IMG/VR virus record: IMGVR_UViG_3300027798_000070
Span: 1 to 46,390 of that record
Strand: one strand, 5' to 3'
Source of the DNA: a virus
Lineage: Duplodnaviria > Caudoviricetes
DNA: 46,390 nucleotides
Positions 1-46,390 of the stretch are shown here, piece after piece. Each line of letters starts with the position of its first letter. The stretch's first letter is position 1. Under the pieces are notes generated by a model. That model searched no databases and had not been told where the DNA came from. It saw only the letters and a list, made by a program, of their open reading frames with translations. The translations under genes and the position numbers were made by a program.

Positions 1-17
1 AAATAATCACGACCATT

Positions 18-143
18 CGCGGCGTTAGCGCTACCACGACTCGAATGGTCGTGATTATTTTATTACTTAAATCACTCTGATTTAGTTAAGCCGATTTACA
101 TACGGAAAGAGTCAGGGATTGGCACATTTGGATATCTAAATAT
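18..143. repeat. 126-bp terminal direct repeat (copy 1)
   Basis: Identical to 46265..46390; likely assembly circularisation overlap. Confidence 0.9.
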
Positions 144-442
144 CTGAATATAAAAACATGTTGACAAACAGGATTGCCACACCCTGTGACAAAATTGCAA
201 CTGATTCGGTATAGCCGTACTTCCCTGATTTTTGCGAACGCAATGCGCGCCCCCGCCCGGTCATGCCGGGTTCATAGGAATCAATATAGGCGATTCGCTG
301 TGCCTTGTCCATAGCAAAACGCAAAACTAGGTCAAAATTTAGAGTCTATATAAGTATGCGAATTTCCGTGTTTTCGGGGTTTACAGGGAAAGCGAATCAG
401 GTCATAAAGATCACAACGAAACGCAGACAAGGAAGCGACACA

Positions 443-535
443 ATGAAACGTACCGGCTTTATCCGCGACATACTGGCAACTGCAATGCTTTGTGCCTCTT
501 GCTATATGGTAATTGTTTCGCTTCTGGCAATGTAA
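443..535 (+). CDS. small hydrophobic early protein (30 aa)
   Basis: ATG at 443 after AAGGAAG; MKRTGFIRDILATAMLCASCYMVIVSLLAM. Confidence 0.55.
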   Translation: MKRTGFIRDILATAMLCASCYMVIVSLLAM

Positions 536-560
536 CACAATCAAAGAAAGGACTCACGCT

Positions 561-2105
561 ATGGAAAACCCGACAAACACGACTCCCGCTGTTTCTTTGT
601 TTAGTGAACACTTGCTTAAATGGGGAGTCTTGTTTGACCCCGTTACCTGTTTCTATGGCATAACAGAACGTCACGAGTCCCGTGCTATTCAACAGTATAT
701 CCGCCACGCATTGAATGATATGCGGAACAATGGGACTTTGCCTTGTTCAGACTTTTATCAATATTACTACCGCCTATTTAATTGCTTTCAACCGGCACAA
801 GCTAAAGACAACCCCATGAATCTGGCGATATACGAGTCCAAGGATAAGTTTGACAGGGATATTAGACTATCTGGCAAGCCGGGTAAGATCATCAAGCGGA
901 TTCTTCCTTTTGCAAGCGAGTCCTTTTGTGCTGCTTTTGCAGAATGGTTTAAGGAACAATTTGCAGAGATTGCTTATGCCGTGAAAGAGTCAACTGAGGC
1001 GGATTGCTTCGCATTGGCCTATAGCGGAACCCAGTCCAGAACCACCAATCCGAATCTGTCGTTTAACAATGATGTAAAGCTCTACGCTAAGAGTCTTTCC
1101 GGCTCATGCATGAGGCATGACAAATCAGAGTTTAGAAGCGGACTCCCAATTCATCCGGCAGAAGTCTATGCAAGCGGGGACTTTAAAATTGTCTATGCGG
1201 TAGACTCCAAGGGTTATATAGCGGCCCGCTGCGTTGTGAACATCAAACAGCGCGACTCCGTGGTCTATCGCCCCGGTCCTATATATACCGCCACGGACTC
1301 CGCTTTTAACGCTGTATCGGCTTACATGGTTGCACAGGGATATGACAAACAAGGGGTATGCGATACAAGCGGCTGGAATGGCGCTAGGATTAAGGCGGTA
1401 GAGTATCAAGGCGGATATATCGCCCCATTCATGGATTTATGCGGTCAAGGTGATTTACTGGACTCTGGTGAGTTTTTCAGACTGTCACGCAATGGCGATT
1501 ACACTTTCAGGGAAACCGGCGGCACAATAGAGTCGGAACAATTTTGTTGCACCTGTGGCGATTGTGGCGAAGGTATCAGGGAAGACGATTCGCAATACTA
1601 TATCGAAGACTCCGGGGAAACAGTGTGCGAGTCCTGCTATTGCGACTCTTACTTCACCTGCAACGGGAATGGGCAAGTTTACAGCAACAGCGACTCTGTT
1701 GAAGTCTATCGGCGGTCATATGGTCAAACCCGTTCTAGTACCTTTTCCCAAGATTATGTAGAGTCCGGTTACTGTGACATTGTCTATTGTGAAAACGAGG
1801 ACGAATATTGGCAAGGTGGAGATACTACCTATATCGAATGTGAATCAATCCATGTTCCTGATCATCTATTGGAATCGGATTATTTCAAGTCTGACCTAGA
1901 CTCGGAATGGTATCCGCTTTGTGACCGCGTAAAGATTGATTGTTTAGACGAGTCATGGACTCTTGACCAAGTAAAGGACTCTGATCAATTCGACATTGAA
2001 GACAATGAAGACGGATCAGTAACTGTTACCCTAAAATGTCACCTTGAAGTCAACGACTCTGGCATCATCGTTGACAATCAAATGACCCTGCCCCTAGCGG
2101 CTTAA
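561..2105 (+). CDS. early protein of unknown function with SCM...HP..VY motif and acidic Cys-rich C-terminus
   Basis: AAAGGA RBS before ATG 561; 514 aa; CxxC pairs (CGDC, CESC) suggest zinc ribbons. Confidence 0.85.
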   Translation: MENPTNTTPAVSLFSEHLLKWGVLFDPVTCFYGITERHESRAIQQYIRHALNDMRNNGTLPCSDFYQYYYRLFNCFQPAQAKDNPMNLAIYESKDKFDRDIRLSGKPGKIIKRILPFASESFCAAFAEWFKEQFAEIAYAVKESTEADCFALAYSGTQSRTTNPNLSFNNDVKLYAKSLSGSCMRHDKSEFRSGLPIHPAEVYASGDFKIVYAVDSKGYIAARCVVNIKQRDSVVYRPGPIYTATDSAFNAVSAYMVAQGYDKQGVCDTSGWNGARIKAVEYQGGYIAPFMDLCGQGDLLDSGEFFRLSRNGDYTFRETGGTIESEQFCCTCGDCGEGIREDDSQYYIEDSGETVCESCYCDSYFTCNGNGQVYSNSDSVEVYRRSYGQTRSSTFSQDYVESGYCDIVYCENEDEYWQGGDTTYIECESIHVPDHLLESDYFKSDLDSEWYPLCDRVKIDCLDESWTLDQVKDSDQFDIEDNEDGSVTVTLKCHLEVNDSGIIVDNQMTLPLAA

Positions 2106-2122
2106 TCTAAGGAAAACCCACT

Positions 2123-2320
2123 ATGCAACTCGCAATTCAGACTTCCCCCGATACACTCACAATTCAGGACAACTCCCGCCCATTGCTTGCCCCTAAGCAT
2201 ATTAAACACGCCACTGGCATTGTCTTTGGGCAATCCTATAGGCGCGTATATCAGGACAGACTCGGCCTATGGTGCAAGCTCAATGGCAAGCGCGTTCCTG
2301 TATACGTCCTGTCTGCCTGA
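2123..2320 (+). CDS. hypothetical early protein
   Basis: TAAGGA RBS; 65 aa; co-oriented with upstream gene. Confidence 0.7.
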   Translation: MQLAIQTSPDTLTIQDNSRPLLAPKHIKHATGIVFGQSYRRVYQDRLGLWCKLNGKRVPVYVLSA

Positions 2321-2323
2321 TCT

Positions 2324-2521
2324 ATGACTCACCTAATCAAGGACTCTGCAATGCCCCGCACGCATGGAAACGACAACGCTACATATCAACTCGCAAAGCA
2401 TGGGGCGTTTAGTATCCAGCCCTTTGGCCCATGCATGACGCTGGATCAAGCTCAGGGATACCAAGCGGATATGGCATTGGCGAATGTACATGTTTTGGTA
2501 GTACGCAAGGGCGCTATCTAA
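2324..2521 (+). CDS. hypothetical early protein
   Basis: 65-aa ORF directly downstream; start could be the ATG at 2351 after AAGGA. Confidence 0.6.
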   Translation: MTHLIKDSAMPRTHGNDNATYQLAKHGAFSIQPFGPCMTLDQAQGYQADMALANVHVLVVRKGAI

Positions 2522-2611
2522 GGGCCGTGCAAGGGCCGAGTCCTATAGGTCTGCCACCTCGGTATGCCTGAACATGGACTCGGCCCCTAGGCGGCTCTCC
2601 TGTGAAGTCTG

Positions 2612-2638
2612 AAGGGGGATTCTTATTGAGTCCCCTTT
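2612..2638 (+). terminator. hairpin, possible terminator of early block
   Basis: AAGGGGGATTC-ttatt-GAGTCCCCTTT 11-bp stem with 2 G-U pairs; poor U tract. Confidence 0.4.
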
Positions 2639-3123
2639 CCCTATTTGTGGCAAGCTCGAAACGAGTTAATCGTTTTTGACCATATGGTTAAAGTTTGACC
2701 ATGCGGTCAATTCTTTGCGTTATGTGATTGTATAACATTTGACGGATTGGCCCATGGGGTAGCCGAATCACCTCTCTGCCTTATCTTTTTGTATGTCAAC
2801 AAGTATCTTTAGATAGAATCATCAAATAGTTAGCGGATACCCCCTGTCAACCCCTTGACAAAACTTTTATGGGACCCTTGGGAATGTGAGGGGTGATTCG
2901 GTGGGGGTGGGGTTGCCCGGTATATCCCCAAGACAATAAAATCAAATAGGGTGCGACAAGTTGTCACAGTAGCGGAACTCTCAATCAGAGCTTCGCATAG
3001 TAAATATACAACAAACCAAAGAATAAGTATTCCTCTATAAGGACTTGCCCATTCTGGGTTACAACAAAAAGATTGATGCACACTCTCTGATAATAATAAA
3101 AAATAAAAATATCACTCTAGTGC

Positions 3124-3179
3124 CCCTTGACAGACCTGTTCACACATCCTATGTAACTATAGGGTTGTGTGCCCCCTGA
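3124..3179 (+). promoter_or_regulatory. sigma70-like promoter / repeated element copy 1
   Basis: TTGACA-N17-TATGTA; 3148..3179 identical to 43709..43740. Confidence 0.65.
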
Positions 3180-3401
3180 GTATATACTCTCTGAGTAAGC
3201 TTCCTGAGTAGTCTATATGATCAATTAACTATATACTGTATAGAGTATATAAGTGTATGTACTCTAGTATGAGTCCTCTAGTATGAGTCCTCTAGTGGCT
3301 TATTATATACTGTAATAAAGAAGTATATAAGTATGAGTCCTCTTGAATCCTCTATCTTAGTAACTATGTCCTTGTTGTAACCTATAAGGATAACTGAGAC
3401 T

Positions 3402-3908
3402 ATGGATGAACAATATAATGGATTCACTTTAGGTGATCTTAAGCTTACATTTAACTATGATCCCATTAGTGGTAGGTTCATCAATAAGAGAACAGGTAAT
3501 CTGGTCTATGACTTCAAGATGAACATCAGGAACCCTGAAGGTAAGTCGGTCACTCTTATGCTTCCACGAGTAGCTGTGTGGCTCGTAGAGGGCCATCCTG
3601 TTGCTGATGGGTATGTGGTTAAGTTCAAAGACACTAACCACTACAACCTAGCCTATGACAACCTTGTGGTAGTGCCTGCTGGGGAAGCCAATAAGCCTAC
3701 AGATAACTCTAAGTTTGTAGAGACTGCAACAAGAGGTGTATTTCACAATCAAGAAACTGGTGTGTTTGTTGTAAGAAGAGGTGCGAAGCAAGCAATTTAT
3801 AGGACTTTGGATTATAAAATTGCTATTGCTGTAAGAAAAGAGTGGGAACTGAATAAATCTGTTCATAGATGGGATAATAGCCTTCCTGACTGGGTTAACT
3901 TTAGCTAA
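3402..3908 (+). CDS. HNH/AP2-like protein with degenerate nuclease motif
   Basis: FNYDPISGRF N-terminus and KFKDTNHYNLAYDNL align by eye to phage HNH-AP2 proteins but lack the catalytic DH. Confidence 0.6.
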   Translation: MDEQYNGFTLGDLKLTFNYDPISGRFINKRTGNLVYDFKMNIRNPEGKSVTLMLPRVAVWLVEGHPVADGYVVKFKDTNHYNLAYDNLVVVPAGEANKPTDNSKFVETATRGVFHNQETGVFVVRRGAKQAIYRTLDYKIAIAVRKEWELNKSVHRWDNSLPDWVNFS

Positions 3909-3917
3909 ACTGTCTAC

Positions 3918-3950
3918 CCCTTGACAAAGCTGTTCACACACACTATGTAC
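3918..3950 (+). promoter_or_regulatory. sigma70-like promoter upstream of tRNA/terS
   Basis: CCCTTGACA..CTGTTCACACA..CTATGTA, near copy of 3124..3155. Confidence 0.55.
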
Positions 3951-4065
3951 TGTTACATAGAAAGCACAACCATCACATTTTCTCACTGTACATGTTGAAT
4001 GTTCTTGTGGATGCCGCTGTGCTTCTTGTTACCTTTCGGTGGAGGTGAACCGAACTTATTTTTAT

Positions 4066-4140
4066 ATGGGTGTGAGAGTGGCCCTCTCCGCTGGCCTCCA
4101 AAACCAAGCTGTGTGGGTTCGATTCCTACCACCTATGCCA
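4066..4140 (+). tRNA. tRNA-Trp(CCA)-like
   Basis: Acceptor ATGGGTG/CACCTAT + G-CCA; D stem AGAG/CTCT; loop CT-CCA-AA; T arm GTGGG-TTCGATT-CCTAC; mismatched anticodon stem. Confidence 0.75.
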
Positions 4141-4141
4141 A

Positions 4142-4283
4142 TTAGACACGGCAGTATAGAGACACGGATGAGCAATGCGATTGCCTTTGGGGCAAGCAAG
4201 CCACATCGAGGTCGGGGGCGTTGACGCCATAACCTTGGAAACCCGGATGCTGAAAAAGGGTGCGCAACCTGTCCCGTGTTTAA
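4142..4283 (+). ncRNA. candidate structured ncRNA after the tRNA
   Basis: Closing stem TTAGACACGG/CCGTGTTTAA with internal hairpins TTGCC/GGCAA and GGCG/CGCC; no convincing ORF. Confidence 0.4.
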
Positions 4284-4363
4284 CTCTTTTAGGACAAACC
4301 ATAGACTGTCTGTGGTAATTCAACACAAGCAAACAAAGCTTGCGCTTTTACACAGGTGATTTC

Positions 4364-4750
4364 ATGGCTGACAAACTTATCCATAATCTCAAGATTGCTA
4401 CCTATATCCGCAAAGCCATCAGGGCTGGTGTGTCGATGAAGGTGATCTTGGATAACATCCAATCGTATGACCATGCACCTTCCTCTATGGCTGGTATGTA
4501 TAGTGCATATCGAAATGACATTGCTCAAGCTAGGGCTGACATTCAAGAAGCTGTTGGTTCTGTTGTTGTACAGAAAGCCTTGGATGGCGACCTTCGTGCA
4601 GCAGAACTATTCTTGCGCTCAAAAGGTGGGTGGTCCCCAACTCAAACTATTGTTGAAGTTGACAATGAAGTTGAAACAGAGCAAACTTCTGCTATTGACG
4701 ACTTGATTGCCCTTCTTGGTGTTAAAGATAAAACCTTAGATAAAGAGTAA
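4364..4750 (+). CDS. terminase small subunit
   Basis: Position before terL; KALDGDLRAAELFLRSKGGW resembles small terminase helical motif; AGGTGA RBS. Confidence 0.75.
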   Translation: MADKLIHNLKIATYIRKAIRAGVSMKVILDNIQSYDHAPSSMAGMYSAYRNDIAQARADIQEAVGSVVVQKALDGDLRAAELFLRSKGGWSPTQTIVEVDNEVETEQTSAIDDLIALLGVKDKTLDKE

Positions 4751-4753
4751 TAA

Positions 4754-5383
4754 ATGAAGCTTTGTTGTTCTTGCAAGGTTCAAAAAGACCTTGAGCACTT
4801 CAGTAAGAACCCTACAACAAAAGATGGGCTGCATACAGCTTGTAAGGTTTGTAAACGAGCTTCAGACAAAACCTACCGAGAGAATAACAAAGAAAAAGTT
4901 GCAGCAGGTAAACAAAAGAGTTACTTGGCAAACAGAGAACACTATGACGCCAAGACAAAAGATTGGGTTAAAAACAACCCTGATCGGCGTAAAGAGATAC
5001 TTAATAACTCTTATTTGAATAACCAAGAAGCTATTCTTGAGAAACAAGCTAGTTATCGTAGTGAGAATAGAGAACTCTGTAATTCAAGGATCAAGAGTTG
5101 GTCCGAGCGTCACCCTGATAAACTTCGTGCAAAAGACGCTAGGAGAAGGGTCGCTACACTAAAAGCACAACCTATTTGGTTGAGTGAAGTTCATAAGCAA
5201 CAGATAGAAGATGTTTATACATTAGCTAGGGACTGTGAGTTGGTTAGTGGTCAGAAGTATCACGTAGACCATGTAGTGCCCCTTCAAGGTAAGACTGTTT
5301 GTGGTCTCCATGTTCCGTGGAACCTAGAAGTTCTGCCCGCTGATATAAATGTAAAAAAGAGTAATAAATTTAATGGCTGGTAA
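4754..5383 (+). CDS. HNH homing endonuclease (paralogue 1)
   Basis: N-terminal CxxC...CxxC; C-terminal YHVDHVVPLQGKTVCGLHVPWNL. Confidence 0.9.
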   Translation: MKLCCSCKVQKDLEHFSKNPTTKDGLHTACKVCKRASDKTYRENNKEKVAAGKQKSYLANREHYDAKTKDWVKNNPDRRKEILNNSYLNNQEAILEKQASYRSENRELCNSRIKSWSERHPDKLRAKDARRRVATLKAQPIWLSEVHKQQIEDVYTLARDCELVSGQKYHVDHVVPLQGKTVCGLHVPWNLEVLPADINVKKSNKFNGW

Positions 5384-6758
5384 AAACGGACTTTCACTAC
5401 ATGCTGATGACCTCCGTGCGATGGGTAAAGATGTAGCGGAAGTCCTACAGCAACTAGACCCCAAGAAGGCGGAAGAGCTTCGCTACAATTATCGCTTTTG
5501 GGCAAGACCTGAACAAGTACCTCCTGAAGAAGGTGAGTGGAACGTTTTTCTTGCTCTTGCTGGTCGTGGTTGGGGCAAGACATGGGCTGGTGCCCAATGG
5601 TGCCGTGAGCAAGTTAAACTTGGTAAACGCCGAGTTATGGCTGTAGCTGCAACAAACGCTGACTTGGAAAGAGTTCTTGTCAAGGGGGAAAGCGGATTTC
5701 TCTCTGTTTGTTGGGCTGGTGATAAAACTTACAAGGGTGTCCATATGGGATATCCTGAGTGGTCCCCAACTAAACGTACTTTAACTTGGGCCAATGGTGC
5801 CACAGTTACTTTTTATAGTTCAGAAGAACCTGACCGTCTGCGAGGTCCTCAAGGAGACGCCGCATGGCTGGATGAGCTTTGTGCTTGGAACAAAGACCGA
5901 GAAACATATGACATGCTGCAATTTTGCTTGAGACTTGGCAAGCATCCTCGTATATTTATCACCACTACACCTAAACCAACAAGACTTCTTCGGGATATCC
6001 TTAAAAACCCTAAAACTTTAACTGTTCGTGGTTCTACCTTCGACAATGCAGCAAATCTAGCCTCAACTTATCTGGAAGCAGTTAAAACACAGTATGAAGG
6101 CACTCGTCTCGGTCGTCAAGAGCTTTACGCAGAAGTTCTCGATGAAGCTGCTGGTGCCTTGTGGAACCGTTCTATCTTAGAAACCTGTGAAGTTGAGATA
6201 GACGACCCTGTTGCTTTCTCTGAAACTCTTGCTCGTGTCGTTGTTGCAGTCGACCCGGCTGTATCAGCTAATGCTGAGAGTGACATGACGGGCATTGTTG
6301 TTGCAGGTATGGACATCAATGGTGTCTGCTATGTCTTGGAAGATGCCACTGAGCGTCTATCTCCCGAAGGTTGGGCCACAAAAGCTGTAAACCTTTTCCA
6401 CAAGTATCACGCTGATCGTTTAGTATATGAACGAAACCAAGGCGGTGATCTTGTAAAATATACCCTCAAGACTGTTGATGAAACTATTCCTCTTAAAGCT
6501 GTACATGCTTCCCGTGGTAAGTTCGCTAGGGCTGAACCCGTAGCGGCACTATATGAGCGTGGTAAGGTTAAACACCTTCGTGGACTTGATGACCTTGAGA
6601 CGCAGATGACGACTTGGGAGCCACTTGGCTCCATTGGATCACCTGACCGTCTAGACGCTATGGTCTGGGCAATCACAGAGTTGGCCCTCAAGGGCATCGC
6701 TAAACCTGAACTTAACTTAGCCTATTCCGATGCGAAAGGCTTGCTAGCTAGGATATAA
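5373..6758 (+). CDS. terL: terminase large subunit
   Basis: Walker A AGRGWGKT, Walker B WLDE, TTTPKP coupling motif, nuclease VAVDPA and DRLDA. Confidence 0.95.
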   Translation: MAGKNGLSLHADDLRAMGKDVAEVLQQLDPKKAEELRYNYRFWARPEQVPPEEGEWNVFLALAGRGWGKTWAGAQWCREQVKLGKRRVMAVAATNADLERVLVKGESGFLSVCWAGDKTYKGVHMGYPEWSPTKRTLTWANGATVTFYSSEEPDRLRGPQGDAAWLDELCAWNKDRETYDMLQFCLRLGKHPRIFITTTPKPTRLLRDILKNPKTLTVRGSTFDNAANLASTYLEAVKTQYEGTRLGRQELYAEVLDEAAGALWNRSILETCEVEIDDPVAFSETLARVVVAVDPAVSANAESDMTGIVVAGMDINGVCYVLEDATERLSPEGWATKAVNLFHKYHADRLVYERNQGGDLVKYTLKTVDETIPLKAVHASRGKFARAEPVAALYERGKVKHLRGLDDLETQMTTWEPLGSIGSPDRLDAMVWAITELALKGIAKPELNLAYSDAKGLLARI

Positions 6759-6761
6759 GAT

Positions 6762-7028
6762 ATGGCTAATTATGTTGACCTCACGACAGGTATGGTCCGT
6801 GACTGGATTCCTGTTACCACGAACAACTCCGCTGACAATATGGGTGCTTCCTCTCAGAACACCGTTATTGGCTTCTACATTACAGTTGGTGGTGCTGTTG
6901 TATTCACAGTTGATGGCACTGACCGTACTGTGACCTTTCCATCCAACTTCTATGTACCTTGCTCCAATGTCACTCGGATTAAAGCTACAGGTACTACCGC
7001 AACGGGCATCCACTCGCTTGTAATCTAA
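6762..7028 (+). CDS. small virion-associated protein
   Basis: 88 aa beta-rich (RIKATGTTATGI) between terL and fibre gene. Confidence 0.7.
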   Translation: MANYVDLTTGMVRDWIPVTTNNSADNMGASSQNTVIGFYITVGGAVVFTVDGTDRTVTFPSNFYVPCSNVTRIKATGTTATGIHSLVI

Positions 7029-7045
7029 GTCTAAGGAACACATTT

Positions 7046-9034
7046 ATGCCCTCTATTAGCCTTGCTGTGTCCCTTAGAGGGCAACTCCTTAGTGGTACTC
7101 GTTCTGCACCACCTACACCCTTCTCCCCTATTGACCTCTTCGCCCTCGCCGAACCCGGCGTCTGGTACGACCCCTCTGACATCTCGACCCTGTTCCAAGA
7201 CGCCGCTGGCACCACCCCCGTGACGACGCCCGGCCAGACCGTGGCGCTGATGCTGGATAAGTCGAAGGGGGGCGTGGGTACTAATGGCGCGGCGCGGCGG
7301 AATCAGTTTCTTTGGACACAGGACTTCCGAGATACCGCAGCGGCTGGTGAGACTAGGCCGTGGACGTACACTAACGCAACGGTTGCGGCTACCTCAACAC
7401 TCGCCCCTGACGGAACGTCAACGGCTCAAAAAATATCTGAAACTTCTGGAAGCGGGAAGCACAGGTCCTATCAAGTTTTTGGCTTGAATAGCACGACCTA
7501 TACATTCACTTGCTACATGAAGGCGGCAGAAAGAAGCTGGGCGTATCTGAACTTTGGCGATATTATTGACCGCCAGACTTGGTTCAACCTAGCAACGGGC
7601 GCCGTGGGGACGGTCGGCGCTGGAATTACTGCTTCCATAGCGGAAACACCAGCGGGTTCAGGATGGTATCGCTGTTCCGTATCTAAAACTACTGTATCCG
7701 CAAACCCAAATTTTGATGTTGGAATTGCTACCGCAGACGGAACTTTTTCTTACACCGGTGTAACTGGCTCCGGCATCCTCATCTGGGGCGCTCAACTCGA
7801 ACTCGGCTCCACCGCTTCTGCATACCAGCGCATCACCTCTGACTGGCCATCCACTATGACCGGCAACCACGCCACCCAAGCCACAGCCGCATCCCGACCG
7901 ACGTTCGGTGTGGTGCCACTGGGTGGGCGGCGGAATTTGCTGACGTGGAGTGAAGATTTCCGCAACACGGCAACGGCTGGTTCAACGAGGCCGTGGGCTA
8001 ATACAGCCGTGACGATAACTGCAAACGCGGCAGTAGCCCCAACCGGAGCCACTACTGCCCAAAGGGCTGTGGAAAATACCGCCAACGCTTGGCACAGGGT
8101 CGATAGCGCGACTTTTAGTTTCACCGGTGATTACACCCTTTCGGTGTATGCCAAGGCTGATACTAGGGGCTGGCTGGCTTTTGCGTTCTACGCTGACGCG
8201 GTAACTCAGCTCACCTATTTTGACCTCGTGAATGGGTCCGTTGGCACAAATGCCGCAGGCAGCACAGCAGTTATAACTTCAGTCGGTGATGGCTGGTATC
8301 GTTGTTCCGTGAAGCGCACGCTGGCTGGCGGTATATCGCAACTGATTATCTCACCATCCACTGGAAACGGGGTGTCGTCATACCTTGGCGACGGCACATC
8401 CGGCATCCTCATCTGGGGCGCTCAACTCGAACTCGGATCCACCGCCACCGCCTACCAGAAAGTTACCACGCAATTCGACGTGACCGAAGCCGGGGTGCAG
8501 TCGCTGTCGTATCTCAGCTTCGACGGGGTTGACGACTTCATGCTCACCGGCACGATCACGCCGGGGATTGACCGCGCGCAGGTGTTTACGGGGGTGCGGA
8601 AGTTGTCGGATGCAGCTCTAGGGGCCTTGGTTGAGCTTGGCATTCTTGGGGCCTCTGGGACTATCGGAATGGGCGCACCTGCCGGGGCTTCGGCGACTTA
8701 CCGTTTTGCTTCGACGGGAACCATTTTTGCCGCCGCTACCAGCGGTGCGAGTTTTGCGGCCCCCAATACGGCGGTATTGAGCGGGGCCTCCGAAGTCTCT
8801 GCAGACAGTGTGTCAATTCGGCGCAACGGCACTTTGATTTCCACAGACGCCTCCGACCAAGGCACTGGTAATTATCTTGCATATCCACTGTATATTGGAC
8901 GCCGTGGCGGCACGACGGCACCCTTCAACGGCCAAATCTACAGCCTTATCACCCGCTTCGGGGCCAACCTAGACACCACCGCAATCACGAACACCGAGAC
9001 TTGGGTCGCGGGAAAGACAGGGGTTACGCTATGA
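7046..9034 (+). CDS. head spike/fibre-like protein with two tandem carbohydrate-binding-like repeats
   Basis: Two RRN..W..DF...GWYRCSV...GILIWGAQLELGSTA.AYQ repeats; LamG-like C-terminus; GC-rich from ~7140. Confidence 0.75.
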   Translation: MPSISLAVSLRGQLLSGTRSAPPTPFSPIDLFALAEPGVWYDPSDISTLFQDAAGTTPVTTPGQTVALMLDKSKGGVGTNGAARRNQFLWTQDFRDTAAAGETRPWTYTNATVAATSTLAPDGTSTAQKISETSGSGKHRSYQVFGLNSTTYTFTCYMKAAERSWAYLNFGDIIDRQTWFNLATGAVGTVGAGITASIAETPAGSGWYRCSVSKTTVSANPNFDVGIATADGTFSYTGVTGSGILIWGAQLELGSTASAYQRITSDWPSTMTGNHATQATAASRPTFGVVPLGGRRNLLTWSEDFRNTATAGSTRPWANTAVTITANAAVAPTGATTAQRAVENTANAWHRVDSATFSFTGDYTLSVYAKADTRGWLAFAFYADAVTQLTYFDLVNGSVGTNAAGSTAVITSVGDGWYRCSVKRTLAGGISQLIISPSTGNGVSSYLGDGTSGILIWGAQLELGSTATAYQKVTTQFDVTEAGVQSLSYLSFDGVDDFMLTGTITPGIDRAQVFTGVRKLSDAALGALVELGILGASGTIGMGAPAGASATYRFASTGTIFAAATSGASFAAPNTAVLSGASEVSADSVSIRRNGTLISTDASDQGTGNYLAYPLYIGRRGGTTAPFNGQIYSLITRFGANLDTTAITNTETWVAGKTGVTL

Positions 9035-9414
9035 GAATAACAGCCGCAGCCCCCGAAGCACTTGTCGCGGACAGCAACCAGCTTGCCATGTGCCTCGCCT
9101 TCTCCCCCGCAGACGGCGAAACCTACACCGGCCTCAACTGGCAGGACGCTGACGGCAACCTCTACGCAGCCGCAAGCTGGGAAGCCCGCGACGAATGGGT
9201 GCAGGGCGCGTCACAGCCCCTCGTCAGGCCCGCATGGGACGTTGACGAGATAATCGACATGGTGGCTGCTGAACGCGCTCAGGCGGCGCTAGTGTTCTCG
9301 CTGGAGCCGGTGGCGGCGGTGCCGGGGGCGTTGACGGCTATCGGCGGGATGGATGGGGTGGCGGCGTTGGCGGCGATGGGTTTAACAGCCGTCACAGAAA
9401 CTACAGAAGAGTAA
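9031..9414 (+). CDS. fibre-associated hypothetical protein
   Basis: ATGA overlap with fibre gene; same GC-rich codon style. Confidence 0.75.
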   Translation: MRITAAAPEALVADSNQLAMCLAFSPADGETYTGLNWQDADGNLYAAASWEARDEWVQGASQPLVRPAWDVDEIIDMVAAERAQAALVFSLEPVAAVPGALTAIGGMDGVAALAAMGLTAVTETTEE

Positions 9415-9419
9415 ACCTG

Positions 9420-10001
9420 ATGGAACTTAATCAAGAGATTACCACAAAGACTTGTAAGATTTGTCTTAAAGAGTTTTCTCTTGATCAGTTTCATAAAAAC
9501 ACTTCAGCTAAAGACGGTCATTGCTCAAGTTGTAAAGAATGTGCTTGCCACAAGAAGAGGCAAGACTATCAGCAAAACCCTGACAAGTTTATTGATAGAA
9601 ACAAAATCTGGAAAAGTGATAACCAAGATTGGGTTAAAGCTTACGAGCAAAGTAGAGGGCAGGCTTACTACTCTGCAAACAGAGAAAAGATTCTAGATAA
9701 GAATAAAGCTTATGCTAAAAACAACCCAGATAAGCATAGAAAATCTATGAGGGTTGCTGCTTCTAAGCGTCGTGGTGTTATTGGTAAATCTTGCCCAAAC
9801 TGGCTTACAGATGACCAACACGCGCAGATCAAATTTTTATACGATCTTGCACGAGACTGTGAGATTACTGCTGGTCAAAAATATCATGTAGATCACATTG
9901 TGCCATTGCAGGGTAAAAATGTTTGTGGTTTGCATGTTCCTTGGAATTTGCAGGTATTGCCTGCTGATATAAATATGTCAAAAGGCAATCGTTATGAATA
10001 A
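9420..10001 (+). CDS. HNH homing endonuclease (paralogue 2)
   Basis: CKIC/CKEC zinc finger; YHVDHIVPLQGKNVCGLHVPWNL. Confidence 0.9.
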   Translation: MELNQEITTKTCKICLKEFSLDQFHKNTSAKDGHCSSCKECACHKKRQDYQQNPDKFIDRNKIWKSDNQDWVKAYEQSRGQAYYSANREKILDKNKAYAKNNPDKHRKSMRVAASKRRGVIGKSCPNWLTDDQHAQIKFLYDLARDCEITAGQKYHVDHIVPLQGKNVCGLHVPWNLQVLPADINMSKGNRYE

Positions 10002-11355
10002 ACTTAGCGAAACATCTGCTAAAATGACGCTTGGGGTCTCCGGTCGTAACACTTATACTGGCGATATTCGCGCAGATGAGTTTCAACAAGACCTCAAGGG
10101 TAAACGTGGTATCCAAAAGTACAAAGAGATGCGTGACGGGAATGCCATCATTGGTTCCATCATGTATGCAGTTGAACAAACCCTTCGTGATGTTGAAATC
10201 AAGATTAAACCAGCTAACGACAGCGAAGAAGCTAAGCGTGAAGTTGAGTTCCTTAAGTCTGTCCTTGATGACATGGATGAAAGTCTTGATGACCACATCT
10301 CAGAAGCTTTGTCGTACCTGACTTATGGCTTTGGGTGGTTCGAAGTTATCTATAAGCGTCGTGAAGGTGACTTCCGTAGCCCTAAGAAGAACTCCAAGTT
10401 CAATGATGGTCGTATCGGTATCAAGAAGATTGCTATCCGAGCACCTTGGACTGTTGAGAGCTTTCAGGTTGACCAAGATACAGGGGAAGTTCTTGGTATG
10501 TGGCAAGAGGCCACTTGGGGCAAACGCTCCGTAATGATCCCCGTTGAGAAATCTGTTTACTACAGAACTACAAGCTTGAACAATGACCCCTCTGGTCGCT
10601 CAGTTCTTAGGAACGCCTATGTCAGCTATACTTATCTCAACAAGATTCAGAATTATGAAGCCGTGGCTATTGAGCGAGAGCTACATGGAGTGCCTATTGG
10701 CCGTATGCCTGCGGAGTATCTGAGTTCAGATGCCACAAGTGATCAGATGGCTCTTCGTGGTCAGTTTGAGCGTATCCTTCGTGATCTGAAGAACAATGAT
10801 CAAGGTTATGCACTTCTTCCCTCTGACCTTTATGTGGATGCAGATGGTAAACCTACTAACCAGCGTCTTATGGACATTGAACTCATTACCGCTAACGGCT
10901 CTAGGTCGATTGATATTGATCCAGTAGTCAAGCGTTACCAACACGATATTGCTCGTAGCCTTATGGCTGAGTTCCTGATGCTAGGGTCTAGTGGTGGTTC
11001 CTATGCACTCTCCAAGACCAAGACTGACCTGTTCCTTCGTAGCCTAGAGAGTTACATCAACAATATCGTGGATGTTCTCAATAAGCAACTAGTAGAGCGT
11101 TTGTGGCAACTCAATGGACTTCCTTGGGAGACTATGCCTAAGCTTGTGGCTGGTGATGTTGCACCTCACGACCTTCGTGAAATCGCTTCCTTCCTGCGTA
11201 ACCTTAATGGTGCTGGCATCGAAGTCAAAGACCACCCTGAACTTGTTGATAACCTGATGAACATCGCAGAGCTTGATTTTGACAAAGATGCTTATGAGCA
11301 AAGATTGCAACAAGCAAGTGAAGAAGTAAACCCGGAGGTTGTACCTAATGGCTGA
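9994..11355 (+). CDS. portal protein
   Basis: 453 aa after terL; NDPSGRSVLR, GSYALS, LNKQLV motifs of DUF935-like portals. Confidence 0.85.
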   Translation: MNKLSETSAKMTLGVSGRNTYTGDIRADEFQQDLKGKRGIQKYKEMRDGNAIIGSIMYAVEQTLRDVEIKIKPANDSEEAKREVEFLKSVLDDMDESLDDHISEALSYLTYGFGWFEVIYKRREGDFRSPKKNSKFNDGRIGIKKIAIRAPWTVESFQVDQDTGEVLGMWQEATWGKRSVMIPVEKSVYYRTTSLNNDPSGRSVLRNAYVSYTYLNKIQNYEAVAIERELHGVPIGRMPAEYLSSDATSDQMALRGQFERILRDLKNNDQGYALLPSDLYVDADGKPTNQRLMDIELITANGSRSIDIDPVVKRYQHDIARSLMAEFLMLGSSGGSYALSKTKTDLFLRSLESYINNIVDVLNKQLVERLWQLNGLPWETMPKLVAGDVAPHDLREIASFLRNLNGAGIEVKDHPELVDNLMNIAELDFDKDAYEQRLQQASEEVNPEVVPNG

Positions 11356-12124
11356 TACAAAGATTAGCGCACTGACTTCACTCACCGGGGCTGATGCTGC
11401 ACAGAATGATGTAATCCCTATCGTAGATACCTCTACAGCTACCACAAAGAAGATTACTCGTGAAGAGTTCTTTAAGTCTGTTGACTACATCTCCTTTGAC
11501 ACTACCAATGTGGTTGCAGCCCCTACTGAGGGCCAACTCACTTGGGATACCACAGACAAGACCCTGAGCCTTGGGCTTAATGGTGGTGATGTGGTTATGC
11601 AGATTGGTCAAGAAATCCACTACCGTATCCGTAATAGTACAGGGTCCACTATTCCTAACGGTACTGTGTGTCGCTTTGCTGGTTCTGTTGGTAATAGTGG
11701 TATCCTGCTGGCTGCTCCCTTCTTGGCTAATGGCACCTACGATAGCCACACAATTATGGGTGTTGCAACAGAGAGCATTGCGAATGGCGAAGATGGTCTT
11801 GTAGCTTACTTCGGTAAAATTCGTGGGGTTGATACTCGTGCTTTCTCTGATGGTCAAATCCTTTATGCAAGCTCTACAGTAGCTGGCGGACTGACTGCAA
11901 CAAAACCAGACTCCCCTAACAATGTTATCTCTGTCTGTGCTGTAGTTTCTTCTTCCAACAACGGCATCCTGATGGTAAGACCCACTATCGAAGACCATTG
12001 GGCTGCTGTACCAGCTACTGCCACCTCTGTTGGTCGTAAAGGTTCTGTGGCATTTGATACCAGCTACTTCTACGTTTGTGTTGCAACAAACACTTGGAAG
12101 CGCACACCCCTAACGACTTGGTGA
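11348..12124 (+). CDS. fibre/decoration protein with KIS.L N-terminal adaptor
   Basis: MADTKISALT N-terminus; C-terminal FYVCVATNTWKR module seen in phage fibres. Confidence 0.7.
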   Translation: MADTKISALTSLTGADAAQNDVIPIVDTSTATTKKITREEFFKSVDYISFDTTNVVAAPTEGQLTWDTTDKTLSLGLNGGDVVMQIGQEIHYRIRNSTGSTIPNGTVCRFAGSVGNSGILLAAPFLANGTYDSHTIMGVATESIANGEDGLVAYFGKIRGVDTRAFSDGQILYASSTVAGGLTATKPDSPNNVISVCAVVSSSNNGILMVRPTIEDHWAAVPATATSVGRKGSVAFDTSYFYVCVATNTWKRTPLTTW

Positions 12125-12128
12125 TAAA

Positions 12129-12968
12129 ATGCCTTATGCTTCAGTTGATGAACTACCCAAGGCTGTTCGTAGTAAACTCTCTGCTCACCAACAATCTGTG
12201 TTCCGTAATGTCTTTAACTCCATGATGGAACAAGAGGGCATGTCTGAGAGTAGAGCCTTTGCAGGTGCCTATTCCCAAGCTAAACAAGCTGTACAGAAGG
12301 CTATGCACCAAGGCAAAGAAGTCACTCTGGACAAGCCATTCCGTCTCCCTGAAGGTTCAGGTAAGAAGTTCGGAGTATACGTCAAGAGCGGTGATGGTGT
12401 CAAGAAAGTCACCTTCGGTGATCCTAACATGGAGATTCGCCGTGATGACCCTGATGCTCGTGCTAACTTCCGCTCTCGTCATTCTTGCGACACAGCCTCA
12501 GATAAGACCTCTGCTCGTTACTGGTCTTGTCGTATGTGGGAAAGTGGTACATCCGTCTCTGAGATGACTAAAGAGGTCCAGATTGAAGGTCAAATCGTTA
12601 AGCAGCTTGATGAAGAGCGTCTCGCATTTGGTTGGGCTTACGTTTCCACAGTGAAAGGTGAGGTTAGCCTTGACCACAGTGGAGAGTTTATTCGACCTGA
12701 ACTACTGGCTAAAGCAGCCACCAATTTTATGCTCTCCATGCGTACAGCCAAGAGGATGCACTCTGGCGAAAGCATTGGTGAAGTTATCCACTCCATGCCT
12801 CTGACAAATGATGTTGCAAAGGCTCTGGGTATTCAGTCGGACCGCGAAGGCTGGATCATTGCTATCAAAGTTCACGATGAACAGGTGTGGCAAGATGTTA
12901 AAAGCGGTAAACTAGCAGCTTTTAGTATAGGTGGTCGTGCTTTAAAAGAGTTTTCAAATGAAGTCTAA
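12129..12968 (+). CDS. ChaB-like + DUF6321-like + XkdF-like putative prohead protease
   Basis: MPYASVDELP..FRNVFNS; FGDPNM..NFRSRHSC..ARYWSC; RLAFGWA..DHSGE..GW..FSIGG. Confidence 0.75.
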   Translation: MPYASVDELPKAVRSKLSAHQQSVFRNVFNSMMEQEGMSESRAFAGAYSQAKQAVQKAMHQGKEVTLDKPFRLPEGSGKKFGVYVKSGDGVKKVTFGDPNMEIRRDDPDARANFRSRHSCDTASDKTSARYWSCRMWESGTSVSEMTKEVQIEGQIVKQLDEERLAFGWAYVSTVKGEVSLDHSGEFIRPELLAKAATNFMLSMRTAKRMHSGESIGEVIHSMPLTNDVAKALGIQSDREGWIIAIKVHDEQVWQDVKSGKLAAFSIGGRALKEFSNEV

Positions 12969-13443
12969 AGTTTGTAAAAAATGCTCTGTGGAAAAACTTT
13001 TAAGTGAGTTTTATACCAGTAAAGCAGGTAAACTGGGCGTCAGATCAAGTTGTAAACTTTGCGACTCACATTACTATAAACTGTACAAATCGACCAGAAA
13101 AGACCAAACGAGACTATATAATGAGGCTTGGTCTAAGGATAATTCAGATAAAAAGAAGTTGGCTACAAAGTCTTGGACTAAAGCTAATTATGATAAAGTT
13201 TTATCGTATAATGCCTCAAGAAGGTCGGAAAGAAAACTTGCAACCCTGTCAGGTTACTGCAAAGAGATAGAAGAAATCTATTGGTTAGCTCGGGATTTAA
13301 GAACAATTACGGGTGAGAGTTATCAAGTAGATCACATTGTTCCGCTTAAAGGCAAGAATGTTTGTGGTTTGCACGTACCTTGGAACCTTCAAATCCTACC
13401 TGCGGACTTAAATATGTCCAAAGGCAATAGATATGAGCATTGA
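12958..13443 (+). CDS. HNH homing endonuclease (paralogue 3)
   Basis: CKKC/CKLC; YQVDHIVPLKGKNVCGLHVPWNL. Confidence 0.9.
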   Translation: MKSKVCKKCSVEKLLSEFYTSKAGKLGVRSSCKLCDSHYYKLYKSTRKDQTRLYNEAWSKDNSDKKKLATKSWTKANYDKVLSYNASRRSERKLATLSGYCKEIEEIYWLARDLRTITGESYQVDHIVPLKGKNVCGLHVPWNLQILPADLNMSKGNRYEH

Positions 13444-13456
13444 AGGAGATGGTGTA

Positions 13457-14260
13457 ATGCCCACCGAACTCGTAAACTTGGAACTTGAAGAAGTTTCCTT
13501 GGTCGATCTGGGTGATGACCCACTCGCTAAGGTCGCCATTTTCAAGCGTAACCCTGAAGGGGAGCAAATGGATAACGAAGATATTAAACTTGAAACAGTA
13601 GCTGATGCAACTGAAAAGGGTTACAAAGAAGAGATGAAGTCGGACGATATGGATGCCGACGAGATGGAAGATGAAATGGTAGACGAAGAGGGCAACAAGA
13701 AGCCTGTTACTCGTAAATCGTGGAAAGCAGAAGCTCAGTCATTTGAAGAAGTGAACAAGATGCTTCTGGAAGAAATCGAAACCCTCAAGGGCAAGGTTGA
13801 AGAGCTTGAAGCTGTTGCTGTAGAGAAGGCCAAACCTGCTGAGGAGACGATTGAGGTTGGTGGTGAGATGGTGGCTAAGTCCGCTATTCCTGCTCCTGTC
13901 CTTAAACAACTAGAAGAGTTGCAAAAAGCCCGTGAGGGTGAAGAACTCCGTAAACGCGCCGAAAAGGTTCTCCCGAATTTCAAAGGGACTGCTGATGAGC
14001 GCGGTAAACTGCTGAAGTCGGTTGGAGAAGATGAACAACTTCTCGCAATCCTTCGTGCCGCTGATGCTGCTTTTGCTGGCATCTTCCAAGAAGTTGGCAA
14101 AACGGACGCAGAGAACGACCTCAAGACCCCTGCTGATAAACTTAACGACATGGTTAAGATGCGTCAAGAGGACAAGAAGGAAGACTTCTATAAAGCGTAT
14201 GCTGCCGTCATCAAAACTGCTGAAGGAAAATCCCTTCTGCTTGAAACCTACAAGAAGTAA
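13457..14260 (+). CDS. capsid scaffolding protein
   Basis: EEVSLVD start, acidic coiled-coil, between protease and capsid genes; GGAG RBS before ATG 13457. Confidence 0.7.
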   Translation: MPTELVNLELEEVSLVDLGDDPLAKVAIFKRNPEGEQMDNEDIKLETVADATEKGYKEEMKSDDMDADEMEDEMVDEEGNKKPVTRKSWKAEAQSFEEVNKMLLEEIETLKGKVEELEAVAVEKAKPAEETIEVGGEMVAKSAIPAPVLKQLEELQKAREGEELRKRAEKVLPNFKGTADERGKLLKSVGEDEQLLAILRAADAAFAGIFQEVGKTDAENDLKTPADKLNDMVKMRQEDKKEDFYKAYAAVIKTAEGKSLLLETYKK

Positions 14261-14276
14261 TTAAGGAGCCTTTATT

Positions 14277-14642
14277 ATGGCATTTACGGAAAATATGAGC
14301 ACTCGTACCTACGTTTCGGGTTCGGCTGTTGCCCAGTTCACCTTTGTCTCGCTTGCCGCTGACGGTCAGGTTGACAACACCTCTGCTAACGCCCGTACTG
14401 ATGGCGTGGTTCTGCAAGCTGCTGGCGCTGCTGGTCAAGCTGTCACGGTTGCTTATGATGGTCGTGTGACTGTCCAAGCTGGTGGCACCATCTCTCGTGG
14501 CGCTGCTGTTGCAGTTGGCACTTCGGGCAAAGCTAAGGCCGCTGCTTCGACCAACGTGATCGTGGGTTATGCTCTGGAAGCCGCTGTTGATGGTCAAATC
14601 ATCACCATCGAACTGTCCCGCGCTGATAACGCCGCAGCCTAA
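14277..14642 (+). CDS. capsid cement/decoration protein (DUF2190-like)
   Basis: Ala/Gly-rich 121 aa just before MCP; TAAGGAG RBS. Confidence 0.75.
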   Translation: MAFTENMSTRTYVSGSAVAQFTFVSLAADGQVDNTSANARTDGVVLQAAGAAGQAVTVAYDGRVTVQAGGTISRGAAVAVGTSGKAKAAASTNVIVGYALEAAVDGQIITIELSRADNAAA

Positions 14643-14679
14643 TCCGCAGCTAATCTAGTTTAATAAAGGAATACCACAA

Positions 14680-15687
14680 ATGGCTATGCTGACTCCTAGT
14701 GCCGTCCATATCGACGCACCGCTTACCAACCTGACGATTGCTTTCCTGCAAGATGCTAACGGCTTTATTGCTGACCGCGTGTTCCCGAAAGTCTCGGTTG
14801 CTAAGAAAACCGACAAGTACTACATCTACAACCGTGCTGACTTCAACCGCGTTGGTCAGGTCCAGCCTCGTGCTCCCCGTACCCAAGCTCCTCGCGTTGG
14901 TATGACCCTCTCGCAGGACACCTACTCGGCTGACGTGTTCTCGCTGGCTACCGACTTCGACTTCGATACGCTTGCCAACGAGGATGCTGCACTGGACATC
15001 CGCTCGGCTGGTGCTCAGATGCTGACCCACCAACTGCTGATCGACCGTGAAATCAAGTGGGCCACGTCCTACTTTGGTGCTTCGATCTGGGGTACTGACT
15101 GGGCTGGTGTTGCAGGTTCGCCCTCGACCAACCAAGTTCGTCAATGGTCTGACTACACGAACTCGACCCCGATCCAAGACGTTACGAACATCATGCGTAC
15201 CATGCAGCTTAAGTCGGGTGGCTTCAAGCCCAACGTCATGGTTGTTGGTAAAGAAGTCCGTGACGCTCTGGTTAACAACCCGTCGATCCTTGCCCGTCTG
15301 AATGGCGGCGCTACCGTGACGAATACCGCTCTGGTGACGGATGCCAAACTGGCTGAAATCTTCGGTGTGGAAGAGTTCCTCGTCATGGAGACCGTGAAGA
15401 ACACGGCTGCTGAAGGTCTGACCGAAGCTAACGCCTTCATCGGTGGCAAGTCGGCAGCGTTCTACTACCGTCCTCGCTCGGCTGGTCTGATGGTTCCCTC
15501 GGCTGGTTACACCTTCACTTGGGATGACCTTGAGAACGCTTCGGGTCACGGTATCACGATCAAGTCGTATCGTGGTGACTACCTCGCCATTGATGGTGTG
15601 GCAGAAGTTCTGGAAGCCAATCTGGCCTATGACCACAAAGTTGTGTCGTCGGACATGGGTGCTTTCATCGCTACTGTTGTAGCCTAA
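14680..15687 (+). CDS. major capsid protein
   Basis: 335 aa, HIDAPLTNL..FIADRVFP motif of capsid-E-like MCPs; strongly biased codons. Confidence 0.9.
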   Translation: MAMLTPSAVHIDAPLTNLTIAFLQDANGFIADRVFPKVSVAKKTDKYYIYNRADFNRVGQVQPRAPRTQAPRVGMTLSQDTYSADVFSLATDFDFDTLANEDAALDIRSAGAQMLTHQLLIDREIKWATSYFGASIWGTDWAGVAGSPSTNQVRQWSDYTNSTPIQDVTNIMRTMQLKSGGFKPNVMVVGKEVRDALVNNPSILARLNGGATVTNTALVTDAKLAEIFGVEEFLVMETVKNTAAEGLTEANAFIGGKSAAFYYRPRSAGLMVPSAGYTFTWDDLENASGHGITIKSYRGDYLAIDGVAEVLEANLAYDHKVVSSDMGAFIATVVA

Positions 15688-15704
15688 TAGAAGGATAGGG
15701 AAGA

Positions 15705-16112
15705 ATGACCCGACACATTCTCCCCTACTTCAACCCCTCCCGCCCTGTATTTGTCAAACGTGATGGACTACAGTCGGCGGGGGCGGTCTGGAAGCAGGGT
15801 GATCGCTTCAACTGGGAGTTCTATGGAACCCCACATGACGTAATCCAACAGATGTTCTTTAATGATCAGCTATACCACAACGAAGAGTTTGAGGAGGCTG
15901 TAGTTAAACGAATTTCTATTGGTGATGGTCTAGAAGAGTATGGTCTAGATCAACTACACATTATTGTTGAGAACATCAACGGTAAAGTGAAGAACAAGAC
16001 TACTACGAACAAAGAGTTCCTCCAAAAGAAGTGTGCTACAAGTCGAGTTAAGGATAAGCAGATTGGTCTTATCCGTCGCTGGCGTAGTGCATACGGGGAA
16101 ATGGAAAACTAA
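15705..16112 (+). CDS. hypothetical protein (head region)
   Basis: 135-aa ORF with RBS in structural operon. Confidence 0.75.
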   Translation: MTRHILPYFNPSRPVFVKRDGLQSAGAVWKQGDRFNWEFYGTPHDVIQQMFFNDQLYHNEEFEEAVVKRISIGDGLEEYGLDQLHIIVENINGKVKNKTTTNKEFLQKKCATSRVKDKQIGLIRRWRSAYGEMEN

Positions 16113-16128
16113 TTGAGAGGGCGACCAG

Positions 16129-16602
16129 ATGTCTTGGAGCTATGATGTCTCTGATCTGAATACTACAACCTCATCGGGACGCCTAAACTCAGTTCGTCTG
16201 CTTGTTGGTGACACCGATACGTCAGATCAACTTGTACAGAACGAAGAGATTACTTTTGCATTGGCTCAGGCTAATAATAATGTGTACTACGCTGCAAGCT
16301 GGACCTGTAGGGCTATCGCAGCTAAGTTTAGCCGCATGGTTGATACCCAACTAGATGGTGCTCTTAGTGCCAGCTACAGTGACCGTGCGAAGCAATACCA
16401 ACAACTAGCCTCTCAGGTAGAGGCACAAGGTAAAAAGACCTCCGGTAAATCCCTTGGTGCTTTTGGTGGTGGTATCTCTACATCTGATATGTCTGTTGTA
16501 AACAGTGATACAGATCGCGTTAAGCCAGCTTTCAGCATTGGGCAGTTTGATAACGTAGAGGCAGGGGAACAATATATCCCTGATGAACCTAATGGCGTTT
16601 GA
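16129..16602 (+). CDS. head-tail adaptor
   Basis: VRLLVGDTD...EEI motif; synteny. Confidence 0.7.
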   Translation: MSWSYDVSDLNTTTSSGRLNSVRLLVGDTDTSDQLVQNEEITFALAQANNNVYYAASWTCRAIAAKFSRMVDTQLDGALSASYSDRAKQYQQLASQVEAQGKKTSGKSLGAFGGGISTSDMSVVNSDTDRVKPAFSIGQFDNVEAGEQYIPDEPNGV

Positions 16603-16954
16603 TACTCACACACTACGCCAACTGATTAAAGAGCACGGTATTAGCCTTACACTACGTAAGAGGGCAGCTAGTGCTTATGATGATGAAACTGGAACAGTCA
16701 CTCAGACAAACACTGACTATACTGTTCGTGGTTATTTCTATGACTATACTTCAGACATGATTGACGGAGAGTCTATTCTTCGTGGTGATAGACGAGTAGT
16801 CCTAGATTGCGTCCTAGCTAATGAGTCAGCCACTCCTGAGCCTGATGCTACAGACCAGATTATTGGCTTGGGTGATACAGTAAACATTGTAAAGGTTATG
16901 GAGATTAAGTCCTCTACTAATACTATGTGCTATTTGTTGCAAGTGAGGGAGTAA
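16592..16954 (+). CDS. head closure protein
   Basis: Synteny; YDDETG...ILRGDRRV. Confidence 0.65.
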   Translation: MAFDTHTLRQLIKEHGISLTLRKRAASAYDDETGTVTQTNTDYTVRGYFYDYTSDMIDGESILRGDRRVVLDCVLANESATPEPDATDQIIGLGDTVNIVKVMEIKSSTNTMCYLLQVRE

Positions 16955-16955
16955 C

Positions 16956-17414
16956 ATGGCCCAAGGTAGAGCCATAGGCGTAGGTCTTGCCAAACAACTC
17001 GCTAAACTAGAAAAAGACTTAGATGAAGTAAGGGACCAATTTCTTGTTGAGATGGCTAATGAGATAGTTGATACTTCACCTGTATGGGCTGGTCAGTATG
17101 TCACTAGCCATTCTATTGGTACTAGCTCTGCTGCTGGTAGGTTTACAGGTAATATTGAAACAGGTATGACAGAGAAGTCAGCTTACCCAGAAGCGTATAA
17201 AGCTGAAGGTAGAGCTAACCTAATGTCCGACATTAGTGCATTACCAAAAGATACTAATCAGGTCTATTTGAACAACAACTCTCCACACGCTAGTATTGTT
17301 GAATCTGGTGGCTGGTCTAGTGGTAAACCCCCTTACAAGATTTACGCAAGGGTTGTTGCAAGGGCTGGTATTCATATGGCACAAGCTATAGCTAAAGTTA
17401 GAGGTGGGCCATGA
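16956..17414 (+). CDS. neck / tail completion protein (HK97 gp10-like)
   Basis: SPVWAGQY..SH and NNSPHASIVE motifs; synteny. Confidence 0.65.
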   Translation: MAQGRAIGVGLAKQLAKLEKDLDEVRDQFLVEMANEIVDTSPVWAGQYVTSHSIGTSSAAGRFTGNIETGMTEKSAYPEAYKAEGRANLMSDISALPKDTNQVYLNNNSPHASIVESGGWSSGKPPYKIYARVVARAGIHMAQAIAKVRGGP

Positions 17415-17893
17415 CAATCATCAATGACATCAGGGCTTGCCTTGACACTCACCTCTCTGGCACTGTAGGTATCCCTGCTATTGCCCGTCAGAACGTCCCC
17501 TACGAGCCTACAACAGGCACCTCGTTCATCAAGGTGGACCTAGTACCAACTTCTCGTAGACCCGCTGTACGGGGCTTAAATCCACAACAGAGGTACGATG
17601 GCCTCTACAGTATCCTCATCTGTACCCCTGAAGGAATGGGTCCCGGTGCTGGCTACGATCTTGCAGACCTTTTGCTTGACCGTTTTAATGCAACAACAGA
17701 CGTCCTCTACACTAACCCCACAGATTCAATCCTTCTAGAGGGTGGCGATGATATCCTCCTAGAGAGTGGTGATAGACTGCTCCTTGGTAATCCCACTATT
17801 GTATCAATCGACTACTCTGAAGTCAGGACGAGTTTCCTTGACTCTCCCTTCTACTGCACACCAATCACTATCGGTTGGTACATTTATAGCTGA
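17411..17893 (+). CDS. tail terminator with an ILLE repeat insertion
   Basis: Directly before tail tube; insertion ILLEGGDDILLESGDRLLL. Confidence 0.7.
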   Translation: MTIINDIRACLDTHLSGTVGIPAIARQNVPYEPTTGTSFIKVDLVPTSRRPAVRGLNPQQRYDGLYSILICTPEGMGPGAGYDLADLLLDRFNATTDVLYTNPTDSILLEGGDDILLESGDRLLLGNPTIVSIDYSEVRTSFLDSPFYCTPITIGWYIYS

Positions 17894-17908
17894 TAAAGGA
17901 AACTTAAT

Positions 17909-18832
17909 ATGCCCTTCTCTCAAGGTAGCCGTGCTGGCCTTTCTTACGTGGCAGAGACTGTATTCGGTACTACTCCGAGTACTCCCGCTCTTATCCAACT
18001 CCCTTACACCACTCACAGCTTGAACCTGACCAAAGAGCGTGTGACTGGTAACGATATTCAACCTGACCGTATGCCTCGCACTGACCGTCATGGCAACCGT
18101 ACTGCTGCTGGTGACATCACTGTTGACCTTCGTAAAGGCGACTATGACCTGTTTCTTGAAAGTGCCTTCTTTAACACTTTTGCAACCAACGTCCTGAAGG
18201 TTGGTACGACCCCCAAGTTCTTCTCTATTGAGGATGCAGCTACGGATATTACTCAGTTCCGTCTGTTCACTGGTATGTCTGTGTCGTCTCTTGCTGTATC
18301 CATCCGTCCTAACCAGATGGTTACTGGCACGTTCAGCATGGTCGGTAAGAACATGTCGATCAGCGGAACTTCTGTTGATGCCACAAAGACTGCCTCTTCG
18401 GGCAATGCTCCCTTTGACGCTTACTCTGGTGCTCTGTCCATTGGTGATGCTGGTGGTACTCTGACTGCTGCTGCTATCGTAACTGGTATTGACTTTACCA
18501 TCAATAACGCACTTGCCCCAACCTTTGTTGTAGGCTCTTCCACTACGCCACAACTTGAATATGGTATGGCTACCATTGAGGGAACCATCACTGCTTACTT
18601 TGAAGATGCCGCACTGATTAACCGTTTCCTTAATGAAACTGAGACTGCACTTCAGATTGCTGTTGATGATCCTACGGGTGCTTCTGACTATACGTGGTTG
18701 TTCCCTCGTGTTAAGATTAACGGTGCTGATGTACCTGTTGACAATCCGACTTCCCGTATTATCACGATGCCTTTTGTTGCACTCTATGATGCTACCGAAG
18801 GTACGAACCTTAAACTGACCCGCTCAGTCTAA
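17909..18832 (+). CDS. major tail tube protein
   Basis: YVAETVFGTTP start, 307 aa, siphovirus synteny. Confidence 0.85.
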   Translation: MPFSQGSRAGLSYVAETVFGTTPSTPALIQLPYTTHSLNLTKERVTGNDIQPDRMPRTDRHGNRTAAGDITVDLRKGDYDLFLESAFFNTFATNVLKVGTTPKFFSIEDAATDITQFRLFTGMSVSSLAVSIRPNQMVTGTFSMVGKNMSISGTSVDATKTASSGNAPFDAYSGALSIGDAGGTLTAAAIVTGIDFTINNALAPTFVVGSSTTPQLEYGMATIEGTITAYFEDAALINRFLNETETALQIAVDDPTGASDYTWLFPRVKINGADVPVDNPTSRIITMPFVALYDATEGTNLKLTRSV

Positions 18833-18853
18833 ACTAATCCCCTCTTGGGGCTA

Positions 18854-18926
18854 GGATAGTGAGGCTTGTCGGGAGTCTTGCTATCCGCTTTAATTTAATC
18901 CCGACTTAATATAGGACCACCCGACA
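18854..18926 (+). promoter_or_regulatory. hairpin/pseudoknot leader before tail chaperone
   Basis: 13-bp stem 18854..18866/18874..18886; loop TGTCGGG complementary to CCCGAC(A) at 18900 and 18920. Confidence 0.55.
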
Positions 18927-19327
18927 TGGCCGATCTATTTGCACTTATTCCTACTGATGACACTATCTCCATTGTTGTAAAGCATCCCATCACTGATGAA
19001 CCTCTTGTCAAGGATGACGGTAAGGAGATGACTATCACTGTATATGCACCCCACTCGGGTCAATACAAAGCTGTCCTTCACGAACAAACGAACAAGCGTA
19101 TCCAGAAGGCTTCTAAAGGAAAACGAGTAACTTTCACTGCTGAAGAGTTGGAGAATGTTACCCTTGAGTTGCTGGCTAAGACCACTAAGGACTGGAACAT
19201 CCAGCTTAATGGTAAGTCACCTAAGTTTTCTGTAGCAGAAGCCGTGGATTTGTACTCCAAACTCTCTTGGTTGAAACAACAAGTCTTGGATGCACAAGAG
19301 GATTACTCCGCTTTTTTGAAAGTCTGA
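18926..19327 (+). CDS. tail assembly chaperone (G-like)
   Basis: Between tube and TMP; slippery T TTT TTG at 19312..19318. Confidence 0.8.
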   Translation: MADLFALIPTDDTISIVVKHPITDEPLVKDDGKEMTITVYAPHSGQYKAVLHEQTNKRIQKASKGKRVTFTAEELENVTLELLAKTTKDWNIQLNGKSPKFSVAEAVDLYSKLSWLKQQVLDAQEDYSAFLKV

Positions 19328-19671
19328 TCCTTGATCTAGAGGAATATGCAGAGCATAACTTTAAGCTCTCTATTCCTGACAAAGACGGTGTGACTGAACG
19401 ACAGCACTTAGAAGAAGTAGAAAGGCAGTCTGGACGTACTCCATCGGCTCTAGAGGGAACACCTTTCCCAGAGTTACTGGAATATGTCTGGACTGCTTTT
19501 TTGTTGCTCAATCAAGGCCGTGATCAAGGTTTCAATGGACCCTTACCTTTAAGTTTCCAAGACATACTTGCTTGGCAACAACTAACAGATAACTACTTGC
19601 TTCCTTGGGAGGTGAGCGCTATTAAAAGACTAGATACAGTTTACTTGAGGGTTGTGAATAAACATGAATGA
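19312..19671 (+). CDS. tail assembly chaperone frameshift extension (GT-like)
   Basis: -1 frame ORF; PLSFQDILAW..LLPWEVSAIKRLD typical of such extensions. Confidence 0.7.
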   Translation, partial: FFESLILDLEEYAEHNFKLSIPDKDGVTERQHLEEVERQSGRTPSALEGTPFPELLEYVWTAFLLLNQGRDQGFNGPLPLSFQDILAWQQLTDNYLLPWEVSAIKRLDTVYLRVVNKHE

Positions 19672-21397
19672 TATCGTCATCACAGTTGACAGTTCTCAAG
19701 TAAGGACTGGTAGCCAAGACCTCAAAGAGATGGCAAATCAAGCTCTTAACACTCTTCGGGCCACTAAACAACTATCTGGTCAAAGTAATTTAGATCGACA
19801 TTTTGCAAGTATTGATCGTCAGATTAGCCGCGTTAATACTAATATGTCTAACTATAGTAGGTTTACTTCTCAGGCTGCAAACAGTTCAGGTCAGTTTGGC
19901 GTTGTAACCCAGCAAGCTGGCTATCAGATTGGAGACTTTCTTGTTCAAATCCAATCTGGTACAAACTGGATGGTTGCCTTTGGTCAACAAGCCACACAGC
20001 TAGTTGGTGTATTGCCAATGATGACTGGTGCCTTTGGTCTTAGTTCAGGTGCTCTTATTGCCCTTAGTGCTGGCCTTGGTATTATCATCCCTCTTGTTAC
20101 AGCGCTTGGTGCTTTGTGGATGAGGTCTTCAGCTGAAGTAGAAGTTGCAGCAGATAAATATGTTGAGGCGCTAGATAAAATCTCCAAAAGGGCTGAGGAA
20201 ACTAGGATTAAAATCGAGGCACTTGAGCTTGGTGTTTCAGAGGAACAAGTTCTTCCATTAGAAAAGATAAACGTTCTTCAAGAAAAGCGTCTTAATCTTA
20301 TTCAAGAAATGCTTGACGAGTCTTATAGACTGCAAAAACTAGAAGCTGAAACTGGAGATGACTACTCTTATATCTTAGAAGGGTATCAAGAAAAAATCGC
20401 TCTTCTGAATGAAGATATCGCTGGTACACAAGAGCTTCTTAATCTTGATAAAGATAGGGCGCAACAACTTAAAGATATTGAAGGTTCTTCAGCGTTTGCC
20501 TCTAACTATATAACACTTATTGCAGAACGTGCTTTAGATGCGGCTGAAGCCTCTGGACAAATTGACTTTTCTAGTGCTGTAAGTAGTGCAGCAGCTTTGG
20601 CGGAACAACTTGGTGTTTCAGTTGAACTAGCTAGTAAGATGATGTCTATGGGGTTTGGTCAAAAGAAAGCTGTTGTGCTTGATCCACGTAGCCCTAATTA
20701 TGACCCAATTGCAGCTAGTATGGAAGAAATAAAAGGTGAATATGGTAGGGTCTCCCCTTTTGCACCATCTAGGCAAATAACCCCTCGTACTGGTGGTGGT
20801 TCAGGCGGCGGCTCTTCGTCTCGTCTTAAAGAAGAGATTAAACTTACTAAAGAACTAACCGAAGCTGAAAAAGAAAGACAGGGTATTCTAGATACAGTAA
20901 ACAGTTCTCTTGAAACTGGCTTCTTGGATATGGTCAAAGGCACTAAGACTGTAGGTGAAGCCTTCCGGAGTATGGCTGCTGCTATCATTGAGGAACTCTT
21001 CCGAGTGCTTGTTGTACAGAAGCTTGTTGGTGGCATTACCAGTGCTTTCACTGGTGGTGGTGGCTTTACTAATGCACAAGCTGGTAGACTGACTGGTGGT
21101 GGACGAGCCTCTGGTGGTTCTATGATGGCTGGTGGTTCTTACCTCGTTGGTGAGAATGGGCCTGAGATTGTTGTACCCCGTCACTCTGGCACTGTAGTCA
21201 ACGCTAACCAGACCTCTGGTGCTATGGCTGGCTCTGGTGGTATCACTGTCCAGAACAACATCACAGTGACAGGTAGCGATGCAGCTATGGTTCGTCAAGA
21301 GGTAGCCAAGATGATCCCTCAGATCACTAGTGCAACAAAGGCTGCTGTGATTGATGCTAAACAACGTGGTGGTCAGATGGGAGCCGCTTTCCGGTGA
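19664..21397 (+). CDS. tape measure protein
   Basis: 577 aa; QIGDFLVQ..QQATQL; C-terminal GRASGG..YLVGENGPE. Confidence 0.9.
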   Translation: MNDIVITVDSSQVRTGSQDLKEMANQALNTLRATKQLSGQSNLDRHFASIDRQISRVNTNMSNYSRFTSQAANSSGQFGVVTQQAGYQIGDFLVQIQSGTNWMVAFGQQATQLVGVLPMMTGAFGLSSGALIALSAGLGIIIPLVTALGALWMRSSAEVEVAADKYVEALDKISKRAEETRIKIEALELGVSEEQVLPLEKINVLQEKRLNLIQEMLDESYRLQKLEAETGDDYSYILEGYQEKIALLNEDIAGTQELLNLDKDRAQQLKDIEGSSAFASNYITLIAERALDAAEASGQIDFSSAVSSAAALAEQLGVSVELASKMMSMGFGQKKAVVLDPRSPNYDPIAASMEEIKGEYGRVSPFAPSRQITPRTGGGSGGGSSSRLKEEIKLTKELTEAEKERQGILDTVNSSLETGFLDMVKGTKTVGEAFRSMAAAIIEELFRVLVVQKLVGGITSAFTGGGGFTNAQAGRLTGGGRASGGSMMAGGSYLVGENGPEIVVPRHSGTVVNANQTSGAMAGSGGITVQNNITVTGSDAAMVRQEVAKMIPQITSATKAAVIDAKQRGGQMGAAFR

Positions 21398-21942
21398 GTC
21401 AAATGAAAACCTGCTCTAAATGCAACGAGGACAAATTAGAAGAATCTTTCTATAAAAAGAAAGGTTACAAGAATGGTTTGTCCTCGTGGTGTAAATCTTG
21501 TGAAAAACTCTATCATGCAAATAAGTATGAAGATAACAAAGAGCATATAACAAAACGTAATGCTGAGTGGGTTAAGAATAATCCAGAAAAGAAGCTTGCA
21601 ATCAACCGTGCCTCTCACGAAAGAAATCGTGAACTGCGTAATAAACAGAGTCTACAATCAAAGAAAAACAATAAAGCTCGGGTTAATGCTGGAAATGCTT
21701 TTAGGAGAGCTAGTATTAGAGAAGCTACACCACCTTGGTTGGATGCTCAACATAAGCAAGACATTAAATCTCTCTATGTCTTATCCCAAAAGTTTGAGGG
21801 TTTGTTTGGTCTTAAGTATCACGTAGATCACATAGTCCCACTTAACGGTGAGGGTGTTTGTGGTTTACATGTCCCTTGGAATTTACAGATACTTGAAGCC
21901 AAGGTAAATCTGAAGAAGTCTAATAAAACAACATTCCGCTGA
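21394..21942 (+). CDS. HNH homing endonuclease (paralogue 4)
   Basis: CSKC/CKSC; YHVDHIVPLNGEGVCGLHVPWNL; start may be ATG 21403. Confidence 0.9.
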   Translation: MSQMKTCSKCNEDKLEESFYKKKGYKNGLSSWCKSCEKLYHANKYEDNKEHITKRNAEWVKNNPEKKLAINRASHERNRELRNKQSLQSKKNNKARVNAGNAFRRASIREATPPWLDAQHKQDIKSLYVLSQKFEGLFGLKYHVDHIVPLNGEGVCGLHVPWNLQILEAKVNLKKSNKTTFR

Positions 21943-21954
21943 TAAGGAAACACT

Positions 21955-22584
21955 ATGGCTATCGCGTATCCATTGAATACACCAACCAACATTGGGATTG
22001 CCAATATTGCTTTTTCTGCTGAGAATGCTGTAGCGATTAGTCAATCTCCGTTCACTTATGCTCAACAAATTGTGTCGCATCCCGGTCAACGCTGGGGTGC
22101 TTCCATCAGTCTACCACCCATGAAAAGACAAGATGCTGAGTATTGGGTGGCATTCCTCTTGAGCCTTAAAGGTCAAGCTGGGACTTTCCTTCTTGGTGAT
22201 CCTAACTGTGTAGCGCCTCAAGGTGCCTCTGCTACAACCCCCGGTACTCCTGTGGTTGCTGGTGCCAGTCAGACTGGTAGTGTCCTGAATATCGGCGGAC
22301 TACCCTCTGCTGTAGCAAACTATTTTCTTCCGGGTGACTACATCCAACTTGGGGATACCTCAAGTGCTACTCTGCACAAGGTTCTGACTGCTACCACTTC
22401 AAGTGGGTCAGGTACTGCTGCCCTTGACATCTGGCCTAGTATCAGGACTGCACCTACTGATGCTTCTGCTGTTGTAATCCAAAGTGCTAAAGGTCGTTTC
22501 CGTTTAAAAGAGAACAACACCCAGTGGCAGATTAATGACATCAGTTCTTATGGAATTACTTTTGATTGTGTGGAGGCGATATAA
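21955..22584 (+). CDS. distal tail protein
   Basis: SQSPFT..Q..HPGQRW motif; follows TMP. Confidence 0.75.
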   Translation: MAIAYPLNTPTNIGIANIAFSAENAVAISQSPFTYAQQIVSHPGQRWGASISLPPMKRQDAEYWVAFLLSLKGQAGTFLLGDPNCVAPQGASATTPGTPVVAGASQTGSVLNIGGLPSAVANYFLPGDYIQLGDTSSATLHKVLTATTSSGSGTAALDIWPSIRTAPTDASAVVIQSAKGRFRLKENNTQWQINDISSYGITFDCVEAI

Positions 22585-23690
22585 TGGCTACGGTAAAAAT
22601 CACAGACCTACCAGCAATCACAGGGGCTAATGCGGCTTCAGCGGACCTTATCCCTCTTGTTGATGTATCTTCGGATGTGACCTCTAAGATTACTAGAGAT
22701 GAGTTCTTTAAGAATATTCCGGGTAACGTAGGGATCGGGACGAGTACCCCCACTGGCAATCTCAGCGTAGGCTCCGTCACTGCCGCATCCGGCTCCATCC
22801 ATCTGCTCACAACGAAAACCGCCGTTCAGATTACTCCAAGCAACTCTATTGCTGGCGGTCTGAACATCAACACGAGCTTTGTGACAGGCGGTCAGGGGCC
22901 TCTGACATTTAGTCATTCCGGCTTTGAGACGATGCGGATTAGCGCAGCGGGCAACCTATCCGTCGGTTCTACCACGGGGAACCGGGCGGGCGTAGACCGG
23001 GGTATTTCTGTCGAGGGTGCTGCTACCAGCATTTTGGAAAGCAATATCGGCGGCAGTCGTGCTGCCTTCCTATACGCTGATGCTGCAAGTTCTGTTTTGG
23101 GGGAGTTCCGCAACTTTCCTTTGGTTTTTCGCACCAACGACACCGAGCGCATGCGGATCGACAGCGCCGGAGACGTTCAGATCGGCAAGACTGCCAGTAC
23201 CACTTCCGGAGATGGTCACTATCTTACGGCATTTGGCGCGGCTGGACATACCCGTACAGACAACCCCGCGCTCGCCCTGCGGAGGGATGGCACGGACGGC
23301 GACATCGCAATCTTTCTGAAGGTTGGTACGCAAGTCGGCGCGATCTCCGTCACAGGAACCGCCACTTCTTACGTGACCTCTTCCGACTACCGGCTCAAAG
23401 AAAACGTCCAACCGATGCAAGACGCATTGGCAAAGATCGCCCAGCTTAACCCCGTGACCTACAACTGGAAGGCTGACGGCTCTGACGGCCAAGGCTTCAT
23501 CGCGCACGAACTTCAAGCTGTCGTGCCGGACTGCGTATCTGGAACCAAGGATGCCGTCGATGACGAGGGCAACCCGCAGTATCAGGGCGTCGATACCTCG
23601 TTCTTGGTCGCCACATTGGTCAAAGCTGTTCAAGAACAACAGGTAACTATTGCTGCCCTCGAAGCCCGCATCACCGCCTTAGAAGCGTAG
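22584..23690 (+). CDS. tail fibre with C-terminal intramolecular chaperone (peptidase S74-like)
   Basis: ERMRIDSAG repeats; TSSDYRLKEN..GFIAHEL..coiled-coil; KITDL N-terminus; GC-rich. Confidence 0.85.
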   Translation: MATVKITDLPAITGANAASADLIPLVDVSSDVTSKITRDEFFKNIPGNVGIGTSTPTGNLSVGSVTAASGSIHLLTTKTAVQITPSNSIAGGLNINTSFVTGGQGPLTFSHSGFETMRISAAGNLSVGSTTGNRAGVDRGISVEGAATSILESNIGGSRAAFLYADAASSVLGEFRNFPLVFRTNDTERMRIDSAGDVQIGKTASTTSGDGHYLTAFGAAGHTRTDNPALALRRDGTDGDIAIFLKVGTQVGAISVTGTATSYVTSSDYRLKENVQPMQDALAKIAQLNPVTYNWKADGSDGQGFIAHELQAVVPDCVSGTKDAVDDEGNPQYQGVDTSFLVATLVKAVQEQQVTIAALEARITALEA

Positions 23691-23710
23691 TTCCAGAAAG
23701 GCGGCACATA

Positions 23711-24349
23711 ATGTCAAGAAGTCTACCATCAAGTATACAATCTGAACTTACAGAAGAGGTAATTTACCCTTTCTTCGCTGTTGAATTGTATTTTCAATCA
23801 GAGACTGTTCGTCTTTGGACTGGTTATGGTGAGTTAGAATACCCTTCTGGAAGTGGTACTATTTATCTTGGTGCAGGCACACTGCTTAATATCTCAAGTG
23901 TAGAAGAAACCACAGAGATTGAAGCTAAAGGTGCCAGTATCACGATGAGTGGTATACCATCAACGCTTTTATCTCTGGTTCTCTCTGAGCCTTACCAAGG
24001 GAGATTGTGTAGAATCCTTTTTGGCCTTAACATACCAAATGCAAGCCTAACTACACAAGTTAGTCAAGAGATTACTACACAAGACTTGTTTGAGTTGTCT
24101 CTTCAAAGTGGTAGTACTAATCTAGTAGAAATCTTCTCTGGTGAACTAGACCAGATGAACATCGTAGAAGAGGCGACCACTTGTACAATCTCTGTTACCG
24201 CTGAGAACGTCTTGATTAAACTTGAACGACCAACAGTAAGACGTTTCACAGATCAAGACCAAAAATCAAGATACCCCGGTGATAGGGGGCTTGAGTACAT
24301 TGCCTCTCTTCAGGATAAAGAAATCTTCTGGGGAAGAGCAGCTAAATAA
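23711..24349 (+). CDS. tail tip / hub protein
   Basis: VRLWTG..YLGAG..LL.IS...DRGLEY..WG; synteny. Confidence 0.7.
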   Translation: MSRSLPSSIQSELTEEVIYPFFAVELYFQSETVRLWTGYGELEYPSGSGTIYLGAGTLLNISSVEETTEIEAKGASITMSGIPSTLLSLVLSEPYQGRLCRILFGLNIPNASLTTQVSQEITTQDLFELSLQSGSTNLVEIFSGELDQMNIVEEATTCTISVTAENVLIKLERPTVRRFTDQDQKSRYPGDRGLEYIASLQDKEIFWGRAAK

Positions 24350-24365
24350 TAAAGGGTTTCCCGAC

Positions 24366-24821
24366 ATGCCCATTACTTACCAACAAGAACCCTTGTTCAA
24401 GGTAGAGCCAGACATAATGGCTTTGGCCTATCTTGACTGGGAAGAGATGTACCACGACAAAGAAGCTTATCCCTTCGATCCAGACTGGGACTTGTATTAT
24501 CTCCTAGAGGAAAGTGGTAGTCTATTTGTATATACAGCAAGAGACTCAGGTAAACTTATTGGTTACTTCTCTGTAATGATTGGCCCAAACCTTCACTCAA
24601 AGGGTAAGGTTGTTGTGTCTAATGACATCATCTATCTCCACAAGGACTATAGAAAAGGTCTTATTGGGGTCAAGCTGTTCAAGTTTTGTGAAGCTTGTCT
24701 ACGAGAAGATGGCTATACTCAGCTACAAGTGATTACCTCTGAGAAGAACAATATCGACAGTCTCCTGAAAAGACTTGACTACAAGAAGATAGAGACGAAG
24801 TTCGAAAAAAGGTTAGGATGA
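24366..24821 (+). CDS. GNAT-family acetyltransferase
   Basis: DIIYLHKDYRKGLIGVKL acetyl-CoA motif A; ATG 24366. Confidence 0.75.
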   Translation: MPITYQQEPLFKVEPDIMALAYLDWEEMYHDKEAYPFDPDWDLYYLLEESGSLFVYTARDSGKLIGYFSVMIGPNLHSKGKVVVSNDIIYLHKDYRKGLIGVKLFKFCEACLREDGYTQLQVITSEKNNIDSLLKRLDYKKIETKFEKRLG

Positions 24822-24825
24822 TATT

Positions 24826-34135: not shown

Positions 34136-34907
34136 TTCCATACTCTTTCTGTAGAGCTTTAAGGGATACCCAAGACATGTCATAATCACCGTTTTCAATA
34201 TATCGTTTAATGATGACACCTTTGCTCCACTCTGAGTTGGCTTGTCCAGCCCATTTCTCTTCTGCTCCCTTGAAGCATCCTGCAACAAGACCATGTAACG
34301 GCTTAGGTCTAGCATCAGCTTTCCTGTAATAATGAAACTTGTGACTGTGACCAACAGTGCAACTATAGGCCAGCTTTTCAACAAGGCTATAGCCATGATG
34401 CTTAGTAGACATTGCTGAACCAAAGTTACCACTAGATACGTAATGACCGTAGAGCACACCATCGTAGTCAACAAGGGCTGGTCCAGAGTTTTTGTATCCG
34501 TGGTACTCATCGAACCAGTGGTCTGTTTGAAGATGGGAAAATGAGATTCCAAACTTATCCCCCTCTAATCTTGGGTCATGCCCGATAGCTTTCCTGATGC
34601 GATTTTCGTGGTTGCCTTCGAAGCCAATACGCCAAGGTCGCTTCTTCTTAGATAGCTTGTACCGGCCCCAGATACGGTCCATAGCTTCGTTGTAGGCTTC
34701 TACGTCACGCTGGTAGGACTGTGCCACAATGGCCTGTGGATAGCGCGTATCGTAAGTGTTGAGGCTCTGCATGTCAGCCCCGTCGCCTAGATCAACCACA
34801 TAATCAGGTTTGACATCTTCGATCAAATTACCTAACCACGAGAACCTTTCATTACTTACATCACCATGAGCATGAGCACAAGTCCATACGATTGCAGTTT
34901 TACTCAA
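34128..34907 (-). CDS. calcineurin-like metallophosphoesterase
   Basis: DLGD, GNHE, GHSH motifs; TTG start. Confidence 0.85.
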   Translation of the reverse strand: MSKTAIVWTCAHAHGDVSNERFSWLGNLIEDVKPDYVVDLGDGADMQSLNTYDTRYPQAIVAQSYQRDVEAYNEAMDRIWGRYKLSKKKRPWRIGFEGNHENRIRKAIGHDPRLEGDKFGISFSHLQTDHWFDEYHGYKNSGPALVDYDGVLYGHYVSSGNFGSAMSTKHHGYSLVEKLAYSCTVGHSHKFHYYRKADARPKPLHGLVAGCFKGAEEKWAGQANSEWSKGVIIKRYIENGDYDMSWVSLKALQKEYGNG

Positions 34908-35149
34908 AGGTCTTCATCCCATACTAGAGCAACGACTTGATCAACAAAGTGTTCGACCATAATCATAGCTTCATCAAAGTCTTCAAAGACAAGTTCTTCT
35001 TCGGTAAGAACCCCACGATCATCCTGCATAGTGACATATAGGACATAACCTTCGTTGTAGAGAAGACCGAACCCATCGTCATCCATATCCCAATCAGGAA
35101 CTTCACTGGAATGAACTGGACCACGAAGCACGTTTACTACTTTAGCCAT
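34904..35149 (-). CDS. acidic hypothetical protein
   Basis: 81 aa overlapping both neighbours. Confidence 0.7.
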   Translation of the reverse strand: MAKVVNVLRGPVHSSEVPDWDMDDDGFGLLYNEGYVLYVTMQDDRGVLTEEELVFEDFDEAMIMVEHFVDQVVALVWDEDL

Positions 35150-35541
35150 CCTTCAGGAATCTCCTTGTCTGCATAAATGAAACCGTGTTGGTTACACCAG
35201 TCTCCATAACTTGTCTTAGAGCCTTTATTGATCTTAGCTTTAGAGTTAGAGAACACAAACCTGATATTCAGTTTAGGGTATTGCTTCTTAATCAAGAGGT
35301 GCTTCTGTCTGTCTGCAACAACAAACCTGCCTTTAGTCTCGACTATAAGTCCACTAGGAAAAATGAAGTCTGGTGTATATGTATGTAAGCTTTCTGGGAC
35401 AACGTACTTGATCTTAGTTGTCTCATAACTAAACTCTACACCAGACTCCCTAAGTTTTATGGCAACCTTCTCCTCTAGACCGGATCGGTATCCAAGACGA
35501 CTGGCGGTTCCCAGATTTGATTTTCTTTTCGCCTTAGCCAC
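35137..35541 (-). CDS. T7 endonuclease I-like resolvase
   Basis: YRSGLE, YTPDF, VETKG, IRFVF. Confidence 0.92.
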   Translation of the reverse strand: MAKAKRKSNLGTASRLGYRSGLEEKVAIKLRESGVEFSYETTKIKYVVPESLHTYTPDFIFPSGLIVETKGRFVVADRQKHLLIKKQYPKLNIRFVFSNSKAKINKGSKTSYGDWCNQHGFIYADKEIPEGWLK

Positions 35542-36176
35542 AACAACCTCGCATTCATAATTACTCGTTCAACATCGTTCTCGTAAGCCTCAACGCACAC
35601 TTTGTACATATCTACGTCAGTTTGGCAACCTGCCAGCATCTTCTGTGCTGTTTTAGCACCAACCTTGTAGATACCGATGATGTTGTCTACGTTATCACCA
35701 GTTAGTACTTGTTCATAGAAGTTGAACGTTGCAGCTTCCTCAGTTACTTTTTCCCAGCTTTGTCTTCGTGGATTATAGATAGTGCTGGGGACAGTCCTAA
35801 AGTCTTTATCGACAGATACAATAACGCAGTCAGGATATAAACGGGTTGCTTCAATAGCGATATCATCATCAGCTTCTTGACCTTCGCTGACTACGGCTCC
35901 GTAGGTATCAATTAAGTATTGCCTAGCGAAGCCTAGAAGTAAGGGTTTCTCTCGACCTACTCTGTTCATCTTGTAGATATCAGAGATTTCATTGCGATAG
36001 TTACCCTTACCCGTCAGGAAGATTTGATAATCCTCTTTTGTAGCGTAGGGGTTGGTGGCCTGTAAGATTTCCTCAATAATCTTATCGAGTTTATCACAGA
36101 TACCACCAACAGTCTGCCCATCCTGACTAAACGCTGCTTGATACGTCAGCGGATCGCCATCAATGAGGAGTTTCAC
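35475..36176 (-). CDS. 5'-3' exonuclease (T7 gp6-like)
   Basis: IDGD, YKMNR, EADD, DKD, GD..DNI.G; GTG start 36176. Confidence 0.88.
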   Translation of the reverse strand: MKLLIDGDPLTYQAAFSQDGQTVGGICDKLDKIIEEILQATNPYATKEDYQIFLTGKGNYRNEISDIYKMNRVGREKPLLLGFARQYLIDTYGAVVSEGQEADDDIAIEATRLYPDCVIVSVDKDFRTVPSTIYNPRRQSWEKVTEEAATFNFYEQVLTGDNVDNIIGIYKVGAKTAQKMLAGCQTDVDMYKVCVEAYENDVERVIMNARLLWLRRKENQIWEPPVVLDTDPV

Positions 36177-36436
36177 TTGTCGCGCATCCACTTAATGAAC
36201 TCTTGATAGTCCCCTGTGGTCATAAAATAGGACAGGACATGGTAGAAAGCAGCTAGGGTTGTAGCTTTGTTATCAGGTGTCTCAAATGGGTCTTGTGATG
36301 GATCACTAAGGAAGTAGATGTTTTCCTTCAACTCATTGACAATAACACTATCGACAGCTTCGTAAGCCTCGTTGTAGTAACCCATGTCTTCTTCAAGAAT
36401 GGTCTTAATTAGATTGAGTTTATTTTCAGCCCGCAT
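36173..36436 (-). CDS. hypothetical protein
   Basis: 87 aa, overlaps both neighbours. Confidence 0.7.
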   Translation of the reverse strand: MRAENKLNLIKTILEEDMGYYNEAYEAVDSVIVNELKENIYFLSDPSQDPFETPDNKATTLAAFYHVLSYFMTTGDYQEFIKWMRDK

Positions 36437-37088
36437 TGTTATTCACCTTAAAGATTGTCGGGAAAGCTGGTTCTAGTACCTTACGGATTTCACGAGCAAG
36501 CAAGACATGTTCCCATTGAGTAACACCGGGATCATCACGTACATCAAGATAATGCAACCAACTACGAACTGTTCCGTTAACATAAAGTTTACTCATGGTA
36601 AGCCCTTCGGGAAGAACTACACGAGCACACTCTTTAGCTATACCTTCTGCCCGCATATAAGCGTACGCTTCTTCGATGTGGCTTACAAGATTTGTGGCAC
36701 CATCTTCAAAGTATTGCTTAATACCAGAGTCTAGATCATCAACACTGTTCTGACGGTTCTTATCATCTTGCCTACGAAACTCCCGATCCGTAAACTCAAT
36801 CTCATCAGAGTATCGTTGACTGAACTCTTGGAAGCAGAAGCTACGATGACGTAGAAGCTGACGGGTAATATCCCTTGGTGCCTCTACCTCAACGATAGCG
36901 TTACTCATCTCAAATACTGACCAGTGCTTATTACGAATACAGTAGTCAAGAAGCTTAGAGTAGTCTGGGTTGTCTTGATTGCTAGGGTTGGAGACCCTCG
37001 CGCAGTACGCGATGAGAGCCTCCGAATTAGCTGCTGGTGTACCAATAACAGGTTGTGTCAAGGCCACCAGCTTTGCGCTAATCTTCAT
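36426..37088 (-). CDS. thyX: flavin-dependent thymidylate synthase
   Basis: HWSVFE, RHRS..FQEFSQRY signature. Confidence 0.95.
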   Translation of the reverse strand: MKISAKLVALTQPVIGTPAANSEALIAYCARVSNPSNQDNPDYSKLLDYCIRNKHWSVFEMSNAIVEVEAPRDITRQLLRHRSFCFQEFSQRYSDEIEFTDREFRRQDDKNRQNSVDDLDSGIKQYFEDGATNLVSHIEEAYAYMRAEGIAKECARVVLPEGLTMSKLYVNGTVRSWLHYLDVRDDPGVTQWEHVLLAREIRKVLEPAFPTIFKVNNNAG

Positions 37089-37279
37089 TGAGTGCTGACC
37101 TCCTGACCATCATCTTTGATTACAACAATACTACGGACATAGCTGTAACCAGAGGCGTGAAGAAACGTCAGGAACAACTCAGTTACGTCACCAAGGTATT
37201 CAAGGCCAGTTTGGGCTACAGTGATGGTTCTTCCATCAAGGTTGATATCGTGGTCGTAAGCCTGAAAACGATAGTTCAT
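37085..37279 (-). CDS. hypothetical protein
   Basis: MNYRFQ..FLTFLHASGYSYV; ATG 37279. Confidence 0.65.
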   Translation of the reverse strand: MNYRFQAYDHDINLDGRTITVAQTGLEYLGDVTELFLTFLHASGYSYVRSIVVIKDDGQEVSTQ

Positions 37280-37280
37280 A

Positions 37281-37883
37281 TTATTCCCACCCACCACTAT
37301 TGTTACCACCAACGTATTCAACAATGTTGGTCAAGCCAACACCCATGAGTTCAACCTTAGTGAAGGTCTTACCCTTGGCCTTACCGTGAACACCAACACC
37401 AGAAGCAATAGCAATCTTGACCTTAGCTTTGGAACCATTACCGATCAGACCATCTTCAATGGTCCAAGGGGTAGAGTACTGGTCAAGACGACCCTTCTGC
37501 TCTGCTGCTTCCCAAGCGGCTTTGGCGATGTTCAAGTCAAACACTTGAGGCGGCCCAAGGGTCAGGCGCTCATCAGTGGGTTGGTTGTTCTCATCCATGA
37601 CCATGAAGCGAGGGTGGACATGAGGACGACGAACAGTAAACTTATAGAGCGTCTTACCATCGCGCTCAAAGGGTTTGAACTGGGCAAAGGCACCTTGCTT
37701 CTGAGGGCACCCAGCATCGATAGCTTTATTCATTCCGTCTTCGTCAAGGATCAGAGTGACCTTGTACACACCATCCGTATCGGAGTGGTCTACTTGTGCG
37801 TTCCCCATATCACGGTTCTCATAGAAGACCTGAGCGTACTCAAGTTCAGCATCAAGGGTGACGTACTTAGTTTTATTAGCCAT
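37281..37883 (-). CDS. probable single-stranded DNA-binding protein
   Basis: IGNGSKAKV motif and position next to PolA; aromatic C-terminus. Confidence 0.6.
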   Translation of the reverse strand: MANKTKYVTLDAELEYAQVFYENRDMGNAQVDHSDTDGVYKVTLILDEDGMNKAIDAGCPQKQGAFAQFKPFERDGKTLYKFTVRRPHVHPRFMVMDENNQPTDERLTLGPPQVFDLNIAKAAWEAAEQKGRLDQYSTPWTIEDGLIGNGSKAKVKIAIASGVGVHGKAKGKTFTKVELMGVGLTNIVEYVGGNNSGGWE

Positions 37884-37919
37884 GTTTTCCTCAATTAGTT
37901 GTCGGGCTTTGGGTTAACT

Positions 37920-37948
37920 TAGATAGTTCTTTAGGTTGATTCTGTCAA
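37920..37948 (-). promoter_or_regulatory. sigma70-like promoter with GANTC in spacer
   Basis: TTGACA-GAATCAACCTAAAGAAC-TATCTA upstream of SSB. Confidence 0.6.
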
Positions 37949-38028
37949 CCTTTTCATACGCTTTATTTAGTGTTTGTTGTAGAAAAAGTGAGTGTAGAAC
38001 TCAAGGTATTGTTCATAGGTCATATCCA

Positions 38029-39882
38029 TTAGTGAGTCTCCGCGTAGGTCATCCCTGTCTGCACATCCACAAACAGCTTGACGTTCAGTTTCAGTTTGTC
38101 GTTGGTCTTGTCGATAGCTGTAAGAAGCTTTTGCTTGTGGCCCTCTTCAGTTCCAATAGGTAGGTAAGAACCCTTCTCATCGTGCATCTGGAAATTAACC
38201 ACAACACCCTGCTGTCGCACAAAGTACAACCAAGTGTCGAAAGCATAGACACCTGTACTCTGGTTGACAGTAGAGAACGCATCTTTCTCTGAGCGAAGGT
38301 TATGCCAAAAGCCAGACACAGGGTTCTTGACCCACATGTAAGGCCCAACAGTCTTCATCTCAAACTTCTCTACAGCCTTCCTAACTGAGAAGTTACGCTT
38401 CCAGTAATCCTCAATCAGCTTGGCTGCTTCCTTGGGTTTGATATCCAAGGTCCTAGCCAGCTTGGCCTTACCCACTCCGTACACACAGCTATAATTTGCA
38501 GCTTTGTATTGGCTACGGATAGCCTTGAGGTTAATCTTGCCTTCCTTGTGTTGCTCGACTTGCTCACGGGTAACAGCACCAGCAAACGCTGCAAGATCAA
38601 GGTGGGGGTCGAAGCCCTCTTGGCACATTTCCTCTACATACTCAGGGTCAAACGGAACCATGTAGTGACGTTTGGTTGTATCCTCTAGAGAGACCATATC
38701 AGCCCCACAGAGGACCATACCTTCGGGTGCAGTGATACACCCACGAATTTCCTTACCCCAAGGCTTATCGACCTTTGGAAGGTTCACAATGGGCTTTCTG
38801 TGCTGGAACCTGAAGGTGTTCGTCAGGCCACCAAAACTAGCCACAACTTTACCATCAGTGTGGTTGTCCAAGAAGGACTTGAAGACGCCTCTACGATGCT
38901 GGATGATGCCCATATCAACGAGTAATTGTACCGCTGGGGTATCCTCTGCAAGGTCTTCTACGCTAGTACACAGTTCATCTCCATTCTTGATCTGAGGGAT
39001 CATTCTCTCTGTACCGTCATCCTCTTTGACATACTTGAAGGTCTTAGGCTTCCAACCAAGATGGAACAACCAATCCTTTACTTGCTCGTGACTATTGGGG
39101 TTGCCATCTTGATAACCAACAAGCACATTAACTGGACCCACAACACTGTTAGGAAGCTTGAGTTCCTTGAGTGTATTGAGCCAAGCTTCACCGTAGATAG
39201 ACAGATTGCCATCTTTCTTGTAGATAATCTGAGGTTTGTTGACTTGCTTGTAGATAGGTTTCTTGGGCATAACCTTAGACAGTTCAGTGATCTTGGCTTG
39301 TTGCATCTCAGACAGAGTATCGAAGTGTTTCTGTACAGATGCCATGTCCAATGTCACAGGGTTAGCTTCTTGCTCACGACCACAATCAGCCTTGAAGCTC
39401 AGGTACTGGTTAAGTCGAAGCATCTCCTCTTCTGTTCCGTACAGGGACTTAAGTTTACGCTCAAGTTCTGTCCACAGACGATAGTTGATCTTAACATCTT
39501 CTGTCACACGATGGGCATATTGCTCAGGCGTAAGATTGTTCCAGTCAGTAACCTTGGGCTTAGGTACACCATACTGTATACCGTATTGCTCAAGACCATG
39601 ACGATCCCTATCAAAGTTAAGATACCACGACAACAACAATGTATCCACGAACTTAGTGTAGTCCAGTTCAAGGCCAAGGATACGATTGATCAGTGGTAGG
39701 TCATGCCTAACAGCATTGTGAGCCACAAACATACAGTCTTGTTCTGACAGTATATCACGCATAACCTGATAGTCGTGAGTAACATCTACAGTCTTGCCAT
39801 CTTCGGACCAAGCGAAGACATGCAGTTTTGTTGCCTCGTAAGCCAGCCCATCACTCTCGGTGTCGAAGACGATGTATTTCAT
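38029..39882 (-). CDS. polA: family A DNA polymerase with 3'-5' exonuclease
   Basis: DTESDG exo I, DMVSLE motif A, KAANY..YG motif B, MHDE motif C. Confidence 0.95.
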   Translation of the reverse strand: MKYIVFDTESDGLAYEATKLHVFAWSEDGKTVDVTHDYQVMRDILSEQDCMFVAHNAVRHDLPLINRILGLELDYTKFVDTLLLSWYLNFDRDRHGLEQYGIQYGVPKPKVTDWNNLTPEQYAHRVTEDVKINYRLWTELERKLKSLYGTEEEMLRLNQYLSFKADCGREQEANPVTLDMASVQKHFDTLSEMQQAKITELSKVMPKKPIYKQVNKPQIIYKKDGNLSIYGEAWLNTLKELKLPNSVVGPVNVLVGYQDGNPNSHEQVKDWLFHLGWKPKTFKYVKEDDGTERMIPQIKNGDELCTSVEDLAEDTPAVQLLVDMGIIQHRRGVFKSFLDNHTDGKVVASFGGLTNTFRFQHRKPIVNLPKVDKPWGKEIRGCITAPEGMVLCGADMVSLEDTTKRHYMVPFDPEYVEEMCQEGFDPHLDLAAFAGAVTREQVEQHKEGKINLKAIRSQYKAANYSCVYGVGKAKLARTLDIKPKEAAKLIEDYWKRNFSVRKAVEKFEMKTVGPYMWVKNPVSGFWHNLRSEKDAFSTVNQSTGVYAFDTWLYFVRQQGVVVNFQMHDEKGSYLPIGTEEGHKQKLLTAIDKTNDKLKLNVKLFVDVQTGMTYAETH

Positions 39883-40071
39883 CTATTGTGAACCCTCTTT
39901 ATCTTCATTAGCAAACCTGTTGAATGTTGAGAAGCTTACGCCACCACAGAAAGCCCAGCGCATATCTTTGATATCAAGGCCATGCTTGTAGCAAAAGTCT
40001 TTACGGGTTAAGCCCGAAAGCAACCCTCCTTCAAGCCATAAGTCAAACAGTTCATCAGGTGTCTTTACCAT
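39883..40071 (-). CDS. hypothetical protein
   Basis: 62 aa filling the primase-PolA gap. Confidence 0.6.
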   Translation of the reverse strand: MVKTPDELFDLWLEGGLLSGLTRKDFCYKHGLDIKDMRWAFCGGVSFSTFNRFANEDKEGSQ

Positions 40072-41693
40072 GTGTCTACTTTCTCACTAAGAGTGAATGT
40101 CTCAGGGTCAAACAAGAGTTCTCCCGCAGCACCCTCTAGGCCAGTTGGTCTGTTCTTCTTGATTACCAGCTTTGTGGTATTCCTGTCAAGAAGGTTCTCA
40201 CTATCTTTGTCACGTTGGATATCAATAATGACTGAGGCTCGTTGCCCAATCATACGACAGTACTTAACCTCTCCCATCTCGTTGGTGTGAGCAATAGTGA
40301 TGATGCCTACATTCAGGTCAGCAGCTAGTTTAGAGAGACGTACAGCAAGTTCAGCAAGGGCAGCTTCTTTGCTCTCATCAGAACCTACAGTTACGATATC
40401 TTGGATGGGTTCCATCATAATGAACTCACAGCCATAGACCTGAGTAAGTACCCTGATCTGGTCAATCAGTTCTTCAGCACCATCTTCTTCCCGTAGGTGA
40501 AACTGCATGTACCCTGTGTTCTGGCTAATTCCCTTGATAGCCCCCTCAACGTCAGCCATTCGGTTCTTCTGTTCGATCAGGTCCTTACGAGTAAGATTAT
40601 CCTTGAGGTAGTAGGATACCACACCAAGAAGGCTACGAAGCTTAGTCTCCTCTAGGTGCCATGTGGCAAACTTGACCTTGGGGTAGTTATTAACGAAGTT
40701 GCTCTCAAGGTAACGCATAAGCTCAGACTTACCGATACCTGTAGGGCCCTTGATCACTGTGAAGTGACCACGCATTAGACCAAGGATTTTCTCATCAAGG
40801 GCTGCAATACCTGTAGGGATATAGCTGTGCTCAGGGGTATCATGGAGAAGCTCTAGGAACCGTTCTTCTGTGGAGTAGATGTTGTCAGGTGTAAAGAGCT
40901 TGGCGTTGTACCAGCAATGCTTGTAGAGTTGGGCCTTACCAGCCTGTAGGAACTCATTGGCATCCTTGAACTTGTCATGTGGCACATGGTACACACGACT
41001 AGGGAACAGGTTCATCAGAGCCAGAGCGAACTTGTCAGCCTTGTTGTCAGAATCTAGGCTAAGGTAAATCTTATCGAAGGACCCAAGCCAATCCCTACAG
41101 TTCTCTAGGAGCTTCTTACTTGGTGTAGCACTTGGTAGGCTTACAACAGGATACTGACTACCCATCATCTGAAAGGCCGAAAGGGCATCAAGCTCACCCT
41201 CACAGATAGTCACAGCCATTGCAGAGCCAGCAGGGAACTTGTCCATACCGAATAGCATGTCCCCCTTGAACCCCGAGTTAGTGTGGAAGTCTTTAGGGAA
41301 CACACGGGTCTTGGTAGAACCATTGGGATAGACATAATCCTGATGGGTTGGTTCACCGTCCTTACTGTAGGTGTTTACGTTGTAGAACTCCATAGTCCCT
41401 TTGAGGATACCACGAAGGGGAAGGTGTTGTCCGTCTCCGTGTGCTACAACTTTAAGTTTTGATGCACATGAACTATCCATGTAGTCTCCTTCATCCTCTT
41501 CTATAACTGTAGGGCCTTGATTTCCCTTCAGGGGATACCGTTCAGCAACCCAATCAAAGACTTGCATTCTCTTGGAAGGGTAGGAACTACCACAAGAGTA
41601 GCAGAAGCCTACGTGCTTTTCGGTAGACCAACTGAAGGCATCAGATGAGCCACAGGATTCATGGGGGCAGGGTTGGTGGGATAATTCAGTTAT
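40065..41693 (-). CDS. T7 gp4-like primase-helicase (probable ATA start)
   Basis: CP..SC...C.SC zinc domain, EGELD TOPRIM, GPTGIGKS, KNR..G; ATA at 41693 after AAGGGGG. Confidence 0.9.
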   Translation of the reverse strand: MTELSHQPCPHESCGSSDAFSWSTEKHVGFCYSCGSSYPSKRMQVFDWVAERYPLKGNQGPTVIEEDEGDYMDSSCASKLKVVAHGDGQHLPLRGILKGTMEFYNVNTYSKDGEPTHQDYVYPNGSTKTRVFPKDFHTNSGFKGDMLFGMDKFPAGSAMAVTICEGELDALSAFQMMGSQYPVVSLPSATPSKKLLENCRDWLGSFDKIYLSLDSDNKADKFALALMNLFPSRVYHVPHDKFKDANEFLQAGKAQLYKHCWYNAKLFTPDNIYSTEERFLELLHDTPEHSYIPTGIAALDEKILGLMRGHFTVIKGPTGIGKSELMRYLESNFVNNYPKVKFATWHLEETKLRSLLGVVSYYLKDNLTRKDLIEQKNRMADVEGAIKGISQNTGYMQFHLREEDGAEELIDQIRVLTQVYGCEFIMMEPIQDIVTVGSDESKEAALAELAVRLSKLAADLNVGIITIAHTNEMGEVKYCRMIGQRASVIIDIQRDKDSENLLDRNTTKLVIKKNRPTGLEGAAGELLFDPETFTLSEKVDTW

Positions 41694-41950
41694 GGCTGGT
41701 CCCCCTTGCGGAGAAGGGCGAGTATGGCGGTCAGGAAGACTTCGACATCCTTGGCGATGGTTTTGTCGTCCCACTCGCCTTCGCTTTGCTCTGTGATCAG
41801 ATCGTGCAGAGTTTGGCGTAGTGTCACCGCGTCGATCTGCGCTTGCACTGTGATGGCGGGAAGGGCGTCGATGCGGCGTAGGCTATCACCAAGCCAACCT
41901 TCATCACTGAATATGTCCAGCACATCCTCACGGCGGATCAGGTCATTCAT
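41690..41950 (-). CDS. small GC-rich hypothetical protein
   Basis: MNDLIRREDVL..ALPA; RBS and ATGA coupling. Confidence 0.7.
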   Translation of the reverse strand: MNDLIRREDVLDIFSDEGWLGDSLRRIDALPAITVQAQIDAVTLRQTLHDLITEQSEGEWDDKTIAKDVEVFLTAILALLRKGDQP

Positions 41951-42240
41951 GTGTCAGCCTCTCCGGTGTTAAGGGCGTCGCGGGCGGAAAAAACTGCTGC
42001 GGTAAGTGATGGTGGCTCGGCTTGGGCAAGCTCAGCGTAATCGTACTCAATCAGCAGGCATTCCAGAGCAGCCTGCAGCCGCGCGTTGTCTGCCGTCAGG
42101 GCTTCAAGCTGCGCGAAGTCGTGCTTCGCACTCACGGCGGGAAGGGCAAGAATGGCGCTATAGGTACAAGGCCAATCGCTTTCCCACATATCCACAGCCT
42201 TCAGCACATCCCCGCGCCGTAGCATATCGTTGTCACTCAT
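41947..42240 (-). CDS. small GC-rich hypothetical protein
   Basis: MSDNDMLRRGDVL..ALPA, related to neighbour. Confidence 0.7.
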   Translation of the reverse strand: MSDNDMLRRGDVLKAVDMWESDWPCTYSAILALPAVSAKHDFAQLEALTADNARLQAALECLLIEYDYAELAQAEPPSLTAAVFSARDALNTGEADT

Positions 42241-42497
42241 GGCGTCTCTCCCTTCAACGCAGCGCGGGCAATATCTTGCATGTCCTGATCGCTAAACCAC
42301 GTTGTGACGTTCTGCTGTGTGGCCTCGTCGAAATCTTCATCTACACCGACAACGATTGCCTTCAGAGCCGCGCGCAGCCAGTCACGCTCTGCGGTCAGGG
42401 CTTTGATGCAGTCGGCGGCTTCGAGCATAGCGGCGGCGGGCCACTTCGGTGCCTGATCGGCTTGTGTCTCCAGCCACTTCACCAGATCATCAGTCAT
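42237..42497 (-). CDS. small GC-rich hypothetical protein
   Basis: MTDDLVKWL..EAAD.I.AL..IARAALKGETP. Confidence 0.7.
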   Translation of the reverse strand: MTDDLVKWLETQADQAPKWPAAAMLEAADCIKALTAERDWLRAALKAIVVGVDEDFDEATQQNVTTWFSDQDMQDIARAALKGETP

Positions 42498-42721
42498 GGC
42501 TCTCTCCCTTCGGTGGGCTGATCGGTGTAAGACCAGAAAGACCAGTCTGGGCCGGGTAAGCCCCCGTACTTCACAATGCGGACGCGCCTTACATGCTTCA
42601 ACCACACCCATCTCCCGTACCAGAGGCGGACAGGGTGCCATGCAAACCATTGATGGATCGGGCCTTCAGAACACCCAAACGCATAGATATTCGGCCAATC
42701 AAAGCGCGGTTTACGCGTCAT
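42494..42721 (-). CDS. small Trp-rich hypothetical protein
   Basis: WFAWHPVRL..GRWVWL..V motif. Confidence 0.65.
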   Translation of the reverse strand: MTRKPRFDWPNIYAFGCSEGPIHQWFAWHPVRLWYGRWVWLKHVRRVRIVKYGGLPGPDWSFWSYTDQPTEGREP

Positions 42722-43010
42722 GGCGTCTCTCACATTGCTCTAGTTGTATCAGAAGGCGCACCCTGTCGTCCTGCGCTATTGCCCAAAGCCTCCGACCGCA
42801 TAGAAGCGCCTCACGCAGCCGGTCACGCTCTGCCTCTACATCAGCTAGCTTGCCCTCGGCAGTCATCCAAGCGATTTCATATTCATCACGATCAGAGATC
42901 AGGACTTCGATGTCATCAGCCAAAGGTAAACAATCCACGCATTGCACACCCGCATCACCTTGAGACTGGCGTAGCACTAGCACAAAGCTCTTCAACAGAT
43001 TATCACTCAT
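42711..43010 (-). CDS. small coiled-coil hypothetical protein
   Basis: RBS GGGAGAG; EAERDRLREAL. Confidence 0.65.
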   Translation of the reverse strand: MSDNLLKSFVLVLRQSQGDAGVQCVDCLPLADDIEVLISDRDEYEIAWMTAEGKLADVEAERDRLREALLCGRRLWAIAQDDRVRLLIQLEQCERRHDA

Positions 43011-43293
43011 GGCTCTCTCCCATCTTTAAGATAGCATCCAAGGCCACCTGCATATCTACCTGAGCAGCAGCACAATGCAACACAAACTGTACACCAATGT
43101 TAGCCATTGCTTGATGAGCTTCCTTATCAAGATCGAAGCTGATTGTTGTACCACCGTCATCGTTGTCTACCACGTTAGTCACAAGCATCTCCCAAGGTTT
43201 GTTGTCGTTCTTATGGGCAGTCATATTAGCGCATCCATCTCCGCTAGGCCAGTCTAGGTCATCACCACAAGACAGGCAAAGATTACCGATCAT
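43003..43293 (-). CDS. hypothetical protein
   Basis: RBS GGGGAG; 96 aa. Confidence 0.65.
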   Translation of the reverse strand: MIGNLCLSCGDDLDWPSGDGCANMTAHKNDNKPWEMLVTNVVDNDDGGTTISFDLDKEAHQAMANIGVQFVLHCAAAQVDMQVALDAILKMGESHE

Positions 43294-43573
43294 AGTCTTC
43301 TCCCCTCAAAGCTGCTCTAGCTATGGCACCATAATCATCGCTGTGTATACCCCAAGGTCCGTCATTGGGGTCTTCGTGAAACTCTGCGTAGTATCGTAAA
43401 GCTTTCCACAGGCGATCACGCTCTCTTTCAACTGTCTCTGCTCGTTCAAGGCGTTCAAGTGACACCTTTGCTTCTTTCAACAGAAGCTTGTCAGTGATTG
43501 CTAGTTCATCCAACCATACACGCTCATCACGATCTTCCCGTAACCGATCTGGGTCCAGTTCATCCATCATCAA
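43283..43573 (-). CDS. hypothetical protein
   Basis: AGGAG RBS; ALRYYA..DYGAIARAAL. Confidence 0.65.
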   Translation of the reverse strand: MMMDELDPDRLREDRDERVWLDELAITDKLLLKEAKVSLERLERAETVERERDRLWKALRYYAEFHEDPNDGPWGIHSDDYGAIARAALRGEDYDR

Positions 43574-43685
43574 GTCTCCTAATCCCTCAGAGGTCCTATA
43601 TAGTGATTACAACAAGAAAAGCAAGTGTCATCTTCAAGAGCTAACTAATGTTACAGAGTTTGTAACAATTCGTGATCTGTATGAT

Positions 43686-43810
43686 CCCTTGACAACGAGC
43701 CTCTGGACCCTATGTAACTATAGGGTTGTGTGCCCCCTGAATATATACTCCCTGAGTGTTAGCTCTGATCTAGTGCTCTAGTGGCTTATTATATAATGTA
43801 TAAAGAAGTA
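43686..43810 (+). repeat. repeated promoter/origin-like element copy 2
   Basis: Shares 32-bp and 20-bp identical blocks with 3148..3179 and 3290..3309. Confidence 0.8.
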
Positions 43811-43869
43811 GATAATGATAACCTCTAGGAGTCCCTCACTGTAGGGGTAGCTCCTAGAGGTGTTTTTGT

Positions 43870-44166
43870 TTAGTGCATTGTAGTACCCTCTGGGACGCCC
43901 CATTCTGATCGCTGGTAGTCATCTAGGGCTAAGGACATGGCTAGGTGCATAGAGTTAGGAGAGTGCCTGTAGAGGGCCATAATCCAGTAGAAGAAGGAAC
44001 CTAGCTGGATCGCTGTGGCTGCATCAGGAAGGGTATCCCTGATAGTCTCACAGAAGTCGACCCAAGGTTGGTCTTCGTCAACACTATTGTTCTCTTCATT
44101 TGTGGTATCAGTCAAATTCAAACCCTTTCCACTTCCAGTCTTTGTCGATAGGCATGTAGTAGTCAC
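43870..44166 (-). CDS. hypothetical protein (start uncertain)
   Basis: Fills gap on operon strand; true start probably downstream of 44166. Confidence 0.5.
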   Translation of the reverse strand: MTTTCLSTKTGSGKGLNLTDTTNEENNSVDEDQPWVDFCETIRDTLPDAATAIQLGSFFYWIMALYRHSPNSMHLAMSLALDDYQRSEWGVPEGTTMH

Positions 44167-44338
44167 ATCGCTTGCTGTAGTCAGACCATGCTACTGGGGC
44201 GTAGTCCATGCCATAAGAGGTTGCCCAAGCTTCTGCACGGGCTTTCTCATCTTCGCTCATGTATCTATGGCACTGAGGGGCTGTTTTACAGTTCTCCCCT
44301 GCCACACAAAAGGTAGTGTCTTTGTAACAAAGGACCAT
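44108..44338 (-). CDS. small Cys-containing hypothetical protein
   Basis: MVLCYKDTTFC..C..CHR after GGGAAG. Confidence 0.65.
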   Translation of the reverse strand: MVLCYKDTTFCVAGENCKTAPQCHRYMSEDEKARAEAWATSYGMDYAPVAWSDYSKRCDYYMPIDKDWKWKGFEFD

Positions 44339-44339
44339 A

Positions 44340-44606
44340 TCAGAGAACTTCCCATGAGATAACACGAGACTGGTAGAACGATTTCCACCGTTTAGCGTCA
44401 AGGTCAAACACTTTGATCAGGTCAGTATTCTCAAAGCTTGCTGTGTAGTAGTGCATAAACTGTTGCTCATCTTCTGTAGGCTCATCGAAGAAGTTACAGT
44501 TCATGGTGCGGACCTCATCACTGTTAGCCTTACGGAAGGTCACTGTGAAGTCGCTGTCACCAATGACAACTGGGTTGAACTTCTGCATTGTGTCGGTCAT
44601 TGCCAT
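44340..44606 (-). CDS. DUF2693/WYL_2-like SH3-fold protein
   Basis: FTVTFRK...R.M...VFDL....WKSF; GAGGAG RBS. Confidence 0.6.
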   Translation of the reverse strand: MAMTDTMQKFNPVVIGDSDFTVTFRKANSDEVRTMNCNFFDEPTEDEQQFMHYYTASFENTDLIKVFDLDAKRWKSFYQSRVISWEVL

Positions 44607-44630
44607 CTCCTCTAAGTCTTCCATAAGGGT

Positions 44631-44660
44631 GTTGTATGCTGATTCGTATAGGTTTGTCAA
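44631..44660 (-). promoter_or_regulatory. sigma70-like promoter with GANTC in spacer
   Basis: TTGACA-AACCTATACGAATCAGCA-TACAAC. Confidence 0.55.
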
Positions 44661-44690
44661 GAGTGTTTATCCTTTAAGACTAACTGCTTC

Positions 44691-44960
44691 TTATGCATAA
44701 GCGTTGTCAGAGTACTTTTCCCAATAAGTCTCGTTAGCTATCTCCAAGACTATATCAATCTCACGCTTGGTCAACTCTACATGGTCCCCATTGTCATCGA
44801 AGGACTCTTGGTACACAAGGTCAGGCTCATCGAAGACCTCATACTGATAGCCTGTGTCGCTGTAGTAAACCCAAGCACCGTCACCGTGGTCAACGATTGC
44901 AACACAGACTTCCAGTTGACCGAAAGGCTCTTTGTCTAGGTAGACGTTCAGGTAGTCCAT
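44691..44960 (-). CDS. acidic hypothetical protein
   Basis: AAGGA RBS; 89 aa. Confidence 0.7.
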   Translation of the reverse strand: MDYLNVYLDKEPFGQLEVCVAIVDHGDGAWVYYSDTGYQYEVFDEPDLVYQESFDDNGDHVELTKREIDIVLEIANETYWEKYSDNAYA

Positions 44961-45014
44961 GTGGTGTCCTTCCGTTTTCTCAAGTAAGCGAAGCTTGCGC
45001 TTCTTTCTTTCATT

Positions 45015-45044
45015 GTGTATCGCATGATTCTAGCGAAAGGTCAA
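45015..45044 (-). promoter_or_regulatory. sigma70-like promoter with GANTC in spacer
   Basis: TTGACC-TTTCGCTAGAATCATGC-GATACA; weak -10. Confidence 0.45.
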
Positions 45045-46054
45045 TGCCTAAAGTTTCTCTGCCACTTCTCTTTCAGGTCAATGCAGTCATCAAGCAGACC
45101 ATCAGCAGAGTAACCATAGGACTGCAAGATTTGTGCAACCTGATCAGGATAACGCTTCATAACCGACTTGATGTCACCACAGTCAGGTTCATCATCAAGG
45201 TAGCTGTCATTCCAAGGATCATCATAGTAGTCATGGGTAGGCACCTTGCGGGCCTTATAGGGACCCTTGTCGTAACTGCTATACTCTACAGCACCAAGAG
45301 CACGCTTGAAGACAAGCTTAGACCAGTCTGCCACAACAAGAGATTGGATAAGGTACTCAAGGAACACTAAGTCTTGGCTCTCTTTTTTGGTGTGCTGATT
45401 GAAGTAACCAACAGAGATATTGGTGCACTCTGAGATGTAGTCTACATACTCATTGCTGTCCGTGTAGGCACCTGTAGTATCTTTGACCATAGACATATCA
45501 AGGATGTCAGCAAGGCTGTCAGCGAAGGCGTCAGAGCATGTACGAGCACCCATCTGGTGAGTGATGATACTTGTGTAACCCTTACGGTCAAAGCTGATAG
45601 CTGCGTCTACCTGACCAATCCAAGCAGGAAAATCTTTGACTAGAGCACTGGAACCTACGCAACCAATCTCTTCGCCAGCATGAACCACATAGACACCGGG
45701 TACACCCTCTTCGATCATGCGCAACATGATGTAGATACCTGTAGTGCAATCAGCACCAAGGCAATCATTACCTGTAGAGAAAGCATGGTCGTCCATGATC
45801 TGAACGATCTGTCTACCATCTGTGTGGTGAACTGTGTCGTGGTGAGACATAAAGGCTACACGAGGCTTAGTGCCAATAGTAAGAATGTAGTTGCCATGTG
45901 CGTCAGGCTTACCGAACACTGGCTCAAGGAACCTGCGACAGAACTTCTTCTGATAACGAGAACCATCTGGGCGCTTGTAGGCAAGCATATCGATGAAGTT
46001 AGGTGCAACGTAAACTTTAGTTGTAGTTTTTGTTGCGGTCATGTCGAAAGTCAT
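45041..46054 (-). CDS. M28/M42-like zinc peptidase
   Basis: SHHDTVH, LGAD, EEIG, DR, HT..E metal-ligand pattern. Confidence 0.8.
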   Translation of the reverse strand: MTFDMTATKTTTKVYVAPNFIDMLAYKRPDGSRYQKKFCRRFLEPVFGKPDAHGNYILTIGTKPRVAFMSHHDTVHHTDGRQIVQIMDDHAFSTGNDCLGADCTTGIYIMLRMIEEGVPGVYVVHAGEEIGCVGSSALVKDFPAWIGQVDAAISFDRKGYTSIITHQMGARTCSDAFADSLADILDMSMVKDTTGAYTDSNEYVDYISECTNISVGYFNQHTKKESQDLVFLEYLIQSLVVADWSKLVFKRALGAVEYSSYDKGPYKARKVPTHDYYDDPWNDSYLDDEPDCGDIKSVMKRYPDQVAQILQSYGYSADGLLDDCIDLKEKWQRNFRH

Positions 46055-46099
46055 TCTGTTTCCTGTTTGTCAGGCTGTTAGCGGAGTTGCTATTCATTA

Positions 46100-46128
46100 T
46101 TTATAGATGGTATTCAGTGATTCGTCAA
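46100..46128 (-). promoter_or_regulatory. sigma70-like promoter with GANTC at the -35 edge
   Basis: TTGACG-AATCACTGAATACCATC-TATAAA, 17-bp spacer. Confidence 0.7.
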
Positions 46129-46134
46129 GCCCTA

Positions 46135-46207
46135 ATTTCCACTATGGGGGTCAACCCCTTTATTTCCATCGTGGGGGTCAGACGAACAATTTCCACCGTG
46201 GGGGTCA
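46135..46207. repeat. three 19-bp direct repeats, 27-bp period
   Basis: ATTTCCAYYRTGGGGGTCA at 46135, 46162, 46189. Confidence 0.9.
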
Positions 46208-46264
46208 GGCCGTTTTTGGTCGTTTCTGCGTTGCGGCACGATTGCTGCGGGTGCATTGCTGCGG

Positions 46265-46390
46265 CGCGGCGTTAGCGCTACCACGACTCGAATGGTCGTG
46301 ATTATTTTATTACTTAAATCACTCTGATTTAGTTAAGCCGATTTACATACGGAAAGAGTCAGGGATTGGCACATTTGGATATCTAAATAT
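46265..46390. repeat. 126-bp terminal direct repeat (copy 2)
   Basis: Identical to 18..143. Confidence 0.9.

What the first reader, a model, noticed from the sequence alone, without database searches (positions are those of the whole stretch)
38..2899. GANTC-saturated island in the early block: candidate phage use of CcrM/GcrA methylation
Seen: about 47 GANTC sites in 1..2900 by hand count (33 GAGTC/GACTC, 14 GAATC/GATTC), versus roughly 11 expected at 1/256. I found only one site each in the portal gene (~1.3 kb) and in 14281..15700. Known: GANTC is the CcrM N6-adenine target in Alphaproteobacteria, and GcrA is a sigma70 cofactor that reads methylated GANTC. Inference: the phage avoids GANTC elsewhere but concentrates it here, perhaps in first-injected DNA, to load GcrA-RNAP, titrate GcrA/CcrM or a GANTC-reading defence protein, or sense cell-cycle state. 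I know of no description of such an island.
Basis: partly seen in the sequence, partly recalled or inferred. Interest (0 to 1): 0.92.

Follow-up and report, generated by a model that had tools for sequence, protein, structure and literature searches.

The report
Phage DNA segment packed with GANTC
A family of Roseobacter-type phages packs the bacterial methylation word GANTC into one sharply bounded 3-kb segment, even bending protein sequences to do so, while avoiding it everywhere else; this segment is likely the first DNA to enter the cell, likely pre-marked by a phage enzyme so that the host's cell-cycle reader GcrA would start phage transcription.

Summary
The island is real and under selection. 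It has 47 GANTC in 1-2900 against 11±3 in shuffles; the rest has 48 against 172. Inside it, Ser after Asp/Glu is always TCN (21/21); outside, AGY is preferred (34/43).

The phage is CRP-6-like. The island recurs beside terS/terL in 32 of 35 related viral loci, including cultured Roseobacter phage CRP-6, with different genes and sites. It is fenced by a repeat array and a conserved element. Five CbK-like phages, with an unrelated terminase, carry a similar block where phiCbK has its terminal repeat.

There are two layers. Non-coding sites fit the GcrA box YGATTCG (82/207); coding sites are plain GANTC (6/108). Twelve of 13 long relatives encode a small methyltransferase akin to a proven GANTC enzyme.

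Best reading (0.4): a pre-methylated entry segment that captures GcrA-RNA polymerase. Main rival: a 'self' mark against host defence. Termini, methylation and reader are not shown; contig depth argues against a long terminal repeat. My searches found no paper on it; this scan noted similar islands in other phages.

The parts
38..2899 (.). GANTC island: 47 sites, about one per 61 bp, both orientations, any middle base
   Evidence: conserved in relatives:
46136..46204 (+). Left boundary: three direct repeats TTTCCAYYRTGGGGG at 27-nt spacing (2-6 copies in relatives); adjacent to position 19 on the circle
   Evidence: in 30 loci 92 GANTC in the 1.5 kb left of the array against 623 right
46118..46126 (-). 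TGATTCG box overlapping a TTGAC -35-like box ahead of the leftward early arm (promoter inferred)
144..560 (+). Mostly non-coding head of the island with GcrA-type boxes at 202, 291 and 393; a 30-aa ORF at 443-535
561..2105 (+). 514-aa gene of unknown function with 29 GANTC (21 in frame as Asp/Glu-Ser); homologues in T7-like phages Pasto and Quill carry 1 and 0 sites
2123..2320 (+). 65-aa ORF, no family hit
2324..2521 (+). 65-aa ORF of the commonest island family (18 of 30 loci), function unknown
2764..2940 (.). Right boundary element: CGAATCA (2764), TGTCAA (2794), TTGACA (2855), TGGGACCC (2870), TGATTCG (2894), then a G-rich and an A-rich tract; back-to-back -35-like boxes each followed by a GcrA-type box; candidate packaging/terminus signal
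2941..3421 (.). AT-rich spacer with five further GANTC and a block (about 3148-3314) repeated near 43670-43810
4364..6758 (+). Putative terS (by position and conservation only), an endonuclease VII-like gene and terL
33575..34135 (-). Small NPPF-type adenine methyltransferase, candidate GANTC writer (specificity untested)
44640..44660 (-). TGATTCG box 14 nt behind a TTGACA in the early arm (about -20), outside the island
45041..46054 (-). M28-like peptidase, first gene of the GANTC-poor early arm; follows the 514-aa gene's homologue directly in phage Pasto
1..18 (.). Inverted copy of 43-60 at the contig start (likely assembly fold-back); 19-143 equals the last 125 bases

Best explanation
The island is a selected, sharply bounded 3-kb field of GANTC that likely lies at the DNA end entering the cell first, is likely methylated beforehand by the phage's own methyltransferase, and would capture the host's methyl-reader GcrA with sigma-70 RNA polymerase so that phage transcription starts at once. 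Shown: enrichment inside and avoidance outside; selection on the DNA word rather than the protein; turnover of individual sites and genes; two conserved fences; two site classes; a co-occurring methyltransferase gene. Inferred steps: (1) the NPPF enzyme writes m6A at GANTC on progeny DNA, because host CcrM is present only part of the cell cycle (about 0.6); (2) packaging starts on the terS side of the right-hand element, so the island is packaged last and ejected first, polarity recalled from lambda and T7 (about 0.65); (3) YGATTCG boxes at about -20 and near +1 of the -35-type promoters are read by GcrA (about 0.7); (4) the plain GANTC sites in the coding DNA add many weak sites that hold GcrA on the entering segment and drain it from the chromosome (about 0.4, the weakest step); (5) the same sites are mildly costly elsewhere, as in most phages of these hosts, hence their avoidance.
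For: Selection both ways: Ser after Asp/Glu is TCN in 21/21 cases in the island gene and AGY in 34/43 in 25 non-island genes; Asp/Glu-Ser 21 vs 7.2 expected inside, 43 vs 73.3 outside; GANTC 22 vs 65.2±6.3 in synonymous shuffles outside. Seven further island homologues (27-74% identical) carry 13-39 sites and share 2-16 of the window's 29 positions; Pasto and Quill homologues carry 1 and 0. Conservation: 32 of 35 viral terL loci (two are one contig) vs 0 of 63 cellular loci; 48 of 51 motif-selected loci; one such region in each of 12 further long contigs. GcrA context: in 17 dereplicated islands TGATTCG 56 vs 19.0 and CGATTCG 32 vs 14.9 expected; non-coding 82/207 vs coding 6/108, P 8e-12; modest peaks 14-15 and 30-41 nt behind TTGAC, matching the -20 and +2..+30 zones in PMC4647560 (passages). 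B. subvibrioides GcrA has >400 ChIP peaks in coding regions and no extended motif (PMC7987155 passages). Methyltransferase in 12 of 13 long island contigs; profile match to the proven GANTC enzyme PhiLM21_p027, probability 93.6%, 84 columns; 38 of its 40 best records are phages named for Alphaproteobacteria. No phage GcrA in 5 of 5 island genomes searched. Second group: blocks in RcXuper (O/E 2.45 vs 0.64), DSS3P8 (2.53 vs 0.54), RpAliso (1.73), MD18 (1.74) and XM05, all downstream of terL, where phiCbK and Colossus have mapped terminal repeats.
Against: Coding-region sites are not enriched for the Caulobacter GcrA context (6/108; YGAKTCK 16%). In Caulobacter most GANTC sites carry little or no GcrA, and low-ranked sites bind like unmethylated DNA. 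Termini are unmapped: contig depth in the probable source run is flat (14.0 and 14.6 in the island, 14.6 at terL), against a long repeat, though the tool calls depth a poor measure; contig starts are in excess at both fences, which strain mixing also explains. The methyltransferase match covers only the N-terminal half; pairwise BLAST is weak (E 0.036); the family also occurs without an island (Atu_ph08, RW, RHph_Y60) and in RcKickapoo, which has only 7 GANTC in 94 kb; one 90%-complete island contig (G007) lacks it. phiCbK's mapped repeat is not above chance (O/E 0.78; rest 0.42). Three loci have weak or no island (L073, L087, L089). Mascolo et al. found no positional asymmetry of predicted GcrA sites in 499 phage genomes (PMC9437464 passages). 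Background sites also favour TGATTCG (16 vs 7.1). The window's own host is unknown.
Confidence: 0.4

Rival explanations
1. Self-passport against an entry-surveying defence. A host system would treat unmethylated GANTC as foreign and be calmed or soaked up by methylated GANTC. The phage then strips sites from most of its genome but loads the leading segment with pre-methylated ones until its anti-defence genes act. The promoter boxes could still be GcrA sites.
For: It explains why plain GANTC suffices in coding DNA, and the extreme avoidance in other phages of these hosts: RDJL Phi1 1 site in 62.7 kb, Quill 2, Pasto 8, RcKickapoo 7. GTAC, GATC and CTNAG are lower in islands than outside (ratios 0.51, 0.60, 0.57). 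PMC9516812 raises GANTC as a defence mark from pelagiphage depletion (passages). Island cargo is variable, like accessory early genes.
Against: No CcrM-mark-reading defence turned up in my search. A plain restriction enzyme would gain the phage nothing from extra sites. CCGG, CGCG and GCGC are more frequent in the island, not less. No island gene matched a known anti-defence family (29 proteins scanned).
Confidence: 0.25
2. Methylation-gated packaging, as at the P1 pac site but enlarged: terminase would start or finish only on methylated GANTC-rich DNA between the repeat array and the right-hand element.
For: The island abuts terS/terL, and its right fence is the most conserved non-coding element, with a TGATTCG box. 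P1 pac has seven Dam sites in 161 bp and methylation promotes cleavage (PMC10028697 passages). Unitig depth steps from 14.6 to 19.5 at 2883 and then decays.
Against: 3 kb (12-20 kb in CbK-like phages) is far larger than P1 pac. Sites are not phased or positionally conserved. The two groups' terminases show no significant similarity (E 0.23). The depth step coincides with a second strain merging there.
Confidence: 0.12
3. Counter-silencing: methyl marks or bound methylase would keep MucR/H-NS-type silencers off the AT-rich incoming DNA.
For: MucR and CcrM compete at GANTC sites (10.1101/091785 passages). Even cover of coding and non-coding DNA (11.6 vs 12.2 per kb) suits blocking a spreading protein.
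Against: The equally AT-rich early arm avoids GANTC. That paper shows MucR blocking CcrM; I saw no passage that m6A blocks MucR.
Confidence: 0.08
4. Replication origin with methylation-timed sequestration: the repeat array would be the origin and the field a SeqA-like sequestration zone.
For: GANTC rises around chromosomal origins in four alphaproteobacterial orders (PMC9836097 passages). The cumulative GC-skew minimum is at 45.8 kb, next to the array.
Against: The field lies on one side of the array only (92 vs 623). The skew switch also follows gene direction. The phage has its own T7-like primase/helicase and polymerase.
Confidence: 0.08
5. A sponge for host CcrM, or a by-product (composition, protein need, tRNA loops, foreign DNA).
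For: The island has its own composition (CG O/E about 1.0-1.1 vs 0.5-0.8).
Against: It survives dinucleotide and codon shuffles. Homologous proteins elsewhere lack the sites. There is no tRNA in the window. A sponge would not need one location, nor avoidance elsewhere.
Confidence: 0.07

Closest known systems
CtrA-box clusters in terminal repeats and gap regions of alphaproteobacterial phages (Mascolo et al. 2022, PMC9437464; passages)
   Same: A phage concentrates sites for a host cell-cycle regulator in one terminal or gap region; arose in unrelated phage groups.
   Different: Here the word is the CcrM/GcrA mark GANTC, half of the sites lie inside genes and alter codons and residues, and a phage methyltransferase accompanies it. 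That study reported no asymmetry for GcrA sites; I did not see its genome list or Figure S3.
GcrA/CcrM-dependent sigma-70 promoters of Caulobacter (Haakonsen et al. 2015, PMC4647560; passages)
   Same: TGATTCG/YGAKTCK context; sites near -20 and just downstream of the start.
   Different: Those use one or two sites per promoter; here about 50 sites cover 3 kb and the coding-region sites lack the context.
Phage GANTC methyltransferases with NPPF/Y/W motif (PhiLM21_p027 and kin; Decewicz et al. 2017, PMC5537653; passages)
   Same: Small solitary enzyme, NPPF motif, placed in the replication arm, alphaproteobacterial phages; profile match 93.6%.
   Different: Only the N-terminal half aligns; specificity untested; the passages read describe no target-site island.
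Phage P1 pac site (via PMC10028697; passages)
   Same: Host methylation words clustered beside the terminase genes of a phage.
   Different: 161 bp with seven fixed hexamers inside pacA, against 3 kb with about 50 mobile sites outside terS.
Roseobacter phage CRP-6 group (Zhang et al. 2019, PMC6918029; passages)
   Same: Same genome plan; terL 62%, capsid 59%, polymerase 47%, methyltransferase 46% identical.
   Different: The passages read mention no GANTC feature, termini or this methyltransferase; island genes differ.

Membership tests
CRP-6-type phage group | Best cultured match of terL, capsid and DNA polymerase, with shared gene order | tested here: met
   CRP-6 is the top hit; gene order
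GcrA-activated promoter | GANTC in YGAKTCK context | tested here: met
   Non-coding island sites: YGATTCG 82/207, YGAKTCK 43%
GcrA-activated promoter | Site near -20 or +2..+30 of a sigma-70 start | tested here: inconclusive
   Small peaks 14-15 and 30-41 nt behind TTGAC; starts unmapped; -10 boxes non-canonical
GcrA-activated promoter | m6A present and GcrA-dependent transcription | not testable with these tools
   No methylation, ChIP or infection RNA data
GcrA high-affinity array (coding-region sites) | YGAKTCK context inside genes | tested here: not met
   YGATTCG 6/108, YGAKTCK 16%
Phage GANTC methyltransferases (PhiLM21_p027 type) | Small enzyme with SAM-binding and NPPF/Y/W motifs, near replication genes | tested here: met
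Phage GANTC methyltransferases (PhiLM21_p027 type) | Methylates GANTC (HinfI protection) | not testable with these tools
   RcKickapoo carries a homologue with 7 GANTC in 94 kb, so specificity may vary
Long direct terminal repeat (phiCbK/T5 type) | Twofold read depth over the segment | tested here: inconclusive
   Contig depth flat in one run, against a long repeat; contigs only, fraction unknown
P1-type methylation-gated pac site | Short cluster of fixed repeats in the small terminase gene | tested here: not met
   Island lies 1.4 kb or more upstream of terS, 3 kb long, sites turn over
LPEG phages (CtrA-box clusters) | Clustered TTAA-N7-TTAA boxes | not tested
   CtrA boxes were not scanned; TTAA O/E is 0.62 in islands and 0.65 outside

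The most novel reading that the evidence does not exclude
Unrelated phages of Alphaproteobacteria have converged on an epigenetic entry pass: a kilobase-scale, pre-methylated GANTC field on the leading DNA, whose coding-region sites are read not by GcrA but by an undiscovered host protein (a defence sensor or SeqA-like factor) that uses the CcrM mark to tell self from non-self. That same reader would explain why most phages of these hosts purge GANTC.
Probability: 0.25. Interest if true: 0.95.

Novelty: new variant of a known kind. Interest (0 to 1): 0.8.

Why it matters
It points to phages exploiting the alphaproteobacterial cell-cycle methylation mark as a DNA-level signal strong enough to rewrite protein sequence. 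It gives a candidate purpose for the GANTC methyltransferases long noted in these phages, and a handle on the open question of why their genomes avoid GANTC. The pattern holds in cultured phages with workable hosts (RcXuper on Rhodobacter capsulatus, DSS3P8 on Ruegeria pomeroyi), so reader, timing and benefit can be tested directly. If the coding-region field has a reader other than GcrA, it would reveal a new host protein.

Tried and rejected
By-product of composition or codons: rejected. Protein need for Asp/Glu-Ser: rejected, since Pasto and Quill homologues lack it. GAGTC-specific signal: rejected, since the middle base varies by phage from 36 S:17 W to 3 S:28 W. tRNA loops: none in the window. 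Helical phasing: no 10-11 bp period, only the codon period 3. GATC counterpart: none in 3 gammaproteobacterial phages sharing polymerase or terminase (CW02, Faunus, phiA005; best log10 P -3.5); GANTC ranked 156-408 of 408 motifs in 13 control phages (two were sampled in part). Phage-encoded GcrA: 0 of 5. Long terminal repeat: depth flat. Terminus from contig ends: 15 of 109 starts within 250 nt left of the right element (rate ratio 2.4, P 0.005, contigs not independent) and 8 of 41 within 201 nt left of the repeat array; both are also explained by strain mixing. In the motif-selected set alone the excess was slight (10 of 90 loci had only 300-nt flanks). An apparent excess at the island's left edge is partly circular and was dropped. 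No RNA holder listed. Island cargo: no named family for the 514-aa or 65-aa proteins; a resemblance of two small families to Ocr was by eye and had no hit. No solved structure matched the methyltransferase profile. No terminal-repeat annotation in the first bases of the Tank, RcXuper, RpAliso or XM05 records; no paper naming RcXuper or RpAliso appeared among the 8 listed.
Full report
OBSERVATION. The count is exact: 47 GANTC in 1..2900 (33 GASTC, 14 GAWTC), 100 in the window, one each in the portal gene and in 14281-15700. Dinucleotide shuffles give 11.0±3.2 for the island (max 22 of 1000) and 172±13 for the rest, which holds 48. GANTC is the top gapped 4-mer by 25 orders of magnitude and ranks first of 408 motifs in a 2.5-kb island scan. 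The contig closes on itself: 19-143 repeats the last 125 bases and 1-18 is an inverted copy of 43-60; a contig of the probable source run reads across that junction.

THE PHAGE. It has two arms. Terminase, portal, capsid, tail and lysis genes run rightwards from 4.3 kb; a T7-like primase/helicase, polymerase and nucleotide genes run leftwards from 46 kb. The top cultured match for terL, capsid and polymerase is Roseobacter phage CRP-6 (62, 59, 47%), which infects an RCA strain (PMC6918029 passages). The window's own host is unknown. In 61 sampled genomes of the family of a Rhodobacteraceae MAG, 60 have GcrA and 57 a RAMA domain, which I recall as CcrM's C-terminal domain.

SELECTION ON THE WORD. 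In the 514-aa island gene, all 21 Ser after Asp/Glu use TCN, and Asp/Glu-Ser occurs 21 times against 7.2 expected. In 25 non-island genes (27.5 kb) such Ser use AGY 34 of 43 times although other Ser use TCN 413 of 606 times; the dipeptide is rare (43 vs 73.3) and GANTC is 22 against 65.2±6.3 in synonymous shuffles. Seven further island homologues carry 13-39 sites, sharing 2-9 of the window's 29 positions at 27-41% identity and 16 at 74%. The homologues in T7-like Pasto and Quill carry 1 and 0. So density is kept while sites move, and the protein does not need them.

CONSERVATION. CRP-6 has 38 of its 69 sites in 2.45 kb at the same place, over different genes. Of 35 viral terL loci with at least 3.5 kb upstream (two are one contig), 32 have 12 or more sites in some 1.5 kb; L073, L087 and L089 do not. 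None of 63 cellular loci with more distant terL does. Twelve further contigs of 42-53 kb each show one such region, some cut by the contig ends; GANTC ranks 1-25 of 408 in them. Cargo is variable, mostly small unknown genes.

FENCES. On the right lies a conserved element: an inverted CGAWTCR box, TGTCAA, TTGACA, TGGGACCC, GGGTGATTCG, then G-rich and A-rich tracts. A search with this motif alone gave 90 loci, overlapping the terL set; 75 have terL downstream. Mean density is 8-15 per kb in the 2.75 kb to its left and about 1-2 per kb beyond 250 nt to its right; 48 of 51 loci with at least 1.5 kb left have 5 or more per kb. On the left lie 2-6 repeats of TTTCC-N5/6-GGGG, found in 41 of 67 loci (many of the others start inside the island). 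In the 30 loci with full flanks there are 92 sites left and 623 right. The early genes just left of the array avoid GANTC, so the field marks a DNA segment, not a gene class. The island also has its own composition (CG and GCGC up; GTAC, GATC, CTNAG down).

TWO LAYERS. In 17 dereplicated islands TGATTCG occurs 56 times (19.0 expected) and CGATTCG 32 (14.9), mostly near both island ends. TGATTCG is the GcrA consensus of Haakonsen et al. (PMC4647560 passages). Density is equal in called coding and non-coding DNA (11.6 and 12.2 per kb), but YGATTCG makes up 82 of 207 non-coding and 6 of 108 coding GAWTC sites (P 8e-12; ORF calling was rough). Boxes show small peaks 14-15 and 30-41 nt behind TTGAC. 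Promoter sites thus look like GcrA boxes, whereas coding sites are plain GANTC with no helical phasing. In Caulobacter such low-ranked sites bind GcrA no better than unmethylated DNA; in Brevundimonas GcrA shows no extended motif and over 400 coding-region peaks (PMC7987155 passages).

A CANDIDATE WRITER. 33575-34135 encodes a small methyltransferase with an NPPF motif. Of its 40 best phage records, 38 are named for Alphaproteobacteria. A 14-sequence profile matches the proven GANTC enzyme PhiLM21_p027 over the N-terminal 84 columns (93.6%, E 2e-7); plain BLAST is weak. Decewicz et al. describe small NPPF/Y/W enzymes near replication genes as GANTC-specific where tested (PMC5537653 passages). 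It is present in 12 of 13 long island contigs, and absent from RDJL Phi1, Pasto, phiCbK and 5 other controls. Against a simple link: Atu_ph08, RW and RHph_Y60 have it without an island, and RcKickapoo has it with 7 GANTC in 94 kb.

A SECOND PHAGE GROUP. The CbK-like phages DSS3P8, RcXuper, RpAliso, MD18 and XM05 hold one 12-20 kb block rich in GANTC and YGATTCG: RcXuper O/E 2.45 against 0.64, DSS3P8 2.53 against 0.54; RpAliso and MD18 were sampled in part. The two layers recur, including genes with 14-16 sites in 760 bp, and one cargo family is shared with the CRP-6 group (45% identical). All five blocks begin within about 1-5 kb downstream of terL, where phiCbK and Colossus have mapped 10-17 kb terminal repeats (PMC3556154 passages). 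In those two the repeat is only about twofold richer than the rest (0.78 vs 0.42; 1.37 vs 0.67 in 100 kb sampled), and phiCbK encodes its own GcrA. The two groups' terminases show no significant similarity. Thirteen control phages show no GANTC island, and three gammaproteobacterial ones no GATC island.

WHERE ARE THE ENDS? Not determined. Only assembled contigs were available. Depth in the probable source run is flat over the island (14.0, 14.6) and terL (14.6), against a 3-kb terminal repeat; a step to 19.5 at 2883 coincides with a second strain merging. Contig starts are in excess at both fences, which strain mixing can also cause. A short repeat or pac-type start at the right element, upstream of terS, would make the island last packaged and first ejected (polarity recalled from lambda and T7; part of the element resembles lambda cosQ, also recalled). 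I put entry-end location at about 0.65.

MECHANISM. Most likely (0.4): the phage methylates its progeny, the marked segment enters first, GcrA-sigma-70 polymerase fires its boxed promoters whatever the host's methylation state, and the plain sites hold GcrA there by many weak contacts. Rivals: a self-mark against an unknown defence (0.25), methylation-gated packaging (0.12), counter-silencing (0.08), origin sequestration (0.08), CcrM sponge or by-product (0.07).

NOVELTY. Searches of the open library listed no paper describing such an island; subscription papers are largely missing. Nearest is Mascolo et al. 2022, who found CtrA-box clusters in terminal repeats but no asymmetry of GcrA sites in 499 genomes (PMC9437464 passages). 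I did not see their genome list or Figure S3, which may bear on this. Seong et al. report only GANTC depletion in pelagiphages (PMC9516812 passages). Also seen as passages: PMC9836097, PMC5786225, PMC6536676, PMC10028697, 10.1101/091785. This scan's notes record similar GANTC-dense early regions in three other uncultured phages; these are unchecked and not independent support. Added here: a whole family, cultured members, the fences, the two layers and the candidate writer. Verdict: real, selected and widespread; a new variant of host-regulator hijacking with an open reader. Interest 0.8.

Noticed in passing
window 46136-46204; relatives such as L001:44769-44870: Array of 2-6 repeats TTTCC-N5/6-GGGG, conserved from freshwater to marine members; candidate terminase-binding, origin or injection-stop signal.
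   Followed up: partly
window 2764-2940: Highly conserved non-coding element with back-to-back -35-like boxes; the leftward one would transcribe antisense into the island, as an inward-pointing entry promoter might.
   Followed up: partly
window 3148-3314 and about 43670-43810: An AT-rich block with short palindromes occurs twice in the same orientation; origin-like or promoter-like.
   Followed up: no
window 4754-5383, 9420-10001, 12958-13443, 21394-21942: Four endonuclease VII-like genes inserted among the structural genes, plus an HNH gene at 3402-3908 present in 20 of 30 relatives.
   Followed up: no
window 561-2105 and 45041-46054: The 514-aa gene and the M28-like peptidase diverge here but are adjacent in T7-like phage Pasto (L002:1969-4557), right after ardA; a likely functional pair.
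   Followed up: partly
L441-L445 (RcKickapoo), L317-L320 (RDJL Phi1), L003 (Quill): Near-total GANTC purge: 7 sites in 94 kb, 1 in 63 kb, 2 in 45 kb; RcKickapoo still carries the methyltransferase family.
   Followed up: partly
L449-L452 (RHph_Y60): No island, but GANTC is not depleted (O/E 0.92) and YGATTCG is frequent along the whole genome.
   Followed up: no
L332:10251-12750 (phiCbK about 50-53 kb): Local GANTC peak (21 in 2.5 kb); cause not checked, tRNA genes are a possibility.
   Followed up: no
window 41700-43000: GC-rich (57%) patch of small genes unlike the rest of the genome; likely a recent acquisition.
   Followed up: no
window 12129-12968: PHROGs labels this a DNA methyltransferase, but Pfam shows ChaB plus an XkdF-type protease; the label is probably wrong.
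   Followed up: yes
L100 and L101: Members of this phage group sit as short contigs in MAGs named Flavobacteriaceae and Mycobacterium; probably mis-binned.
   Followed up: no
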